Shown: positions 1-64,000 of the stretch, one piece after another
Layout: the number at the start of each line of letters is the position of its first letter
Numbering within the stretch: the first letter of the stretch is position 1
NCBI GenBank assembly: GCA_943356445.1
Contig: CALREZ010000001.1
Location: 15,818-79,817 of the forward strand
Origin: Candidatus Nomurabacteria bacterium
GTDB taxonomy: Bacteria > Patescibacteriota > Minisyncoccia > Phycocordibacterales > CAIJYI01
Direction: 5' to 3'
DNA length: 64,000 nucleotides
Position numbers and translations under genes: made by a program
Notes under the pieces: generated by a model
What the model was told of the DNA's origin: nothing
Seen by the model: only the letters and a program-made list of their open reading frames with translations
Database searches by the model: none

Positions 1-405
1 AAATATCGCGTGCCACGCGTAGTGCGTGTACACTTTTAATTTGCGGGAATGTTTTGTATTCGCGCCGACATACAAGTTGGAAAGAAAAAGCGGTTTTGGC
101 GCATTTTTCGCATGAGCGAGCGCGTCTTGCCAAACCATTTCAAAAAGTTTGCTTTCAAAGGGTTGGTTTAGTTTAACTCCCCAATTGATATGCTCGTCAT
201 ATTTTGAACCTGTTACGAAATATCTCGCATCTTGCGACCGTCCGGTTCTTTCTCCTGTCATGACGCGGATGGCGCCATGTCTGGTGTATCTCGCCTGTGT
301 GACCCCCTCGGTTTCAAATCGGAGGCAGTGACCGGAGAGTTCATTTCTCCCGAGACTTACAGTGGATACATCTTCAATCTGGTGATATGAATGGTTTTCT
401 GACAT
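1..405 (-). CDS. hypothetical protein (N-terminal part; gene runs off window start)
   Basis: Reverse-strand ORF that starts at an ATG (revcomp of 403..405) preceded by AGGAGA and stays open to position 1. It is absent from the ORF track because it is truncated by the window edge. No family recognised. Confidence 0.35.
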   Translation of the reverse strand, partial: MSENHSYHQIEDVSTVSLGRNELSGHCLRFETEGVTQARYTRHGAIRVMTGERTGRSQDARYFVTGSKYDEHINWGVKLNQPFESKLFEMVWQDALAHAKNAPKPLFLSNLYVGANTKHSRKLKVYTHYAWHAIF

Positions 406-580
406 CTTTTCATCTCCTGTTTGTTTTTCAGTTATCTTGTAAAAGTACAAGGCTAGGGGAGAGCATAACACATTTTGAAGAAAACGCAAGAGTTTGGGCT
501 CTTTTCGGGAAATGCACAGGCCGAGAAAAAAGTCATGGAAAATGAGCTCAAAAAGGGGTATACTATAATTCTTACGAGTT

Positions 581-1660
581 ATGAAAATCATTATTCTTCT
601 TAGTCAATTTACTCCTACGGATGTCAACAAACATCTCTTGGATGATGTTCTTTTTTTAAGGAAGCAAGGCATTGACGCGAGGATCCTGACTCTGTTTCCG
701 GAGGTTCCCGAAAAAACTCTTTACCGCGAATCTTTGTTTGCAAAAGAAAATTTTTCTTGCGTTTCTTTCGGCCGTAAATGGGATCCGAGAGAATGGAAAA
801 AACTCATCGCCCGCTTGTCGGAAGAACACCCTGACCTTATTATCGTCGGAGGAAAGCCCAAGATGCTGGGAATTCTTTGCGCTCGTTTGTCTCACGTTCC
901 GAACCTTTTTGTCTTTGCCTACGATGAAGAGACTATCCGATCATCCCGGTCATTTTTTGGCGGTATTTTTGATTATCTTGCCAATTTCTTTATTGTCGCT
1001 TCTGACGTGACGAAAGAACAAATCCTCTCCCAGTGGCTTTCTCCTTCAAAAGTTGCGGTTATTCCCGCAGGAATTCCTTTTGACGACTACGGGAAACCGC
1101 CCGAACGGAACATCTTCAGTCAATTCGGTTTTGGAGACAATGAATTTATTTTTCTTTTTACCGGAGACCTCGTTCCTGAAAAAGGAGCGGATGTTCTTCT
1201 GCGGGCTTTTTCAAAGGTGCCGGAAGGGAAGCTTGTTATTGTCGGAGATGGCGCTGAAAAAGAAGGCCTTCAATCTCTTTCAGATAATTTGAATCTAAAA
1301 GAACGAGTGCTCTTTTTGAATGAGGATGGAAACATTCCGGAACTTTTGATGAGGGCGGGGGCTGTCGTTTTTCCTTCCAAGAAAGAAGAACCGCTCTCTG
1401 TTTTTGTCCCGGCTCTTATCTCTGGAGTCCCGGTTATCTCATCTGATTTTTTGGGGATAGAAGAAATGATTCGAAATGGAGAAAATGGAATCATCGTAAG
1501 GAAACAGGATTCCGACGATTTGGCAAAAGCCATGAATGCTTTGGTGTTGAATCCTAAAATGTTTGCGGCTCATCAAAAAGACGTGGAGAAAAAATTGGAG
1601 AATTTTTCCGTTTCTTCTCATTGCGCAAAATTGCTTTCTCTCGTTAAAACAAACAAATAA
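581..1660 (+). CDS. glycosyltransferase family 4
   Basis: 359-aa ORF. GT4/GT-B hallmarks: FTGDLVPEKGADVLLRAF and a C-terminal EEPLSVFVPALISGVPVISSD (EX7E-like) region. Confidence 0.8.
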   Translation: MKIIILLSQFTPTDVNKHLLDDVLFLRKQGIDARILTLFPEVPEKTLYRESLFAKENFSCVSFGRKWDPREWKKLIARLSEEHPDLIIVGGKPKMLGILCARLSHVPNLFVFAYDEETIRSSRSFFGGIFDYLANFFIVASDVTKEQILSQWLSPSKVAVIPAGIPFDDYGKPPERNIFSQFGFGDNEFIFLFTGDLVPEKGADVLLRAFSKVPEGKLVIVGDGAEKEGLQSLSDNLNLKERVLFLNEDGNIPELLMRAGAVVFPSKKEEPLSVFVPALISGVPVISSDFLGIEEMIRNGENGIIVRKQDSDDLAKAMNALVLNPKMFAAHQKDVEKKLENFSVSSHCAKLLSLVKTNK

Positions 1661-1668
1661 ATTATTAT

Positions 1669-2802
1669 ATGAAACATAAAATTTGTTACGTTCTCCCGGA
1701 GTATAAAGAGGCTCTCGCCACTCACTTTTCCTACATTGAGCGGTTGCTCTGCGAGGCAAGCAAAGAACTTGATATTTTTCTGATTATAGAAAAAGGCAAT
1801 GTGCCGAGGGGTAATTTGGGATGTTCAAAGATAAAAACGATCGGCTCTTCCAACTTTTTTCTTCGTTCTGTAAAATCAAAATTTTGGCTCCTATACGCCC
1901 GTTTTTACGGATACTGCGATTATTATGTGCATTATTCTTTTCTTTCCGCCATTTCCGCGTCTTTGATTGTAAAACTTTTCGGAGGCAGGGTTTTTTACTG
2001 GAACTGCGGAGAGCCGTGGAAGTATAAACGTTCGTTCCTCCGCGAAAGATTTGAACGGTGGACATATCGCCTCGTTACATTCGTCGTTACCGGTACGGAA
2101 CATCTTGCGGACGAATATGCCAAACACTATCATATTCCGCGCGAAAAGATATTGGTGATGCCGAATTGGATAGACGTGGAAAGATTTGAAGAAGAACCGG
2201 ACAAGAGGGAACTCAGAAAAGAATTGGATCTTCCCGCTGATAAAAAAATAATCCTTTTTGCGCATCGTCTTTCTTTAAGAAAAGGTTCCAGAATGATTCT
2301 TCCCGTAGCAAGAGATCTTCTCTCCGTGAGAAACGATATCTTTTTTGCGGTTGTCGGGACCGGCCCGGACGAGGAAAAGCTTCGCTCGCGTTCGCAGGGA
2401 ACGGAAGCTCTGCGTCATACCGTTCGTCTTTTCGGGGCCGTCCCCAACCGCGAGATCCAAAAGTATTTTGCCGCATCGGATGTCTTTTTTATGCCGTCTC
2501 AAGAAGAAGGATTTCCCCGCGTCGTCCTTGAAGCTATGGCATCAGGAATCCCGATGGTTGCTTCTGATGTCGGTTCCGTCTCCGAGATCGTTCCCGTTTC
2601 CATGAAGCCGTTTGTCGTACATCCGAACGATACTTCCGGGTTTGTTAAAACGCTCAACATGGTTCTTTCTCAGAATTCCGAGCAGAGGCAAAAACAACAA
2701 AAAGAACTCAAAGAAAGGGCGCGAGAATTTGCCACCGGTACGGTCGTTAAAAAATTCGTTAAGCTCTTTGCACACAAAGAGGGAAGACCTTGCGGGCACT
2801 AA
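1669..2802 (+). CDS. glycosyltransferase family 4
   Basis: 377 aa. Contains FMPSQEEGFPRVVLEAMASGIPMVASDVG, a typical GT4 retaining-GT motif. Confidence 0.8.
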   Translation: MKHKICYVLPEYKEALATHFSYIERLLCEASKELDIFLIIEKGNVPRGNLGCSKIKTIGSSNFFLRSVKSKFWLLYARFYGYCDYYVHYSFLSAISASLIVKLFGGRVFYWNCGEPWKYKRSFLRERFERWTYRLVTFVVTGTEHLADEYAKHYHIPREKILVMPNWIDVERFEEEPDKRELRKELDLPADKKIILFAHRLSLRKGSRMILPVARDLLSVRNDIFFAVVGTGPDEEKLRSRSQGTEALRHTVRLFGAVPNREIQKYFAASDVFFMPSQEEGFPRVVLEAMASGIPMVASDVGSVSEIVPVSMKPFVVHPNDTSGFVKTLNMVLSQNSEQRQKQQKELKERAREFATGTVVKKFVKLFAHKEGRPCGH

Positions 2803-3491
2803 ACACTTTTAATATGGAAAAAAACAGCGTAAAAGAATTTGAAGATGCTCGGTGGAGCGGGACAGACCAAACCCCCGTTTTTCGGCATGCAGAAGCCCTC
2901 AGAATGGTTTCAAAAGGACAAAAGGTCTTAGACATCGGCTGCGGAGATGGTCTTCTTTTGGAGGCTATGGTGAAGAAAGGCGTCATCGTTTCGGGTGTTG
3001 ATATCTCCGAGGAGGGGGTTAAGAAATGCCGAGCAAAAGGGCTTGAGGCTTCCGTCGCTAATGCCTCCCACGAAAAGCTCCCTTTTCAAGATCATTCCGT
3101 TGATACGGTTACTCTGCTTGATATTCTTGAACATGTGTATTCTCCGGAGGTTCTTTTGAAAGAAGCCGTCCGCGTTTCAAGAAAGAATGTTATTATAAGC
3201 GTCCCGAATTTCAATTCCTTGCCGGCGCGCATTCAGGTTCTTCTCGGTCGCGTACCCGAAAATAATCGTCCTCATAAAGGCCACCTGTATTGGTTTAACT
3301 ATTGCGTCCTGTTAAAACTTCTGAAGAAAAGCAATCTTCGCGTAGAAGAAGTGAGCTGCAATACTTTTTGGGAGAACGTTCCCGTCATCGGTTTCATGAT
3401 GAAAGGGCTTTGCCGGCTTTTTCCTTCTCTCTTTGCTTTGTCCTTCGTTGTGAAAGCGAGTACTATAATTTCCGACAAAAATGAGTCATAA
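2790..3491 (+). CDS. class I SAM-dependent methyltransferase
   Basis: 233 aa. SAM-binding motif I VLDIGCGDGLL and post-I acidic residue; 4-bp overlap with the upstream gene. Confidence 0.75.
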   Translation: MRALNTFNMEKNSVKEFEDARWSGTDQTPVFRHAEALRMVSKGQKVLDIGCGDGLLLEAMVKKGVIVSGVDISEEGVKKCRAKGLEASVANASHEKLPFQDHSVDTVTLLDILEHVYSPEVLLKEAVRVSRKNVIISVPNFNSLPARIQVLLGRVPENNRPHKGHLYWFNYCVLLKLLKKSNLRVEEVSCNTFWENVPVIGFMMKGLCRLFPSLFALSFVVKASTIISDKNES

Positions 3492-4632
3492 ACCTTTAAA
3501 TATCCTCGTCATCAACTGCGACTGGCGGAATCTTTTTGAAAAAGATTTTGACGAACTTCTCAAAAAAATGGATCGGTGTCTTATGCGCACCGAGCTCAAT
3601 AATTTTTTCTTTTTTTCATGGTCGGATAAAAGTTATGAAAAGCGCCAAGGCGAACGTTTCTTTTCCGTGCATAAAAAAACGATGTGGCAGAAATTCCGTC
3701 CGATGTTTGATCTCATTTCCGTTTTTGCTATTCCTCATATCTTAAAAAAACATCCGTTCCGTCCCGACGTTATTTTAGTCTACGATCTCGGTTTTCTGCC
3801 TGCGGCAAAAGCGGTAAAGAAACGCTTCGGAGGAAAGATTGTTTTATGTCTTATCAACAGGCCGGAAGAACTTGCCCGAACAAGAAAGTTTGCTGCCGTG
3901 AAAGCATCGTATTCTTTGCTTGGAGAAAAGTTTTTTATTCATTCTGCCGACATCGCTTACACTATCAATTCTTCCATGAAGCGGTACATTGAATCCCTTG
4001 GTTTTCCTCCTGATCGGATAAAAATCTTTTCATGCGATACCATTCGTCGAGATATTCCTTTTATTGAAAATTCCGTTCGCGGAACCGTAAGGCGGCAATA
4101 CGACATTTCTCCCGAGAAAAAGATTTTCCTCTCCGTGGGGAGATTGGAAGCCGAAAAAGATTTTCCTCGGCTTTTTGAAATACTTTCTCACCTGGATGAA
4201 AAATATCTGCTTATTATCCTCGGAAGCGGAAGCCTTCTCCCTGATTTTCAAAAGAGAGTAAAAGAACTGGGTATTGAAAATCGGGTTATTTTCGCCGGAC
4301 CGATAGAAAGAAAAGACCTTTGGAATTATTACCTGGATGCCGATATCTTTATGCTGCTATCCAAATCGGAAGCGCTTGGGCTGGTTTTTTGGGAGGCCAT
4401 GTATATGAATGTTCCGGTTATTGGCAGTATGGCGACCGGTATTTTGGAGACTATCGGGGGCGGTGGAGAGAGAGGTTTTTTGGTGGGGGAAAAAGATGAT
4501 ATACTGAGCATTGCTGAAAAAATAGACTTATGTCTTGCCGGTGGCGAGAAAATAGAAGAAATGAAAAAAAGAGCGCGGGAATACGTAGAAGTGCAAATGA
4601 AAAATACTCTATCCATTAACGATATCCTCTAA
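3481..4632 (+). CDS. glycosyltransferase family 4
   Basis: 383 aa. GRLEAEKDFPRLFEIL ... SEALGLVFWEAMYMNVPVIGS is a GT4 C-terminal domain. Confidence 0.75.
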   Translation: MSHKPLNILVINCDWRNLFEKDFDELLKKMDRCLMRTELNNFFFFSWSDKSYEKRQGERFFSVHKKTMWQKFRPMFDLISVFAIPHILKKHPFRPDVILVYDLGFLPAAKAVKKRFGGKIVLCLINRPEELARTRKFAAVKASYSLLGEKFFIHSADIAYTINSSMKRYIESLGFPPDRIKIFSCDTIRRDIPFIENSVRGTVRRQYDISPEKKIFLSVGRLEAEKDFPRLFEILSHLDEKYLLIILGSGSLLPDFQKRVKELGIENRVIFAGPIERKDLWNYYLDADIFMLLSKSEALGLVFWEAMYMNVPVIGSMATGILETIGGGGERGFLVGEKDDILSIAEKIDLCLAGGEKIEEMKKRAREYVEVQMKNTLSINDIL

Positions 4633-4636
4633 TTTT

Positions 4637-5377
4637 ATGCTTTTTACTCTCAAAAATATCGCCTCTAAATATAAATTTACCCCTAAAGGGATTATTCATC
4701 TCGGAGCTCATATCGGTCAGGAAGCGGAAGATTATTCTTTCGTAAAACATGTTTTGTGGATAGAAGGAAATCCTGACATTATGCCGGAGCTGGAAAAGAA
4801 CATAAGCAAATATCCGGGACAAATCGCTTTTCGGGCTCTTGTTTCCGATGTTGACGGCGAGGATGTGGATTTTCAGGTTACGAGCAACGGACAGTCTTCC
4901 TCCATGTTTGCTTTGGATAAAATGAAAACACTGTTTCCTGGTGTCGTTGTCTCCGAAAAGCTCGCACTTAAAACAAAACGATTAGATACTCTTTTCAAGG
5001 AAAAACATCTTGATCCGAAACAGTATGATTTTTTGATTATTGATGTGCAGGGTGCGGAGCTGAAAGCTATAGAAGGAATGGGAAAAATTCTGGAGAGTAT
5101 TGAGTGGCTTTGTGTTGAAGTAAATCTTGTAAAGTTTTACCATGGCACGCCTCTTATGCACGCGGTTGATTCTTATTTGGCAAAAAAAGGATTCAGAAGG
5201 ATTGAAACTAATCTGAAACCACGCCAGTGGGGAGATGCTCTGTATCATCGCGAAAAAATGACCAAGTGCGAGCTCCGAAAAACTCTTCTCAAAGACTATC
5301 TTTTGGAGGCAAAAATCCTTTTTTTCTTCAAACTTCGGTTTTTACGATTTTTAAGAAAGTATTTGAAACGCGGATAA
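4637..5377 (+). CDS. FkbM-family methyltransferase
   Basis: 246 aa. HLGAHIGQEA ... FLIIDVQGAELKAIEGM matches the FkbM methyltransferase domain pattern. Confidence 0.7.
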   Translation: MLFTLKNIASKYKFTPKGIIHLGAHIGQEAEDYSFVKHVLWIEGNPDIMPELEKNISKYPGQIAFRALVSDVDGEDVDFQVTSNGQSSSMFALDKMKTLFPGVVVSEKLALKTKRLDTLFKEKHLDPKQYDFLIIDVQGAELKAIEGMGKILESIEWLCVEVNLVKFYHGTPLMHAVDSYLAKKGFRRIETNLKPRQWGDALYHREKMTKCELRKTLLKDYLLEAKILFFFKLRFLRFLRKYLKRG

Positions 5378-5382
5378 CCTTT

Positions 5383-6465
5383 ATGTCGGATAAGAAATCA
5401 CCAACCGAATTGATTCATGAAAAGAAAGTTCTCTGTCTTTTTAACCGTGTCAGGGAGGGTTCTTTGGAACGAATAGCGAAAGGAAACGAAAGCGATAATG
5501 CTTATTTCGGCATGCTCCGTCTAAAACATTTCGGCTATTCGGCGGAATACTTGGAGATTGAACAATTTTTTTCTCCCGGTGCTTGCCGATTCTTGCGAAA
5601 ATATGTTTTGAACATTCATTTCGCGCATGCTCCGCTTTTTAGAAAAATTTTATCATACGATATTGTTTTTACTTCCACGGCGTTTGGAACATTCCTTCTG
5701 TGGGTTTTGTATCCGTTCAAAAAACCGAAATGGGTCATGTTTGATTTCAATCTGCTTGGTATCATCGGAGACAAGAAAACTTTGAAACAAAAAATATTTT
5801 CTTTCCTCGTTTCCCGTTCTTCCGGAATCGTGACTATCTCTCGCGAAGGAGCGGAAGAAATAAAAAAAGCATTTCCGAAGCTGAAAGATAAAACGCAGTT
5901 TATTCCGCTCGGGACGGATACGGTATGGTTTGCGCCTCAAAACATTCAAGAGGAAGATCTTATTTTTTCTCCGGGAAGAGACCCTGGCCGTGATTATAAA
6001 ACTTTTTTTGAAGCGGTAAGAGACCTTTCCGTTTCGGTAATCATTACCGCCAGACCTCAAAAATTGAAAAAATACTCATTACCTGAAAAGGTAAAAACAT
6101 CCGATCTCACAGCCAAAGAAATGGTTGAAATGTACGCAAAAGCGAAAATTGTTGTTTTGCCGCTGCATATTTCCGATGAATACTATAACGCCATGGGCTG
6201 TTCTACTCTTGTGGAAGCAATGGCTATGGGGAAGGCCGTGATTGCGACTCGTTCGGCGACAATGGAATCTTACATACGAGACGGAGAAAACGGTATCTTA
6301 GTGCCGCAGAACGATGCTATCGCTCTTCGCAATGCCATAAACGAACTTCTTTCTGACTCGGACAAGAGAAAACGTCTCGGGGAAAATGTCAGAAAATTTG
6401 CCGTTGAATACTGCGAAGCGGAAAAATTCGCAAAAAATCTCACTGACTTTTTTGAAAAAATATGA
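5383..6465 (+). CDS. glycosyltransferase family 4 (GT-B fold)
   Basis: The listed ORF begins at 5227 and overlaps the upstream gene; the internal ATG at 5383 (MSDKKSP) abuts the upstream stop. The C-terminus EYYNAMGCSTLVEAMAMGKAVIATRS is GT4-like. Confidence 0.7.
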   Translation: MSDKKSPTELIHEKKVLCLFNRVREGSLERIAKGNESDNAYFGMLRLKHFGYSAEYLEIEQFFSPGACRFLRKYVLNIHFAHAPLFRKILSYDIVFTSTAFGTFLLWVLYPFKKPKWVMFDFNLLGIIGDKKTLKQKIFSFLVSRSSGIVTISREGAEEIKKAFPKLKDKTQFIPLGTDTVWFAPQNIQEEDLIFSPGRDPGRDYKTFFEAVRDLSVSVIITARPQKLKKYSLPEKVKTSDLTAKEMVEMYAKAKIVVLPLHISDEYYNAMGCSTLVEAMAMGKAVIATRSATMESYIRDGENGILVPQNDAIALRNAINELLSDSDKRKRLGENVRKFAVEYCEAEKFAKNLTDFFEKI

Positions 6466-6860
6466 AGAAATTATTACACCAACACCAGTCAGTCATAAAG
6501 TTTTTAGCAACGGGTATTTTTGTCTTTTTGTTCAACTTGGTCGTCCTTTCTTTGTTTACCGAAGCGTTTAAAATATGGTACCTCGTTTCCTCTGTTGTTT
6601 CCTATGCGCTTTCCGTTGTTTTAAATTTTACGCTTCAGAAATTTTGGGTGTTTGAAAACTCCTCAAACGAAAAAACAAAAAGACAATTTATTTTTTATCT
6701 TTTTGTTTCGTGTACTTGCTTGATTCTTAATACTTTCTTTATGTATTTATTGGTGGATTATGCAAGAATACATTATCTGATTTCTCAGGCATTCATCACC
6801 GCAGCACTTGCCACTTTAAACTTTTTTATCAATAGAAACTTTATATTTGCTGAAAAATAA
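6462..6860 (+). CDS. GtrA-family membrane protein (polysaccharide synthesis/flippase-associated)
   Basis: 132 aa with 4 predicted TM segments. KFLATGIFVFLFNLVVLSLF ... LQKFWVFEN is typical of the GtrA family. Confidence 0.75.
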   Translation: MKKLLHQHQSVIKFLATGIFVFLFNLVVLSLFTEAFKIWYLVSSVVSYALSVVLNFTLQKFWVFENSSNEKTKRQFIFYLFVSCTCLILNTFFMYLLVDYARIHYLISQAFITAALATLNFFINRNFIFAEK

Positions 6861-8520
6861 TACTATGATGACTTCAATTAACTCGTGGATAAAAACTCGC
6901 AAGAAAGATTTTGTCGCTTTATTCTTTTTTATGGTTGTCGCCGGCGGATGCGTTTTGTACGGATCCACGCTTCCTTTTTCTGTAAATGGAGATACCTATG
7001 TTTCTCTTCTCGCCAATAAAGCCTCGGCAGATATCAGTTATCCCGACCGAGCGATGATCCTGCGAAATGATTTTAAACCGTATGTCTATCCGTCCGTCCT
7101 CCAGTTCTTTAACGAGCGCTTTTCTCCGAAAGACTACACTTTTATTTTTCTTTTTTTTCTGGTTGTCGCTACCGGGTTTGCGGGGTATGTTGCTCTTAGG
7201 ATGCTCGGGTTTTCACGAACGGTTTCTTTTGCCGTATCTTTGATCGCTTTGCCTCCTCGTTCCAGTATCGGGTCGGAAATTTGGGGAGTTTTTGTTCCGG
7301 GAGATACTCTCGGGCGAACATTCGGATTGCCGGTTCTTTGGCTTTTGGCCGCATGGTACATAAAAAGAAAACATGAGAAAAAACCTCTCTGGCCTGTTTT
7401 TGCGGTTTTGGGTCTCACGACATATGTGCATCCGGTCAGCATTATTTTCTTCGGCGGAATTCTATTTTTGATTATGCTGTATCAGATAGTGACCGAGAAA
7501 AATTATACAGAAGGACTAAAGGACTTTGCAATAAGTGTTGCTATGTTCTGTACCGGGGCCTCTCTTCTTTTGCAAAGAATTTTTATCACTACCTCAAATA
7601 TCGCATCTAAACACACGGGTTTTGCTTCCGTTTCCAATACTGAATATGCGCAGGCGGTATATTCCAGGATTCGCTGGGATTTTCCGCCTGCGAGTACGGT
7701 GTGGCTGCGAGTTGTCGCTATTATCAGTTTTATGTTCGTGGCCGGAGCGATTTGGGCATATTTTCAGATCCGCGAACAGAAACCTTCCAAAGAAAATAGT
7801 TTATACAAAGAGATCTATCGTTTTGCTGTTCCTCTTATCGCTTTCTCTTCGGTTTTGTCCATCGCTCTTCCTTCTCTCCAAATTTGGCTGATGAGAGAAC
7901 ACGGCTGGCCTCTTATCCTCCAGCAGGGAAGTCGTATGTTCAAGTATTATTATTTGGGGGTCTTTCTCCTTTTTGCCGTCGCTTTGTCTGTTTTTATAAA
8001 AAAGTATTCTCCTAAAAAATATATTATCGCGCTTATCGTCGTGATAGGAATGATCAGTTCCTCTTTCGGGCTGGAATGGTTTGAGTTCTTGATAGGGTAT
8101 AAGAATTATTGCGATGGATTTATTCCCGTCGCTTTGCAAAAAAAGACTTTCGCAAAAGCGGATACAAAAATGTATCCGGAGATCTGCAAAGAAATGAAAG
8201 ACGCCGGAATCAAAAAAACAGACCTCGTTCTTTCCGGAGATTTTCCTCTGCGGTATTTTTGCGAAACAAAGCTTCTCGCGACTTTAGAGGAAGGGTCATC
8301 GTATCTTATGGCGGGCCGCTCTGAAATGGTATGGTGGTATCGGACTTTCTGGCAGCAGGACGCCGCTTTTAATAAATCCCAAGACTTGATTGATTTTGCA
8401 AAAAAGCAAAAAGCCGGTTATGCTTTGGTCACCGTTGGGTCTCCTCTTGAACAAGAGTTTAAGGAAAAGGGAATGATAAAAGAAAAGGGGACAGTCTATT
8501 CAGTCGTTAAATTCCAATAA
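6847..8520 (+). CDS. polytopic membrane protein, putative GT-C-fold glycosyltransferase (Gtr type-specific component-like)
   Basis: 557 aa with many hydrophobic segments and a C-terminal soluble domain. It sits between a GtrA-like and a GtrB-like gene. No diagnostic motif recognised. Confidence 0.45.
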   Translation: MLKNNTMMTSINSWIKTRKKDFVALFFFMVVAGGCVLYGSTLPFSVNGDTYVSLLANKASADISYPDRAMILRNDFKPYVYPSVLQFFNERFSPKDYTFIFLFFLVVATGFAGYVALRMLGFSRTVSFAVSLIALPPRSSIGSEIWGVFVPGDTLGRTFGLPVLWLLAAWYIKRKHEKKPLWPVFAVLGLTTYVHPVSIIFFGGILFLIMLYQIVTEKNYTEGLKDFAISVAMFCTGASLLLQRIFITTSNIASKHTGFASVSNTEYAQAVYSRIRWDFPPASTVWLRVVAIISFMFVAGAIWAYFQIREQKPSKENSLYKEIYRFAVPLIAFSSVLSIALPSLQIWLMREHGWPLILQQGSRMFKYYYLGVFLLFAVALSVFIKKYSPKKYIIALIVVIGMISSSFGLEWFEFLIGYKNYCDGFIPVALQKKTFAKADTKMYPEICKEMKDAGIKKTDLVLSGDFPLRYFCETKLLATLEEGSSYLMAGRSEMVWWYRTFWQQDAAFNKSQDLIDFAKKQKAGYALVTVGSPLEQEFKEKGMIKEKGTVYSVVKFQ

Positions 8521-8527
8521 AATTCGT

Positions 8528-9472
8528 ATGAAAATATCCGTAGTTATTCCCGTGTATAACGAGTCAAAAAGTCTCCCGGAACTTTTTTCGGAGATTGTTC
8601 ATATTTTGGAACGGGAGAAATCGGCTTTTGAAATTATTGCTGTGAATGATGCATCAAGAGATAATAGCTGGGAGGTGCTTAAGAAATTCGCCTCTTCCGA
8701 CGTGCGAATAAAAGCCATTAACTTCCGTTCCAATTACGGACAGACTTCAGCCATGTCGGCAGGAATAAAAAATGCCACGGGCGATGTTATTGTGCCGATA
8801 GATTCCGATCTTGAAAATGATCCTGCCGATATCCCGAAACTTTTGAAAAAAATGAGAGAGGGATATAGTGTCGTTTCCGGCTGGAGAAAAGACCGATGGG
8901 GTGATAATGCTTTTACCAGGAAGCTTCCATCTGTTTGCGCGAACTGGCTCATCTCTCATATTTCCGGAGTATATTTGCACGATTACGGTTGTACGCTCAA
9001 AGCCTATGAACGCGATATTATTGCCGAAGTGGAATTGTATGGAGAGATGCACCGATTCATCCCCGCCTATGCCGTGTGGAAAGGGGGAAAGGTCGCGGAA
9101 ATCCCGGTCAATTATCGTCCGAGAAAATATGGCGAAAGCTCTTATGGGATGTCTCGTATTTTTCGTGTTATTCCCGACCTCGTTCTTCTTAAATTTTTCA
9201 TCAAGTACATGAATCGCCCGATTCATTTTTTCGGCGGGTTGGGTTTCATTTCTTTTGCTCTCGGTCTTCTTTCAGGGGTTACCGCGATAGGATTAAAAAT
9301 CTTCGGTCTTCGTGATTTTGTTCAAACCCCGTTGCTATTATTCTCCGCGCTTTTTATTATCGTCGGAGTACAACTTGTCGTCATGGGTTTGCTTGCGGAA
9401 ATGATAATGAGAACCTATTACGAGTCGCAGGATAAAACAGCGTATTCTATAAAAGAGAAAGTTAACCTGTAA
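8528..9472 (+). CDS. GT2 polyprenyl-phosphate glycosyltransferase (GtrB/DPM1/ArnC-like)
   Basis: 314 aa. N-terminal ISVVIPVYNE ... AVNDASRDNS ... DSDLENDP (GT2 DXD) plus two C-terminal TM helices, as in GtrB/ArnC. Confidence 0.8.
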   Translation: MKISVVIPVYNESKSLPELFSEIVHILEREKSAFEIIAVNDASRDNSWEVLKKFASSDVRIKAINFRSNYGQTSAMSAGIKNATGDVIVPIDSDLENDPADIPKLLKKMREGYSVVSGWRKDRWGDNAFTRKLPSVCANWLISHISGVYLHDYGCTLKAYERDIIAEVELYGEMHRFIPAYAVWKGGKVAEIPVNYRPRKYGESSYGMSRIFRVIPDLVLLKFFIKYMNRPIHFFGGLGFISFALGLLSGVTAIGLKIFGLRDFVQTPLLLFSALFIIVGVQLVVMGLLAEMIMRTYYESQDKTAYSIKEKVNL

Positions 9473-9478
9473 GCAAAC

Positions 9479-9901
9479 GTGGAAAAAGAAAAAAGCAAAA
9501 AGGAAAAAGGGACGGACGACGGAAAAATAACTTTTTTTACTCAACTTGAAGTTTGGAAAATGGGACATAAAACTGTTCTCGATGTTTATCTTATTACCAA
9601 AAAATTTCCAAAAGAGGAAATTTTTGGAATAACTTCTCAAATGAGAAGGTGTGCCGTTTCTATCACCTCAAACATTTCAGAGGGATTTGGCCGATTTTCG
9701 TATAAAGAAAAAATACAGTTTTATGCCATTGCGCGCGGCTCAATAACAGAATTGCAAAACCAACTTCTTATTTCAAAAGATATTGGGTATATTTCAAAAT
9801 CGGAATTTGAAAGAATTGCAAAGAAAACCGTTGATACGCATAAAATGCTGCAAGGTCTTATTAAAAGTTCTCAAAAAAGGATTCAGGGCATTGGAAATTA
9901 A
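9479..9901 (+). CDS. four-helix-bundle protein (23S rRNA intervening-sequence protein family)
   Basis: LEVWKMGHKTVLDVY ... ITSQMRRCAVSITSNISEGFGRFSYKEKIQFYAIARGSITELQNQL matches the PF05635-type four-helix-bundle family. The start is uncertain: GTG at 9479, and no in-frame ATG precedes the conserved N-terminus. Confidence 0.65.
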   Translation: MEKEKSKKEKGTDDGKITFFTQLEVWKMGHKTVLDVYLITKKFPKEEIFGITSQMRRCAVSITSNISEGFGRFSYKEKIQFYAIARGSITELQNQLLISKDIGYISKSEFERIAKKTVDTHKMLQGLIKSSQKRIQGIGN

Positions 9902-9927
9902 CCTTTTTTCTTTTTGCTTTATTCTTA

Positions 9928-11808
9928 TTGCTTAAATATATGTGCGGTATAACCGGATTCATTGGACAAGGAACAAAAGGCGACCTTCTTAAGATGGTCG
10001 GTTCTTTAACGCACCGCGGGCCGGATGATCAAGGGGTTTTTTTTGAAAATGGCGTAGCTTTTGGTCATACTCGTCTTTCCATTCTTGATCTTTCACCGCT
10101 TGGACATCAACCGATGTTTTCTCAAGACCGGAATACGGTTCTCGTTTTTAATGGAGAAATCTATAATTTTCAAGAACTCAAAACCGAGCTTTCTCTGGAC
10201 GGGCATCTTTTTCAAGGCGCTTCTGATACCGAAGTGATACTTGCTCTTTACGAGAAATATAGAGAGAAAAGCTTTGAAAAAATGCATGGGATGTTCGCCA
10301 TTGCTCTCTACGATAAAAAGAACGAACGCCTTATTCTGGCGCGTGACCGAATGGGGAAGAAACCGCTCTATTGGTTCTTTTTGAACGGGACGTTCGCTTT
10401 TGCTTCAGAGATAAAGAGTCTTCTCATACACCCGGCTTTCAAGAAAGATATAGACCTTTTTGCGCTCAATAAATATCTCTTGTATGAGCATGTTCCTACT
10501 CCTCAAACGATTTTTAAATATGCAAAAAAACTGGAGGCGGGACAGTATTTGGTGTACGAGAAAGGGCGGATACGAAAAGAAAAATACTGGAAGCCCGATT
10601 TTACGGAAAGCGATATTTCTTTTGAAGAGACGCTGGTTTCTTTGGATAAAGAAATTGATTCCTCGGTAAAAGAACGAATGATTTCGGATGTTCCCCTCGG
10701 GGTATTTTTGAGCGGAGGACTGGATAGTTCCGCTATCGCTTACTATGCGCAGAAAAATTCTGAACAGAAAATAAAAACATTTTCCATCGGATTTGACGAA
10801 AAAAGCTTTGATGAGTCGGGATACGCGAGGCAAGTCGCGGATTTTCTGGGAACGGAACATTATGAGAAAAAAGTGAGCGCGCAAGATCTTCTTGATGTTA
10901 TTCCGGAACTGGCGCAAATGACAGACGAGCCCCTCGCTGATGCTTCCATTATTCCGACCTATCTCTTATCTAAATTTGCAAAAGAACAGGTTACGGTTGC
11001 GCTCGGCGGCGATGGCGGTGATGAACTCTTTGCCGGTTATCCCACCTTTCAGGCGGATATTTTGCGGGGATATTTCCCAAAATTTTTAATTTCTCCGGCC
11101 GAGAAAATTCTTCGCCTGCTTCCCGTGTCTCATAAAAATCTCGGCCCCGTATTCCAGCTGCTTAAATTTCTTGAAGGAGCAAAAGAAAAAGATCCGCTTG
11201 TTCGCCACCAGAAGTGGCTGGGAGCTTTTACCGATGAGGAAAGACAAGAATTGTTTGCACCAGAAAAATGGAAATTTTTGGAAAAAGGAAAAGCCGACGC
11301 GTATGAAGATCTTAAAACTTACGAAGAGGAGGCTAGCGGTGCAAGCGAGGGGACGAAACTTTTGTATTCTTATGAACGCTCTTATTTGATGGATCACGTA
11401 ATGGTAAAAGCGGATCGCGCAAGCATGCGCGCGTCCCTTGAAACACGGGCGCCACTCCTTGATCACAAATTCGTTGAACTTGCGAACCGACTTCCTTTTT
11501 CTTTTAAACTTCGCGGATTCACGACGAAATATATTTTGAAGAAGCTGATGGAGAAAAAAATACCCAAGGATATTATTTATCGCAAAAAGAAGGGCTTTGG
11601 CATACCGGTAGCCGCCTGGCTTTCCGGCGAGCTCAGGGAATTCTGTGACAATACTCTTTCGCGAAGCGCTATCCAAAACGCCGGATTTTTTAACTATTCG
11701 TACGTGGAAAAACTTAAAAAGGAACATTTTCAAAAAAAGAGAAATTACGCCAAAAAACTTTGGACTTTGCTCGTCTTTCAATTGTGGTATAATGCGTGGG
11801 CTAAATAA
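9928..11808 (+). CDS. asnB: asparagine synthase (glutamine-hydrolysing) / amidotransferase
   Basis: 626 aa. N-terminal MCGITGFIG (catalytic Cys2), an SGGLDSS PP-loop and the full AsnB architecture. Confidence 0.9.
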   Translation: MLKYMCGITGFIGQGTKGDLLKMVGSLTHRGPDDQGVFFENGVAFGHTRLSILDLSPLGHQPMFSQDRNTVLVFNGEIYNFQELKTELSLDGHLFQGASDTEVILALYEKYREKSFEKMHGMFAIALYDKKNERLILARDRMGKKPLYWFFLNGTFAFASEIKSLLIHPAFKKDIDLFALNKYLLYEHVPTPQTIFKYAKKLEAGQYLVYEKGRIRKEKYWKPDFTESDISFEETLVSLDKEIDSSVKERMISDVPLGVFLSGGLDSSAIAYYAQKNSEQKIKTFSIGFDEKSFDESGYARQVADFLGTEHYEKKVSAQDLLDVIPELAQMTDEPLADASIIPTYLLSKFAKEQVTVALGGDGGDELFAGYPTFQADILRGYFPKFLISPAEKILRLLPVSHKNLGPVFQLLKFLEGAKEKDPLVRHQKWLGAFTDEERQELFAPEKWKFLEKGKADAYEDLKTYEEEASGASEGTKLLYSYERSYLMDHVMVKADRASMRASLETRAPLLDHKFVELANRLPFSFKLRGFTTKYILKKLMEKKIPKDIIYRKKKGFGIPVAAWLSGELREFCDNTLSRSAIQNAGFFNYSYVEKLKKEHFQKKRNYAKKLWTLLVFQLWYNAWAK

Positions 11809-11810
11809 TC

Positions 11811-12548
11811 ATGAAAAGAGAACACTACGATATGATGCGTCAAACGGAGGATTTCCACTGGTGGTATCGTGTTCGTCGCGCTCTTATATGTCGTCTGGTG
11901 GCCTCCTATGCCTCTAAAAGGGGTTTTGAAGCGCCTCTTCGCATTCTGGATATCGGTTGCGGGACAGGAGGGCTTTTTCACGAATTGCAGGCCTTTGGCG
12001 AGGTAAAAGGCGTTGATTTTTCAGAGCGTGCCGTGGCATATTGCCGAGGACGCGGCCTTGCCGGGATTGCCGTTGCTGATGCGACAGCTCTTCCTTTTAA
12101 AGACGAGTCGTTTGACTTGGTTATTGCTATGGATATTTTGGAACACCTGAAAAATGATGCAAAAGGTTGTTCTGAAATAGAAAGAGTTTTGGTTCCCGGA
12201 GGAACGGCTATCATTACCGTTCCCGCTTTTATGTTTCTGTGGAGCGTTACGGATGTTCTTTCCGAACACTATCGCCGATATACGAAAAAAGGAATAGAAG
12301 GAGTTTTGAAAAAAACAGGAATGACCGTCCGGTATTCCACCTACTTCAATACTTTTTTGTTCCCATTTATTGCCGGAGTGCGTTTGTTTGTTAAATTTTT
12401 TCGAATCCCCATGCGTTCCGAAAACAACGTCGGCGGAAAACTTTCCAACCGAATTTTCCACGGGATATTTCATCTGGAGTCGCTTTTGATCCCCCACCTG
12501 TCATTTCCGTTCGGGGTTTCCATTTTAACTATCGTTGAGAAAAAATAA
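11811..12548 (+). CDS. class I SAM-dependent methyltransferase
   Basis: 245 aa. ILDIGCGTGGLF motif I and DLVIAMDILEHL motif. Confidence 0.75.
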   Translation: MKREHYDMMRQTEDFHWWYRVRRALICRLVASYASKRGFEAPLRILDIGCGTGGLFHELQAFGEVKGVDFSERAVAYCRGRGLAGIAVADATALPFKDESFDLVIAMDILEHLKNDAKGCSEIERVLVPGGTAIITVPAFMFLWSVTDVLSEHYRRYTKKGIEGVLKKTGMTVRYSTYFNTFLFPFIAGVRLFVKFFRIPMRSENNVGGKLSNRIFHGIFHLESLLIPHLSFPFGVSILTIVEKK

Positions 12549-13694
12549 TCAAGAGAGGCAAGAATAATATACCGCACGAGTTTTTTCTGCGGTTTTTTCC
12601 CACGAGTATTCTTCTGCTTTTTTATTTCCGAGCTGTATAAGTTGCGATCGGTAATTTCGGTCTCCGCAGACTTTTTTAAGCGCCATGGTAAGGGAAACTG
12701 GATCTGTTGACTCAAAGTATACTGCCGCGTTTCCCGCTATCTCGGGAAAACAGCTCGCATTGCTTAGTACTGCCGGACAACCGGAGGAGAGCGCTTCCAG
12801 TATAGGGATGCCGAAGCCTTCATACAGAGAGGGAAAAACAAAACACTCGGCGTGTCTGTAGAGATACGAAAGTTCGCTGTCATCCGCTTCTTGTCGTATG
12901 ACTTTATGTTCAATGCCGTGTTCTTGGATAAGTGACTTTTCTTCTCTGGTAAAAGTCCCTCCTCCTGCACAAAGGAGGTATAGATCTTTTTCTGAAAGAA
13001 GAGGTGCTGCCCCACGAATCATCACCGAGAAATTTTTGTAACGTACTCGGCTGCCGACGTAGAGAATATATCGCTTGGGAATTTTTGTTTTCTTCGGTTC
13101 AACTTCCCCGAAATTGGAGGCAAGGTGTACAACGTCAATTTTATCGGGAGCAATCCCAAGAATTTTAACGAGATCGTTTTTTGTATTCTCTGAAATGGCG
13201 ATAATTCTCATTGCTTTTTCCGTGAGGAGTTTTTTTTGTGGAGCCGTGATATTTTTTCCGATAAAATATTCGGGATATAACTCATGAATCATATCGTAGA
13301 CAGTAATGACGAATGGTTTTTCTTTAAGATAGGGAAGAAAGTATGGGTCGTAATGCGTAGGATGAAAAACATCAAAATCAGATGTTTCCAAAGCCCTTAT
13401 TGAAGTGCGTTTATTCGCGCGTTCTTTGAGGATGGCATACCATCTTTTTGCGGTAGCCGAATTTCTCAACATGACGCGAATGCGGGAGGGAAAACTTTTT
13501 TTATCCGCAAACATTCTGGTTGCTTTCGCGACTTTCGGATTTGATTTTATGTAGTCATTATTGGCATGTCTTAGGGCTATATCGTACGAATAGTCGGGAA
13601 TTCCCTCCGAATGGCGGGTAATCTCGGAAAAGATGTGCGAAGCCCCTCCAAACCGCTGGTGGCTCCAAATTTGGTGGTCGTAGAGTACTTTCAT
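12549..13694 (-). CDS. glycosyltransferase family 4
   Basis: 381 aa. FVFPSLYEGFGIPILEALSSGCPAVLSNASCFPEIAG is a GT4 signature. Confidence 0.8.
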   Translation of the reverse strand: MKVLYDHQIWSHQRFGGASHIFSEITRHSEGIPDYSYDIALRHANNDYIKSNPKVAKATRMFADKKSFPSRIRVMLRNSATAKRWYAILKERANKRTSIRALETSDFDVFHPTHYDPYFLPYLKEKPFVITVYDMIHELYPEYFIGKNITAPQKKLLTEKAMRIIAISENTKNDLVKILGIAPDKIDVVHLASNFGEVEPKKTKIPKRYILYVGSRVRYKNFSVMIRGAAPLLSEKDLYLLCAGGGTFTREEKSLIQEHGIEHKVIRQEADDSELSYLYRHAECFVFPSLYEGFGIPILEALSSGCPAVLSNASCFPEIAGNAAVYFESTDPVSLTMALKKVCGDRNYRSQLIQLGNKKAEEYSWEKTAEKTRAVYYSCLS

Positions 13695-14593
13695 CTGAAT
13701 ATTTTTTTTAACTTATTGATTATCCGTATCAAAATACATGGGTACATTTCTTTTTCCTCTATTCTTTCCGATTCTTTGGAAATTTCAATCGTTTTTGGGT
13801 GAATAATCTTGTTAAGAGAGTATGTTTTTCGTTCAGAATAAGGACTATTCTTCGTCGTGTGGGTAGCATCATTTCCGAATCCTATATTGCAAATTAAATT
13901 AACGGTCGGTGCTATGCTTAAACCGCCATTTTTAAATATAGTATAAACCCATCGCGCATCCCATGAATCCACTCGTTTTGAATACAGACGATCAAAAACA
14001 TCTAACCAGTGTTTCTGCATTTTAGGATTTTTAAAAATCCGCGCAATCTTTTTTTGTTTTTTGAACTCCGGATAACTTTCCATATCCGTTTCATAACGTT
14101 TCCACGCCCTCCTCCATGTGGCCCAGCCCCAAGTATGGCAGTGTCTTGTAAAGTAATAACTGGACTTTGTTTTTATTTTTTTATGCAATAACATATCGTT
14201 CCCCGATATCATCATTACCTCCTTTTTATTTTTGTATCGGTCAAGCAACTCATCGCAATAAGGAAAGAAAGACGGGTTAGGAAGGCAGTCATCTTCTAAA
14301 ATTATTCCTCTTTCAACATGGTCAAAAAACCAAGAGATTGATTGGTGGACACCTCGGCCGGTACCTTTATCTAAATTTTTCTCCGCATATTTTCGGTGAA
14401 CTTTGCATGGCCAGTCAATATTTTCTGTCACGGCTCGGGTTCGTCGGCATAGTTCGTTTTCTCCTGCGCGGTCTTCTCTCGGGCCATCCGCTGCGATAAA
14501 GAGCTCAGATGGCCGAGCTCTTTTAATCTCCTCAAAAACTCTTGTGGATACCTCTGGTCGGTTGAATATCAGAAACAGTATTGGGGTTTTCAT
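13691..14593 (-). CDS. GT-A fold glycosyltransferase, GNT-I-like (GT13-like)
   Basis: MKTPILFLIFNRPEVSTRVFEEIKRARPSELFIAADGPR resembles the N-terminal block of GlcNAc-transferase I-family proteins, and an ILEDDCLP acidic motif is present. Start set at the second Met so the gene abuts the downstream gene. Confidence 0.45.
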   Translation of the reverse strand: MKTPILFLIFNRPEVSTRVFEEIKRARPSELFIAADGPREDRAGENELCRRTRAVTENIDWPCKVHRKYAEKNLDKGTGRGVHQSISWFFDHVERGIILEDDCLPNPSFFPYCDELLDRYKNKKEVMMISGNDMLLHKKIKTKSSYYFTRHCHTWGWATWRRAWKRYETDMESYPEFKKQKKIARIFKNPKMQKHWLDVFDRLYSKRVDSWDARWVYTIFKNGGLSIAPTVNLICNIGFGNDATHTTKNSPYSERKTYSLNKIIHPKTIEISKESERIEEKEMYPCILIRIINKLKKIFR

Positions 14594-14597
14594 AAAA

Positions 14598-15398
14598 TTA
14601 TTTAATAAGATCGGCAAATATATTTCCTTTTTCTGTTCTAATAGGATCTGGCCTGTATTCTTTGGGTATTTCTTTTGAGGTGCTTTTATTTCGGCTATTG
14701 AATAACACCTTGTTGTATCCTATCATTTGAGCAATTTCATCTAAAGAGTTTGGAGTAAATAAATTTCTGTGTCCATGGTTGTTCCATTCTCCGGCATAGA
14801 CACCTAAAACACCTTTTTTAAAATCGGAATACCTTTCCATGGAGGCCAAGAGGTTTGGTGTGTTGATACGATGGATTGAATTGGGTTTAAGAACTCTGAA
14901 AGTTTCGGCTAAAAATAAGATTTGTTCTTTTTGTTCCAAATGTTCTATAAAATCTTCATGGAAAATAACATCAACGGAATTGTCTGGGAAGGGTAATCCA
15001 GTTTTTGTAATGTCAATGGCAAAAAAATCGTTTTTGTCGCCACGAATAGCTTCTGGATAGTATTCATTTGTATAACTTTTTAGATGGGGTTCAGCAGGAA
15101 CAAAGTGCAAATCTATGTTTATCCATCCTTTTAAAACTCTCGGACCGCAACCATAATGTACCTTTATCCTGTTGTTTTTTATATAAGATTTAGCTAGCCG
15201 GGCATATTCCTTTTTTCTGAAGTTATTATTTTTTTTAATTTGATATCGTTCGAAAAAATTAACTTTTTGTTTAATTTTTCTCAAAGTGATTAAAAGAAAA
15301 GGGTATATTTTTTTGTAATCTGTGCTTGGATGTTTAAGGAGATGAATAATTTTTTTGAGCATAAGTCTTTTTCTGTTAGGGTGAATATATGGTATCAT
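14598..15398 (-). CDS. putative SAM-dependent methyltransferase
   Basis: 266 aa. VHYGCGPRVLKGWINIDL is a glycine-rich methyltransferase motif-I pattern seen in LPS-associated methyltransferases; the rest was not recognised. Confidence 0.45.
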   Translation of the reverse strand: MIPYIHPNRKRLMLKKIIHLLKHPSTDYKKIYPFLLITLRKIKQKVNFFERYQIKKNNNFRKKEYARLAKSYIKNNRIKVHYGCGPRVLKGWINIDLHFVPAEPHLKSYTNEYYPEAIRGDKNDFFAIDITKTGLPFPDNSVDVIFHEDFIEHLEQKEQILFLAETFRVLKPNSIHRINTPNLLASMERYSDFKKGVLGVYAGEWNNHGHRNLFTPNSLDEIAQMIGYNKVLFNSRNKSTSKEIPKEYRPDPIRTEKGNIFADLIK

Positions 15399-15451
15399 GG
15401 TAAGAAAAGCGGTGCAATTAGACGCTTTTGACGGTTTGTCAAAACTATTTT

Positions 15452-16570
15452 ATGAAATTTGTTTATCTTACTTCAAAAATTTTCCCCGCTTCCACTGCCG
15501 ATCATTTTTTTGTGCTTCAGATGGCGCGAGCTTTTACTTCTCTTTTGCGCGAGGATTTTTTGTTGGTTGTCGGGGCTGAACATAATGATGAACTTCTCGG
15601 TATTCCGCATTATTCTTTCAATCTGAAAATGAGAAGAGGGAAGCGAATTTTCATTTTTTTCAAATTTTTATTCGTTGTTTTTACGAGAAAACTTTTTACT
15701 AAGGATACGGTGTTTTTCACTAACGATCGTTCCTTGTTGCGAATACTTTTTTTCTGGAAAAGTATTTTACATTTCAAATATCGCGTGGTCTCGGATTGGC
15801 ATATGCTCCGCGATGACGAAGAAGAGGCGGATATTATTAAAAATAGCGACGGGCTGGTAACAACAACGAAACACCTGAAAGACCTCGTAGTAAGCCGTTT
15901 TGAGGTTCCAGAAGCCAAAATACTTACCGCTTATGGCGGTGTGGATATTGATATGTTTTCAAAAGTAACGGAATCGCCGGAAACGTTGCGAAAACGTTTG
16001 GGTTTGCCGATTTCCGATTTTTTGGTCGGGTATGTCGGATACTACAAAACCATGGGAATGTCAAAGGGCTTGGATACTATGATGGAAGCTTTATCTCTTA
16101 TTTCTGATAAGACGGTAAAGATGGTCTTTGTCGGAGGAGGAAAAGAAGACATTGAAGAGTATTCAAACTTTGCCAAAGAAAAAGGCGTGTTTGATCGAAC
16201 GATATTTATTCCGGTCGTTTCGCCAGAAGCATTGGCTTTTTATGAAAAGGCGGTTGATGCTCTTGTTATTCCATATCCGGATAAACCGCATTTTCGCGAA
16301 TATGGTTTTCCGATGAAAACCTATGAATATCTTGCGGCAAAGAAACCGGTTATTTATTCCGATCTTACGATTATCAGAGAAGTTCTTTCGGATTGCGCCA
16401 TCTCTTTTAACCCGGGAGATTCAAAAGACTTGTCTGAAAAAATACTTGAAATAAAAAACGATCCGGCGAAAACAAAAGAGATGATTTTGCGAGCTTATAA
16501 AAAAGCCGAAGACTCTTCTTGGAAAGCGCGCGCTCAAAAAATCATCACTTTTTCAAAAGACATTTTATAA
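15452..16570 (+). CDS. glycosyltransferase family 4
   Basis: ATG at 15452 (MKFVYLTSKIFP). C-terminal EYGFPMKTYEYLAAKKPVIYSDL is a GT4 motif. Confidence 0.75.
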   Translation: MKFVYLTSKIFPASTADHFFVLQMARAFTSLLREDFLLVVGAEHNDELLGIPHYSFNLKMRRGKRIFIFFKFLFVVFTRKLFTKDTVFFTNDRSLLRILFFWKSILHFKYRVVSDWHMLRDDEEEADIIKNSDGLVTTTKHLKDLVVSRFEVPEAKILTAYGGVDIDMFSKVTESPETLRKRLGLPISDFLVGYVGYYKTMGMSKGLDTMMEALSLISDKTVKMVFVGGGKEDIEEYSNFAKEKGVFDRTIFIPVVSPEALAFYEKAVDALVIPYPDKPHFREYGFPMKTYEYLAAKKPVIYSDLTIIREVLSDCAISFNPGDSKDLSEKILEIKNDPAKTKEMILRAYKKAEDSSWKARAQKIITFSKDIL

Positions 16571-17561
16571 ATATCTTTGAAGTGTCCATATATTTTTTCA
16601 CTCCGCCGATTCTGAAAAGAGGGGAGGAAAAAAATAGGACAAAAACGGGAACTCCCCCTGAAGCGTTCATTCCGCAAAGGGTTCGCCATCTTTCATAAAT
16701 GACTTTATCAAGAGCATCCGTTTTGTATATTTTGGTTTTTCTATTGGCTTCTAAAATTTTTGTCAGCCATTTTTCTTCTCTTTTCAGAAAAAGAATTGCC
16801 GGTTCGTTTTGCGCGGGTTTGAGAGAATTATGCAGGCGTTTTTCTTTGTCGGTTTGTTCAATGTCTAATTTTTTGAGCATTTTACTCCGAACGAGATAGG
16901 CGATATCCCATGTTTCTTGTTTGTGGGCTTGAAAAGCGCTGTCTGGGTGGATGCGATATCGCAAGAGGACTTTGGGGATGTTTGTTATGGGAAAATGTTC
17001 CAAACAACGAGACCAGAGTTCGTAGTCTTCACAGTACCGGATATCGGTATCGTAATTTAGATGGAATTTTTCGAAAAAGCTTTTTCGGAACATAACCGTC
17101 GGATGGGCAATGGAGGTGTAAAAAAGCATGTTGGCGCGAAGGTTATCGGGGTCGGTCGGTACTTTATCCACGACTGATTTTCCTGCGCCGAAAGTTCTGT
17201 ACCATGATCCGCATAATCCGATCTCGGGGTGCGCGTCCAAGAATTTTACCTGTTCTTCAAAACGATTGGGGAGACAAATATCATCCGCATCCATTCTTGC
17301 AATGTATTCTCCTTTTGAGAGATTCACTCCGTCAAAAAGATTTTTTTGCAGCCCTATATTTTTTTCGCGATCAATAAGACGAATTCTTTTGTCGTCATAA
17401 TTTTTTATGATATCAAGGCTTCCGTCGGTGGAAGCGTCGTTCATAATAATGAACTCAAAATCTTTGAAGGTCTGACTCAAAACACTCTCTATCGTGTCAC
17501 GGAGATATTCTTCGCTGTTGTACGCCGACATAACGACGGATATTTTCGGGCTGTTGGTCAT
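16545..17561 (-). CDS. glycosyltransferase family 2
   Basis: KISVVMSAYNSEEYLRDTIESVLSQTFKDFEFIIMNDASTDGS ... RMDADD are GT2 motifs. The internal Met (MTNSPK) was chosen so the start overlaps the upstream stop by 4 bp. Confidence 0.8.
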   Translation of the reverse strand: MTNSPKISVVMSAYNSEEYLRDTIESVLSQTFKDFEFIIMNDASTDGSLDIIKNYDDKRIRLIDREKNIGLQKNLFDGVNLSKGEYIARMDADDICLPNRFEEQVKFLDAHPEIGLCGSWYRTFGAGKSVVDKVPTDPDNLRANMLFYTSIAHPTVMFRKSFFEKFHLNYDTDIRYCEDYELWSRCLEHFPITNIPKVLLRYRIHPDSAFQAHKQETWDIAYLVRSKMLKKLDIEQTDKEKRLHNSLKPAQNEPAILFLKREEKWLTKILEANRKTKIYKTDALDKVIYERWRTLCGMNASGGVPVFVLFFSSPLFRIGGVKKYMDTSKIFIKCLLKK

Positions 17562-18052
17562 AATGAGAGAGTATCCAGTATTTTCATCGCGATGTCCAGA
17601 CGGTCGGATGGAATGAAAAGGGAACACTTAAGACCCGCTTTCATTCCCATTTCAGTGTCTTTTTGCGAATCGCTTATTAAAATGGAACTTTCCATGTTAA
17701 CGGAGTATTTTTCTCGGGCTTGATTGATAAGCCCCGGTTTCGGCTTTCTGCATTCGCAGGAATTTTCTTCATGCGGACAGAAGAGTATTTCCAGAATATC
17801 AATGCCTTTTTGTTTAAGCGTATCCTCCATATATTTGTGAATAATGTTCAGATCTTTTTCCGTCATTATTTTTCTGGCAATACCTCTTTGGTTGGTGATA
17901 ATGATTATTTCAAAACCAAGATTTTGGAGTCGGCGCATCAGATCAAAAATTCCATCATTCCAAATAAAATTTTCAACACTCGTAATATATTGGTGTTCTT
18001 CCGCTTTTTTATTAATGACCCCGTCTCGGTCAAAAAAGGCGATTTTTTTCAT
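17558..18052 (-). CDS. gmhB: D-glycero-D-manno-heptose 1,7-bisphosphate phosphatase (HAD-IIIA)
   Basis: 164 aa. MKKIAFFDRDGVIN (DxDGT-type motif I) and CECRKPKPG are typical of GmhB/histidinol-phosphatase-like HAD-IIIA enzymes. Confidence 0.75.
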   Translation of the reverse strand: MKKIAFFDRDGVINKKAEEHQYITSVENFIWNDGIFDLMRRLQNLGFEIIIITNQRGIARKIMTEKDLNIIHKYMEDTLKQKGIDILEILFCPHEENSCECRKPKPGLINQAREKYSVNMESSILISDSQKDTEMGMKAGLKCSLFIPSDRLDIAMKILDTLSL

Positions 18053-19041
18053 TATTCGTGATGTTTGTGGATGAAGAGTACTCGGCTTCCCTCGGGTTCA
18101 AAATTAATCGGCATTTCTTTGTATTTTTTGAGCGCCGATTTTATTTTTTCGTGATTGCTTTTTGGGGCATACACCATAAGGAAACCGCCGCCGCCCGCTC
18201 CCAGAATCTTTCCTCCTTCGGCGCCATTTTTTATCGCGATGCCGTACATGGAATCAATTTCTCCGTTAGAAATTCCTCCGTTCAAAGATTTTTTCAAAAG
18301 CCATGCCTCATTCAGCATTTCCCCAATCTCTCCCGTTTTATTATTTTCTATCGCCCTTTTTAACTCGTGCGCCATCTGCGCCATTTTTTCAGTATTTTGG
18401 AATTTTTGTTTGTCGCTTAATCCCTCAATTTGATTTTTGAGAAGGCTTCCTGTCTGACGAGTGATTCCCGTATAAAAAAGCAGTAAAGAATCTTCCATTT
18501 TCTTTAACGTTTTTGAAGAACAAATAACGGGGCTGACGGAAACGTGTCCATTGGGGGCGTATTCTATGAATTTCATTCCCCCATAGCTTGCGATGTATTG
18601 ATCTTGCTTGCCGATAGGTTCCTTCAACTTTCCGATTTCTATTTGGCATGCCTCATCTGCTAGCTGTTCTTCTGATACGGTTTTTCCTTGGTAGGCGTAA
18701 AGCGCTTTTAAAAGGCCTACGGTGAAGCTGCTGCTGGAACCGAGGCCTGTACCCTTAGACGGTATATCCGCAATAGTGACAATCTCAATTCCTTTGTTTA
18801 TTCCGACGTGCTTCATACAGGCTTTTGCTCTGGTATGCTCCAATTTTTGAAGAGAATCCACCATTTCGGTTTGAGAATAGCTGACGCGAATTTTTTCATC
18901 AAATTTTTTATTCAGACAGACATAGACATATTTTTCTATCGCTGTGGAAAGCGTCGCTCCGGGAGATCTTTTATAGAACTGAGGGATATCGCTTCCTCCG
19001 CCCATAAAACTTATTCGCAACGGTGTTTTTACGATAATCAT
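18052..19041 (-). CDS. hddA: GHMP kinase, D-glycero-alpha-D-manno-heptose 7-phosphate kinase-like
   Basis: 329 aa. N-terminal KTPLRISFMGGGSDIP and the GHMP ATP motif PSKGTGLGSSSS; located in a heptose operon. Confidence 0.7.
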   Translation of the reverse strand: MIIVKTPLRISFMGGGSDIPQFYKRSPGATLSTAIEKYVYVCLNKKFDEKIRVSYSQTEMVDSLQKLEHTRAKACMKHVGINKGIEIVTIADIPSKGTGLGSSSSFTVGLLKALYAYQGKTVSEEQLADEACQIEIGKLKEPIGKQDQYIASYGGMKFIEYAPNGHVSVSPVICSSKTLKKMEDSLLLFYTGITRQTGSLLKNQIEGLSDKQKFQNTEKMAQMAHELKRAIENNKTGEIGEMLNEAWLLKKSLNGGISNGEIDSMYGIAIKNGAEGGKILGAGGGGFLMVYAPKSNHEKIKSALKKYKEMPINFEPEGSRVLFIHKHHE

Positions 19042-19049
19042 GTGTGTTT

Positions 19050-19769
19050 TTAGAAAATGAGATTCTTTATTTCGTTCTGCGACTGTTTGTATGTTTCCGG
19101 CGTGCCCACATCAAGTAGAAATTCCGACATGAGGTATACGCGCATATCCTCGTTTCGTGAGAGGAGAAAAGGGAAGACATCGTGCCCGAAATCCAAGAGG
19201 TCTGTATTCATATTTGCCAAATACTGAAAAATGCTCTTATTCAAGACGTATATTCCCGCGTTCGCTTGATGGCTTATTATATCTTTTTCCGCGGGTTTTT
19301 CAATAAATTTTTTTATTTTTTTCTTTTCGTCAAAAACAATAATACCCTTTGAGGAAGGATTTTTTTCGTAATATGAGGCAATCGTGGCGATGCCCGCATG
19401 CGCTTTCAAAAGTTGAGAATAATTTATATTCGTGAGATTGTCGCCGTAGACGACAAAAAAGTCATCTTCGTTTTGGAAAAAATCGCGGTTATGAAGAAGC
19501 GTCCCGGCGCTTCCGAGAAGCGATGGCTCGTAGGCGAGCTTTATTTTTATTTCCGGATTCTTTTTTGCATATTCTTCAATAAACTCTGAAATTTTATCCG
19601 CGAGATAGTGAGTGTTGATAAGAACTTCATTTACTCCATGTTTTTGCAGAGAATTGAGATGGTAGGCAAGCAAAGGCTGTCCCGAAATGGGAACCAGTAC
19701 TTTTGGTATTTTGTCGGTGAGCGGGCGAAGCCGCGTACCGAATCCAGCTCCGAGAATCAACGCTTTCAT
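19050..19769 (-). CDS. hddC: sugar-1-phosphate nucleotidyltransferase (heptose 1-phosphate guanylyltransferase-like)
   Basis: 239 aa. MKALILGAGFGTRLRPLTDKIPKVLVPI is a nucleotidyltransferase N-terminal signature. Context with gmhA, gmhB and the GHMP kinase supports a GDP-heptose role. Confidence 0.65.
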   Translation of the reverse strand: MKALILGAGFGTRLRPLTDKIPKVLVPISGQPLLAYHLNSLQKHGVNEVLINTHYLADKISEFIEEYAKKNPEIKIKLAYEPSLLGSAGTLLHNRDFFQNEDDFFVVYGDNLTNINYSQLLKAHAGIATIASYYEKNPSSKGIIVFDEKKKIKKFIEKPAEKDIISHQANAGIYVLNKSIFQYLANMNTDLLDFGHDVFPFLLSRNEDMRVYLMSEFLLDVGTPETYKQSQNEIKNLIF

Positions 19770-20746
19770 TTTTTTATTTTTTTAAAATCGTACGCCGTTT
19801 TTATTATTTCGGAAATATCCGTATATTCGGGTTTCCATCCTAAAAATTTCTGAGCTTTGGTTGCGTCCGCGATAAGTTTTGATGGATCGCCGGGGCGGCG
19901 GCCCTTGAGCTGATAGGGAAGTTTTTTCCCCGAAATTTTTTCTGCCGCAGAGATTAATTCCAACACGGAAAATCCTTTGTTGATTCCGAGGTTAAATTGT
20001 TCGCAGGTGGGCTTTCCGGAAAGAAGCATCTCTCCCGCCAAAAGATGAGCGGAAGCGAGATCGTTTACGTGGATATAGTCGCGGATTCCCGTTCCGTCTT
20101 TGGTTTGAAAATCATTTCCGCACACATAAAACATGTCTCTTTTTCCGAGTATCGTTTCAATAATGGAGGGTATCACGTGGCTTTCAGGGGTATGATGTTC
20201 TCCTATTTTTTTTGATTCATCGCAGCCGGAAGCGCAGAAATATCGGAATGACACGGAATTGATTCCGTATGCTCGGTGATAATCTTTCAGTATTCCTTCA
20301 AAGATAAGTTTTGTTTTTCCGTAAGGATTCGTCGGGTTTTTGGGATGATCTTCTTTGATTATCTCCGACTCCGGTTCCCCATATACGGAGGCCGAAGAAG
20401 AAAAAACGATATTTTTTACCCCAGTTTCTTTCATTGCGGAAAGCACGTTTAACCCTCCTTTTACGTTTGTGCGATAGTACTCTTCCGGTGTTTCCATTGA
20501 ATCGGGTACGCTCGCCAAGGCTGCGTAGTGAACCACCAGATCTATCTCGTGCTTTTTAAAAACCTTCAAAAGAGCTTTTCTGTCTCTGATATCTGTTTTT
20601 GAATAGGTAACGTTTTTGTGTGTAATAACATTTTTTTTTCCTTCGCGAAAATTATCCACGACGACTATTTTGTAGCGTGATTTCGCTTTGTTTACGAAAT
20701 GGCTTCCGATATATCCGGCGCCTCCGGTAGCAAGAATGGTTTTCAT
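19766..20746 (-). CDS. galE: UDP-glucose 4-epimerase (NAD-dependent epimerase/dehydratase)
   Basis: 326 aa. ATGGAGYIGSH Rossmann motif and the catalytic YGKTK. Confidence 0.8.
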   Translation of the reverse strand: MKTILATGGAGYIGSHFVNKAKSRYKIVVVDNFREGKKNVITHKNVTYSKTDIRDRKALLKVFKKHEIDLVVHYAALASVPDSMETPEEYYRTNVKGGLNVLSAMKETGVKNIVFSSSASVYGEPESEIIKEDHPKNPTNPYGKTKLIFEGILKDYHRAYGINSVSFRYFCASGCDESKKIGEHHTPESHVIPSIIETILGKRDMFYVCGNDFQTKDGTGIRDYIHVNDLASAHLLAGEMLLSGKPTCEQFNLGINKGFSVLELISAAEKISGKKLPYQLKGRRPGDPSKLIADATKAQKFLGWKPEYTDISEIIKTAYDFKKIKK

Positions 20747-20750
20747 AGGT

Positions 20751-21326
20751 TTACCCTTCGTCTTTCAGGAGGTCCATAAAGACGTTTTTTATCGTATGAT
20801 TGAGAATAAGATGGATATCCTCGGAGATTTCCATGTCGTTGATATTAGCATTTATTGAGTATTTTGCGAGTTTTTTCAATTTTCCCCCGTCATATCCGGT
20901 TAGTCCTATCGTGATGTTTCCTTGCGCGTTGGCGTATTCCACCGCTTTTATGACATTCTTGGAATTTCCGCTTCCTGACAGGGCGATAACGAGATCTCCC
21001 GGATTCAGAAAATTTTTCAGTTGTTCAATAAAGACTTCATCGTATGACAAGTCGTTTGAATATGCGGTAATGGTTGCCATATTGTCGGTAAGCGAGTGGA
21101 CGTGAAATTTTTTGTGTTTCCCGTAACTCACTCCTTTGTTGAGGTCGCAGGCGATATGCGAGGCGGTGGAGGCGCTGCCTCCGTTCCCGAAAACAAATAT
21201 GATATTGTCATTTTTATACGTCTCAAAAATGACATGCGCGACTTGGTTGATCTCGTCTCGGCTCAGAGCTTTGACGCACGACGCTACTTTTTCCAAGTAA
21301 TTATTGATCTGTTCTTTTGCTTCCAT
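20751..21326 (-). CDS. gmhA: phosphoheptose isomerase (SIS domain)
   Basis: 191 aa. IIFVFGNGGSASTASHIACDL is the SIS/GmhA signature. Confidence 0.8.
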   Translation of the reverse strand: MEAKEQINNYLEKVASCVKALSRDEINQVAHVIFETYKNDNIIFVFGNGGSASTASHIACDLNKGVSYGKHKKFHVHSLTDNMATITAYSNDLSYDEVFIEQLKNFLNPGDLVIALSGSGNSKNVIKAVEYANAQGNITIGLTGYDGGKLKKLAKYSINANINDMEISEDIHLILNHTIKNVFMDLLKDEG

Positions 21327-21363
21327 AGAAATATAAAATAAAAATAAATAAGGGTGTCAAATT

Positions 21364-22170
21364 TTATAATCTTATCCAAGAAGAGGGAATTAATGCCGCT
21401 TCTTTTTTTTCTTCAGATATGAACCACTTTTTCGGTGTCACTACTATTTTTTTCTTATTTTGATTGAGCCACGCGCCCCACCAGCTGAAGGTACTGTTTG
21501 CCGTTATATTATGCTTGCACAGGCTCATAAGCATAAGTTCTTGATAATCAATAAAACCTTTTTCTGAAACAAGAGTTACAGGAAAACCGAAACTGATATT
21601 TTTTTTCACCCAATCCTCATCATCTGAAAAAACAAATAGCTCAATATCTCCCGTCTTTTCTTTTATGTATTTCACCGCTTTTTTATAGTATTCCGGAGTG
21701 CAGCTCTCGTATACCCGCACATTTTTCCCCGAAAGATAATCCCCTTTCCGCACATGAAGAGAAACTGAGTTTGAACCGGAAATTTTTTTGAGAAGGGCTT
21801 CGTATTTTTCTCCTTGAATATCTTTAGGAATGAAATCTTTTCTCAAAATACTTTCTATTTCTTCAAAGTACTTTAAATTTTGCCAATACCCAGTAAGAAA
21901 AACATTTTTTCCGACAGACAAAATCTTGGAATCAAAAGCAAAAGAGGACTCCTTTATGTGTGGAATAAAAAGGGAACTTATTTTTTGAAACACTGTTATT
22001 CCTTTTCCCGAGATATTGAAATGATTAAGTGTAAACAACCGATCGGGAGAATTTTTATACCATGACACATCAAATACCAACCCAGTTTTTTGTTCAAGAG
22101 AAAGCCTCCTCCCTAATGCATACTGAAACATTTGATTGCCTATTCCTCCAAAGATTTTTATGATAATCAT
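21364..22170 (-). CDS. alpha-1,2-fucosyltransferase (GT11)
   Basis: 268 aa. N-terminal IKIFGGIGNQMFQYALGRRL is the GT11 (FutC/WbsJ-type) hallmark. Confidence 0.8.
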   Translation of the reverse strand: MIIIKIFGGIGNQMFQYALGRRLSLEQKTGLVFDVSWYKNSPDRLFTLNHFNISGKGITVFQKISSLFIPHIKESSFAFDSKILSVGKNVFLTGYWQNLKYFEEIESILRKDFIPKDIQGEKYEALLKKISGSNSVSLHVRKGDYLSGKNVRVYESCTPEYYKKAVKYIKEKTGDIELFVFSDDEDWVKKNISFGFPVTLVSEKGFIDYQELMLMSLCKHNITANSTFSWWGAWLNQNKKKIVVTPKKWFISEEKKEAALIPSSWIRL

Positions 22171-22171
22171 A

Positions 22172-23800
22172 CTATTTTTTCATGAACCAGAAACAACCGC
22201 AACCGTAATTTTGCGTGTCGGATTGTTCTTTTGTTGCGTTCGTTATCATGCCTGTTCCGATGGCGTTGTCTGGGATAAGGGAAAACTCCACCAGTTCCAA
22301 TCCTTCAAAATATCTCATAATCTGTTCGTATGAATATATGCGATGAGAATTGAAGCATATTTTTGGTTGGCCGAGGGGAACGACAAAAAGAAGATTCCCA
22401 TTTCTTGCAAGCACTCTTTTCAGTTCTTTGATGGCTTTTAGATCTCCTGCCGTATCCAGCGGGTCTCCGTACCGTCCGAGTCCAACGTGCTCAACAGTAT
22501 GCATACAGGAAAGAGAAGAAACGCTTTCGTCTTTGAAGGGGAGATGGAGCAAGTCAGCTTTAGAAGAGGAAAGACCGCTCATTTTTATGTTCGCCGGACG
22601 GTAGTCGTAGAAATGCACGGGGATAAAAGCGGAAAGCATCGTGCAGAAATGAAGCGTGGAGGAAACATCAATATGCTCTGTCGGGTTTATTTTTTTGACT
22701 ATTCTTGCCGCCCATGCGGGGTGGTAGATATAATGCGCGTCAAAATGAGTGGAAGGGGTTCTTTCTGAAAGCGACGGCCTGCGATTTTTCCAAAGTACGG
22801 AAAAATCCGAACGGCTTGTTGAAAGTTTTTGAAAGCGCAAAAAATCTTTCAGAAAGTTTTTATAAGAAAACGTTTTTTTGAAGAGTCTTTTTAAGAAATT
22901 CGGGAAAAGTTTTTTCAACAAAGATTTCCATCCGGAACCCGTATTCCCCGGAGCTTTATATCCGGTCATTCCCGTTTCTCCGGATTTGAGGAATATCGGT
23001 CTTTCAAAGAAGTTCTCAAACCAGTTTCGGGAACCCCAATCGCTTCGCAGATATTCCGCGTCTTCATCCGTAAGAAGGTGGACAAAATTAAGAAGCATTT
23101 TTGTCGCCATAAGGGAGCTTTCATCGGTTTTTTTAGATTCTCTCACGAAGAGGGAATCACCCCCGAAACGGTGGAAATAAAAAGAATTCGGAAGTACGAC
23201 GAACTTTGAACCGTTAGCGAGATGTTTCAGCGTGTATCCCCAAGCCTCATGAAGACCTTTTCCATATTCCCAATAACCGCCGATTTTCTCCCAGCTTTTT
23301 TTGGTATAGAGAAAATTTCCTCCCGGCCCCGGATTGATCGGGCCGGCAAGAAAATCGGCCAGCGACATAACGCCTCCTTTGTATATCCATTTGTGATCTA
23401 TCTTTTTTGTATCGGTTTTGAAGTAATGATATTCGCTGAAAGCGGCAACGTCGGCTTTTTCGGAGATAAGATATTCTTTGAGTTTTTTAATGCTTCCTTT
23501 CTCTAAAATGTTGTCGGCATCCAGATTGAAGATAAGAGGATTTTTTGCTTTTTTTATGCCGATATTTCTGGACGCGGGGCATCCTTTGTTTTGTTTATTT
23601 TTGATATAAACGACCTGCGGATATTTTTTTCGCAATTCCGCGATTTTTTTACCCGTATCATCGGAAGAAAAGTCGTTGACGATAATCACTTCGTCGCCAT
23701 TCTCAAAATTTCCGTGAAAAATAGAATCAACCGATTCCTCCAGTGTATCGGCGCAATTATATGCCGGTATGACGAAGCTGATTTTTGAAATCTTATCCAT
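22172..23800 (-). CDS. bifunctional GT2 glycosyltransferase / methyltransferase-domain protein
   Basis: 542 aa. N-terminus ISFVIPAYNCADTLEESVDS ... VIIVNDFSSDDTG ... DADN is GT2. C-terminus LHLPFKDESVSSLSCMHTVEHVG ... LLFVVP resembles a Methyltransf_11-type domain. Confidence 0.65.
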   Translation of the reverse strand: MDKISKISFVIPAYNCADTLEESVDSIFHGNFENGDEVIIVNDFSSDDTGKKIAELRKKYPQVVYIKNKQNKGCPASRNIGIKKAKNPLIFNLDADNILEKGSIKKLKEYLISEKADVAAFSEYHYFKTDTKKIDHKWIYKGGVMSLADFLAGPINPGPGGNFLYTKKSWEKIGGYWEYGKGLHEAWGYTLKHLANGSKFVVLPNSFYFHRFGGDSLFVRESKKTDESSLMATKMLLNFVHLLTDEDAEYLRSDWGSRNWFENFFERPIFLKSGETGMTGYKAPGNTGSGWKSLLKKLFPNFLKRLFKKTFSYKNFLKDFLRFQKLSTSRSDFSVLWKNRRPSLSERTPSTHFDAHYIYHPAWAARIVKKINPTEHIDVSSTLHFCTMLSAFIPVHFYDYRPANIKMSGLSSSKADLLHLPFKDESVSSLSCMHTVEHVGLGRYGDPLDTAGDLKAIKELKRVLARNGNLLFVVPLGQPKICFNSHRIYSYEQIMRYFEGLELVEFSLIPDNAIGTGMITNATKEQSDTQNYGCGCFWFMKK

Positions 23801-23802
23801 TT

Positions 23803-25590
23803 TTATTTTTTCTTGAATACGATGAGTACGCTGTGGCCAATCAAGTGTTTTGATATTGCAGAAATTCCTGCGTAGGAAATAAGTTTTGATATTCTTCTGA
23901 ATAGAAACTCAAAAAGGCCGGCTTTTTTGTTGAGTCTTTCTTTTATTGAACGGTTTGCTATCTTTAAAGCGTAACCGAGATGGTACTCCTGAAGGGGCTC
24001 AAAATATATCCTTTCTACTTCTATCCCGAAGTGATTTTGAAGAGAGATAAGAGAATTTATATTCCATCGCCCCATATGGTGAGGAGGCATGTTAAGGATG
24101 GTACTATCATCTGTAAAAATAAGGCAGTCGTTATTCGGCACGCTTACAATCATTAATCCCCCTTGTTTAAGTACGGCAAGCGATGCTTCCAAAAAACTTT
24201 TGACGTCGGGAACATGTTCCAATACTTGAAATGAACAGACGACATCATAATATAATTCTTTTTTATGCGAAAAAGTTTCAATACTGTCGGAATAAACGGC
24301 AAGACCTCTTTTTTTACATTCCAAAAGCGCGTCAGAGTTCATTTCCAGCCCTTCGGCGGTTGAACCGTTCCCGGAAACTTTTTTAAGAAAATCTCCGCGC
24401 GCGCACCCGATTTCCAAGACCTTGTCGTTCTTTTTTATAAATTGAGAAGCAATTCCGTGTTCCCATTTTTCGTCCATGTAATACCATGGGAATTTTTGGA
24501 GCTCCTGATAAAAAGAATCGTCACCGGCAATGGCAAAAGGCGCAAAAAAACGATAACCGGTATCAAGACAACGATAAAGACATACGGTTTTTATATTCTT
24601 GAAAAATTTTTCCACATTTATTCCAAATTCTCTTTTATATCCGTCTATTAAAAAAGAAGAAGGAATTTCTTTTTCCAACAAAACATTATCTTTTCCTGTA
24701 ATCGGACTTTTGGGAATCATCTTATTTTTTTCATTAGCAATACTTTCCATTACTTCCTCGTATTTTTTGAAAGGAAAAACATCAAGATATGAACCCGGGG
24801 TTAAATTGAATATCTTCACGTCTGACATTTTTTGTTTTAAAAGTCTGTGGGTCTGAAAGGTTATTCTTGCGCATTTGCAGGTTTCTTCATAAGGAACGAT
24901 AATATCCATTATTGGTATTTTGGGAACATCTTCCGCTTCGTAAAAATGATGTTCTTGATAATAAGGGGTTTTTCCTTCTATATAGCTTTTTTTTACGAGC
25001 CAATCATGCTCCACCCCCATGAGGTACATTGTTTTGAATCCCATGTAATTTGCCGTAATCATTGAGGAGAAAATTATATTTTGAAGATACGGAATTTGTT
25101 TATCAATATCAACATTGAATTTCCCGTCCTCGGTGAAATATTGGTTTTGCGATAAAAATATTTTTTTATTTTTAGAGAATAAATCTCTTTTTTCAATTAA
25201 TTCCTTGTATGTGAAAGGCAAGATCATTATTGTATCTTCATGGACCTTTTTGGAAACGTTCTCTAGGTATTTTTTTGATTCAACGTCTTCTTTAAAAACT
25301 TCTGAACAAAGAATGGAGAAAAATTTTGGATGCACTATATCATACTGCGGGTGAAGATAGAAACCAGCAACAGCAAAAGTCCATTCATCTTTCAGCGGTG
25401 TAAGATCTTGTATTTTTATAGAAGGACCCGTTCCTAATATAAAACACCGCTTTCCTTTGTTGGCGTTTTTATATTTGACATTTTCTTTTAAATCTTTCTC
25501 AATTTGTATTTTTTGAAAAAATAGCCGAATTCTGGTTCTTATCAATGTTCTTTTTTTAAGCCAAATTATTGCTTTTTTTACCTTTTTCAT
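23803..25590 (-). CDS. Maf-like DUF115 (MptE-like) domain fused to class I SAM-methyltransferase
   Basis: 595 aa. N-terminal RCFILGTGPSIKIQDL ... AVAGFYLHPQY fits the DUF115/motility-accessory-factor fold. C-terminal VLEIGCARGDFL ... VVCSFQVLEHVPD ... GGLMIVSVP is a methyltransferase domain. Confidence 0.6.
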   Translation of the reverse strand: MKKVKKAIIWLKKRTLIRTRIRLFFQKIQIEKDLKENVKYKNANKGKRCFILGTGPSIKIQDLTPLKDEWTFAVAGFYLHPQYDIVHPKFFSILCSEVFKEDVESKKYLENVSKKVHEDTIMILPFTYKELIEKRDLFSKNKKIFLSQNQYFTEDGKFNVDIDKQIPYLQNIIFSSMITANYMGFKTMYLMGVEHDWLVKKSYIEGKTPYYQEHHFYEAEDVPKIPIMDIIVPYEETCKCARITFQTHRLLKQKMSDVKIFNLTPGSYLDVFPFKKYEEVMESIANEKNKMIPKSPITGKDNVLLEKEIPSSFLIDGYKREFGINVEKFFKNIKTVCLYRCLDTGYRFFAPFAIAGDDSFYQELQKFPWYYMDEKWEHGIASQFIKKNDKVLEIGCARGDFLKKVSGNGSTAEGLEMNSDALLECKKRGLAVYSDSIETFSHKKELYYDVVCSFQVLEHVPDVKSFLEASLAVLKQGGLMIVSVPNNDCLIFTDDSTILNMPPHHMGRWNINSLISLQNHFGIEVERIYFEPLQEYHLGYALKIANRSIKERLNKKAGLFEFLFRRISKLISYAGISAISKHLIGHSVLIVFKKK

Positions 25591-25699
25591 GTTTTTTGAT
25601 TTGTTTATTATATACCTTTTTGAACCCCATGATAAGCCTTTTTCTTAAAGGTAAAGCATTGTAATTAAAATACGAAAAGTATGGAATGTCTGTTTGCGT

Positions 25700-25741
25700 A
25701 AATAAAAAAAGCGCTTCCTCTAAGAGAAAGCGCTTTGAGTA
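25700..25741 (-). terminator. rho-independent terminator (minus strand)
   Basis: On the minus strand, gcgctttctcttagaggaagcgc hairpin followed by T7, just after the stop of the 25752..27071 gene. Confidence 0.5.
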
Positions 25742-25751
25742 ATCTTTTGTA

Positions 25752-27071
25752 TTATTTTTTTTGCAATAATTTTTTTTCTTCAAGCTTTTTAATCGCATCA
25801 AGAATTTGCTTTTTGTTCATTTGCGATCTTTCAATCATTTGATCAACACTCGTTTTTCCATCGGCGTAAAACAGTACCCAGTATAGGGCATCGAGTTCAT
25901 TGCTTCTCCATGGTTTTTTTTCATGATCTATGCGATTTAATGCTCCGATCTTTGGATAGAGCCCGCGTTTTCCGAGCTGTAGCTCGCAACGAGATTCTGT
26001 CCGCTCATAAAACTTTAGAGAATCAATTTCTTTTATAAGTCTCATGTGCATTTCAATACTTTTGAAGATATTTTCCGCTTTGACAAAATCAAGATTGTCT
26101 AATGAGGTATGATAGTAATCATATTCACAGTATTTATCCCGACAAATAGTTATGCAGGGTATACGGAATCCCGGAGACGAATATTGGCGTTCATCGCTTC
26201 CTTGAGGCACGAACTCATACTCTTTGAATTCTTGTTTTGATGCTGTCAGTACTTTTCTAGCAGCGATATCAACGAAGCTCTTTTCTTCAAAAGAAGGTTT
26301 CAACGAAAAAATCCCAGGACCTCCCACGCAAGATATTATTATCCCGGCCATGACTTTTTTCATTGCGTCTTCATTGTTTTTACAATACGCAACCGCGCCT
26401 ATCGTTTCCGGAACAAAGACAATCCGGTAGCTGTAATTCAGCTTCATTTCCAACATTTTTTTTGCGAGAAAAGTCGTAAGCACAATTCCGCTCAAGTTAT
26501 CATTTGCAAGCGAAGGATGGCAAATATAAGTTGAAATGAGAAACTCATCATTTTTTTTGCCCGGAATCAATAATTCGCCTAAAGAAAGCGAACCGTCCTC
26601 AAGGTTTGAGTCAATGAAAACTTCGTATTTCTCACCCTCCCTAAAATATTTCTTGAAGTCATCATAGCTCACGCAAAATCCCCAGTAATCGTTATAATAC
26701 GAAGTCCTATAGGGTACCGCACAGGGAAGGTTTTCTTTATAGTGTAAATGGGGAACAAGCTCTTTAAAAGTAAGTTTTCCTTTTACTGGCTGACTATATC
26801 CTACCACGTGCAAATTGCTTTTCTTGAAATCAACAATTTTTTCTCCCTGAGAATTTTTTATCCAGCCATCTTTTATATTCCATTCTTTTGGAATTACCCA
26901 GTCGTAGACTTCTTGTCCCGAAGGGTATTCTTTTATTTTCAAAGGAACAATATCTTGCAGTATTTTGAGTGTTTTTCTATTTCCGATGCCAGTAAGACTT
27001 CGTGAAATAGGAAAAAGAAGCTCCATGCATTGTCGTATCTCATTAGTTACTATTGATCGTTTGCTCATGGC
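25752..27071 (-). CDS. hypothetical protein, aminopeptidase-like DUF4910/DUF2172-type domain protein
   Basis: About 440 aa from the internal Met (MSKRSIV), which abuts the upstream gene. It has a YICHPSLANDNLSG acidic/His cluster. Family assignment is tentative. Confidence 0.4.
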   Translation of the reverse strand, partial: AMSKRSIVTNEIRQCMELLFPISRSLTGIGNRKTLKILQDIVPLKIKEYPSGQEVYDWVIPKEWNIKDGWIKNSQGEKIVDFKKSNLHVVGYSQPVKGKLTFKELVPHLHYKENLPCAVPYRTSYYNDYWGFCVSYDDFKKYFREGEKYEVFIDSNLEDGSLSLGELLIPGKKNDEFLISTYICHPSLANDNLSGIVLTTFLAKKMLEMKLNYSYRIVFVPETIGAVAYCKNNEDAMKKVMAGIIISCVGGPGIFSLKPSFEEKSFVDIAARKVLTASKQEFKEYEFVPQGSDERQYSSPGFRIPCITICRDKYCEYDYYHTSLDNLDFVKAENIFKSIEMHMRLIKEIDSLKFYERTESRCELQLGKRGLYPKIGALNRIDHEKKPWRSNELDALYWVLFYADGKTSVDQMIERSQMNKKQILDAIKKLEEKKLLQKK

Positions 27072-27072
27072 T

Positions 27073-27750
27073 TTAATTGCTCTCCGCAGGTTTTTGAAAT
27101 ATGAGGTCCATTGAGTTGTTCCAAAAAGCAAATTTCCCGCGTCCGGTGAACAGTTTTTTAAGAAAACAGAAATGATCTTTAACCGGATTTGAGTAGGCAC
27201 TATCAAGATAGGGATATCTGATTTCTTTGAAACTGAAGCCGAAATTTTCCATGGCTTGTTTTAAGCTATTATCGGATGGAAGGTAGAAATTTTGTTCAGG
27301 AATAAGAAGGGGAAGGGAATTCCAGAGTTTGAAATATAGACTGTTCGTATTTGGCGTCATGAGAAATACAACAAAACCTCCGGGCTTTAAAGCCTCAAAC
27401 GTTTTCTTCATATACAGAAACGGAGTGTCTATATGCTGAATTGTTCCGCGAAAAACAATAAGATCAAAGAAATTTTTTGAATTAAAAAGATCTTTATCAA
27501 ACCGTATTCCTTTCTCTGTGGCGATGGATTTTGCAAATTCGGATATTTCCATTCCATAGGTTTCACCATTCCACTTCAGAACATCAAGGAACTCTCCAGT
27601 GGAGCATCCGACATCCAGAAGTTTTCCGGAACAAATATATTTATTAATGAATTCTTTTTCAGACAAAAAACTTTTTTGTCTTTTTATGTCATTCCCGACC
27701 CGATCTCTAAAATATTCAGGATTGAATACTTCGCGATACTTTTCGTTCAT
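27073..27750 (-). CDS. class I SAM-dependent methyltransferase
   Basis: 225 aa. LLDVGCSTGEFL motif I and FDLIVFRGTIQHI motif. Confidence 0.7.
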   Translation of the reverse strand: MNEKYREVFNPEYFRDRVGNDIKRQKSFLSEKEFINKYICSGKLLDVGCSTGEFLDVLKWNGETYGMEISEFAKSIATEKGIRFDKDLFNSKNFFDLIVFRGTIQHIDTPFLYMKKTFEALKPGGFVVFLMTPNTNSLYFKLWNSLPLLIPEQNFYLPSDNSLKQAMENFGFSFKEIRYPYLDSAYSNPVKDHFCFLKKLFTGRGKFAFWNNSMDLIFQKPAESN

Positions 27751-28447
27751 ATTGCCTCCTTATCTTTTTTAGCAGTTTATATTTCAACTCCGCCATTTCC
27801 CAATCTTCTTCTGTGTTGATGTCTTGTCCTTCGAACTGTGGAACTATCAGCGGTAAAGAGTGTTTGAGATAGAGTGTTCTTTGTTTCAAAAAACTATCGG
27901 TTTTGAGAAAATAAAATTGATTGGAATCGTTGTACGATGGTTCCATGTCTTGGGTTCTTGTAGCGTAATTTTCCGGCCAAAACATTTTTACCATACCGTC
28001 CTCTATCTTCAACGCTTTTTGAATCGGGGCAGGGCAACTCATCACAGGAAATACTGCGTCTGCTTTTTTTTCAATAATCATGCGTTCGGCCGTTTTCAGC
28101 CGTTCGGGGGTAAGAAACGGAGATGTAGGGTAAATACAGCACACATAATCAAATTCGCGTCCGAGTTTTTTATACTCCTCTAACACTTCAATAAGTACTG
28201 TTGCAGTACCCGTTGTGTCTGACGAATTCTCCTGCGAACGCATAAAAGGAACTTTTGCGTCAAGAGCAAGGGAGATATCGGCAATAGTTTTGTCGTTGGT
28301 TGATACCATTGTTTCGCAGAAAACCCCCGAGTGAATTGCCGCATCAATTGAGTATTTGATGATGGGCTGACCGTTGAATTTTTTAATGTTTTTGTGAGGT
28401 ATTCTTTTGCTCCCTCCTCTAGCGGGAATGATAGCAAGTATCTTCAT
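27716..28447 (-). CDS. CMP-nonulosonic acid synthetase (acylneuraminate cytidylyltransferase family)
   Basis: 243 aa. MKILAIIPARGGSKRIPHKNIKKFNGQPII is the NeuA/PseF/LegF family N-terminal signature. Confidence 0.8.
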   Translation of the reverse strand: MKILAIIPARGGSKRIPHKNIKKFNGQPIIKYSIDAAIHSGVFCETMVSTNDKTIADISLALDAKVPFMRSQENSSDTTGTATVLIEVLEEYKKLGREFDYVCCIYPTSPFLTPERLKTAERMIIEKKADAVFPVMSCPAPIQKALKIEDGMVKMFWPENYATRTQDMEPSYNDSNQFYFLKTDSFLKQRTLYLKHSLPLIVPQFEGQDINTEEDWEMAELKYKLLKKIRRQYERKVSRSIQS

Positions 28448-28634
28448 TTTTTATTTACTCCTTCTTTTTGGTTTTAATCTGTTTTTTTGCAAATCAAATA
28501 ATACTATCAAAGTACGAAAATCCGTTTGAAGTATATCCCATATTTAATGAAAAGGTCAAGGGGTAATTTGGTTATATTTTAAAAAATATGATTGTCTTAT
28601 TGCTTAGTTTTAAAAAAAAGGGATAATATAAATC

Positions 28635-29237
28635 ATGAATATCTCAAGAGAAGAAATGAGGAAAAATCTTCAAAAGGAATTTGAACAGTGTTATTTGTCG
28701 GTTCCGAAAACCCATTCTCCTGATATTGAGGGGGTAGTCATTCTTTCTCACGTTGATTATAATTTTGATAGGGAGGACCCGCGGTGTAAATTCTCAGATG
28801 AGCTTATTTCTCGGATAGAATATGGCGCAAAAATGTTTTTAGATTCTTCTTTAAAAGTTTTTTTGATTATGGACGGATGTCGTTCACAGCTTCTTTTAAT
28901 GGAGGAAAGAGCTATTGGTCTCGGTGTCAGACAAGATCAAATTTATCTTTTAGATGCGGGTGATATCGCTTTCTCAAACACAAAAAAACAGATTGAGATT
29001 TTACGCGACGATCCGATTACCAGTAAAATGAAGAAAATAGTTTTTATAACTAATACTTATCACGTTCCCAGAGTCAGGAGAACAGCCTCGCTTTTAATTC
29101 CTGAAAATATTTCTTTTGATGTTTTTGGCGTTCCAAATGATATTTCGCTGTATGATAAACAGAATGCGATTAATGGGGAAATAGAACGAATTCTAAAATA
29201 TATTGAAAAAGGTGATATTGCCATTACTCCTCGCTGA
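28635..29237 (+). CDS. hypothetical protein, DUF218/YdcF-like
   Basis: 200 aa. FITNTYHVPR resembles the DUF218 xTSxYHMxR motif; otherwise unrecognised. Confidence 0.35.
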   Translation: MNISREEMRKNLQKEFEQCYLSVPKTHSPDIEGVVILSHVDYNFDREDPRCKFSDELISRIEYGAKMFLDSSLKVFLIMDGCRSQLLLMEERAIGLGVRQDQIYLLDAGDIAFSNTKKQIEILRDDPITSKMKKIVFITNTYHVPRVRRTASLLIPENISFDVFGVPNDISLYDKQNAINGEIERILKYIEKGDIAITPR

Positions 29238-29247
29238 AAGTATATGA

Positions 29248-29277
29248 AAAAGCACCGACCATACGAATCGGTGCTTT
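29248..29277. terminator. bidirectional terminator between convergent genes
   Basis: aaagcaccga-ccatacgaa-tcggtgcttt hairpin flanked by A/T runs. Confidence 0.55.
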
Positions 29278-29281
29278 GTTA

Positions 29282-30337
29282 TTATTGGAGCTTTTCAAAA
29301 ACTAATTCTTCCCCCTTTTTGATCTTTTTTATGACTTTTTTCCCGACCATCTCGGAGACACGATAGGGAGGTACTCCTTTATTTGATAAAGGTCGGAGAA
29401 AATCCAACATTTCGGAGGTTATTATGGAATTTTTGCGGATATTGTATTTTGCGCGGATTGATCTTTTATAAGATAAAGCGGATTCTTTTTCATTATCTTC
29501 CACTTTTTTTATTCCGTCACCAAGCGCCATATATACTTCTTCTGCGCATTGCACCATCTTTTTCCATGATTTCGGGTCCATAGCAAACTTATGGTCTTGT
29601 CCGTCACGAGAATTGTCATCTGTAAAATGTTTTTCAAATACAACCGCACCGAAGGGGACAGCTCCAAGAACGGTTGAGTATCCTTTTGTGTGGTCTGATA
29701 ATCCTAAAATTATATCGGGATAAATATCCCTATAAGTTTTTAAGACATTCAAATTTATATATTTGAAATTTTCAGTGTTTGCCGTGTAATTGGTGTTGCA
29801 TTGCATCAGTACTATATTGTCGGTATATTTTTGAATCGTTTCCATTGATCGAGTAATATCTTCCAATGAAGAAGCCCCCGTCGCAATAATTACCGGCTTT
29901 CCTTTTTTTGCAATGTACTCAATAATTTCGAGCCAGGTGATATCGCCCGATCCAATTTTGTAAGCATTTACAAACGGATCAACGTGGTCAACAGATTCAA
30001 AATCATAAGGACTCGTTAAATACTCAATACCGACTTCATCGCATTTTGCTTTAAGCTTCGCTGTCCATTCAAACGAAATGCTCGCGTCCTTGTAGGTCTC
30101 AAAAACTGATTTTTTCCAAGCGGCCTGATTGGATAGTTTTCCGAGAACATTAAACCCGACCTTGCTGATCAGTTTTTCTGCCTGAAAATTCTGGAACTTG
30201 GCAGCATGCGCTCCCGTTTCTTTTGCGAGTTCGATAAGTTTGAATGCACGAGTAATATCGCCGTCATGGTTAGAGGCAATATCTGCGATAAAGTATAACG
30301 GTCCGGTTTTTGTAATAGATATTTGACCGATTTTCAT
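29282..30337 (-). CDS. nonulosonic acid synthase (NeuB/PseI/LegI family, with C-terminal SAF domain)
   Basis: Start at MKIGQISI. PLYFIADIASNHDGDITRAFKLIELAKETGAHAAKFQNF is the NeuB-family N-terminal signature; C-terminus is a SAF domain. Confidence 0.85.
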   Translation of the reverse strand: MKIGQISITKTGPLYFIADIASNHDGDITRAFKLIELAKETGAHAAKFQNFQAEKLISKVGFNVLGKLSNQAAWKKSVFETYKDASISFEWTAKLKAKCDEVGIEYLTSPYDFESVDHVDPFVNAYKIGSGDITWLEIIEYIAKKGKPVIIATGASSLEDITRSMETIQKYTDNIVLMQCNTNYTANTENFKYINLNVLKTYRDIYPDIILGLSDHTKGYSTVLGAVPFGAVVFEKHFTDDNSRDGQDHKFAMDPKSWKKMVQCAEEVYMALGDGIKKVEDNEKESALSYKRSIRAKYNIRKNSIITSEMLDFLRPLSNKGVPPYRVSEMVGKKVIKKIKKGEELVFEKLQ

Positions 30338-30364
30338 TTCGATTCCCCTTTGTTTCAAAAAACA

Positions 30365-31309
30365 CTATTTCTGACAAGCAGAATAACTTTTTTTTGATAC
30401 TTGGTCAATATTAAAATTATGGTAGTCTTTTTTCATTTCATTTAATCCGTCAAAAACACTGAGGCCTTGACCCAGCGTTTTTTTAAAAAACGAAGTGTTT
30501 AAGGACGTGTTTTTTGGTCGAGCGATATTTGATTGAATATCATTGGAAGAAATCGGTTTTACTTTGTTCGTCTCATAAGAAAAAGCGTCTGCAAGCAATT
30601 TCAAGAAAAAATATTTGCTTAAAACCTCTTCCGAACCGATATTTAAAATTCCGGAGATTTTTTTCTTTTCTAAAATATGTTTAAGCGTCCGTGCAAGCTG
30701 TTTTGTGTAAACGGGATTAAAAAAAGAATCAGTAAAACCATTTATTGTTTTTTTGTTTTTCCAGTTTTGAAGCGCCCATTCAGCTATGGCATTTCGCGGA
30801 GGGATATGAAAACCGAAGATATGAGTGCGGATGACCAGTGAGCCTTTGTCTGCAGAAAGTACACTCTTTTCGGCTTCAAGTTTGCTTTTTGAATAAACAT
30901 TTAACGGGTGTGTCGGTTCCGTTTCTCTGTAATTTCCTATTTTTCCGTCAAAGAGCGAATCGGTTGAAATGTATATAAATTTTGTATGTTTGTTTTTTGT
31001 TTCAGTCAAAACCTTTGTCGCTTTTACATTGACGAGATTCGCTTCTTTTTTGTTTATTTCACAGAATCCGACATCCACTAGCGCAGCACAGTGAATAATA
31101 ATATCGGGGTGGATATCCTCAAGAATTTTTTTTATTTTTTCGGAGTCTTTTAAGTTGGCAGTGATATAATGAACCAAAGGAATTTTCTTGAAACCATCAT
31201 TTTTTATCAGTCCAAAAACGGCATATTTCTTGTCTTCGCTGAAGATTTTCGTCATATCACGGCCAAGCATCCCGCCAGCGCCTGTAATCAGTACTTTTTT
31301 TGGGGCCAT
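30365..31309 (-). CDS. RmlD-like NAD(P)-dependent sugar-nucleotide reductase
   Basis: 314 aa. KVLITGAGGMLGRD Rossmann motif and YSKSKLEAE (YxxxK). The size and organisation fit the dTDP-4-dehydrorhamnose reductase substrate-binding family. Confidence 0.65.
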   Translation of the reverse strand: MAPKKVLITGAGGMLGRDMTKIFSEDKKYAVFGLIKNDGFKKIPLVHYITANLKDSEKIKKILEDIHPDIIIHCAALVDVGFCEINKKEANLVNVKATKVLTETKNKHTKFIYISTDSLFDGKIGNYRETEPTHPLNVYSKSKLEAEKSVLSADKGSLVIRTHIFGFHIPPRNAIAEWALQNWKNKKTINGFTDSFFNPVYTKQLARTLKHILEKKKISGILNIGSEEVLSKYFFLKLLADAFSYETNKVKPISSNDIQSNIARPKNTSLNTSFFKKTLGQGLSVFDGLNEMKKDYHNFNIDQVSKKSYSACQK

Positions 31310-31311
31310 TA

Positions 31312-32295
31312 TTATTCCGTTACTAGTTTTTTAATCTCATCTTTTGTCAGCCAAATATCATTTTTATCACTGGTATAACTGAACCCTGCTTTTACTTTTT
31401 TCCCTTTCGCATAATATTTTTTATAGAGACCTTCATTAAAACTGATGTCCGGAAGGATCATAAAGTAATCGCCAAGGGAATAGGTGTTGATATCGTTCTC
31501 TGTAATGAGTATTTCGTGCATTTTTTCTCCTGGTCGGAGTCCGATTATTTTTTTCTTTGCCTTTGGAGCAATTGCATCAAAAAGGTCGCCGATTTTCATA
31601 CTTGGAATCTTTGGAACGAATATCTCCCGTCCTTCCATGTTTTTGAGCGCAAAAAGTACGAGTTGAAAACTTTGAGGGAGAGCAAGCCAGAAACGCGTCA
31701 TATCCGGATTCGTAACATCGACTGTTTTTATATTTTCTCCGTTTTTTAGGATTGTTTCTATTATACTGCCTCTTGAACCGATTACATTACCGTAGCGCAC
31801 AACACTAAAAGGTATTTTGTCCCCAGAATACATGTTCGCGGAGCAAAAAAGTTTTTCAGCGGCGAGTTTGGTTGAACCGTAGAGGTTGATGGGGTAAACC
31901 GCTTTGTCTGTCGATATGAGAACGGCTTTGCCTACCTTTTGGTCCAAAGCTGCTTCTATCACATTTTGCGTACCAATAATATTGGTTTTTACCGCTTCAA
32001 AAGGATTATATTCCATCGCTGGGACTTGTTTTAGCGCTGCGGCATGGACAATGACATCTACCCCAGAAAAAGCGCGTTGAAGTCGGGGGAGATCGCGAAT
32101 ATCTCCTATGAAGAACCGAATGCGAGAGTCTTTTATTTCCTGTTGCATTTGATGCTGTTTGAATTCATCGCGGCTGAAGATAATGACTTTTTTAGGATTG
32201 CATTTTGCTAAAACAAATTTTGCAAAATTTTTTCCGAAAGAGCCGGTTCCCCCAGTAATGAGCACGGTTTTTCCCTTAAGAGTTGTTTCGTTCAT
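31312..32295 (-). CDS. UDP-N-acetylglucosamine 4,6-dehydratase (PseB/FlaA1/CapE-like short form)
   Basis: 327 aa. GKTVLITGGTGSFGKNF ... IIFSRDEFKQHQM is characteristic of inverting UDP-GlcNAc 4,6-dehydratases. Confidence 0.75.
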   Translation of the reverse strand: MNETTLKGKTVLITGGTGSFGKNFAKFVLAKCNPKKVIIFSRDEFKQHQMQQEIKDSRIRFFIGDIRDLPRLQRAFSGVDVIVHAAALKQVPAMEYNPFEAVKTNIIGTQNVIEAALDQKVGKAVLISTDKAVYPINLYGSTKLAAEKLFCSANMYSGDKIPFSVVRYGNVIGSRGSIIETILKNGENIKTVDVTNPDMTRFWLALPQSFQLVLFALKNMEGREIFVPKIPSMKIGDLFDAIAPKAKKKIIGLRPGEKMHEILITENDINTYSLGDYFMILPDISFNEGLYKKYYAKGKKVKAGFSYTSDKNDIWLTKDEIKKLVTE

Positions 32296-32362
32296 GATAT
32301 TTTTATAGGTGTTAGGTTTTTCTGCCGTTTTACTTTATGATATTTTGAAATGTAATGCAAAT

Positions 32363-33430
32363 TTAGTCTTTTGTAAGGTTTAATACTTTTGTTATTGTTT
32401 CAGCGAAATTCTCAGGGAGAAACTTTTTGTATTTTTCGCTTTGAAGGAAGCGTTCTATCGCACAGAGATACTCGTTGTATCTTTCTTCCGTAACGGAAAA
32501 GAGATAATCGGCCAGTTCCTTTTCGTTTTTGAATTTTCTTCGGTCTATAAAAACATCCTCGTCAATATAATCGGCAACATTCGGCGCTCCAAGATATATT
32601 GGCACTGTTTTTGCCGCAAGGGCATCAAAAATCTTTTCAGTGATATAGCCGTTTTGTTCCGTGTTCTCGTAGCACAAAGCAAATTTGTATTGAGAAAGCG
32701 TATTAATCTTATTTGGAACCTCGCCTTGAAATTTTTTGTATTTTTTGACCAGCCAAGGAATTCTTTTTTGCCACTTTGTTATCGGTTGGTTCCAGTATAT
32801 GCCAAACAAATCGAAATGTTCGGGGTAATTGGCATCAAAATACGTTATGGTATTTCTCCTGGCCGTATATAGTTCCAGCGGAAGAGAAGATGTTTTATTT
32901 GTTATGATGTTTACTAAAAATTTTCTCTCAGAAAACGTTCGGTTATTTCGTATTGGTTTTGATGTTGCGGAAGGATGATGAACCTTAAAAAATTTTTTGT
33001 TGTCAATAATGTCGTCATCCCAAGTTAAAATACGGTTGAAATGTTTCCATAGAGCCGGGTCGTAGTTGCGCGGGCAAATGACTTTTCCTTCCATGATTAA
33101 AAAAACAAGTTTATCGGACATGGATAATTTTTCCGCTTCTGTGACAAGCTCTCTTTTCGGCCATATTTGCGGGAGTTTTAATCCGAGGATTTTTTTTAAT
33201 CGCCATTTCCACGATTTTTTGTGCTCGTTGGAAACGCTTTCGGCGTTAAGAAAAAGGATCCACCCGCACCCTTCCACGGAATTGCTGTCTGCGGTCGTAA
33301 ATTCATACCCGAGGAACTGAAGTTTATCGCGAAGCATGCGCCATGTTTCGGTGACGTTATTTATATCCGGGCCGAACATCCTGTTATTGCCGAGGGGGCG
33401 GCTTGGAACCTGAAGAAGTATTTTTTTCAT
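32363..33430 (-). CDS. alpha-1,3-fucosyltransferase (GT10)
   Basis: QYKFALCYENTEQNGYITEKIFDALAAKTVPIYLGAPN matches the GT10 FucT motif (YKFxLxFENS ... GYxTEK). Start set at MKKILL, overlapping the upstream stop by 4 bp. Confidence 0.7.
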   Translation of the reverse strand: MKKILLQVPSRPLGNNRMFGPDINNVTETWRMLRDKLQFLGYEFTTADSNSVEGCGWILFLNAESVSNEHKKSWKWRLKKILGLKLPQIWPKRELVTEAEKLSMSDKLVFLIMEGKVICPRNYDPALWKHFNRILTWDDDIIDNKKFFKVHHPSATSKPIRNNRTFSERKFLVNIITNKTSSLPLELYTARRNTITYFDANYPEHFDLFGIYWNQPITKWQKRIPWLVKKYKKFQGEVPNKINTLSQYKFALCYENTEQNGYITEKIFDALAAKTVPIYLGAPNVADYIDEDVFIDRRKFKNEKELADYLFSVTEERYNEYLCAIERFLQSEKYKKFLPENFAETITKVLNLTKD

Positions 33431-34299
33431 TGGTTTGTTTTGAACGCGCTTTTTATCTGACGGTAGATCTTTTCCCCGAAAAGATGTTTTAAAAACTTTT
33501 TGAAACGCAGTAACTCCCATCGTATTTTGTTTTGGGATTTGAACCAAAAATGTTTGATCCATGAAATGACAAAAAACAAGAAGGCTTGAACCTTACGAGG
33601 AAATTTTTTCAGAAGAGCGTTACGGAATAAGAGGAATTCAGAAAAGGGAAGCATCGTCTGCAATTTTTTAACAATCATAGGCATGGCGCTTTGCGAAAGA
33701 TGAGCTCCGTCTAAAAAGTACTGTTGTTTTGTATCATCGTTGGGGTTTAGGAGTTCATTCAGTATTGAAAGTACGCGGATGTTTCTATTTTTTGCTTCTT
33801 CCAGCAGCTTCTCGTTGAATTCTTTTTTTAATCGGTTTATTTCTCTGTCGTCGGCATCATCCGGATATTTTTCACGACCGGAAAATCTCGAAACGATGAG
33901 AGGCGAAGACCCTAAAAGAATTACCTCATATCCCATGTTTTTTATCTCGGTGATGGCGGAAAAATACCTTTCCAAAACGTCATCAATCATTTTTTCTATG
34001 CTTTCGTTTTGATGCGATACGTGCTTCATGAGATATATCATACGGCAATCCAGTTCGCCGAAAGACAAAAGAACAAGATCTTTTTTATCTATTTTTTCAA
34101 GTATTTTGAACAGGATTTCACGATCGTGAGACTTGGCGCTTTCTTTGTATAAATTGTATGCCAAAGATGGCCCAGTAAAATATGTCTTAAACGACGGGAT
34201 TTTATTTACTGTTTTTGCCGGCCATATCGGATAAAGAAAATTTGTTCCGGAGAAGACGTGGACGTGGCTATCGCCGACGCAGTGTATCGTTCTAACCAT
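33427..34299 (-). CDS. SGNH/GDSL-hydrolase family protein
   Basis: 290 aa. Block I CVGDSHV, block III GSSPL, block V DGAHLS (DxxH). Possible glycan O-acyl esterase or transferase. Confidence 0.5.
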   Translation of the reverse strand: MVRTIHCVGDSHVHVFSGTNFLYPIWPAKTVNKIPSFKTYFTGPSLAYNLYKESAKSHDREILFKILEKIDKKDLVLLSFGELDCRMIYLMKHVSHQNESIEKMIDDVLERYFSAITEIKNMGYEVILLGSSPLIVSRFSGREKYPDDADDREINRLKKEFNEKLLEEAKNRNIRVLSILNELLNPNDDTKQQYFLDGAHLSQSAMPMIVKKLQTMLPFSEFLLFRNALLKKFPRKVQAFLFFVISWIKHFWFKSQNKIRWELLRFKKFLKHLFGEKIYRQIKSAFKTNQ

Positions 34300-34315
34300 T
34301 TTTAGAATTAAGATA

Positions 34316-35599
34316 TTATTCGCTTGAAAGAGATTCGATTTTCCAATCGCAATTTGTAAGCACGGCGCAGTGAGCTAAACCGTATTTTCCGTAAGGTGAC
34401 ATTGGCGTTCTTCCGTTATCCGCAATAGTGAAACTCAACACGTCGGGACAATGATCTATGTTTTTTGAACCTCGTACATGCGCCGCGACAAGAAGCGTAT
34501 AGATGCTCGGCATAAGAAAATTTCCCCTAACCCCGGAAACCACTGAGTATTTTCCCGTTGGCAGATGTTCAAACTCACCTTTATTTTTTTCGGAAAGACT
34601 TGTGAAGATCACATTCATTCCCTCGCTGTTTTTGAGTCCGAAACTTATTTCTGCGTTGTTTGTCTCTTTTTGTACGGAAAATTCAGCGCAAATTTTGAAA
34701 TTCTTTGATACGTCTATTATGTCAGTCGCCACGCCGTTTTCATCCGCTATCCAAGCTTTTGTGAAAGTTACATCTTTGTTGAGATCCGGTTTTAATTCAA
34801 CCCCTTGCGTGGTCATTTCTTCCAGGTATTGTTTTATGATTTCGTTGGTATCACCGGCTGCTTTGATTTCTCCTTTCTGCAAAAGAATTGTTTTGGTGCA
34901 CAAGCTTTGAATGGCGGCGAGATTATGGCTGACAAAAAGAATGGTGCGCCCGTCTTGTTTAGTTACCTCATCCATTTTTCCCAGGCATTTTTTTTGAAAT
35001 TCCGCGTCTCCAACCGCAAGCACTTCATCGATAATAAGGATATCGGGCTCCATGTGGGCTGCGACAGAAAAGGCGAGACGGACATACATTCCGCTGGAAT
35101 AGTATTTTACCGGCGTATCCAAAAACTGAGCAATTCCCGCAAATTCAACGATGCGATCAAACTTCTCCGCCACTTCCTTTCTCTCCATCCCCAGAATGGC
35201 GCCGTTTAAGAAAATGTTTTCTCTCCCGGTAAGTTCCGGGTGGAAACCTGTACCTACCTCAAGAAGACTGCCGACTTTTCCTTTGATCTTCACCTCTCCC
35301 GTTGTCGGCGGGGTAATCTGCGAGAGTATTTTAAGCAATGTTGATTTCCCGGAACCGTTCGGCCCGATGATCCCAACTATTTCTCCCTTTTTGATATCAA
35401 TGTTTACATTCTTCAGTGCCCAGAATTCTTCTTTGACATCAATGCCGGCAAGCTGCTTTGCTTTGAATTTAAGAAAGGCAAAAGGAGCCCGGAAGACGTT
35501 TGCAATAACATCTCTGAGCGCTATATATCCGCCGCGGTGATGATTGATATTATACCGTTTACCGAGGCCTTTTATCTCTATGATGGTTGGTTGTTCCAT
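34316..35599 (-). CDS. wzt: polysaccharide ABC exporter ATP-binding protein with C-terminal extension (Wzt-like)
   Basis: 427 aa. Walker A GIIGPNGSGKST, ABC signature YSSGMYVRLAFS, Walker B ILIIDE. About 170 extra C-terminal residues, as in Wzt carbohydrate-binding domains. Confidence 0.85.
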   Translation of the reverse strand: MEQPTIIEIKGLGKRYNINHHRGGYIALRDVIANVFRAPFAFLKFKAKQLAGIDVKEEFWALKNVNIDIKKGEIVGIIGPNGSGKSTLLKILSQITPPTTGEVKIKGKVGSLLEVGTGFHPELTGRENIFLNGAILGMERKEVAEKFDRIVEFAGIAQFLDTPVKYYSSGMYVRLAFSVAAHMEPDILIIDEVLAVGDAEFQKKCLGKMDEVTKQDGRTILFVSHNLAAIQSLCTKTILLQKGEIKAAGDTNEIIKQYLEEMTTQGVELKPDLNKDVTFTKAWIADENGVATDIIDVSKNFKICAEFSVQKETNNAEISFGLKNSEGMNVIFTSLSEKNKGEFEHLPTGKYSVVSGVRGNFLMPSIYTLLVAAHVRGSKNIDHCPDVLSFTIADNGRTPMSPYGKYGLAHCAVLTNCDWKIESLSSE

Positions 35600-35603
35600 G
35601 AAA

Positions 35604-36422
35604 TTATATTATATCCGCAAAGTATCGCTCTGTTTTTTTAAACATGACGATACCGATAGCAAGGAGAACAGAAGTCGCCACGAAAGAAATGAATATAAGA
35701 AGGCCGTTTATTTTTGCTGTGCCCAAAAGAGCCGCACGCGCATTCTGGATCACTCCGGTCATTGGATTTATAGCAAGTATCCATGAGTATTTTCCGGCGA
35801 TACTGGCCGGGTAAATGACAGGGGTCAAGAACATTAACATTTGAATAAAATAAGGAAGAATATAACGGACGTCGCGATATTTTACATTGATTGCGGCAAG
35901 GAAAAGCCCCAGACCGACGGCTGCCATAAAACAAATGATAAGAAGGATCGGAAGGACGAGAATTCCCAACAGGTTGGGATGATATCCGTAATAGATCATC
36001 ATCCCCACGAGAATCGTCGCGGCGATGGCGAAATCAACCAATTGGGTAATAACCGAAGTGATCGGGAGAATGAGGCGAGGAAAATACACTTTGGTAATAA
36101 TGGATTGATTGGCTATCAAGCATGAGCTGGTGCTGGAAAGCGCGCTGGAAAAAAATTGCCAAAAGAGCAATCCCGTGTAAACGAAAATCGGATAGGGAAC
36201 TCCATCAGAGGGCATTTTTGCGAGTTTTCCGAAAAAGATGGTAAAGACCACCATGGTCATGAATGGTTGGAAGATCGCCCACGCCGCCCCGAGAGCGGTC
36301 TGTTTGTACCTAACCTTCAGGTCTCTCCATGTGAAAAAATAGAGCAATTCTTTGTATTGCCAAATTTCACGAAGATCATTCCATCTAAAGATTTTTTTTG
36401 GTTTGATTATCGTCGTTTGCAT
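35604..36422 (-). CDS. wzm: ABC-2 type polysaccharide exporter permease (Wzm-like)
   Basis: 272 aa, 6 TM segments, an ABC-2 family pattern, adjacent to wzt. Confidence 0.8.
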   Translation of the reverse strand: MQTTIIKPKKIFRWNDLREIWQYKELLYFFTWRDLKVRYKQTALGAAWAIFQPFMTMVVFTIFFGKLAKMPSDGVPYPIFVYTGLLFWQFFSSALSSTSSCLIANQSIITKVYFPRLILPITSVITQLVDFAIAATILVGMMIYYGYHPNLLGILVLPILLIICFMAAVGLGLFLAAINVKYRDVRYILPYFIQMLMFLTPVIYPASIAGKYSWILAINPMTGVIQNARAALLGTAKINGLLIFISFVATSVLLAIGIVMFKKTERYFADII

Positions 36423-36559
36423 GTCATTATATCTTACGTTATTTTAGGGATTTTTTCCAGTGGGAATGCTCGCTTTTTATAGAACTGTTAAAAACACAAA
36501 AAGTTACCGGAAAGGCGGGGATTGAAAAGGGCCGGCGCTTCCTGTAATATAATGGACAT

Positions 36560-36916
36560 ATGACAGTAAAAGGGGTCGGTATTGATATTGCGGAGGTCAA
36601 AAAATTTGCTTCTTTTAAGAAAAACGGGGAAGACCGATTTTTGTCTAATAATTTCACCGAAAAAGAGTTGGAATACTGTTTCTCTTTTGCGGATTCAAGT
36701 ATTCATCTCGCGGCAACTTTTGCCGCGAAGGAGGCGGTGTGGAAAGCTTTTGGGAGGGCCGATATGCTTCAGTCAGCGATTGAGGTCAGGCGGAATGGCT
36801 CAGGGTATCCGACAGTGTGGATAAAAAACCGGCCGCAAAAATCTATTTTACTTTCTATAAGTCACACAACGGAAACAGCCGTCGCCGTCGCAATTATGAC
36901 GAATAGAAAAAAATAA
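36560..36916 (+). CDS. acpS: holo-[acyl-carrier-protein] synthase (4'-phosphopantetheinyl transferase)
   Basis: 118 aa. GVGIDIAEV ... FAAKEAVWKAF are AcpS motifs. Confidence 0.85.
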   Translation: MTVKGVGIDIAEVKKFASFKKNGEDRFLSNNFTEKELEYCFSFADSSIHLAATFAAKEAVWKAFGRADMLQSAIEVRRNGSGYPTVWIKNRPQKSILLSISHTTETAVAVAIMTNRKK

Positions 36917-37000
36917 AAATAGAAAAATTACAAAAATATAACCGCTTTGGCAATCTTTCCATTTTTCTGTTTTCTTATTTTTTATATTATTATTTTATTT

Positions 37001-38044
37001 ATGAATACAAAAAAATGCATTGTGCTTGATTTGGATAATACTCTCTGGGGAGGGATTGTCGGGGAAGATGGATTTGATGGAATACAGCTTTCTTTATCTC
37101 ATCCGGGTTCAAGTTTTATTGCTTTTCAACAAGCTCTTTTGGATCTCTATAATCGTGGAATTATTCTGGCGGTAAATAGCCGAAATAATTTTGAAGACGC
37201 GATGAAGGTAATCCGTACTCATCCGAATATGATCCTGAAAGAACTTCACTTTGCGGCGATGCGCATCAACTGGAACGATAAGGCCGCGAATATCGTTGAA
37301 CTGGCAAAAGAACTCAATATCGGACTGGACTCCATGGTGTTTTTTGATGATGACCCGACTAATCGTGCGACCGTTCGAGCCATGGTCCCCTCTGTGGAAG
37401 TTCCCGAACTTCCCGCAAGTCCTGAAGAATACGCAAAATTCCTTCTTTCCCTCCCATATTTTCCGAGCGCGGCGATAACGGATGAAGATAAAATGCGCGG
37501 GAGTCTGTATGTAACGGAACGGTTGCGTCAAGAAGCGGAAAAGTCATTCCCGAGCAAAGAAGAGTTTTTAAAAAATCTCGGATTGGAACTTCATATTCTG
37601 GAAGATGATCCGACCTCTATTGCTCGCCTTGCTCAGATGACAGGAAAAACCAATCAGTTCAATGTAAACAAAATCCCCATGACGGAAGAAGAAATGACAG
37701 GCTTTATGGAACATCCCGAATACAAAGTATTTCACGGGCATGTTGCCGATCGTTTCGGTGAACATGGCATTACGAACTTGGCGATTGTGAAAAAAAATGG
37801 CGAGAATTGGAACATAGAACATTTCCTTATGAGTTGTCGGGTAATCGGTCGGGGAATAGAAGATGCTTTTTTGACGGCCATTGCTGGTGTCGCGAAAAAA
37901 GAGGGAGTGAAGCGTCTCGCGGTTACTTTTATCCCTACGGAAAAAAACGCGCCGGCTCAAGAATTTATCAATCGGCGTTTTATCAATAACGAAACAATGG
38001 TGGAAGATACTCCTTCCTCTCCGGAGTGGATTACGATCAAATAA
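37001..38044 (+). CDS. HAD-IIIC family phosphatase, FkbH-like
   Basis: CIVLDLDNTLWGG is HAD motif I DxDxT with the FkbH-like LWGG. The size and C-terminal region fit the FkbH-like domain. Start at ATG 37001. Confidence 0.75.
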   Translation: MNTKKCIVLDLDNTLWGGIVGEDGFDGIQLSLSHPGSSFIAFQQALLDLYNRGIILAVNSRNNFEDAMKVIRTHPNMILKELHFAAMRINWNDKAANIVELAKELNIGLDSMVFFDDDPTNRATVRAMVPSVEVPELPASPEEYAKFLLSLPYFPSAAITDEDKMRGSLYVTERLRQEAEKSFPSKEEFLKNLGLELHILEDDPTSIARLAQMTGKTNQFNVNKIPMTEEEMTGFMEHPEYKVFHGHVADRFGEHGITNLAIVKKNGENWNIEHFLMSCRVIGRGIEDAFLTAIAGVAKKEGVKRLAVTFIPTEKNAPAQEFINRRFINNETMVEDTPSSPEWITIK

Positions 38045-38045
38045 T

Positions 38046-38276
38046 ATGGAAAAATTTAATGAAATGGCGGGCGAAGCTTTTAAAATGTCGCCATCTGAAG
38101 TAAAAGATTCTTTGACTCCGAAAGATATACCTGAGTGGGATTCCATGAACTTTCTTCTGTTTATTGCCGCTTTGGAGAAGGAATTTAATTTCTCATTCAG
38201 TATGGACGAAGTGCTAAACGCAAAATCGCTTGGCGATATAAAAGCGGTATTGAAGGGTAAAGGGTTGATTGCATGA
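38046..38276 (+). CDS. acyl carrier protein
   Basis: 76 aa. WDSMNFLLFIAALEKEF carries the DSL/M phosphopantetheine-attachment serine context. Confidence 0.7.
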   Translation: MEKFNEMAGEAFKMSPSEVKDSLTPKDIPEWDSMNFLLFIAALEKEFNFSFSMDEVLNAKSLGDIKAVLKGKGLIA

Positions 38277-38692
38277 TTGCGAAAGATTTAAAATTTGAGG
38301 ATATTAAAAAGGGGGATTCTTCTTCTTTTGAAGTAACGATAACAGAAAGCGACATACAAAAATTCGCTGAACTTTCCGGTGATTATAATCCGCTTCATGT
38401 TGATGAAGAATATGCAAATGAAACGGAATTTGTCGGGAGGGTCGTTCACGGAATGTTTCTCGGATCATTGGTTTCTCGTTTTGTCGGAATGGAACTGCCC
38501 GGGAAAAAAGCTCTCTTGTTGAAAGAAACGCTTGAGTTTAAAAAACCGGCAAGAATCGGCGACCGTATTATTGTGAAGGGGGCTGTCGTCTATAAAAGCG
38601 AACCGCTTCGCCTTATAGAACTTTTAATGGAAATACGCACGGAAAAAGAATTGCTCGTTTCCGGTTCCGTGTATGCAGGGGTTTTACTATAA
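38273..38692 (+). CDS. MaoC-like (R)-specific dehydratase, hot-dog fold
   Basis: 139 aa. DYNPLHVDEEYA ... GRVVHGM is the MaoC dehydratase motif. Confidence 0.75.
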   Translation: MIAKDLKFEDIKKGDSSSFEVTITESDIQKFAELSGDYNPLHVDEEYANETEFVGRVVHGMFLGSLVSRFVGMELPGKKALLLKETLEFKKPARIGDRIIVKGAVVYKSEPLRLIELLMEIRTEKELLVSGSVYAGVLL

Positions 38693-38699
38693 ATAAAAA

Positions 38700-39458
38700 A
38701 TGAATGCCACTCAAAAGATTGCGGTAATATCCGGTGCAACGGGATACATCGGATACGAAACAGCAAAAAAACTTGCGGCTGACGGCATGCGTATAGCGAT
38801 GCTTTACTATGGTTTATCAAAGGAGGATGCTATTCGTATGGTTTCTGAACTTTCAGGAGAAGGACATAATGCTTATTTTTGCGATATTTCGGATGAAAAC
38901 GCCGTTACTCAGGTTATTGATAGGATAGAACAAGAAATGGGCCATTTATATGCGTGTATTCACGCCGCCGGAACGCTGCCGAAGCCAAAACAACTTCACC
39001 TTTCTTCCCCTGCTGATTTGGATGAACAGTTTAAGGTGAATATATTTGGGACTTTTAATTTTTTGTCGTCTTGCGCAAGGCGCCTCAAAGAACACAAAGA
39101 CGGGGTGATTATTGGAATTACCACCGCAGGTGTCGTTACTCCAATCAACACAAAAGCTCGCGGAGCTTACAGCGTGCTGAAGTTCGCTCTTCAAGGGATG
39201 CTCGTTGCGCTCAAAGAAGAACTTTCTTCTTTTGGCATCCGAGTATATTCTATTGCTCCGGGCGTATTACCTGGAGGGCTGAATCGCGATACCCCGAAAG
39301 CATTTCTTGAAATAACGAGAAGTACGAGCCCGACAAAAACGCTTGCTGCGGCAGAAGATGTGGCAGAAAAAATATCTTCTCTTTGTTTGGAAACGGCGAA
39401 TGGAATATCAGAGTTCACATTTTTAATCGCGCCGGAGACCGGTATAATGCCGAAATAG
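38700..39458 (+). CDS. SDR family oxidoreductase
   Basis: 252 aa. ISGATGYIGYETAKKLA Rossmann motif, YSVLKFAL (YxxxK) and NAAG-like IHAAG. Confidence 0.8.
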   Translation: MNATQKIAVISGATGYIGYETAKKLAADGMRIAMLYYGLSKEDAIRMVSELSGEGHNAYFCDISDENAVTQVIDRIEQEMGHLYACIHAAGTLPKPKQLHLSSPADLDEQFKVNIFGTFNFLSSCARRLKEHKDGVIIGITTAGVVTPINTKARGAYSVLKFALQGMLVALKEELSSFGIRVYSIAPGVLPGGLNRDTPKAFLEITRSTSPTKTLAAAEDVAEKISSLCLETANGISEFTFLIAPETGIMPK

Positions 39459-39461
39459 GAT

Positions 39462-40178
39462 ATGGATAGCAAAAGAAAAACAATAATCATTTCCGGCGGA
39501 GGCGGATATTTAGGAAACGCTCTTGTCCGAACGTTTACGAAAAACGGTTTTAATATCATTGTCCTTGAAAGAGAAATAAAAGGATTGTCTGGTACGGAAA
39601 ATCTGCACTTTAAACTCGCTGATGTTTCCAATTTTTATGATGTAAAGAAAGCGGCTGACGAAGTAAAAAAAGAATTTGGAGGGATTTTTGCCATAATCCA
39701 CGCCGCATCGGCTCCCCTTGTCCGCCAGCCGGCGCTTTCTGTTTCTGAAAAAGATTTTGAAAAACAGTTTGCGGTAAATGTTCTTGGGGGTTTTTATCTT
39801 TTTAAGTATTTTAGCGAGATGCTTTCTCCAGACGGTGCCATCATCGGGATAACGACTTCGGCAATCTTTCATGGTACTGCTCATGCAAAAAGCGGTTCAT
39901 ATGTAGCCGCAAAATCGGGGTTGTGGGGATTGCTCCGTTCTATCTCTTTTGAGACTTCATTTCGCGTTTATTCCGTTGCCCCGGCCTTTATGCCGGATGG
40001 GTTGAACAAAGATCTTCCGCTCGCAATAAGAGAATTCATTGTTAAAAAAATCGGCACCAAAAATGTTACGGATGCCGGAGAAGTTTCTCTTACTGCTCTT
40101 TCCCTTGTGAACGACAAAGAGAGAAGGTGGAGCGGAAAGACTATTGCTCTGCCGGGATTTTTGGTAACTGAATTCTAA
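39462..40178 (+). CDS. SDR family oxidoreductase
   Basis: 238 aa. ISGGGGYLGNALVR and YVAAKSGL (YxxxK). Confidence 0.75.
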   Translation: MDSKRKTIIISGGGGYLGNALVRTFTKNGFNIIVLEREIKGLSGTENLHFKLADVSNFYDVKKAADEVKKEFGGIFAIIHAASAPLVRQPALSVSEKDFEKQFAVNVLGGFYLFKYFSEMLSPDGAIIGITTSAIFHGTAHAKSGSYVAAKSGLWGLLRSISFETSFRVYSVAPAFMPDGLNKDLPLAIREFIVKKIGTKNVTDAGEVSLTALSLVNDKERRWSGKTIALPGFLVTEF

Positions 40179-40181
40179 CTT

Positions 40182-41642
40182 ATGCTTTTTAATTCATTTT
40201 CATATTTGATATTTTTCCCTCTGGTCTTTGCTGCATTCTTTTCTGTCCCCAAACGTTTCCAGACCAGCGTTCTTCTCCTCTCAAGCTGTGTTTTCTACAT
40301 GGCCTTCGTTCCGAAATATATCCTCATTCTTTTCTTCCTCATCACCGTTGATTTTTTTGCCGCTCAGGCCATTGAAAAAAGAGAAGGCATTGAACGGAAA
40401 AGATTTCTCCAGCTTTCCATTTTTGCGAATATCGGCACGCTTTTTGTTTTTAAATACTTCAATTTTTTCAACATAAATATCGCCTCCCTCGCCGGTTTTC
40501 TGCACTGGAACTATTCTCCGTTTCTTTTGACCATCATTCTGCCTCTCGGTCTCTCTTTTCATGTCTTTCAAAGCTTGAGCTATGTCATAGAAGTATACCG
40601 GAAAAAATATGCCCCGGAGAAAAATTATTTGACCTATGCTCTCTATGTCATGTTTTTCCCTCAGTTGGTTGCCGGGCCGATAGAACGGCCTCAGAATCTT
40701 TTGCCTCAATTCCATGTTTTTCATGATTTTGATCCGGTAAACGCAAGAAAGGGGTTGGAAAGGATGCTGTGGGGATTTTTTAAGAAACTGGTTATTGCGG
40801 ATCAGCTGGCTCTTGTTGTGAATGCGATGTTTGCGCATCTTCCTTCCGACGGGGTGGCTCTTCTCATCATGATGTTTTTTTTCTCCTATCAGATCTATTG
40901 TGATTTTTCAGGTTACTCTGATATCGCCATCGGCTCCGCTCTCGTGCTCGGATATGACCTTTCCGAGAACTTCAACCGCCCCTACGCTTCGCGTTCCATT
41001 GCCGAGTTTTGGAGGAGATGGCACATGTCGTTGTCCGGATGGCTTCGCGACTATTTGTATATTCCTCTTGGTGGAAATCGGGTTTCAACAAAGCTTCGCT
41101 GGTATTTTAATATCATGACGACATTCGTTCTTATCGGTCTTTGGCACGGAGCGAACTGGACGTTCGTGGCTTTTGGGGCTTTGCATGGAGTTTATCGTGT
41201 TGTTGGAGAGATAACGAAACAAACAAGAGAGAAGATATGGAAGATTCTCGGGACTCCAAGAAAAATCCAATCCGTGGCGCAAACACTTATTACTTTTTTT
41301 CTCGTTCTTATCGGTTGGATATTTTTCCGCGCTCAAAACATTTCTCAAGCAGGGCAGATCTTCTCGGGTATTGCTGTTGGAATCGGTAATTTCTTTGATA
41401 TGAATTACTTACGGTTTAAGCTTGGAAGGGGTCTTGGAATCGGAGGAACACAGCACGTATTTGCTTATGCCATGGTAATAGTGATGGAGATCGTTCAGTA
41501 TTTTCAGACACGGAAAAACACTTTCTATATTTTTGACAGCCAGCCGAGAGTTATCAGATACGGATGGTATTATCTGATCGCTCTGATTATCTTGTTTTCG
41601 GGGTATTTTGGGGAAACTGCCTTTATCTATTTTCAATTCTAA
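40182..41642 (+). CDS. MBOAT family O-acyltransferase (DltB/AlgI-like)
   Basis: 486 aa polytopic protein. N-terminal MLFNSFSYLIFFP and the conserved MBOAT His region RRWHMSLSGWLRDYLYIPLGGNR. Confidence 0.85.
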   Translation: MLFNSFSYLIFFPLVFAAFFSVPKRFQTSVLLLSSCVFYMAFVPKYILILFFLITVDFFAAQAIEKREGIERKRFLQLSIFANIGTLFVFKYFNFFNINIASLAGFLHWNYSPFLLTIILPLGLSFHVFQSLSYVIEVYRKKYAPEKNYLTYALYVMFFPQLVAGPIERPQNLLPQFHVFHDFDPVNARKGLERMLWGFFKKLVIADQLALVVNAMFAHLPSDGVALLIMMFFFSYQIYCDFSGYSDIAIGSALVLGYDLSENFNRPYASRSIAEFWRRWHMSLSGWLRDYLYIPLGGNRVSTKLRWYFNIMTTFVLIGLWHGANWTFVAFGALHGVYRVVGEITKQTREKIWKILGTPRKIQSVAQTLITFFLVLIGWIFFRAQNISQAGQIFSGIAVGIGNFFDMNYLRFKLGRGLGIGGTQHVFAYAMVIVMEIVQYFQTRKNTFYIFDSQPRVIRYGWYYLIALIILFSGYFGETAFIYFQF

Positions 41643-41644
41643 AC

Positions 41645-42775
41645 ATGTCGCATTTCTTAAAAAAATTCTTTCTTTTTTTAGCTCCGTTTGGCTTAATATT
41701 TATTTTGCCGATTACCGTATTTCTGCTAAGCCGAGAATATTATACGATAGACCGCGCTCTTCTCGTGGAGAAAGAACATCCGAACGCGGTGATAGGGCTT
41801 GCTTATAGCAATATATCCGGGCTTAAGAATGCGCTTGTCGCAAAGAACAATCCGACCGTGTTTGCGCTCGGGACTTCCCGTACGGGACAATTCAGAAAAG
41901 AATTTTTTACGGCATCGTCCACATTTGTTACGGCAAGCAATTCCGTGGTGAGCATTGACGGGATGAAAAAATTTATTGAGGAACTTCCCGACGACAATAA
42001 AACTGAAATTGTTATACTCGGTTTGGATCCGAATATGTTTTTGCCGTCATACCTTCATGAGTATCCGTCCGAAACAGATTATGAAAGGTTGAAAGATTTG
42101 TTCTTGGGAAGGTGGAGGAATTTTTATATCGCTTACTTTTCAGGAAGATTTTCCATCAAAGAATTGTGGATTCGCTCGGGGCAGACGGAAAGCATCGGGT
42201 TAACCGGCATTATGAGGGAAGAAGGGTTTCGTCCCGATGGCAGCTATCAATACCGGAAAAAACTTTCAGAACCGAATCGCGAGGAACTTTTGAAATCAGA
42301 TATGGATACTTCCATTTCTTTACTCAGAGCGAACAGGAGCAATCCATATTATAATCAATACAGCGACCCTTTCTCAAAAGACGTGATTTTGTCTCTTGAT
42401 GAGCTTTTAACGCTTTGCCAAAAGAAGCATCTCTATGTGGTCGCATATATTCCTCCTTTTCCACCGCTTGTGTATCAGGAACTCATTCGTTTGCCTGACG
42501 GACAAAAAGAAAATGTATTGCAGCTGCCAGCGGCCCTCAGAGAAACTCTTTCCCGACACGATTTTGACTTTTACGATTTTTCCGACAGTACTATTCTCGG
42601 AAAACACGATAACGAATTTATAGATCCGTCGCATGGAACCGATAAGTATTACCTGCGGATGATTTTATATATGGCTGAAAGAAATAAGAGGTTGTCGGAG
42701 TATGTTGATATTCCGAAAGATAACAAACTGTTGCAAAACGCGAACAAAGATTATTTGGATGATGTTCTTAAATAA
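41645..42775 (+). CDS. putative MBOAT partner protein (DltD/AlgJ-like, N-terminal membrane anchor)
   Basis: Start at ATG 41645 (MSHFLKK) after the MBOAT stop. Single N-terminal TM, FALGTSRTGQ and DPSHGTD SGNH-like blocks. Assignment rests on context. Confidence 0.45.
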   Translation: MSHFLKKFFLFLAPFGLIFILPITVFLLSREYYTIDRALLVEKEHPNAVIGLAYSNISGLKNALVAKNNPTVFALGTSRTGQFRKEFFTASSTFVTASNSVVSIDGMKKFIEELPDDNKTEIVILGLDPNMFLPSYLHEYPSETDYERLKDLFLGRWRNFYIAYFSGRFSIKELWIRSGQTESIGLTGIMREEGFRPDGSYQYRKKLSEPNREELLKSDMDTSISLLRANRSNPYYNQYSDPFSKDVILSLDELLTLCQKKHLYVVAYIPPFPPLVYQELIRLPDGQKENVLQLPAALRETLSRHDFDFYDFSDSTILGKHDNEFIDPSHGTDKYYLRMILYMAERNKRLSEYVDIPKDNKLLQNANKDYLDDVLK

Positions 42776-42789
42776 TAGGGAATAAAATT

Positions 42790-43725
42790 TTATTCAGCCC
42801 GACTTTCTTTGAACCAGGCGTATGACATTTTTATTCCTTTTTCCAGAGGAACTTTATGCTTCCAGCCAAGAGTATGAAGTTTTGAAACGTCTAACCATTT
42901 TCGGGGTGTGCCGTCGGGCTTGCTTTTATCCCAGACGAGTTTTCCGGCGAAGCCGACAGTCTTTTTCGCGAGTTCGGCGAGTTCTTTAATGGAGCAATCT
43001 TCACCTGTGCCGATGTTTATTGTTTCCGAACCGTCATATTTGTTCATCAGAAAGATACAGGCATTGGCAAGATCATCAATGTACAAAAACTCGCGTTTTG
43101 GTTTTCCGCTTCCCCACATAATGACTTCCTTTGCTTGATTCTTTTTTGCTTCGTGAAGTTTGCGCAGCATCGCAGGAAGGACGTGGGAATTTTCAAGGTC
43201 AAAATTATCATTCGGACCGTAGAGGTTTGTGGGCATGACGGAAATGAAATTCGTTCCGTATTGTTTGTTGTAGGATTCGCACATTATCATGCCGGCAATT
43301 TTTGAAATGGCGTATGCTTTATTGGTTGGTTCAAGATAACCGCTTAAAAGATATTCTTCTTTTATCGGTTGCGGGCAGTTTCTCGGATAAATGCAGGAAC
43401 TGCCGAGGAAGAGAAGCTTTTTTACTTTAGAGAGATACGCATTGTGAATAACATTGTTTTGAATCTGAAGATTTGAATAGGCAAAATCCGCCGGATAGGT
43501 TTTGTTGGCAATAATTCCTCCGACTTTGGCGGCGGCGAGGAAAACATACTCCGGTTTTTCTTGAGCGAAGAACTTCTCAACCGCTTTTTGGTCAAGCAAA
43601 TCCAGTTCTTTTCTTGTTTTTAAAACAAGGTTGTTATATCCCTTTTTTTGCAGAGCTCTGACGATTGAGCTTCCGACGAGTCCTTTGTGTCCGGCGACGT
43701 AGATCTTTGAATCTTTTTTCATCAT
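42790..43725 (-). CDS. fcl: GDP-L-fucose synthase
   Basis: 311 aa. [19 protein letters not shown] and YAISKIAG (YxxxK) match the Fcl/WcaG family. Confidence 0.9.
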
Positions 43726-43751
43726 AGAGATTTATGGTGCTTTGCTGTTAT

Positions 43752-44798
43752 TTATTCTGCGGTTTTTTCGGCTTCGTAATCGCTTTCGGCCATGAGTTTG
43801 GCGAGTTTTTTGAAAGTGGTTGAAGGTTTCCATCCGAGAGCTTTTTTGGCTTTGGCATAATCTCCCAAAAGGACATCCACTTCCGCGGGGCGGAAATAGG
43901 CGGGATCAATTTCAATCAGCACTTTTTTTGTTTTTTTATCAATGCCTTTTTCTTTGAGACCTTTTCCTTGCCAGACGATTTCAAAGTCAAAAGTTTTTGC
44001 CGCTTCTTCCGCGAATTCTCTTATGGAGTGTGTTTCTCCCGTAGCAAGGACAAAGTCATCCGGCGTCTTATGCTGGAGCATACGCCACATTCCTTCCACA
44101 TAATCTCTGGCATACCCCCAATCTCTTTTTGCGTCTAAATTTCCCAAGAAAAGTTTGTCTTGTTTCCCGAGTTTTATCCGCGCCAATCCCTGCGTTATTT
44201 TTCTCGTAACGAATGTTTCTCCTCGGCGGGGCGATTCATGATTAAAAAGAATTCCATTGGATGCGAACATCCCGTAACTTTCGCGGTAGTTTTTGGTAAT
44301 CCAATAGGCGTAGACTTTGGCGCAGCCGTAAGGAGAGCGCGGGTGGAAGTGTGAAGTTTCTCGGAGGGGGAGTTCTTCGGCCTTTCCGAACATCTCACTG
44401 GAAGAGGCTTGGTAGAATCTTGTTTTTGCTCCGAATTTTCGTATGGCATCAAGGAGGCGAAGCGTTCCCGTGCCGGTTACATCCGTGGTGTATTCGGGTG
44501 TGTCAAAACTGGCTCGTACGTGGCTTTGAGCGCCGAGATTGTAGAGCTCGTCAGGCTGCGTCTTTTCTATGAGTCGATTGATGTTGCTGGCATCGGAAAG
44601 ATCTCCGAAATGCAAAAAAAGCGCCCGATCCTCTTTCTGCGGATCCTGATACAGATGATCAAGACGGTGCGTATTGATAGTGCTTGCTCGGCGGATAATG
44701 CCGTGAACTTCATATCCTTTTTCCAGAAGCAATTCTGCCAAGTAGGATCCGTCTTGTCCGGTGATTCCGGTGATGAGCGCTTTTTTAGGTGTTTTCAT
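43752..44798 (-). CDS. gmd: GDP-mannose 4,6-dehydratase
   Basis: 348 aa. [34 protein letters not shown] is the classic Gmd N-terminus. Confidence 0.9.
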
Positions 44799-44939
44799 TT
44801 TTTTATGATCTGAAATTCCATTCTGACATTTTTTTATTTGTTTGAAAACATTGACACGGTGAGATTAATCGGTCTTTGTAACCGGACGTTGTTTTTATCT
44901 GTTGCAATAGGAGTCCATTAAAAGTATTATACGATACCT

Positions 44940-46319
44940 ATGAACTCTGTTATTTTATGCGGCGGATCGGGAACAAGGCTCTGGCCCCTTTCGCGAAAAA
45001 ATTATCCGAAGCAGTTTTTAAATCTCTATAGCGACAAATCTCTTTTGCAGGAGACGTTTTTACGCATGCGCCGGATCATGCCGGATGAAAATATCTTTTT
45101 CGTTACGAACAAAGATAATTATTACAACGTGTTCAACCAGATAAAAGAAATTTTTCCGACATTCAGCGAAGATAATATCATTCTGGAACCGACGGCGCGC
45201 AACACGCTTCCGGCCGTCGCTTTGGCGGTGAAATACTTGAGGGAAAAGAAAAAAATACCGGCAACCGAGCCGATACTTTTTGCTCCCGCCGATCATTGCA
45301 TTCTTGACGGCGAAGCATTCGCCAAAGTGGTAAAGAAAATGGGCAAGGATGTCGGTGATCATATCGGCACTATCGGCATTGTTCCCCTTAAACCGGAAAC
45401 GGGCTACGGCTATATCCAAAAAGGAAAAAAACACGGCAGTTTTTTTGACGTTGTTTCTTTTAAGGAAAAACCGAACAAGACGACAGCGGAAGAATATCTT
45501 GCTTCGGGCGAGTATCTTTGGAACTCGGGCCTGTATATGTTTAATGCCAAAACTTTTGTTTCTGCCCTTAAAAAACATGTTCCCGAAACGGCGAAGGCGT
45601 ATGAAGAAAAATGGGAAAGATTTATAGAACATTTTTCCGAACTCCAAAAAATTTCCATAGACAATGGCATCTCCGAAAAATCGGACAAGATAATTCTTTT
45701 TGAGGGGGATTTCGGGTGGAGCGATATCGGTTCTTTTGACAGCCTTGCGGAAGCGTCGGAGAAAAACAAAAAACATTCTTCGCGCCACGCGAGCGTTGAT
45801 TCCAAAAACATATTCGTTCATACGACGAGCAACCGGCTTATCGCGACCCTCGGCGTTGAGGACTTGGTTATCATTGAAAACAACGACAGTATTCTTATCC
45901 ATAAAAGGGGAAGAAGCGAGGACGTGAAAAAAATGCTCGCGCATTTGGAAGAGAAAAAATATCCCGAGGTAGAGCACAACATTCTGGTTCACCGACCGTG
46001 GGGAAAATATGAGGTGCTGATAGACAATCCTTTGTATAAAGTGAAAAAAATCACCGTGTATCCGGGAGCGAAACTCTCTTATCAATCACATGAACACCGT
46101 TCCGAACACTGGGTTGTCGTGGAGGGCGTAGCGACCGCGACGGTGGGAAACGAAGAAATTCCGCTTCATAAAAATCAGAGCACGTTTATTCCGGCTCAGA
46201 CAAAACATCGTTTGGCGAATTTCGGGAAAATAAATTTGAAGATTATTGAGGTTCAAACGGGGACGTACTTCGGAGAGGATGATATCAAACGGTACGACGA
46301 CATCTATAAACGAATCTAA
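44940..46319 (+). CDS. manC: mannose-1-phosphate guanylyltransferase / mannose-6-phosphate isomerase (type II PMI)
   Basis: 459 aa. N-terminal ILCGGSGTRLWPLSR nucleotidyltransferase and a C-terminal cupin with a QSHEHRSEHWVVVEG motif. Confidence 0.9.
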   Translation: MNSVILCGGSGTRLWPLSRKNYPKQFLNLYSDKSLLQETFLRMRRIMPDENIFFVTNKDNYYNVFNQIKEIFPTFSEDNIILEPTARNTLPAVALAVKYLREKKKIPATEPILFAPADHCILDGEAFAKVVKKMGKDVGDHIGTIGIVPLKPETGYGYIQKGKKHGSFFDVVSFKEKPNKTTAEEYLASGEYLWNSGLYMFNAKTFVSALKKHVPETAKAYEEKWERFIEHFSELQKISIDNGISEKSDKIILFEGDFGWSDIGSFDSLAEASEKNKKHSSRHASVDSKNIFVHTTSNRLIATLGVEDLVIIENNDSILIHKRGRSEDVKKMLAHLEEKKYPEVEHNILVHRPWGKYEVLIDNPLYKVKKITVYPGAKLSYQSHEHRSEHWVVVEGVATATVGNEEIPLHKNQSTFIPAQTKHRLANFGKINLKIIEVQTGTYFGEDDIKRYDDIYKRI

Positions 46320-46387
46320 AACGTTTTTTCAATCGGCTTTACTTATGATATATTTGAAAGGGAAGGCGGACAGCCTTTCCTTTTTTC

Positions 46388-47884
46388 ATGCTTTTCAATT
46401 CGTTTTCTTTTCTCATCTTCTTTCCGGTTGTTACCGCCGGATATTTTCTTGCTCCGCACAAATATCGCTGGGCGTTTCTTCTTGCGGCGAGTTGTGTTTT
46501 TTACATGGCTTTTATTCCGTACTATATACTGATACTTTTTACCGCCATCGGAATTGACTATTATGCGGGCATAAAAATTGAAGATACGGAAGACGTGAAA
46601 AAGAGAAAAACGTATTTGATTTTAAGCGTGGTCAGCACTTCGCTTCTGCTTATCCTTTTCAAGTACTTTAATTTTTTCAATGCCAATTTTAAAGAAATAG
46701 CGAGTTTTCTGCATTGGAATTATTCCATTGGTTTTTTGAGTATCGCTTTGCCGATAGGGCTTTCTTTTCATACGTTTCAAAGTTTGAGTTATGTTATTGA
46801 GGTATATCGTCGGAAGCAGAAAGCCGAACGACACCTCGGCATTTATTCGCTCTATGTCATGTTCTATCCGCAATTGGTTGCGGGGCCGATTGAACGTCCT
46901 CAGAATTTGCTTCACCAATTCCGCGAAAGGCATGAATTTGATTACCTGAGATTAAGAGCGGGGCTTCAACGGATGCTGTGGGGATTTTTCAAAAAAGCGG
47001 TAATCGCGGATAATCTCGCCATGTACGTCGGTCTTGTTTTTGGAAACCCGCATCATTATTCCGGAGCTCCTCTTTTGCTTGCTTCGGTATTTTTCGCTTT
47101 TCAGATATATTGCGATTTCTCCGGCTATTCCGATATCGCTCTCGGTTCGGCGAAGGTTATGGGTTTTGATCTCATGGAAAATTTTAAAGTCCCGTATGGC
47201 GCAACGACCGTAACGGAATTTTGGAGAAGATGGCATATCTCGCTTTCTTCGTGGATACGCGATTATATTTTCTTCCCGCTTTCCATGGGATGGAGGAAAA
47301 TGGGGAAGCTCGGCATCGTGTGCGCCACGTTGGTTACGTTTGCTTTTGCCGGACTGTGGCATGGGGCGAGCTGGCTGTTTGTTTTCTTTGGTTTGCTTCA
47401 TGGATTCGTTCTTTCTCTTGAACTTCTTACTTCTCGGTGGAGAAATAAAATATCGTCATTTTTTCCGGACATATGTTCAAATATATTTGGCAGGCTCTAC
47501 GTCTTTTCTTTTTGGACAGCCTCGCTTGTTTTTTTTCGGGCGGGAACCTTTGCTGATGCGCTCTATATAGTATCTCGTTTTCCTTCGGGGATTTCCGAGT
47601 TTGGCCGAACCGTGGGGACGGCTCTTTTTCAGATGAGCGTTGCTCCTTTCCGAATGCTTTTTTCCACACTCCAACTGTACTATGGAAATTTGAGGTTCTC
47701 TTTTCTTTTGGGATTGGTGCTGGTCGTTATTGTTTCTGAAATACTGGAGTATAAAATAGGACTTTTTGTTTTACTCAACAAAATCCCCAAGATTTTCAGA
47801 TGGATATGGTATGTTGTTTTGGTTCTCTCCATAATGAATCTGGGGGTAACTACCGAAGTGCTGTTTATTTATTTTCAATTCTAA
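46388..47884 (+). CDS. MBOAT family O-acyltransferase (paralog of 40182..41642)
   Basis: 498 aa. About 55-60% identical to the other MBOAT by eye (MLFNSFSFLIFFP ... RRWHISLSSWIRDYIFFPL ... IYFQF). Confidence 0.85.
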   Translation: MLFNSFSFLIFFPVVTAGYFLAPHKYRWAFLLAASCVFYMAFIPYYILILFTAIGIDYYAGIKIEDTEDVKKRKTYLILSVVSTSLLLILFKYFNFFNANFKEIASFLHWNYSIGFLSIALPIGLSFHTFQSLSYVIEVYRRKQKAERHLGIYSLYVMFYPQLVAGPIERPQNLLHQFRERHEFDYLRLRAGLQRMLWGFFKKAVIADNLAMYVGLVFGNPHHYSGAPLLLASVFFAFQIYCDFSGYSDIALGSAKVMGFDLMENFKVPYGATTVTEFWRRWHISLSSWIRDYIFFPLSMGWRKMGKLGIVCATLVTFAFAGLWHGASWLFVFFGLLHGFVLSLELLTSRWRNKISSFFPDICSNIFGRLYVFSFWTASLVFFRAGTFADALYIVSRFPSGISEFGRTVGTALFQMSVAPFRMLFSTLQLYYGNLRFSFLLGLVLVVIVSEILEYKIGLFVLLNKIPKIFRWIWYVVLVLSIMNLGVTTEVLFIYFQF

Positions 47885-47885
47885 T

Positions 47886-48824
47886 ATGAAAATTTTTTGG
47901 AGCTGGACAGTATTTTTCATCATCATTTTTCTTTCGCAGATCGCGATCTCTCATTTTATTACCGAACCGTGGGGAGCGAGAACCCTTTCTGAAACCCTTG
48001 ATAAAGGATATGACGTCTTGTACTTCGGAGACAGTACGGTTGACGCTTCGGCCGATACGGATACTGACAAAGCTCCGATCACCGAAATGCTCAGACGTTT
48101 AAAACCGGAGCTTTCCATCGCCGACCTTTCCCGCAGTTCCAATCATCTGGGTCTCTATGAAGCCATGGTTGGGCAGATCGCAAAATCCGGAAAAAAGCCC
48201 GTCATAATCATACCCATCAATATGAGAAGCTTTTCCCCGTGGTACGACAAGCGGCCGGAATTTCAGTTTGAAAAGGAGATATTTTATCTGACGGCGCCGT
48301 CTCCTCTTATTGCTTGTTTTTACAAACCGCTTGCCGTATTTCGCGCGATAAATGTTAACGCCGTAACTTTTTCCGAGTTTTATCAGACGCCGGTTTATCG
48401 GGGAAAAAAGCAGATTGGCATTGTCGCAGATTTTAATGACACGGTTCTCGCGACAACAACGCCGGAAAATATCAAAACGAGTTTTATGCTCGGGTATATG
48501 TTTGATCTTGATGCAAAGCATCGAAAGCTTGATTCGTTGCGAAACATTATTGACCAAGCTGACCGATCGGGTATAAAAATATATTTTTATATTACCCCGA
48601 TAAATCACGAGCAGGGAGAAAAATTTTACGGAAAAGAATTCAAAGAACAAATGGAGAAGAATACCGATACCGTTTGCGCCATTCTCAAAGAGAAAAAACA
48701 TTCTTGCTTGAATCTCGCTTTTTCCGTTGATCCGAGCTATTTCCAGTCACCCGTTCTCCCGAGCGAACATCTCAATGAAAAGGGAAGAATGTTTGTGGCT
48801 GAAGAGGTTGCCAAAATGCTTTAG
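47886..48824 (+). CDS. putative MBOAT partner protein, SGNH-like
   Basis: 312 aa. N-terminal TM, VLYFGDSTVD (block I GDS) and a PSEHLNEKG region; directly follows the MBOAT gene. Confidence 0.45.
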   Translation: MKIFWSWTVFFIIIFLSQIAISHFITEPWGARTLSETLDKGYDVLYFGDSTVDASADTDTDKAPITEMLRRLKPELSIADLSRSSNHLGLYEAMVGQIAKSGKKPVIIIPINMRSFSPWYDKRPEFQFEKEIFYLTAPSPLIACFYKPLAVFRAINVNAVTFSEFYQTPVYRGKKQIGIVADFNDTVLATTTPENIKTSFMLGYMFDLDAKHRKLDSLRNIIDQADRSGIKIYFYITPINHEQGEKFYGKEFKEQMEKNTDTVCAILKEKKHSCLNLAFSVDPSYFQSPVLPSEHLNEKGRMFVAEEVAKML

Positions 48825-48880
48825 AGGAAGTTTGTCTATGATTCTTTTTTATTTAATAAAGTTGGTGTACTATAGAGGCT

Positions 48881-51154
48881 ATGAAAACAACAGAAAATTT
48901 TTTACGCAACGCGATTCTTACGGGAATCTTTGCGGTGCCGTTTTTGGCATTCCTTGTTACCGGCTCAATGTTTTTTCCTTTTATTACCGGGAAAAACTTT
49001 GGATTTAGAATTATCACCGAGGTGATATTCGCTTTGTGGATATTGCTCGCGTACGCGAATGTCTCGTATCGTCCGAAATTTTCATGGATTATGGCGACGG
49101 CCGCATCTTTTGTCGGAATCGTTTTTCTCGCGGATATTTTTGGCGCCAATCCCGCAAGAAGCATTTGGTCCAATTATGAACGAATGGAAGGCTTTGCGGC
49201 GCTCATCCACGTTTTTGCTTTTTTTGTCGTTGCCGGTTCCGTTTTGACCAGAGACCTTTGGACGAAATTTTTACAGACATCGGTTTTTGCCGCGACCATT
49301 ATGGCTCTCTACGGATGGATGCAGTATGCCGGAGGGGCGGCAATCAATCAGGGCGGCGGACGTCTCGACGGGCGTTTTGGCAATGCGGCCTATCTTGGAG
49401 GATATCTGCTTTTTAACGCTTTTCTGACCGCTTTTCTTATGACGCGAACCAAGAAATATAATTTCCTGTGGTGGATTTACGCGTGCGCCATCATTCTTCA
49501 GGTGATCATCATGTTCCTTACGGAAACTCGCGGTTCCATGCTCGGATTTTTTGTCGGCGTTACGCTTTCGTCCCTCATTTTTATTTTCTTGAGCAAAAAG
49601 AATCCGCTCCTGAAAAAAATTGCCATCGGGGTTGTCGGGTTCGTTGCCGTCTTTATCTTTTCGGTATTTCAATTCAAAGATTCAAGTTTTGTACAGAGTC
49701 ATTCCACCCTCTCTCGTTTTGCCACGATTTCTCTTTCCGGGTCAACGGTGGATTCTCGCTTCATGGTTTGGGGTATGGCGATAGACGGATTTAAAGAACG
49801 CCCGATCCTCGGCTGGGGACAGGATAACTTCAATGTGGTGTTCAATAAGTATTACAATCCCGGCATGTGGAATCAGGAGCAGTGGTTTGATCGCGCTCAC
49901 GACATCTTCTTGGATTGGCTGATTTCTGCCGGATTCTTGGGACTCTTCGCGTATCTTCTCCTTTTTGTTTTAGGCGTGTTGTTTGTTTGGGAGACGGGAA
50001 CAAAGTTCGGAGAAAAAGGTTTGTTGAAAAACATTTCGTTTGCTTGGAAAAAATATGTTTCCGGAGAAGAAGAGCATCATCTTCTTGAAAAGAGCATCTT
50101 GACCGGATTGTTTGCGGCTTACTTCGTCCATAACATTTTCGTCTTTGATAATTTGTTCAGTTATATTCTTTTCTTTTCCGTTCTCGCTTTTCTCCATTCT
50201 TCTCATGTAGAGGAACCGGTGATGGCGAAAAATTTTACAAAGAAATTTGTACCGGGAAATGACGTTCTTCCTTTGTCGTATATCGCCGGCCCGGTCTTGT
50301 TTGTTTTTGTCATTGTCATGTATATCGTCAACATCAAACCGATACTGGCGAGTCAGGCGATTATTGCCGGAATCCAGCCACATCAGGATGCTTCCGGAAA
50401 AGTGACTTTTACGAAAGAAAATTTTGACAGCTTCAAACAGGTTATTGCGTATGATACGTTCGGCAATTCCGAGGCAAGAGAACAGATCGTGCAGGCGGCC
50501 GTTCGGAACGCTTCGCCGGGCGTAGATAAGGATATGCAGAAGCAACTTTTTGAACTCGCCAAAGAACAGATTCTGGAGCAGATACGGGATGTCCCCGAAG
50601 ATGCTCGCATTGAAACTTTTGCCGGAACGCTTTTCTTGAGATACGGACAGCAGGATGAAGCGCTCGCTCATTTTGAAAGAGCTCATGAGCTTTCTCCGAA
50701 TAAACAGACGATTAGTCTGAGTCTTATTCTCTGTTATTTGAATGCCGGACGAGCCGATGACGCGATGGCTTTGGCGAAAGCGACCTATGAACTTGATACT
50801 GACTTTAAAGAGGCGGCAAAGATGTACGCGGTAACGGTCCTCTACAAAGGAGACCAAAAACTTGCCGATGATATTCTTATCAAAAACTTTGGGACAGCGG
50901 CGATATATGATGAAGACCTTATTACCACCTACGCTTTTATGAAGAAGTACGACAAAGTCCTCGAGATCCTCAATCAAAAACTTAAAGAGAAAGAAGACTC
51001 TCAGGTTCGCATTCGTCTCGCCGCTACATATCTTGAAATGGGCGATAACGCCGCGTCTATCGCCGAGATAGAAAAAGTGATGGCGGAAGACCCGAGCTTT
51101 AAACAGCAGGGAGAGTACTTTATTCAGGAAATTCGCGCCGGGAGGAAGCCGTAA
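48881..51154 (+). CDS. O-antigen ligase/polymerase-like (Wzy_C) membrane protein with C-terminal TPR repeats
   Basis: 757 aa with about 12 TM segments, including the LTETRGSMLGFFVG motif of the O-antigen ligase family. The C-terminal ~250 aa have TPR-like repeats (AHFERAHELSPNKQ ...). Confidence 0.7.
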   Translation: MKTTENFLRNAILTGIFAVPFLAFLVTGSMFFPFITGKNFGFRIITEVIFALWILLAYANVSYRPKFSWIMATAASFVGIVFLADIFGANPARSIWSNYERMEGFAALIHVFAFFVVAGSVLTRDLWTKFLQTSVFAATIMALYGWMQYAGGAAINQGGGRLDGRFGNAAYLGGYLLFNAFLTAFLMTRTKKYNFLWWIYACAIILQVIIMFLTETRGSMLGFFVGVTLSSLIFIFLSKKNPLLKKIAIGVVGFVAVFIFSVFQFKDSSFVQSHSTLSRFATISLSGSTVDSRFMVWGMAIDGFKERPILGWGQDNFNVVFNKYYNPGMWNQEQWFDRAHDIFLDWLISAGFLGLFAYLLLFVLGVLFVWETGTKFGEKGLLKNISFAWKKYVSGEEEHHLLEKSILTGLFAAYFVHNIFVFDNLFSYILFFSVLAFLHSSHVEEPVMAKNFTKKFVPGNDVLPLSYIAGPVLFVFVIVMYIVNIKPILASQAIIAGIQPHQDASGKVTFTKENFDSFKQVIAYDTFGNSEAREQIVQAAVRNASPGVDKDMQKQLFELAKEQILEQIRDVPEDARIETFAGTLFLRYGQQDEALAHFERAHELSPNKQTISLSLILCYLNAGRADDAMALAKATYELDTDFKEAAKMYAVTVLYKGDQKLADDILIKNFGTAAIYDEDLITTYAFMKKYDKVLEILNQKLKEKEDSQVRIRLAATYLEMGDNAASIAEIEKVMAEDPSFKQQGEYFIQEIRAGRKP

Positions 51155-51213
51155 CGAACGCAGGAAAAAGCAACAAGGATAAAGAAAAAAGGGGATGGAA
51201 CGAGAAACGATAA

Positions 51214-51242
51214 AAGTCCGGCGGAAACGCCGGACTTTTATA
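51214..51242 (+). terminator. rho-independent terminator
   Basis: aagtccggcg-gaaa-cgccggactt hairpin followed by TTTTA, 60 nt after the stop of the Wzy-like gene. Confidence 0.6.
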
Positions 51243-51330
51243 TGCCTGTTTTTGGCGTTCTAAAATTTCCCTTTTTAAGAAATGGAAAAAACGGCTTAAT
51301 AGGGGCATATATTCGGATGTGCACAGGGTG

Positions 51331-51358
51331 TTGACACTGAAATGCTTTTGCGTATAAT
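51331..51358 (+). promoter_or_regulatory. sigma70-type consensus promoter upstream of the 16S rRNA gene
   Basis: TTGACA (51331..51336), 16-nt spacer, TATAAT (51353..51358), about 210 nt upstream of the 16S 5' end. Confidence 0.55.
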
Positions 51359-51566
51359 AGAGGTTACGCTCATTGAAAAAGCGCCTTTATTTTGAAAGGC
51401 CACATACAAGTACAAATGCAACACAAATCGCAATTGATAAAAGTATCAGTTGCGCGTGCTAATAGAATTTTGCAAGAATTCGTTAGACGTAATTACGAGA
51501 ACAAAAGACCAAATAGCACAGCGATGCAAATTGGATTTTCTTTTGTTTCACTCTTGTCTTTTTTTT

Positions 51567-53050
<1,484 letters not shown>

Positions 53051-53362
53051 TTCATTTTATTGCGATCATCTTGTTTTCTTCGGAAAACAAAGATTGATTC
53101 GAAATGGCGATTGCTCAACCTAGTTGAGTAAGGCAATGGTTTTCTTGCCTTTAAATAAAAACCCCTTCAGCTTCTTTTGGTTAAAGAAGCAAACCCATAA
53201 AGAAAGAGTGAAACAAAAGAAAGTTAAATTTGCTTTCTGACTCTCGTATTTTGTGAAGCATTGCAAAATTAACCCGCATGATCTGCGGTTTTTTTTGTGC
53301 ATATGCAAAAGGTATCTCCTCACGCTATTTAAAAAATGGCTTGACTGTGTATTTTTTTTGTC

Positions 53363-53579
53363 GCCGGACGGGGTCTCCGACCGCTACTCGGTCAGTACAC
53401 CTTTTGGACTTTTTGTTTCGCTCACCGCTCACAAAAATTCTCAAAAGGTCTTGCGGAATGGGTCCCTGCCCATTCCTCACCCGTCCCGTCATTTGTGTAA
53501 CCATACAAACTTCTGTTTTTATACCAAACTTTATTGGGTAATTCAAACAAACAGACGGGGTCAGAGACCCGCGTCTGGC
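53363..53579. repeat. GC-rich long-stem inverted-repeat element, copy A (MITE-like / structured-RNA-like)
   Basis: gccggacggggtctccgacc (53363..53382) pairs with ggtcagagacccgcgtctggc (53559..53579). The interior shares the TTGTGTaACcA ... CAAACTTTATtGGGTaATtCAAACA core with copy B. Confidence 0.55.
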
Positions 53580-53637
53580 AAAGATTTGCTTTTGGTAAAC
53601 AAAAACAGTTTTTTTACATAATATCAGGAGAAGGAAG

Positions 53638-54036
53638 ATGAAAAAAGAAGATGTAAAGAAAATTAAGAAAACATTGGGATTCGCTTTGTTTATCCTCGGA
53701 CTGCTTAACGGGAGTTTAGAGACATTGGTGTTTATGGATAATGCTCTCGGCGCGGTGATATTCGTCGCTGGTTTCGGCACCTTAGGTGTTTGCGTCGGTG
53801 ATTATCTGGGAGGTCTTTATATTCAAAACGAATTAAAAGCGAAAGATAACGTGTTAGGTTTTATCTCATTATCTTTGGGAATGATTGTTGGTATTGCTGC
53901 TTGTCATTATTTAGCGCTTGGCGCGGTAATCGCCCTTTTGGGGATAGGCGTGTCTGTAAAAATACTTACTGATGCTCCATTGAAAGTTTCATTATCGGTC
54001 GTGAAGAAAGATCTAAAAGAACTCAGCGAAGGATAA
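53638..54036 (+). CDS. small glycine-zipper membrane protein, hypothetical
   Basis: 132 aa with three hydrophobic segments rich in GxxxG. AGGAGAAGGAAG lies 1 nt upstream of the ATG. A terminator hairpin lies at 54061..54091. Confidence 0.5.
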   Translation: MKKEDVKKIKKTLGFALFILGLLNGSLETLVFMDNALGAVIFVAGFGTLGVCVGDYLGGLYIQNELKAKDNVLGFISLSLGMIVGIAACHYLALGAVIALLGIGVSVKILTDAPLKVSLSVVKKDLKELSEG

Positions 54037-54060
54037 AGGAAAAAGGCGTTCTTTTTTATG

Positions 54061-54091
54061 GGACGGGGCCACAACCCCGTCCTTTTTATTT
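54061..54091 (+). terminator. rho-independent terminator
   Basis: ggacgggg-ccacaa-ccccgtcc followed by TTTTTATTT. Confidence 0.6.
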
Positions 54092-54094
54092 GCG

Positions 54095-54123
54095 TTGACG
54101 CGTTTTTGCTAAAAACATATAAT
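54095..54123 (+). promoter_or_regulatory. sigma70-like promoter giving a predicted leaderless transcript
   Basis: TTGACG (54095..54100), 17-nt spacer, TATAAT (54118..54123). The ATG of the downstream CDS is at 54130, 7 nt after the -10 element. Confidence 0.5.
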
Positions 54124-54129
54124 AAAAGA

Positions 54130-54660
54130 ATGAAGAAACCTATTTCAAAAACAAGCAAATCTGACTCACAGAAAAAACTCGCACCGGAAGTTCGTGAGGC
54201 TCTTGATTCCTATCATTTGGAAATGCAAAAATATGTTGATACTTTACAAAAAAGGTCTGACGAGGATATAAAGCGATATATTGGTTCTTTGACAGAAGAG
54301 TATCAAGGAAGAACTTCCGCCGTCGCGGAACAATTTTCGGGGTTGAACGAAAAGATAGATACCATAAAAGAAACGCTTGATGAACACGGAAGAATACTCG
54401 AAATGCACACCGAGATGATCGGTACGCTTATGGAAGACGTTTCCGTTCTAAAAGAAGATGTTGCTGTCTTAAAAGATGACGTTTCCGTTCTAAAAGAAGA
54501 TGTTGCTGTCTTAAAAGATGACGTTTCCGTCTTAAAAGAAGATGTTGCTGTCTTAAAAGATGACGTTTCCGAAATCAAAGATGAACTCAAAAACAAAGCC
54601 GACAAAACCGAAGTTATCCATCTTTCTCGGAGAGTTTCTGTTCTTGAACGCAATGTTTAG
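54130..54660 (+). CDS. coiled-coil protein with 14-aa tandem repeats, hypothetical
   Basis: 176 aa, strongly heptad-like, with a DVSVLKEDVAVLKD x3 repeat block. Start set at MKKPISK because of the promoter and terminator context. Confidence 0.55.
   Translation: MKKPISKTSKSDSQKKLAPEVREALDSYHLEMQKYVDTLQKRSDEDIKRYIGSLTEEYQGRTSAVAEQFSGLNEKIDTIKETLDEHGRILEMHTEMIGTLMEDVSVLKEDVAVLKDDVSVLKEDVAVLKDDVSVLKEDVAVLKDDVSEIKDELKNKADKTEVIHLSRRVSVLERNV
54436..54572 (+). repeat. 42-nt perfect/near-perfect tandem repeat x3.3 inside the CDS
   Basis: gacgtttccgttctaaaagaagatgttgctgtcttaaaagat is repeated at 54436, 54478 and 54520 (the third copy has 1 indel-neutral change), plus a partial fourth copy. Confidence 0.85.
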
Positions 54661-54698
54661 ATAGTGTGTGTTCATATTGTCAAAAATTGTTAAAAAAT

Positions 54699-54725
54699 AA
54701 GCCCCGTTTGTTTACGGGGCTTTAG
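54699..54725 (+). terminator. rho-independent terminator
   Basis: aagccccgt-ttgttt-acggggctt hairpin followed by a T-rich tract, 40 nt after the stop. Confidence 0.55.
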
Positions 54726-54749
54726 TCTTTTGTTTGGATACTTCAGTTT

Positions 54750-54835
54750 TTAACGTGGGGATTATCCTTCCGCCACTTTATTCTTATTCTCTTTGAGTGC
54801 TCCTTTTATTAACGTGGGGAACACTCTTCCGCCAC
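54750..54835. repeat. two 27-nt direct repeats with 59-nt periodicity
   Basis: ttaacgtggggattatccttccgccac (54750..54776) and ttaacgtggggaacactcttccgccac (54809..54835). Confidence 0.6.
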
Positions 54836-54915
54836 ATCATTCTGGAATAAGAATAGCAGTTTCGGAAAAAATGTCAAGTCAAGTGATAACCGGGGAAATG
54901 AGTTTATAAAGTTTC

Positions 54916-55048
54916 CGCCGGACGCGGGTCTCCGACCCTGTCCGCAACGTTTGTGTGACAAGACGAACTTTCTTTTTTTAAACAAACTTTATGGTGTCAT
55001 CCAAACATTCCAACGCGGTCGGAGACCCGCGTCGGGCGACGACGACGG
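54916..55048. repeat. GC-rich long-stem inverted-repeat element, copy B
   Basis: gccggacgcgggtctccgacc (54916..54936) and ggtcggagacccgcgtcgggc (55028..55048) form a 21-bp stem with 1 mismatch around a 91-nt interior. The interior is homologous to copy A. Confidence 0.6.
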
Positions 55049-55245
55049 ACGACGGACGTCCGGCAAAAACGAGTGTGAGGAGATACTTTTTGTGCCGATC
55101 CCCGCATTCGCGAGGATGACGATTTGGGGGTATTTTAGTCCAAGGAAATGAGTTTTTGGATTCACAGATTTTTCTTTGACATTTTACATTAAATATGATA
55201 CTATAAAATAAGGTTTTGGAACTTTCAAAAAAGAAAGAGGGAAAT

Positions 55246-55467
55246 ATGCCGAGATACATATTGGAAGTTAATTACGAAGAACAGAAAGATCATCACGAGC
55301 GGTATACTTCATGTGAACGGTTGGAATTTGAACGCGATAGCGACAAATCCGCCTTAAGATACGCATTTAGTTCAGCAAGTATCAATGCGAGAGAAGAAGA
55401 CAAAAAGTTATTCAGAGTGGTTGAACCATATGGTTCAACCAAGAGAATCTATTCAGAAGAAGAATAA
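55246..55467 (+). CDS. small hypothetical protein
   Basis: 73 aa from MPRYILEV, with AGAGGGAAAT upstream. Followed by a hairpin plus T-run terminator at 55478..55507. Confidence 0.4.
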   Translation: MPRYILEVNYEEQKDHHERYTSCERLEFERDSDKSALRYAFSSASINAREEDKKLFRVVEPYGSTKRIYSEEE

Positions 55468-55477
55468 GAAATTTACA

Positions 55478-55507
55478 CCCGTCGGTTTATCCGGCGGGTT
55501 TTTTTGT
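55478..55507 (+). terminator. rho-independent terminator
   Basis: cccgtcgg-tttat-ccggcggg followed by T8. Confidence 0.55.
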
Positions 55508-55569
55508 TTTTGTTGTGTATGTTTGGTATAATAACTGAACAAAGATTAAACATTTATTATCTATTTTTT

Positions 55570-57354
55570 ATGAAAGAATCTTTTCCTCCAAAAATAAACG
55601 AAGAAAAAACAGAGGGAGAAAATAATTTCCAAGAGGCAAAAAACGGAGTGGAAGTTCCGAAAGGAGAAGAAAGGGAATATGCAAAATCCAAAGAGGAGAT
55701 GTGGGATATGGTTGGAAAGCTCAATGACGGAGACGGCTTCGTTTCTTATGATTTTACTCCCGAAATGATGGAGAAAAGAATGGATCTTAACGGCAGGGCC
55801 GTTGATCTCATCGGTAAATTTCAAAAAACCGGATATCAAAAAGGAGATTTTGAAAAAGCTCATCAACTCTACCATGAATTTTCTTCTTTTTATGAAGGGG
55901 TAAAAAGTCGCGGAAAAAAGCAGGTTGACGAACGAGCATACGAAGCGAGTCTCCAGAGACGATCGGAGATCGAGAATGCTTTGAAAAAACCGACATCAAA
56001 TGAACCCGAGCCTTCTGTTCGTCAGAGCGATACATCGGTTGAAGAAATAACAAAAGAACTGGAAAAATTCAAAGCTGAAGGCGGGCTCAATTTATATTAC
56101 ACGAGCAAAGAAGATCTTGTCAGCGATCTTATTTCTTCCCGTCATCTTGCCGAGAATCCGGAACAGGAAAAAATAATGACAAAGTTTTTTGAAGCAAGGG
56201 TTTCTCTGCATCAGGAAAAACTTTGGTATAAAGATTTTCGTTCCCATCATCCTTTTTTCGCGCCGTTCATGAAAGTGGTCAATATGCTGGCGCTTTCTCC
56301 TGAAATTTTGTCGGGTGCTTATAATGGTCGTAAATTGCGACAGATGGCTAAAGAGGGAAAGCTTACAGAACAACAAGTTGAAAAGATAAATACGGCGCTT
56401 CAAGAAATAAAAAATGAGGAGGTGGAAAAGCCTTCTTTGGAAAAACAAGGCGGAGGATCTAAAAAACAGTCTGAAAATATCGCTCAAGAGGAAACATCTG
56501 AAATGGAAAAAGGAGGTCTCGAATCATTCTCTTCCAGTATCGGGGAAAGCGATCCGAAGGATCCGAATCGCATAAACGAAGATCAGGTTTTGGAAAGAAA
56601 AGATAAGGGTGTGTATGCCGTATTTGACGGTGTTGGAGGGCAAGAACAGGGAGACGTTGCTTCATATGTTGCAAAGCATGCCTTATCAAAAGAATGCGAT
56701 ACTATGCCTGAAAACATGTCGATTCAGGAAACGCAAGATTTTGTCCAGAGAGTCATAAAAAAGATCAGTGATAATATTTTTGAAAATAATCGGCTTGCCA
56801 CAGAGCGCGGAAAATTAAGTAATATGGCCAGCACTATGACCCTTGCTGTTGTCTGGAATGGTAATAATGGAGAGAAAAAACTTATTGTCGGAAATATCGG
56901 AGATAGTCGAGCTTATCTTCAAAAACAAGGGAAACTTGAACAACTTACCATGGATGATAACTATCTTCGGAAACATGCGGGAGATGATACTCGCGCTCGG
57001 AGTCTTCAGCTCATCCTTAACAACATCAACAGCGAAGAGGAGATCAATCTGCTTGAGGGGGTTAATGAAAAAGATAAATTTTTGTTACTGGAAAGTTTTA
57101 GAAATAGAAATATCATTATGAAGTGTCTTGGTCTAGAAAATCAAAATCCGGAAGTAACTGTCCATGATTTTCCGGCCGGCTCTGAGCTATTGCTTGCGAC
57201 GGATGGTTTGACGGATAACCTTACTGATAAAGAAATAGAGCAAAATTTTGGAAAGAACCTTGCGGTTGCGGCGCTTAAAAGAAGCAATGAGGGGCATGGC
57301 AGAGCAAAACAGGATGATATTAGTTTTGTTACCGTGAAAAACTCATCCAGATAA
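55570..57354 (+). CDS. PP2C-family Ser/Thr phosphatase with long N-terminal extension
   Basis: C-terminal ~250 aa contain VYAVFDGVGGQEQGDVAS ... LAVVW ... GNIGDSRAYL ... LATDGLTDNL (PP2C motifs). The N-terminal ~330 aa are charged, coiled-coil-like and unassigned. Confidence 0.7.
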   Translation: MKESFPPKINEEKTEGENNFQEAKNGVEVPKGEEREYAKSKEEMWDMVGKLNDGDGFVSYDFTPEMMEKRMDLNGRAVDLIGKFQKTGYQKGDFEKAHQLYHEFSSFYEGVKSRGKKQVDERAYEASLQRRSEIENALKKPTSNEPEPSVRQSDTSVEEITKELEKFKAEGGLNLYYTSKEDLVSDLISSRHLAENPEQEKIMTKFFEARVSLHQEKLWYKDFRSHHPFFAPFMKVVNMLALSPEILSGAYNGRKLRQMAKEGKLTEQQVEKINTALQEIKNEEVEKPSLEKQGGGSKKQSENIAQEETSEMEKGGLESFSSSIGESDPKDPNRINEDQVLERKDKGVYAVFDGVGGQEQGDVASYVAKHALSKECDTMPENMSIQETQDFVQRVIKKISDNIFENNRLATERGKLSNMASTMTLAVVWNGNNGEKKLIVGNIGDSRAYLQKQGKLEQLTMDDNYLRKHAGDDTRARSLQLILNNINSEEEINLLEGVNEKDKFLLLESFRNRNIIMKCLGLENQNPEVTVHDFPAGSELLLATDGLTDNLTDKEIEQNFGKNLAVAALKRSNEGHGRAKQDDISFVTVKNSSR

Positions 57355-57377
57355 AGAAATTCTTTTTTTAATTTTCA

Positions 57378-58265
57378 ATGGAAAACATACCAAAAGAGAA
57401 CCTCTCTCCTAAAACAGATGTTTCTTTTCCTTTTGCAAACTTGGAAAGATCTAAAGACGTGTTCGGTCCGAGTGCCGTTTTTTATGATGTTCCCGGTCAT
57501 CCGGAATTGATTGTAAGGAAGTGTTTTGTTTCAAAGGAAGTGATGGAGAACATAAATGAGGAACTGGAGGAAAAGGATGAATATAAAGATTTTACGGAGG
57601 AAGAATTGGAAGAGATCAGAAATAAGAAAAAAGTGGAACAGCTTATTAAGAATGCCGGGGATTTTCAAAAAACAGGAAAACGTTACGGACTGCGAATGGC
57701 GGAAACGAGCTATGTGGTCGGTACGGATCCTGATTCCGGAAAACCTGAAATTTTTGGGGTAACGGACCGCATCATTGGAGAAAATCTGAAGACTATGCGC
57801 GGTATTTCAAAAAAAATGGAGGGTGAAATTGATGAGGTATTCAGCGGTATTATTTTTCATTTGAGAGATTCATATTTGGGGAATGGTGTTTTTTGGAGAG
57901 ACTTTAGAGACGATCAGATTTTATACGGAGCCAAATACAGGGAAACAGAACAGCATCCCTATCTTATTGATGTTGATCCTTTGATGGTTTCGTGGGTTGA
58001 TCCTAAAATATGCAAAACGGAAAACGAGAGAGAAGACCTTTTCTGGACAAAAATCGGCCTTATTCTTGCGATTGAGGTGGAGAGGGTTGAAGAGAAAATT
58101 CAGTCAGGACGTCTTGTAAAAACAAGAGAAGCTTTGAACGATGTTATAAAAACCGTACCGGAACCGAAGAGCGTAAGGGCGAAAAATTGGTATGATAGCT
58201 TGGTTGATGATTTGCGGGGTAACTCCATAAATGATTTTCCCAATATCGGTTTCAGATTTTCATAA
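57378..58265 (+). CDS. hypothetical protein
   Basis: 295-aa ORF immediately downstream of the PP2C gene. Good coding look; no family recognised. Confidence 0.45.
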   Translation: MENIPKENLSPKTDVSFPFANLERSKDVFGPSAVFYDVPGHPELIVRKCFVSKEVMENINEELEEKDEYKDFTEEELEEIRNKKKVEQLIKNAGDFQKTGKRYGLRMAETSYVVGTDPDSGKPEIFGVTDRIIGENLKTMRGISKKMEGEIDEVFSGIIFHLRDSYLGNGVFWRDFRDDQILYGAKYRETEQHPYLIDVDPLMVSWVDPKICKTENEREDLFWTKIGLILAIEVERVEEKIQSGRLVKTREALNDVIKTVPEPKSVRAKNWYDSLVDDLRGNSINDFPNIGFRFS

Positions 58266-58346
58266 AGAAGGTCTTTGATGAGGAAATTTTTAAAGTCGAG
58301 TAAATGATTGCAGTTTTTCATTTTTTTTGGTATATATAGAGTACTT

Positions 58347-58418
58347 GCGCGCATAGTTCAGGGGTAGAACGCTGTCCTGATAAGACAGAGGTCCTTGGTT
58401 CGATTCCAAGTGCGCGCA
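58347..58418 (+). tRNA. tRNA-Ile (anticodon GAT)
   Basis: Cloverleaf read by hand. Acceptor GCGCGCA/TGCGCGC, D arm GTTC ... GAAC, anticodon stem CTGTC/GACAG with loop CTGATAA, T arm CTTGG-TTCGATT-CCAAG. CCA is not encoded. Confidence 0.8.
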
Positions 58419-58468
58419 CAAACGACGGTAGCGTTAAAGTCTCTTTTATTTTGTCACTCTCTCGTAAT

Positions 58469-58540
58469 TATAAGACAGAGGTCCTTGGTTCCTTGCCCTG
58501 CCGTAGCGAAGCGGAGGAGGGGATTCCAAGTGTGCGCACA
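58469..58540 (+). pseudogene. duplicated 3' half of tRNA-Ile interrupted by a 30-nt insertion (tRNA fragment)
   Basis: taagacagaggtccttggttc (58471..58491) and gattccaagtgtgcgcaca (58522..58540) match the anticodon-loop-to-3'-end of the upstream tRNA. A 30-nt insertion sits inside the T loop. No matching 5' acceptor strand upstream. Confidence 0.6.
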
Positions 58541-58650
58541 GGGAATGAAAACCGGCATGAGGTACATCATGCCGGTTTTCTTGACTTCTTGTGCGTTTCA
58601 GGTAGCCTGTAGGGAGAATACAAAACAATATAACTAAAGGGGTTATTATC

Positions 58651-59016
58651 GTGTCAAACTATGTTATTTCAAATGAGCAAAAAGACCTCTACCATGAGCT
58701 CAAAGATCGTTTAGTGTATTTGATCCTAAAAAGCAAAAGAGAAATTCTTGATATCGTATCAAACCGAATCTATCTCTGTGAAGACGGAGAATGGACGATT
58801 ATTTCTGAAAAACATGAAGTAACCGAGGGGACGCTTTCTCTTCATGTTCTTCTTACCGAATATGCCTGTCATTTGATGGGCGGAAGGAATTTGGGAATAA
58901 TGGTTATTAAAGACCAGGAAACATTCAACCGACTTTTTAACGGTTTTATTGAACTGATGAAAGTTGACGAAGAATTTTTGACGGGCGATCCGTACGATAC
59001 GGATCTTTTGGTTTGA
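58651..59016 (+). CDS. hypothetical protein
   Basis: 121-aa ORF with a GTG start, preceded by AAAGGGG. Confidence 0.35.
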   Translation: MSNYVISNEQKDLYHELKDRLVYLILKSKREILDIVSNRIYLCEDGEWTIISEKHEVTEGTLSLHVLLTEYACHLMGGRNLGIMVIKDQETFNRLFNGFIELMKVDEEFLTGDPYDTDLLV

Positions 59017-59044
59017 TAAAGCTTAAAATAAAAAGGAGATAAAA

Positions 59045-59476
59045 ATGACTCAAACTTGCGCATGCCCCGGTTTTTCCGCTGCGACGCATATATTGCATAT
59101 GGCGGCGCGCGCCGGACTATCTAAAGTGATCGTTGCCGCGCTTGAAGAAGGCGCTGATATCAAGGCTCGCGAATATGACGAACGCTGCCCCGATACCGGT
59201 TATGATGCTTTGGCTCTCGCTACTTACTTTGGACACCTTAATGCGGTAAGAGTTCTCACCGCTTTCGGCGCGGATCATGATGTTCTGGTTGAAAAAGGAA
59301 CGACGCTTTTGATTGTTGCCGCCCTGCAAGGGCACACGAAAATTGGCGAGTATCTTATCTCTCTCGGATTGCCGATTGATGTCGTTGACGGCGATGGCGA
59401 CTCCGCCCTGTCGGTGGCAAAAAGAGGCAATCATAAAGAATTTATAGCGATGCTTGAAAAGCATATGAAGCGATGA
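59045..59476 (+). CDS. ankyrin-repeat protein
   Basis: 143 aa with three or four ANK-like repeats (GYDALALATYFGHLNAVRVLTAFGADHD; GTTLLIVAALQGHTKIGEYLISLG). Strong SD AAAAGGAGAT upstream. Terminator at 59483..59515. Confidence 0.7.
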   Translation: MTQTCACPGFSAATHILHMAARAGLSKVIVAALEEGADIKAREYDERCPDTGYDALALATYFGHLNAVRVLTAFGADHDVLVEKGTTLLIVAALQGHTKIGEYLISLGLPIDVVDGDGDSALSVAKRGNHKEFIAMLEKHMKR

Positions 59477-59482
59477 TTTTAA

Positions 59483-59515
59483 AACCGTTCCGGTATTTAC
59501 GGAACGGTTTTTTCT
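59483..59515 (+). terminator. rho-independent terminator
   Basis: aaccgttccg-gtattta-cggaacggtt followed by TTTTTC. Confidence 0.6.
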
Positions 59516-59587
59516 TGCCAAAACTCTGTCTTTGTGGTAGAACGAATGGGACGTTGGACATTGAAATCAGCCTAAAGGAGGGCGAAA

Positions 59588-60859
59588 ATGGAAGGAAAAA
59601 GAAAGAAATATAATAGAGAAGCGGAACAACTTCTCAGAAAACTTTCGACTCATGAAAATGAATTAACTAATAGTGAACATTTTGAACTGAATGAAATATT
59701 CGGTGCACATTGTTATTCACCTTTGGATGAACTCGTTATCGAAAAAACTCGCGGAGTATGGGTGTGGGATATTGAAGGAAAAAGATACATGGACGGACTT
59801 TCCGCTTATTCCGCGCATAATGCCGGGCATTGCCATAGGACAATCGTCAAAGCAATGCGCGAACAAATTGGAAAATGCGATACGACCTCGGGCGCTTTCT
59901 TGCATAAAGAATTAGGGCCGTTCAAAGCTGAACTTGCCGCATTTTGCGGGAAGGATATGGTTTGGCCGCAAAATGGCGGAGTTGAAGCATGGGAATTTGC
60001 GGTTAAAGTTTCTCGTCTTTGGGGGTATCGTGAAGCAAAGGGAGTTCCCGAAGAAAAAGCGGAGATAATCGTTATGAGAGGGAACTTTCATGGACGAACT
60101 CTCGCTGCAACCAGCGCTTCTTCCGAACCTGCTTACAAAAAAGGTTTTGGACCGTTTCTTCCCGGTTTTGTCTGGGTTGATTATGACGACACCGAAGCTT
60201 TGCAAAACGCCATTACCCCAAATACCGTCGCTGTTATTTTTGAACCAATTCAAGGCGAAGCAGGAATTAAAGTTCCTCGTTTCGGGTATTTGAAAGCGGT
60301 AAGAGAATTGTGCGACAAACATAATATCTTGATGGTTGCTGACGAAATACAAGTCGGTCTTGGACGCACCGGATATAAATTCGCTTGCGACTATGAAAGT
60401 GTTGTTCCGGATCTTTACATTATCGGTAAGGCTTTGGGCGGCGGATCTGTCCCGGTTTCAGCTGTTGCCGGAAATAAAGACATTCTCGGGCTTATCGAGC
60501 CTGGCACGCACGGCTCGACCTTTGCGGGAAATCCGCTGTCTTGCCGTGCGGCTCGTGCATATCTTCGCGTATACGAAGAAGAAGATCTGGCTGAAAAATC
60601 GCGAGTAATGGGAAATTATTTCATGGATCGTCTCTCTACCATATTTTCGTCGCATATCAAGGAAATCCGGGGAAGAGGCTTGCTTATCGGTGTTGAACTC
60701 AATAGTCCAGCCCGTCCTTTCTGTGAAGAATTGAAAAGACTGGGGCTTTTATGTAAGGAAACACATGGAAATATCATTCGTATTGCTCCGCCTCTGGTCA
60801 TTACCAAAAAACAAATAGACTGGGCGGTAAAACGCATCAAAAAGGTTCTTGAAGCCTAG
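59588..60859 (+). CDS. rocD: ornithine aminotransferase (class III PLP-dependent aminotransferase)
   Basis: 423 aa. VWVWDIEGKRYMDGLSAYSAHNAGHCH and DEIQVGLGRTG ... IGKALGGG (PLP lysine region) match the ornithine--oxo-acid transaminase family. SD AAAGGAGGG upstream. Confidence 0.8.
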   Translation: MEGKRKKYNREAEQLLRKLSTHENELTNSEHFELNEIFGAHCYSPLDELVIEKTRGVWVWDIEGKRYMDGLSAYSAHNAGHCHRTIVKAMREQIGKCDTTSGAFLHKELGPFKAELAAFCGKDMVWPQNGGVEAWEFAVKVSRLWGYREAKGVPEEKAEIIVMRGNFHGRTLAATSASSEPAYKKGFGPFLPGFVWVDYDDTEALQNAITPNTVAVIFEPIQGEAGIKVPRFGYLKAVRELCDKHNILMVADEIQVGLGRTGYKFACDYESVVPDLYIIGKALGGGSVPVSAVAGNKDILGLIEPGTHGSTFAGNPLSCRAARAYLRVYEEEDLAEKSRVMGNYFMDRLSTIFSSHIKEIRGRGLLIGVELNSPARPFCEELKRLGLLCKETHGNIIRIAPPLVITKKQIDWAVKRIKKVLEA

Positions 60860-60868
60860 GTGAAACAC

Positions 60869-60903
60869 TATCGCCCCGACGAGTATCGGGGCGATTTTTT
60901 TAT
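60869..60903 (+). terminator. rho-independent terminator
   Basis: atcgccccgacgagtatcggggcgat hairpin followed by T9. Confidence 0.65.
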
Positions 60904-60958
60904 TGACTTTTTATTTATTTCATGATACAATAATAACCAGATTTTGACAACATGAAAG

Positions 60959-61603
60959 GTGAAAGCCATGAGCACGAAACAAGAAAAGGTGCCGGTGGTC
61001 ACCTATGCACTACTCGAGAAAATTGAGACTCGTAAAACTCAAAAGGAAAAACAACGCAAGCTGGAATCTTCGTACCGCGCTGGCGCAAAAAAACAAGAAG
61101 CTCTTTTACTGAAACAAAGGGCGGAACGCGAGCGATTGCGCGCAGTAAAAGAAGAACTTCGCGAGGAAATCAGACGCACTCACGTCATACCTTCTTTTAT
61201 CTTGGAAAGAAAACGCGCAAAAAAAGAAGAGCAAAAGAAAGCGAAAGAATTTGCTTTTGTTGAACGGCACCGTCAAAAAAAACTTGCGGAAGATATTCTT
61301 CAAGAACAAAAAGAACAAGCTTTTCGCTCAAAACAATTCAGAAAAGAATTGCGTTTGGCCAAAACGGTTCCTCTTGAGATTAAAAGACTGCCACTTTTGT
61401 TTGAAGAAAGCGAAATCGGGAAGGCTCAATTGCTTGAGTGTGAAAAAACAATAGTTCCTCTTTTGGTAAAACTTGCCAAGATCGTCGGCTTTGATGTTGA
61501 ACTTGACGAATTCGGAGAAAAAACCGCTTTAATCTTATGGAAACCTTATCCTTATTGGCGATACGCTTTCTCGGATAAAAAGAGCGGGGCGTTGAATGGA
61601 TAG
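60959..61603 (+). CDS. hypothetical K/E/R-rich coiled-coil protein
   Basis: 214 aa, highly charged and helical-looking; no family recognised. Confidence 0.45.
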   Translation: MKAMSTKQEKVPVVTYALLEKIETRKTQKEKQRKLESSYRAGAKKQEALLLKQRAERERLRAVKEELREEIRRTHVIPSFILERKRAKKEEQKKAKEFAFVERHRQKKLAEDILQEQKEQAFRSKQFRKELRLAKTVPLEIKRLPLLFEESEIGKAQLLECEKTIVPLLVKLAKIVGFDVELDEFGEKTALILWKPYPYWRYAFSDKKSGALNG

Positions 61604-61618
61604 TTCTCCAAAAACATA

Positions 61619-61652
61619 ATCGGCACAGGGTCTAGACCCTGTGCCGATTTTT
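61619..61652. terminator. bidirectional rho-independent terminator between convergent genes
   Basis: cggcacagggtctagaccctgtgccg perfect hairpin, flanked by A-run and T-run. Confidence 0.65.
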
Positions 61653-61665
61653 ATGATGTTGGTTT

Positions 61666-63162
61666 TTAGAATCCCGGGAAGAAATCTTTTTTGATCTGCG
61701 AATCTTTCAGTCCCATTTCTTTTAACGTTTTTTCCAAGGTTATCACCATGGCCATCGGGCCGGCGACGTAAAATGTTCTTTCACGATAATCGGGAATATT
61801 TTTTTCTATGGAATTTTTATCTATGTTTTCGCCTTTGTCGGAAAAGAGATAGGTTGTCCGCAAGCCGAACTTCGCTGCCGCTTCATTGAAGATATTTCTG
61901 TATGAGACGTTCTCTTCTTTTTTGTTTGCATACAGGAGAACAATGTCCCGTTTTTCTCCCGCGTCTGTCGCATATTTTATCATGCTTCTGAAAGGAGTAA
62001 TGCCGATACCTCCGGCGATGAAGGCGAGTTTTTGTTTGGTATCAAGAGGAAGAACGAAGTCTCCGACGAGGTGAGAAGCGATAATAGCGTCGCCGGGCTC
62101 CATGGAGAGCATTTTCTTTTTAAAGGTGCTCCCGTTGTCGCAGAATTTTATGCCGATACGAATCTCGTCTTCCGTCGGAGACGAAGAAATGGTGAGATAC
62201 CGTCTGATTCCGCGATTATCGGGGTTCTCATGCGGAAGCATCCACTCCATATATTGTCCGGCTTTGTAACGGAGCTTTTGAGGGGAATCAAAAACAAATT
62301 CGGCGGTATCGGCGGCGATAACTTCTATTTTTTTTAATTTCAAAAGCAGGTTATCTTTGGTGCTGACGAAGTATGAACCGAGATTGCCAAGCAATAGGGC
62401 GAGTTCCGGCGTGGAATATATTTGTCCGATATGAACCCATGGGACGAAGAGAAAACCGACGGCCGTTCCATAGGCGACGCGCAGTTTTTTTGTCGGGGGG
62501 GTGGTAAGCGGTTCGGTGAGCATAATGAAAGCAAAGAAGAAAAGAGGGGAATTTCCAAGCGCTCGCGAGATGACGGAAAGGGGATTTCCTCCAGAGACAA
62601 TGGCCGGAACGATAATAAAAACCAAAGCCGTAATCAGAAAAGAACCGGCAAGATCAAACCGTCCTATTTTACGGACGAGAAGAAATCCTCCAATCATTAC
62701 GAAAGGAAGCATTGTCGGCGTACCGATCCACCATGTTGCGGAGAGTCCGAGAGTAAGCGATACAAGCGCCACCGCAAAAGCGGCCGGGTTGAAAATGTGC
62801 CGTTTTTTTATGGCGAACATGAATTTGGATGCCATGGCCCAGACGGCTGCCCAAAAGGAGAGCACGTAGTATCTCCAATCTGTTGCTGATGACGGAGGAG
62901 TAATGAGCGCGGTTAAAATGAGGGCGGTGATATACACCGATTCGTCGTTCGCGGGAACCTCAAAGACTTTTGCAAAAATATCATTCGTGAGCGAACAGAA
63001 AAAGAGAAGAAAAGCGGCGGAGAAAATCAGAGAAAAAGGATTGAGATGAAGAACCCCGAAGGAGGCGAGGAATACCGCTCCGGAGAGAATAAAAACAAGC
63101 GTGTAGAGCGTAACGCGGTACATCGTCGCTTTATCTAAAATTTTGTCTATGAAAGTGAACAT
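61666..63162 (-). CDS. RnfD/NqrB-like membrane domain fused to ferredoxin-NADP reductase-like FAD/NAD(P)-binding domain
   Basis: 498 aa. N-terminal ~270 aa are polytopic. C-terminus has RYLTISSSP (FAD RxYS), AFIAGGIGITPFRSM (NAD GGxGxxP) and ends FPGF. Confidence 0.6.
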   Translation of the reverse strand: MFTFIDKILDKATMYRVTLYTLVFILSGAVFLASFGVLHLNPFSLIFSAAFLLFFCSLTNDIFAKVFEVPANDESVYITALILTALITPPSSATDWRYYVLSFWAAVWAMASKFMFAIKKRHIFNPAAFAVALVSLTLGLSATWWIGTPTMLPFVMIGGFLLVRKIGRFDLAGSFLITALVFIIVPAIVSGGNPLSVISRALGNSPLFFFAFIMLTEPLTTPPTKKLRVAYGTAVGFLFVPWVHIGQIYSTPELALLLGNLGSYFVSTKDNLLLKLKKIEVIAADTAEFVFDSPQKLRYKAGQYMEWMLPHENPDNRGIRRYLTISSSPTEDEIRIGIKFCDNGSTFKKKMLSMEPGDAIIASHLVGDFVLPLDTKQKLAFIAGGIGITPFRSMIKYATDAGEKRDIVLLYANKKEENVSYRNIFNEAAAKFGLRTTYLFSDKGENIDKNSIEKNIPDYRERTFYVAGPMAMVITLEKTLKEMGLKDSQIKKDFFPGF

Positions 63163-63217
63163 AATAATTTAAATGTGCCGCCATGGATTCCGGCTCAAGG
63201 CCGGAATGACGATATCT

Positions 63218-63958
63218 TTATAAATACTTTTCAAATCCGCTCGTCATGGTTGCTATCCCATTTTTGTCTATCGCGTATCCCTCAAAATCGGCGAGGCTTT
63301 CAATGAAATTGATCCCTTGTTTTCCCATCGCGAAAGCAGGGGTGGCGAAACGGTCGGCTTCGTAGATGTTCGGGCCGATAACGGTAATGCTTGCGATTTC
63401 GTCGGCCGAGGCGTTTTGCTTTGACGGGTTGTAAATATGCTTTCCGCGAGCTTGATTTCCCGATGTCGCGACGCCTCGGTTGCTGATGTTGAGAACTTTT
63501 ACTATCTCTTTTTCGTCAAAAGGGTTGCGTATGCCGATCTTCCATGGCTGACTATTCTCATTTTTGCCTCGCACCTCCATATCACTTCCGACATTAACGT
63601 AAAAATTTTCAAATCCTTCATCTCGTAAAATTTCCGCGGCGTTATAAATAGCCCAGCCTTTTACCAATCCCGACGGGTCCAAAAAACCTCCGGGGGATCG
63701 GATATCAAAATATCCGTCGGAAAGTTTTTTTGTTTCCTCACAGAGCTCAAAAACTTTCCGCATATCGTCGGAAAAATCCTCTTCTCGTATGATGCCGTGG
63801 TTAATCTTCGTTATTTCGCTCGTTTCTTTGTAGACGCTGAATTGTTCGTCAATGGAACGAAAATAAGAAAATACTTTTTCAAAAATACTTTCGGGAATAT
63901 CATTTCCCGGAATATCAACCGTGACGGGCATCCCCATGATGATCCGCTCTTTTTTCAT
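63218..63958 (-). CDS. apbE: ApbE-family FAD:protein FMN transferase
   Basis: 246 aa. MGMPVTVDIPG ... GYAIDKNG and the overall ApbE pattern; it looks short or truncated relative to typical ApbE proteins of ~300 aa. Confidence 0.65.
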   Translation of the reverse strand: MKKERIIMGMPVTVDIPGNDIPESIFEKVFSYFRSIDEQFSVYKETSEITKINHGIIREEDFSDDMRKVFELCEETKKLSDGYFDIRSPGGFLDPSGLVKGWAIYNAAEILRDEGFENFYVNVGSDMEVRGKNENSQPWKIGIRNPFDEKEIVKVLNISNRGVATSGNQARGKHIYNPSKQNASADEIASITVIGPNIYEADRFATPAFAMGKQGINFIESLADFEGYAIDKNGIATMTSGFEKYL

Positions 63959-64000
63959 GTTTTAGAGAAGAGCTTGTTTAAGGGCGGAATCCAAAGAAGC

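Follow-up and report, generated by a model that had tools for sequence, protein, structure and literature searches.

The locus raises the question of what two GC-rich hairpin elements, copies A and B, are, and why they stand on either side of two small genes in the window (the whole 64,000-nt stretch that was analysed). Copy A sits just downstream of the 16S rRNA gene, and A and B each lie 3' of a + strand gene. A sequence-only reading had offered a miniature transposable element family, a composite mobile cassette or a conserved structured RNA.

A REP is a repetitive extragenic palindrome, a REPIN is an inverted doublet of REP units, and a RAYT is an HUH/Y1 enzyme related to the IS200 transposases. 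Copies A and B are very probably REPINs of a REP-RAYT system in a Paceibacterota-like (CPR) bacterium. The abundance of the units in related genomes, the covariation of their stems, their intergenic bias, a RAYT gene flanked by them, and the presence of a RAYT in the same samples together led us to regard A and B as REP doublets.

Anatomy of copies A and B

Copies A (53360-53582) and B (54914-55040), both given on the + strand, are homologous, and they were the sole copies in about 77 kb of the genome. The GC-rich arm motif GCCGGACGSGGGTCTCCGACC, with up to three mismatches, had three matches in the 64 kb against 0.00 expected (100 shuffles), all of them at A or B. The fourth arm, at the left of A, has a 1-nt deletion relative to the motif. 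The 93-nt 3' part common to A (53492-53584) and B (54950-55042) was 75% identical. The claim of two homologous GC-rich hairpin elements was thus borne out.

The ends had been taken for terminal inverted repeats of about 21 nt. The arms are indeed complementary (95% in copy B, over 22 nt, 54916-54937 and 55017-55038), but each arm is a self-folding REP hairpin with a conserved head and tail. Each supposed terminal repeat is thus a small unit of its own, and the element consists of two such hairpins in inverted orientation.

Copy B is an intact doublet. Its left unit (54914-54958, + strand) scored 55.2 bits (E = 9e-15) and its right unit (54996-55040, - strand) 50.6 bits (E = 3e-13) with R1, a covariance model built from 13 hand-collected units. 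A 37-nt spacer separates the two unit models. B had been delimited at 55048, but B proper stops at about 55040. The GC-rich palindromic run reported after it was found at 55041-55066, as a GACG/GACGGAC run that ends in the 12-nt palindrome CCGGACGTCCGG. Model R1 did not detect this run, which is probably left over from the head and stem of a REP. At two related loci, L140 and L151, REPs have comparable GACGGAC runs beside them.

Copy A consists of a left unit (+) split by a further element, designated X, then a spacer and a right unit (-). The 5' part of the left unit (53360-53382, + strand), read from the sequence against the unit consensus, contains the head GTCGCC, the 5' stem GGACGGGGTC and the loop. 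The 3' stem and tail (53477-53500, + strand) read ACCCGTCC and CGTCATTTGTG, and align with the ...GACCCTGTCCGCAACGTTTGTG of copy B. Because of the interruption, model R1 missed this unit as a complete one. The extra interior segment of about 90 nt that had been noted in copy A is present, at approximately 53384-53476. The right unit (53538-53582, - strand) scored 50.1 bits (E = 4e-13) and, as DNA, folds by itself (-10.1 kcal/mol, z = -5.2).

In RNA folding, both copies formed long hairpins, with + strand z scores of -8.1 (A) and -5.4 (B); the - strand gave similar results. Over the tail-spacer-tail portion alone, A and B were 76% identical, far above shuffled controls.

No further copies were found in the window by BLAST, nhmmer or the covariance model, and the adjoining sequence (9.4 kb upstream, 3.3 kb downstream) had none either. 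The polymorphism between related strains about which the sequence-only reading had asked was not seen: A and B were unchanged in a 99.5%-identical strain. With only two copies in about 77 kb, both identical in that strain, there is no local evidence for recent mobility. Copy B was homologous over its full length to doublets at two other loci (L130:900-1039 and L147:658-797). Rfam gave no match for A, B or X. Only the 16S rRNA and a tRNA-Ile reached threshold in the window, and a scan of 53000-55300 at E <= 10 produced nothing convincing.

The unit family in related genomes

Each unit is about 45 nt long, with the head GTCGCC, a 12-bp GC-rich hairpin and the tail GAAACGTTTG. In the consensus, the conserved head, (G)TCGCC, is unpaired, the stem is variable in sequence but paired, and the tail is GAAACGTTT(G/C). 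The tails of a doublet oppose each other across an AT-rich spacer, so that the entire doublet can also form one long hairpin.

An initial genome-wide pattern scan was dominated by chance matches in high-GC genomes. Informative among the matches listed were only the six contigs of one Paceibacterota MAG. In related Paceibacterota loci, model R1 gave 139 matches in 299 kb, which reduced to 93 non-redundant units in 284 kb, a density that is biased upward because the loci were picked for holding a unit. The window's own genome had four units in about 77 kb. The copy count that the sequence-only reading had proposed as a check was low here, where A and B stand alone, and high in the related genomes. 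One MAG carried about one unit per 2-3 kb, together with two RAYT paralogues.

Head and tail were nearly invariant among the 93 units (G in 91, C in 91 and C in 92 in the head; T in 91 and T in 92 in the tail). The full GTCGCC was present in 38, C at the third position in 78 and G at the fourth in 91. The head was thus a variant, (G)TCGCC, and not the GTAG or GTGG (GT[AG]G) of classical RAYT-associated REPs. The body of the unit is palindromic, with a 12-bp stem and a loop of 3-4 nt.

Compensatory changes were found at 10 of the 12 stem pairs among 119 distinct copies. The proportion of paired cells in the stem was 90.5%, compared with 78.5% in shuffles and 23-58% when the partners were slid. 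The unit hairpin is under selection. At one stem pair, 35 cells were G-U, which would be A-C mismatches on the opposite strand; this pointed to a strand-specific, single-stranded fold. As DNA, single units fold alone at -8 to -16 kcal/mol.

Neighbouring units were oriented tail to tail (+-) in 22 of 32 pairs, with preferred spacings. The doublet spacers of A, B and a REPIN adjacent to a RAYT gene were 62-76% identical, far more than shuffles. Tight doublets with a common palindromic GAAACGTTTC centre also occurred, as did clusters of alternating orientation. The two REPs of a doublet often belonged to unlike stem subtypes (L052, L008 and L157), which makes the long doublet hairpin less conserved than the unit hairpins.

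About 75% of the units lay outside long ORFs, although long ORFs make up about 79% of the DNA, and the family is accordingly extragenic for the most part. Some units were in frame within ORFs, and several are translated inside real genes. REP content differed between the orthologous regions L140 and L151, an indirect sign of turnover; no pair of filled and empty sites was resolved at the nucleotide level.

A RAYT gene flanked by the units

A gene of 167 aa was bracketed by inverted units at three loci. At L075, the gene (2480-2983) lies between units at 2425 (+) and 3013 (-). At L138, it occupies 7820-8323, with units at 7750 (+) and 8335 (-). At L157, it occupies 3001-3504, with units at 2929 (+), 3513 (+) and 3596 (-).

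The L075 and L138 products matched the NCBIfam model NF047646 (REP_Tyr_transpos) at 84.1 and 87.8 bits (curated cutoff 80), and Pfam PF01797 (Y1_Tnp) at 25.3 and 31.1 bits (cutoff 23). Among 24 RAYT homologues, H61, H63, Y132, N136 and P137 were invariant. The sole PDB match of a profile made from these 24 was 4ER8, the E. coli TnpA-REP (E = 2e-6), with the HUH and YIxxNPV motifs aligned. At least two paralogues, 71% identical, were present in the unit-rich MAG.

The window itself contained no RAYT by tblastn. One RAYT, P0011, was found on contigs from ERZ27280321, ERZ27280322 and ERR5863125, and the window strain was present in all three. P0011 has a unit 29 nt upstream and a doublet 9 nt downstream. 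Over tail-spacer-tail, this RAYT-adjacent REPIN (L157:3545-3608) was 70% identical to B and 62% to A; the alignments scored 19 and 12, where shuffled sequences reached at most 6 and 5.

The stems of A and B (of the GGGTCTCCGACCC type) were unlike those of the P0011-adjacent units (GGGGTTGTACCCC type). The GC content was 0.45 for the RAYT contig and 0.41 for the window genome, and tetranucleotide correlation did not discriminate whether the two belong to the same genome. The closest relative found through the PP2C neighbour (GCA_026395595.1, 59% identity) was non-syntenic and had no REPs in 21.8 kb.

The suggestion of a miniature, non-autonomous family served by an IS200/IS605-type transposase encoded elsewhere was essentially correct: in related genomes, and on a contig from the same samples, the units stand on either side of a RAYT, which belongs to the Y1/IS200 superfamily. 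Target-site duplications are not expected for this class of transposase.

By analogy with the systems of E. coli and Pseudomonas, a single-copy RAYT would bind the REP hairpin folded within single-stranded DNA. It would cleave beside the conserved flank, and doublets would be copied or moved to other intergenic positions with no duplication of the target. Once inserted, transcribed copies may also serve as 3' hairpins on mRNAs.

Copies A and B look like old, decaying members of a small population. They have imperfect stems and degenerate tails, and the left unit of A holds the unrelated, conserved X in its loop.

The two genes and the outer inverted repeat

The segment between the REPINs (53638-54660, + strand) consists of ORFs outside the repeat family. 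The first encodes an uncharacterised membrane protein of 132 aa (53638-54036, + strand), and the second a coiled-coil protein of 176 aa with 21/42-nt tandem repeats (54130-54660, + strand). Pfam assigned no family to either protein at cutoff, and no recombinase was present. This spoke against the composite mobile cassette that had been suggested.

The genes had also been credited with their own promoter and terminators. Two terminator-like sites were predicted (54060-54083 and 54699-54722), and a promoter-like site for the second gene (54095-54123), but no consensus promoter was predicted before the first.

An outer inverted repeat encloses the whole arrangement. Its left arm, CAAAAGGTATCTCCTCACGCT (53306-53326, + strand), lies outside REPIN A and is 21 nt long and 90% complementary to the right arm, AGTGTGAGGAGATACTTTTTG (55072-55092, + strand), outside REPIN B. 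The left and right arms are conserved with the left and right flanks of a single REPIN in L008.

That A and B bracket two genes is most simply explained by local duplication of one doublet, and not by a functional cassette boundary. The conserved outer inverted repeat finds no explanation in the REPIN reading.

Element X in copy A

Element X (53371-53492, + strand; core 53384-53476) forms three conserved hairpins in the loop of A's left REP, and scored 105 bits with its own model, R2. Single copies were found in the window, in L140, in L151 and in L164/L165, and X lay inside a REP stem in two of these four genomes. One of the four genomes was reached through a protein-database search with a spurious ORF spanning X.

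Compensatory changes affected 12 of its 34 pairs, and 97% of the cells were paired. Its conservation was 91%, compared with 72-79% for the adjoining protein-coding genes. The invariant core is CWGUACACCUUUU, followed by a variable, covarying hairpin and AAAAGGUCUUGCGGAAUGGGUCCCNUCCCAUUCCUCACC.

No convincing match was obtained when L164 was compared with Rfam at E <= 1, and literature searches with the invariant strings of X returned unrelated papers only. A displaced 16S 3' tail or anti-SD mimic was considered because of the recurring CTCCTCAC / GTGAGGAG motif, and of the TCACCTCCTTAA with which X ends in L151. It was rejected, since the window genome makes hardly any use of SD sequences, which preceded 4 of 48 first starts against a background of 12%, and no rRNA lay near X in the other genomes.

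X (about 110 nt) is an independent, strongly conserved element that resembles a structured RNA, and is a candidate new ncRNA. The suggestion of a conserved structured RNA therefore held for the extra segment of A but failed for the doublets as such. More specifically, X might be a trans-acting structured ncRNA, present in single copy in Paceibacterota-type CPR bacteria and not described before, a proposal that we put tentatively, at a little below even chances. If it is true, the position of X in a REP stem would mean either that REP loops are sites of insertion or capture for X, or that the closing helix of X gave rise to the REP stem family.

Alternative explanations

The units might instead be the intrinsic terminators or 3'-stabilising hairpins of this lineage, with the doublets as bidirectional terminators that have a function in host RNA and no mobility. 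Some single units (L004 and L022) do come right after a stop codon, with a T-rich tail behind them, the G-U bias indicates that one strand matters, and A and B each follow a + strand gene. Genuine terminators here also have similar stems (CCGGACGAGGTT...AACCTCGTCCGG plus a T-run) and obtain weak R1 scores. The conserved tail of the units, however, is GAAACGTTT, with no U-run adjoining the stem, and both cassette genes and the 16S gene have their own canonical hairpin and T-run upstream of A or B. No - strand gene faces the - strand units of A and B. Units in frame within ORFs, RAYT genes flanked by inverted pairs, and a duplication that takes in whole doublets with their spacers also fit a terminator poorly, and we consider this reading quite improbable. 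That A and B are small structured RNA genes, or processing elements of the 16S transcript, is less probable again, and very much so. Their strong predicted folds, the site just 3' of the 16S gene and the structured-RNA-like element within A would suit it, but Rfam has no match, related copies lie away from rRNA, and the AT-rich spacer has no conserved pairing beyond the unit hairpins. The parts that A and B share are REP units, found about 100 times at unrelated loci in both orientations.

Another reading concerns how the pair arose. A circle of one doublet and the two genes could have integrated at a resident doublet within a pre-existing outer inverted repeat, leaving A and B as attL/attR-like scars. 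A and B are direct repeats and mutual closest relatives (76%), they lie next to each other despite being the sole doublets in about 77 kb, and the 21-nt outer repeat brackets them with the cassette. In L008, the same flanks enclose a single doublet, about 150 nt across; the L008 and window loci are, however, non-orthologous. The segment and its immediate surroundings contain no integrase or transposase, the cassette was found nowhere else, and the near-identical strain has the same arrangement. With an identity of only about 75% between A and B, any such event would be old, and we regard it as unlikely. Hardly any weight falls on degenerate CRISPR repeats (GTCGCC...hairpin...GAAAC) or integron attC sites. 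The GTCGCC start and the GAAAC after the stem recall many type I CRISPR repeats, and, like attC sites, the doublets have genes between them. Yet the units form no regular repeat-spacer array, being irregularly spaced and alternating in orientation, no cas or integrase genes were seen in the window or the loci, and the unit tail does not match the attC core GTTRRRY. The association with RAYT accounts for the family.

Significance

To our knowledge, REP-RAYT systems have been studied almost solely in Proteobacteria, where they are discussed as long-lived, vertically inherited "replicators" within genomes. Patescibacteria have genomes of about 1 Mb, which are thought to be strongly streamlined. 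We found no paper on a REP-RAYT system in CPR bacteria. The REP-RAYT system is a known kind of element; what would be new is the CPR host, the non-canonical GTCG head and the palindromic GAAACGTTTC tail. Its presence in Patescibacteria, with a head and a conserved tail of its own, widens the host range.

The unit-rich MAG and the window genome, with its few decaying copies, offer a contrast for the growth and death of REPIN populations. The family also accounts for GC-rich hairpins that annotation would otherwise assign to MITEs, to terminators or to spurious ORFs. A separate lead is element X, which is more conserved than the adjoining genes and has compensatory changes and no family match.

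Comparison with known systems

The system shares most of its features with the REP-RAYT systems of Pseudomonas and Enterobacteria (Bertels & Rainey 2011, PMC3116915; Nunvar 2010; PDB 4ER8). The units are short, GC-rich imperfect palindromes with a conserved unpaired head. They occur mostly as inverted doublets whose spacer permits a long hairpin, are mainly extragenic, and in some genomes number tens to hundreds. Inverted units enclose a small HUH/Y1 transposase gene, and there is no target-site duplication. It differs from the classical systems in having the head GTCG(CC) in place of the defining GT[AG]G, a longer stem (12 bp) and an extra, strongly conserved palindromic tail. The host, a CPR/Patescibacteria member with a very small genome, is also different, as are the tiny population in the window genome and the occurrence of at least two RAYT paralogues (71% identical) in one MAG.

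CGTC-tagged REPs have 8-9-bp stems starting with A-T pairs and a CCA tail, and were reported without an associated transposase (Di Nocera et al. 2013, PMC3733652). Like them, many units here are preceded by CGTC (CGTCGCC...), and are palindromic, dimeric and extragenic with some intragenic copies. They do not belong to that class, however: CGTC precedes only some of the heads, the stems are GC-rich and of 12 bp, the tail reads GAAACGTTT, and there is an associated RAYT.

With the BIMEs of E. coli, the family shares clusters of REPs in alternating orientation joined by short linkers (L144, L128 and L154). In contrast to BIMEs, neither defined Y/Z unit types nor IHF-binding linkers could be recognised here, and the sequences are unrelated; the resemblance to GCCGGA(C/T)GCGG is at chance level.

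MITEs and the PATEs derived from IS200-IS605 are likewise small and non-autonomous; they have terminal hairpins and need a transposase supplied in trans. RAYTs are host-resident, mostly single-copy genes. Unlike MITEs and PATEs, REPINs are not deletion derivatives of an IS, and the replicating unit is the hairpin doublet.

Copies A and B are very probably REP doublets

Copies A (53360-53582) and B (54914-55040) are very probably doublets of repetitive extragenic palindromes (REPINs), as Bertels & Rainey (PMC3116915) and Di Nocera et al. (PMC3733652) use the term. The two homologous GC-rich copies were present as first described, with the arm motif, complementary arms, shared sequence and folds. 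The motif was confined to them (three matches in the window at up to three mismatches, against 0.00 in shuffles). The arms of copy B are 22 nt long and 95% complementary, and 93 nt common to A and B are 75% identical. RNA folding, proposed as a check, found both far more stable than shuffled controls. Sequence and covariance-model searches gave no third copy in the 64-kb window, nor did one appear in the adjoining DNA, 9.4 kb on the upstream side and 3.3 kb on the downstream side.

The arms had been read as 21-nt terminal inverted repeats. The arms are real, but they are not plain terminal repeats, each being itself a hairpin with constant flanks. The matches listed in a scan of the genome collection for the arm core were mostly chance hits in high-GC genomes. 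They also included six contigs from a single Paceibacterota MAG (JALNYN01), where the arm occurred singly, in tight inverted pairs and in pairs with spacers. In an alignment of thirteen units, each consisted of GTCGCC, followed by a 12-bp stem-loop and the tail GAAACGTTT(G/C). A more specific unit pattern matched 35 stretches of metagenomic DNA, almost all of them from a single groundwater metagenome.

A covariance model of the unit gave 139 matches in 299 kb, or 93 non-redundant units. The covariance check called for by the sequence-only reading was run on these matches, and the stem covaried, with compensatory changes at 10 of 12 pairs. At one stem pair there were 35 G-U cells, and therefore one strand is the folding strand. 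Neighbouring units were arranged tail to tail in 22 of 32 pairs. About 75% of the units lay outside long ORFs, whereas about 79% of the DNA lay inside them.

Some units were in frame within apparently real genes of other genomes (L075:1720-1789, L140:6668-6711 and L151:2477-2576). A tight doublet lay within a 291-aa ORF, by reading a putative KsgA/RsmA-like methyltransferase. An orthologous 313-aa ORF held one unit in L140 and two in L151, translated …DPVRNVS….

A transposase flanked by units

The suggested search for a cognate transposase elsewhere found a REP-associated tyrosine transposase (RAYT) flanked by inverted units in a related MAG. All-against-all comparison of the loci showed a 543-nt segment twice in this MAG, both times between inverted units. 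Its product is a 167-aa protein, and these proteins scored 84.1 and 87.8 bits on NCBIfam REP_Tyr_transpos (curated cutoff 80); the curated cutoff of Pfam Y1_Tnp was also passed. The HUH and Tyr motifs were invariant in 24 homologues, and the sole solved structure matched by the family profile was E. coli TnpA-REP (PDB 4ER8). Homologues annotated as RayT came from Paceibacterota, Parcubacteria, Moranbacteria and Methylococcales. At L132:2082-2201 there was a truncated RAYT remnant, the first 40 codons only (85% identical to the RAYT P0001), followed directly by further REP units.

No RAYT is encoded in the 64-kb window. Samples that contain the window's strain also contained one homologue, P0011, which has a unit 29 nt upstream and a doublet 9 nt downstream. 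The spacer of this doublet was 70% identical to that of B and 62% to that of A, well above shuffles. The P0011 contig is likely from the same genome as the window.

The unit model matched both units of B and the right unit of A in the window; the left unit of A is a REP unit split by an insertion. The unit hairpins of A and B were imperfect, and weaker in folding than those next to the RAYT. Because of this, and because their population in the window's genome is very small, A and B are probably relics.

Element X within copy A

The extra interior segment noted in copy A was borne out; L140 and L151 carry sequences that match it at 77-81% identity. This element, X (53371-53492, + strand), is single-copy, with three hairpins and an invariant core, and recurs at L140:5781-5896, L151:3122-3237 (- strand) and L164:1570-1670. 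Between the orthologous loci L140 and L151, X was 91% identical and the neighbouring genes 72-79%. A model of X, run over 338 kb, found a single copy in each genome. The fourth copy, GC-richer (L164/L165), was found through a spurious ORF, and no REPs lay near it. A REP stem encloses X both in the window and in L140, and the two units point in opposite directions. The L151 copy ends in TCACCTCCTTAA, twice.

Across the four sequences, compensatory changes occurred in 12 of 34 pairs and 97% of cells were paired, in a model-fitted alignment, which biases these counts towards the structure. Wobble pairs favoured the + strand. Rfam scans of the window region and L164 matched no family to X. A structured RNA had been offered as an explanation of both copies. 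This holds for X, which is covarying and conserved and most plausibly a candidate ncRNA in its own right, but not for the A and B doublets, which are explained as REPINs. X is the most novel part of the finding.

The cassette and its surroundings

A composite mobile cassette had also been considered. The closest relative of A is B, and vice versa, and an outer 21-nt inverted repeat (53306-53326, …GGTATCTCCTCAC…; 55072-55092, …GTGAGGAGATAC…), external to both, brackets A, cassette and B. Conserved versions of these outer flanks (L008:2690-2712 and 2862-2885) surround just one REPIN in a different genome, at a locus unrelated to this one. The cassette encodes one uncharacterised membrane protein and one coiled-coil protein; ORF and Pfam searches of the segment found no recombinase. 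A mobile cassette is unsupported; the arrangement could have come from the duplication of a single doublet or from an integration event at a doublet long ago. Two tandem 57-nt repeats (54728-54784 and 54787-54843, 74% identical), each carrying a small hairpin GTGGGGA…TTCCGCCAC, are located after the cassette terminator and before REPIN B.

A and B were unchanged in L120, a strain 99.5% identical to the window's. The coiled-coil gene (54130-54660) differed between the strains by 84 nt (2 x 42 nt; 54449-54532), an in-frame indel in the tandem repeat VLKEDVAVLKDDVS and a contingency-like length polymorphism. Fifteen of the 17 substitutions fell within 320 nt (45011-45332), which suggests a recombination patch; it lies inside a gene (44940-46319) with Pfam NTP_transferase/mannose-6-phosphate isomerase domains. 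The only SNP outside this patch was at 54802, in the 57-nt repeats.

The window's genome, of the Patescibacteria/CPR, has a low GC content (0.41), and the nearest relatives of its proteins are named Candidatus Parcubacteria or Paceibacterota. Both copies sit in a 5.3-kb protein-coding stretch between the 16S rRNA gene (51560-53056, + strand) and tRNA-Ile(GAU) (58347-58419, + strand). The 16S gene has no linked 23S (an rRNA search found none in the 64-kb window), and the tRNA follows after five protein-coding genes, each with promoter-like or terminator-like sites of its own. The 16S 3' end (53030-53056) has GGAACAATTTCATT in place of GGATCACCTCCTTA, and therefore lacks the CCUCC anti-Shine-Dalgarno. 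An SD-like motif preceded the first start codon in only 4 of 48 long ORFs in the window, and a TATAAT-like box stood immediately upstream of many first start codons. These boxes suggest that initiation may be leaderless or SD-independent. A 140-aa gene at 9479-9901 matched Pfam 23S_rRNA_IVP and bAvd, the latter an accessory protein type of diversity-generating retroelements.

Proposed mechanism and comparison with known systems

By analogy with studied systems, the RAYT's target would be the REP, folded in single-stranded DNA, and the enzyme would cut at its conserved flank. New copies of the doublets would arise at other sites, with no duplication of the target. The single-strand-specific wobble pairs gave indirect support for this, as did the orthologous loci L140 and L151, which differ in REP content.

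Our literature search found no paper connecting RAYTs or REPINs with CPR bacteria. The head of the unit is GTCG, whereas that of classical REPs is GT[AG]G, and, unlike these, the family has a conserved palindromic tail. The A/B unit family does not fit the CGTC families either. A known kind of element explains A and B, in a new host lineage and with a variant head and tail.

Follow-up and report, generated by a model that had tools for sequence, protein, structure and literature searches.

The stretch of 64,000 nucleotides analysed here (the window) carries an intact tRNA-Ile(GAT) gene that is followed by an orphan piece of a second copy. We give a probability of roughly 0.6 to the reading that this piece derives from an older tRNA-Ile(GAT) gene, of which it is the dead 3′ half, and that this gene was split by a hairpin cassette carrying a replacement tRNA. 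The observations behind this reading are the repeat in the window, its homology to nested loci in related bacteria, the constant breakpoints of these loci, the covariation of the two spacers (U and D) that flank the inner tRNA, and the decay of the outer copies. The window fragment by itself would be a harmless relic. It leads, however, to a recurrent layout in which a whole tRNA gene lies within the split remains of another, with a covarying helix and small hairpin inserts at three tRNA loops.

The tRNA-Ile unit of the window

The features of the unit are as follows.

58308..58336, + strand: putative promoter of the tRNA-Ile unit, read from the sequence and conserved in relatives
58347..58419, + strand: intact, presumably functional tRNA-Ile(GAT) (ARAGORN; Rfam RF00005, 71.2 bits)
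58421..58469, + strand: spacer D, by homology to L007 the 3′ arm of the helix found around the inner tRNA in relatives
58470..58491, + strand: probable orphan 3′ half of an older 'outer' tRNA-Ile copy, piece 1 (22/22 identity)
58492..58521, + strand: GC-rich imperfect-palindrome insert of 30 nt, CTTGCCCTGCCGTAGCGAAGCGGAGGAGGG, unique in the window
58522..58540, + strand: probable orphan 3′ half, piece 2 (18/19 identity)
58547..58584, + strand: putative intrinsic terminator ending the tRNA unit (inverted repeat I1)

ARAGORN, which the first-pass annotation had named as a check, called a single tRNA in the whole 64 kb, the tRNA-Ile(GAT) at 58347-58419. The 47-nt core of this tRNA recurs unchanged in 63 loci drawn from GTDB genomes and metagenomes, and by its sequence the gene appears to be the counterpart of the 'inner' gene in the nested layout of the relatives. 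The putative promoter consists of a -35 element TTGCAG (58308-58313), a 17-nt spacer and an extended -10 element TGGTATATA (58328-58336), and the tRNA starts 10 nt past the -10 box. The block TTGCAGTTTTyCnTTTTTTTTGGTATAT is kept 5′ of the first tRNA-derived segment in 11 relatives (L006, L007, L008, L010, L020, L025, L030, L058, L060, L063 and L074). A simple consensus scan did not call the promoter because TTGCAG agrees with TTGACA at only three of six positions; the terminator, a hairpin of GAAAACCGGCATGAGGT/ACATCATGCCGGTTTTC followed by a T-rich tail, was likewise not called by such a scan, and both assignments rely on conservation across the relatives. The terminator of L008 is the same one with compensatory changes (AATCGGCATGACG...CGTCATGCCGATT), and there it stands directly 3′ of the intact tRNA, which indicates that the window fragment occupies the place where the original gene ended.

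The duplicated fragment itself, which the first-pass annotation had noticed 50 nt 3′ of the intact tRNA as a copy of the part from the anticodon loop to the 3′ end, is real. A repeat finder matched 58380-58401 with 58470-58491 at 22/22 nt and 58402-58420 with 58522-58540 at 18/19 nt, the lone difference being the C to T substitution in the 3′ acceptor strand that had been noted before. A near-perfect repeat of 41 nt is far beyond chance for 64 kb. The first piece contains ATAA of the anticodon loop and TTC of the T loop, with the 3′ side of the anticodon stem, the variable loop and the 5′ side of the T stem in between. The second contains GATT, the remainder of the T loop, and ACA, with the 3′ sides of the T and acceptor stems in between; the 30-nt insert lies exactly between TTC and GATT, where it had been placed. 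The fragment starts at tRNA position 34-36, as do the 3′ copies of 16 other loci, and its homology stops 2 nt beyond the discriminator base, likewise in the relatives. The same arrangement is present base for base in an ENA assembly (L002/L004), and also in a Logan assembly (L003/L005) whose contigs break within the repeat. As the sequence agrees in three independent assemblies, the arrangement is not an assembly artefact.

The spacer D of the window is 94% identical to the D of L007, and its core, GTTAAAGTCTCTTTTATTTT, matches a part of the upstream spacer U of L007 exactly in reverse complement. This homology suggests that the window D is a vestige whose partner U was lost. Neither a U sequence nor a second tRNA 5′ half was found elsewhere in the 64-kb window, in agreement with the earlier statement that the fragment lacks a 5′ half; the former presence of both in this lineage rests on the relatives.

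Nested tRNA genes in related Patescibacteria

We compared 52 distinct Patescibacteria loci, all sharing the tRNA core of the window. As the loci were gathered by the exact 47-nt core, genomes whose sole copy is interrupted would be missed and the locus frequencies are biased. Partial tRNA copies were found in 35 of the 52 loci, and on both sides of the intact gene in 16. The full form is 5′half-U-tRNA-D-3′half, in which an intact tRNA-Ile(GAT) and its spacers part the two outer halves (L007, L015, L016, L022, L030, L041, L060 and others). The breakpoints are constant: the last nucleotides of the 5′ copies are CCTGATA (up to position 36), and ATAAGACAG opens the 3′ copies (positions 34-36). In the nested loci, the two parts of the host tRNA gene remain separate, with no restoration of the gene at the junctions; the window keeps the 3′ half only. 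This layout of a "tRNA inside a tRNA" is a recurrent one, present in many Patescibacteria (CPR bacteria). In the searchable full-text literature, which leaves most subscription-journal papers outside, we found no description of nested tRNA genes or such inserts in bacteria.

The outer copy stands at the ancestral place, with the promoter directly 5′ of the 5′ half and the terminator directly 3′ of the 3′ half, and it is the copy that decays. In L007, G19 is changed to A and G53 to T; the D stem is broken in L015 and L022, the anticodon loop is changed in L016 and L056, and the copy is truncated in L040. An uninterrupted tRNA copy was present in every locus examined, in part because the search required an intact core. 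At the same junction by the 3′ half, L030, L060, L041, L056 and L059 carry empty hairpins of the U:D type (designated 'X', about 75 nt), and L020 has tandem units.

The closest relative in which this region is present is L007, where the protein encoded downstream (121 aa) is 85% identical. Its locus reads promoter, 36-nt 5′ half, U, intact tRNA, D, 41-nt 3′ half, terminator. When the upstream protein (295 aa) was used as an anchor in GTDB genomes, no relative was found; this protein has only two distant homologues, and the contig of one of them ends inside the tRNA.

Covariation of the flanking spacers

The spacers U and D form a covarying helix. In an alignment of seven sequences, 19 of 38 pairs were changed on both sides, and 93% of the cells in the 38 pairs are paired. 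This level of covariation was reached by none of 500 shuffles, and slid controls yielded two to five pairs changed on both sides. The U of each lineage pairs with its own D at -21 to -59 kcal/mol (z -5 to -9), and this pairing is better than that with the D of every other lineage, except for two loci with an identical D. The helix also has conserved internal-loop motifs. The L007 unit folds into a single rod that ends in the tRNA (z = -8.6), in contrast to the remnant in the window, which shows no such fold (z = -0.2).

Proposed history of the locus

In the ancestor, the resident tRNA-Ile(GAT) gene would have been split in the anticodon loop, after position 37, by a hairpin cassette of ~190 nt consisting of U, a complete tRNA-Ile and D, with U pairing with D. 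The result would be the order promoter, 5′ half, U, tRNA, D, 3′ half, terminator, so that the cassette would break an essential gene and supply a working replacement in one step ('disrupt and replace'). We infer that the cassette arrived as a unit by insertion, either through an enzyme or through recombination with incoming DNA, and its manner of moving is deduced in the same way; among the matches listed for the ORFs of the window and those adjacent to the loci, no enzyme capable of mobilising a cassette of 190 nt was present, nor did the cassette turn up in free or circular form.

The nested unit contains two pairs of direct repeats (36 and 41 nt) that may recombine, and the pair used would decide which flank is lost or doubled. 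All of the expected products exist: the 3′ flank only (window and L044), the 5′ flank only (L008, L010 and L032), doubled flanks (L038 and L041) and the gene alone, preceded by the same promoter (L025). The 5′ half and U of the window lineage were probably lost in such a recombination between direct repeats, a deletion after which the promoter would have come to abut the intact tRNA, as it now does. D and the 3′ half would persist as a ~120-nt trailer transcribed up to the original terminator, and the fragment is presumed to have no function now. The T-loop insert would be a small GC-rich palindromic element, whose family settles in the D- and T-loops of redundant copies.

Insertion or local duplication as possible origins

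The nested layout may also be ascribed to local tandem or partial duplication of the tRNA, by slippage or unequal crossing-over, with later decay and no mobile cassette. In the anticodon-loop type, to which the window belongs, inner and outer copies are nearly identical and have lineage-specific acceptor stems in common, so that local duplication, or gene conversion after an old insertion, fits these stems as well as a fresh insertion does. The doubled flanks of L038, L041 and L032 and the tandem units of L020 further show that unequal crossing-over acts on these loci. Tandem duplication, however, yields tRNA-spacer-tRNA, and not outer halves with reverse-complementary spacers; nor does it agree with breakpoints that are identical across many lineages, or with empty hairpins of like build at the same junction.

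The locus L029 was recovered from five samples. Here an intact tRNA with its 15-19-bp flanking helix lies within the D loop of another, distinct tRNA-Ile(GAT), and this outer gene departs from the inner one by compensated changes in all three of its acceptor, anticodon and T stems. An outer gene of separate identity, with its stems compensated, cannot have arisen from the inner one by local copying, and this indicates insertion and not local duplication; L070 and L073 behave in the same way. The inner tRNA-Ile of L029 is distinct from the older gene that surrounds it and is possibly foreign. Taken together, these data make local duplication an unlikely source of the layout.

Small hairpin inserts in the tRNA loops

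The 30-nt insert in the T loop is unique in the window even at three mismatches, against 0 copies expected. It had been proposed that this GC-rich insert can form a small hairpin; it does fold (-9.2 kcal/mol), yet shuffled sequence folds equally well (z = -0.3), whereas related inserts fold better (z = -2.6 in L030 and -4.5 in L033). Homologous inserts occupy exactly the same T-loop position in L044, L030 and L074, and these inserts, with that of the window, are 74-87% identical as against 59-67% for the adjoining spacer. Copies of the family were found at T-loop positions in the window, L044, L030, L074 and L033, in reverse orientation at D-loop positions in L008, L031, L074 and L070, and at an intergenic site of L008 (1090-1122), the matching position of which in the window, near 51190, is empty. 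The window holds one family copy only. Judged by these sequences, the insert appears to be a member of a small hairpin-element family, which sits in the D- and T-loops of dead copies. There is no target duplication at the T-loop site of the window, and no transposase family appeared among the matches listed for the window ORFs and the ORFs near related loci.

The insert is common to the distant relatives L030, L044 and L074 and absent from the closest, L007, and this distribution needs loss by gene conversion or repeated site-specific gain. A rule of orientation, forward in T loops and reverse in D loops, holds only for copies with the GTAGC..GCGAAG loop; it was not relied on because L029 and L055 carry forward CTTGCC...GAAG hairpins in their D loops. 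We also considered a designed helix in which the D-loop insert pairs with the T-loop insert. The geometry speaks against it, and since the sequences are palindromic, such pairing is indistinguishable from two separate hairpins.

Small palindromic repeats are known from several genomes, such as the Rickettsia palindromic elements, REP/BIME, the GC clusters of yeast mitochondria and the double-hairpin elements of fungi. By their general description, these resemble the present family in being GC-rich imperfect palindromes of 30-40 nt in an AT-rich genome, in their presence or absence at matching sites, in nested copies (here L070) and in being tolerated in structural RNA genes. The family described here differs in its low copy number (one in this 64-kb window), in being mostly tied to tRNA-derived sequence, and in that no target duplication or linked transposase was found.

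Possible role of the fragment in RNA

The covariation of U and D and the conserved internal-loop motifs could also reflect a role in RNA processing instead of mobility. The trailer, that is D and the T-arm-like fragment with its hairpin, may accordingly be kept for a role in the transcript; it could be a tRNA processing signal, a decoy for a tRNA-binding enzyme or toxin, or a small RNA. Since the fragment lies between the conserved promoter and terminator, it is expected to be transcribed with the tRNA, and the better conservation of the T-loop insert than of the adjoining spacer across distant lineages also agrees with a function. In Archaea, tRNA introns occur at D-loop, 37/38 and T-loop positions, another small RNA can lie within a tRNA intron, and split and permuted tRNAs exist. 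The positions of the inserts described here (D loop, 37/38 and T loop) echo these sites, and in its extreme version the functional reading holds that the hairpins are intron-like and removed from the RNA, as in the disrupted tRNA genes of Archaea. Both systems have short GC-rich hairpin-forming inserts in the D loop, after position 37 and in the T loop, and the tRNA halves found here can be joined on paper into a tRNA.

Several findings speak against a function. The window has no helix partner U and its remnant folds as expected by chance, close relatives dispense with the fragment (L008) or with the insert (L007), the outer copies gather changes at universally conserved tRNA positions, and the hairpin occurs in both orientations and at a site outside tRNA. 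As regards archaeal-type introns, these loci differ in their bacterial hosts, in the decay of the interrupted copies, in inserts of both orientations and in an uninterrupted copy that is always present, partly by design of the search. By eye, no bulge-helix-bulge motif could be drawn at the junctions of the window, L007 and L029; the 5′ junction is a three-way junction with a small hairpin, and has no 4-bp helix between two 3-nt bulges. Archaeal-type introns require exons that are needed and intact, and the outer copies are mutated (G19, G53, D stem, anticodon loop) or truncated. At the gathering score, Rfam gave no group I, intron, ribozyme or leader family in the window, and at E<=1 only tRNA, 16S and chance-level matches in seven related nested loci. 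A hammerhead-like reading of CUGAUA...GAAA, which spans the 5′ half and U, was dropped since the required stem order is absent by eye. A functional role of the trailer thus seems improbable to us.

The integrase reading

The first-pass annotation had interpreted the two copies as a scar left by a tyrosine integrase. What stands of this interpretation is that the fragment is probably the relic of an insertion into a tRNA anticodon loop; no integrase, cargo or attP that would make the copies attL and attR was found. The reading in which a phage or island with a tyrosine integrase entered at the anticodon loop and was then deleted, leaving the tRNA as attL and the fragment as attR, agrees with the fragment of the window lacking a 5′ half and with a direct repeat beside an intact tRNA that spans the anticodon loop to just beyond the gene's 3′ terminus, as attP/attB identity at tRNA genes usually does. 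It is nevertheless very unlikely: relatives have upstream 5′ halves, which a duplication of the attP type does not produce, U and D are complementary and covary, as random deletion remnants of different prophages would not, and an occupied version of the site, which had been suggested as a check, did not appear, the material between the tRNA and its copies being never longer than about 200 nt and never coding in the 52 distinct loci.

By Pfam, none of the 10 ORFs nearest the tRNA matched an integrase or transposase; for the remaining 46 ORFs of the window, the best 25 of 27 matched families in PHROGs included none; and no integrase or transposase recurred in 93 ORFs beside 34 fragment-bearing loci, among the matches listed (top 25 families). 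The first-pass annotation had also suggested an integrase search outside the window; the annotated genes of the adjoining stretch of about 10 kb include none. In 2.9 million viral contigs (IMG/VR), there was no match to the insert, the tRNA 3′ half (two versions) or the tRNA core. The alternative proposal that the 5.3-kb block between 16S and the tRNA is the cargo is not supported either: the block has no tRNA fragment at its far end and no mobility genes; in relatives, the 16S-to-tRNA block merely differs in length (0.7 kb in L007 and 1.8 kb in L008). L018 was considered as an occupied site and rejected, as its downstream GC-rich DNA is like the rest of the genome, with no clear integrase-like ORF by eye.

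Comparison with known systems and significance

The 'disrupt and replace' logic of the proposed cassette has a parallel in phages. Guerrero-Bustamante and Hatfull (2024, PMC10865867) reported tRNA-dependent lysogeny in actinobacteriophages, in which a whole temperate phage integrates through a tyrosine integrase at a shared core of ~10 bp. The unit proposed here differs from it in its size of ~190 nt, in having the tRNA as its sole gene, in being bounded by a covarying hairpin, and in that no integrase or phage was found. In the same phylum, a 2026 report (PMC13011429) described self-splicing introns in tRNA anticodon loops, for example at 35/36, in sole gene copies. Those introns share with the present loci the phylum and the insertion into tRNA anticodon loops; the loci described here differ in matching no group I model, in having an entire tRNA within the insert, and in that the tRNA gene which receives it is dead. 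By a term search, the report was not found to mention inserts in the T loop or T arm, pseudogenes or duplicated copies of tRNAs.

As a tentative idea, which we regard as possible, Patescibacteria may harbour undescribed protein-less miniature hairpin elements in the D, anticodon and T loops of their tRNA genes, some of them tipped with a complete replacement tRNA gene. The window fragment would be one decayed footprint of such a system. A bolder version supposes that the hairpin elements are removed or processed at the RNA level and would be a bacterial counterpart of the archaeal disrupted tRNA genes. If the cassette is mobile, it would be a minimal selfish element that destroys an essential gene and becomes indispensable by bringing its replacement, and would offer a route for tRNA-gene exchange between CPR lineages. 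If the helix serves RNA processing, it would represent a new bacterial pre-tRNA architecture. In practical terms, the repeats break short-read assemblies, as observed in the Logan contigs, and could mislead tRNA annotation and the predictors of att sites and prophages in CPR genomes.

Nested tRNA-Ile loci

The tRNA-Ile(GAT) gene is the sole tRNA gene in the window (ARAGORN; Rfam, 71.2 bits), and a partial copy of it follows downstream. The features of this unit are as follows.

58308-58336, promoter (TTGCAG, 17 nt, TGGTATATA), read from the sequence and conserved in relatives
58347-58419, intact tRNA-Ile(GAT)
58470-58491, exact repeat of 58380-58401 (22/22), starting 50 nt downstream of the tRNA
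58492-58521, 30-nt GC-rich block separating both repeat pieces exactly after the T-loop TTC
58522-58540, repeat of 58402-58420 with a single C-to-T difference
58547-58584, hairpin terminator, read from the sequence and conserved in relatives

The first-pass annotation had described this anticodon-loop-to-3'-end duplication and an insertion between TTC and GATT of the T loop, and both were found as described. No further tRNA piece, 5' half included, was found elsewhere in the 64 kb, and the insert has no second copy in the window with up to 3 mismatches allowed. The ENA and Logan assemblies carry identical sequence, indicating that the feature is real. Since the promoter and the terminator bound the unit, the fragment would be transcribed as a trailer of the tRNA. 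Most likely it is a non-functional relic of a nested tRNA-in-tRNA locus, and its homology to such loci is well supported. As it now stands the feature is unremarkable, but it leads to an architecture that recurs and has apparently not been described.

Two short-read contigs of Logan ERR5863126 stop exactly within the repeated tRNA 3' half (L003 at its end, L005 at its start), and the contig of locus L006 likewise terminates inside the tRNA. Nested tRNA repeats of this kind fragment CPR assemblies at tRNA loci.

Syntenic relatives were found by way of a 121-aa protein encoded downstream, homologues of which are labelled Candidatus Parcubacteria or Paceibacterota by their sources; the organism is therefore placed in the Patescibacteria (CPR). 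In the closest relative (L007, protein 85% identical), the order is promoter, a 36-nt 5' half of the tRNA (last bases CCTGATA), a 66-nt upstream spacer (U), the intact tRNA, a 47-nt downstream spacer (D), the last 41 nt of the tRNA and terminator. The 41-nt half starts from ATAAGACAG and lacks the 30-nt insert, D is 94% identical to window 58421-58469, and U includes the exact reverse complement of the D core. The outer pieces joined on paper give a tRNA-Ile, and the whole unit folds into a single rod that is capped by the intact tRNA (z = -8.6). In a second relative (L008, 78%) the intact tRNA is preceded by a 5' fragment whose D-loop position holds a GC-rich insert, and is directly followed by the same terminator that stands behind the window's fragment; the layout of a third (L010, 55%) is similar.

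A wider search with the exact 47-nt tRNA core as probe gave 16 loci in GTDB species genomes and 47 in JGI/ENA metagenomes, or 52 distinct loci after deduplication, window included; this sample is biased because one uninterrupted core is required per locus. Partial tRNA copies lie within 700 nt in 35 of the 52, and on both sides in 16. The 5' copies stop at position 36 and the 3' copies start at position 34-36. Forms with a single flank, with doubled flanks (L038, L041, L032) and with a plain gene behind the same promoter (L025) are all present, as would be expected from recombination between the direct repeats of 36 and 41 nt. The window, like the distant locus L044, is the form in which D and the 3' half are retained.

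The same features occur at tRNA-Val(GAC) genes, upstream of tRNA-Ile in L014, L048 and L057 and also in L070 (oriented 323-550), with a 5' fragment, complementary spacers and a diverged 3' fragment; the D-loop hairpin of L070 is nested in another hairpin. At a contig end, L020 2215-2683 (= L068) holds at least four tandem 110-nt units, tRNA-Ile copies minus the first four bases with a 34-nt two-hairpin insert in the D loop, which could be a genuine array or a loop in the assembly.

The spacer helix and the outer copies

U and D are very different between lineages, but each U pairs better with its own D than with those of other lineages, except for two loci sharing an identical D. Pairing with the own D is worth -21 to -59 kcal/mol, with z of -5 to -9 relative to shuffled sequences. 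RNAalifold on seven units predicted the helix with both-side changes in 21 of 60 pairs. For the 38 pairs between U and D alone, pairing holds in 93% of cells, and both sides have changed in 19 of the pairs; none of 500 shuffles reached the observed values, and sliding the partner by 1-3 columns left 2-5 both-side-changed pairs and 42-52% pairing. Unpaired motifs are conserved within the helix (U side, CGnCGyTCGnGAAAAAT; D side, ATTTT..CTC.CT), and a small covarying hairpin directly follows the 5' half. Given the covariation and the conserved motifs, the helix is under constraint, whether at the RNA level or as a hairpin in DNA. The window has lost the 5' arm of the helix, and what is left there folds at chance level (z = -0.2).

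The outer copies appear to be dead. In L007 the outer copy is altered at the universally conserved G19 and G53; others have broken D stems (L015, L022) or altered anticodon loops (L016, L056), or are truncated (L040). Such changes argue against the splicing of outer copies into working tRNAs. By inspection, no bulge-helix-bulge motif could be drawn at the junctions in the window, L007 and L029, and Rfam gave no intron or ribozyme family in the window and seven related loci.

Origin of the nested loci

We favour the insertion of a hairpin cassette carrying a tRNA into a resident tRNA gene, which would have been followed by repeat-mediated loss of one side of the nested locus. The mechanism is inferred, and the inserting agent is its weakest link. 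In L029 (= L035, L039, L052, L069; the same sequence in five samples), an intact tRNA-Ile lies within the D loop of another tRNA-Ile(GAT) of different sequence, and the nested locus extends about 37 nt to the 5' side and 84 nt to the 3' side of the intact gene. The inner gene is bracketed by CTTGCCCCGCCAAATTTTA / TAAAATTTGGCGGGG, which form a 15-19-bp helix. The acceptor, anticodon and T stems of the outer gene all differ from the inner one with compensated changes, so the outer gene cannot be a local copy of the inner. Moreover, L070 and L073 have further layers of this kind, empty hairpins of the U:D build (about 75 nt) occupy the same junction in five loci (two in tandem in L059), and the outer copy always holds the ancestral place between promoter and terminator. 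A more tentative proposal, to which we give rather less than even odds, is that these are miniature hairpin elements of a new class, which carry tRNA genes.

A local duplication of the tRNA gene without any inserted cassette is conceivable from the window-type loci alone, because their inner and outer copies are almost identical. The different outer gene of L029, the further layers, the empty hairpins and the ancestral position of the outer copy make this unlikely.

The first-pass annotation had read the fragment as a possible scar (attL/attR) left by a tyrosine integrase of a phage or island. The footprint of an anticodon-loop insertion stands, yet none of the specific features expected after integrase action is borne out. 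Among the matches listed, there was no integrase or transposase in the window ORFs or in genes to about 10 kb beyond, and no integrase or transposase family recurred near the fragment-bearing related loci (93 ORFs). None of the 52 loci is an occupied site, IMG/VR gave no viral attP match, and the relatives also carry 5' halves and complementary spacers. A classical scar is therefore very improbable. The other suggestion of the first-pass annotation, that the 5.3-kb block between 16S and the tRNA is cargo, is not supported, since no second tRNA fragment lies at the other end and the gene content varies among relatives.

The 30-nt insert

Homologous inserts stand at exactly the same site (TTC^GATT) in L044, L030 and L074. 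All three are distant relatives (121-aa orthologue under 30% identical in L044 and L030; 83-aa orthologue about 45% identical in L044 and L074). Between the window and distant relatives, the insert is 74-87% identical, versus 59-67% for the adjacent spacer. Related sequences share the loop GTAGC..GCGAAG and the ends CTTGCC...GGCAAG. In L033 a related hairpin sequence replaces the T arm, reverse-orientation copies lie at D-loop positions of 5' fragments (L008, L031, L074 and the tRNA-Val fragment of L070), and copies are nested in one another in L070. A 33-nt hairpin of this family (CCTTGCCCGCCGTAGCCTTTGGCGAAGGAGGGG on the other strand) also occupies an ordinary intergenic site, L008:1090-1122, where it separates the stop of a Wzy_C/TPR gene from the terminator of that gene; at the corresponding place in the window (about 51185-51195) the hairpin is simply absent. 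These varied placements and this presence and absence indicate that the insert belongs to a family of small palindromic elements that evidently come and go. A second, two-hairpin family occurs at D-loop positions (L010, L020, L058, L059), and a third in the T arm of the L022 group. The window insert, its single non-coding GC-rich block of this kind, is short and folds weakly, with a z of -0.3 against values down to -4.5 in relatives.

Comparison with known systems

The 30-nt insert is similar to small palindromic repeats known from reduced genomes. Archaeal disrupted tRNA genes have a defining motif, and the interrupted gene is needed; the loci here share insert positions with them, but neither of these properties. 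The nearest concept is tRNA-dependent lysogeny, in which a phage enters an essential tRNA gene without rebuilding it and brings its own tRNA (PMC10865867); unlike here, what is inserted is an entire, integrase-bearing phage. A recent survey of tRNA-gene introns in Patescibacteria (PMC13011429) deals with group I introns, and in a term search of it neither inserts in the T loop nor duplicated copies nor pseudogenes came up. No description of bacterial tRNA-in-tRNA genes was found in full-text literature, the coverage of which excludes most subscription-journal papers.

Genomic neighbourhood

A cell-envelope polysaccharide cluster takes up the first 50 kb of the window. It includes two MBOAT-type paralogues (40182-41642 and 46388-47884) 6.2 kb apart with about 76% DNA identity in stretches. 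One ORF in 1-50000 matches the PHROG 'Avd protein of DGR' (E = 1e-13), which could mark a diversity-generating retroelement or be a 23S-intervening-sequence-type protein.

Protein genes separate the 16S gene (51560-53056) from tRNA-Ile, which has its own promoter; the distance from 16S to the tRNA is 5.3 kb in the window, compared with 1.8 kb for L008 and 0.7 kb for L007. Rfam found no 23S behind the 16S gene or anywhere in the window, and the rRNA genes are unlinked. The 16S 3' end (53030-53060) reads ...GGAACAATTTCATTTTA without the CCTCC anti-Shine-Dalgarno, and is identical in L007 (about 500-527) and L008 (about 3590-3615). GGAGG is absent at most window ORF starts, and several have a TATAAT-like box 7-12 nt 5' of the ATG, which suggests leaderless mRNAs.

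In the 5.3-kb block, a coiled-coil protein and a PP2C phosphatase are encoded alongside small ORFs; mobility genes are absent from it. Two copies of an element at 53355-53590 and 54915-55045, with 22-25-nt GC-rich inverted-repeat ends (GCCGGACGGGGTCTCCGACC ... GGTCAGAGACCCGCGTCTGGC) and interiors 75% similar, resemble a MITE or a long-range RNA helix; L021 has a related right end 25 nt upstream of the tRNA 5' half of a nested unit. Within ORF 54058-54660, six 21-nt tandem repeats (54412-54584) encode the alternating DVSVLKE / DVAVLKD heptads of the coiled-coil protein. Between this ORF and the inverted-repeat element, non-coding DNA at 54728-54843 holds a pair of neighbouring 57-nt direct repeats (74% identity), both of which contain AACGTGGGGA..CTTCCGCCAC.
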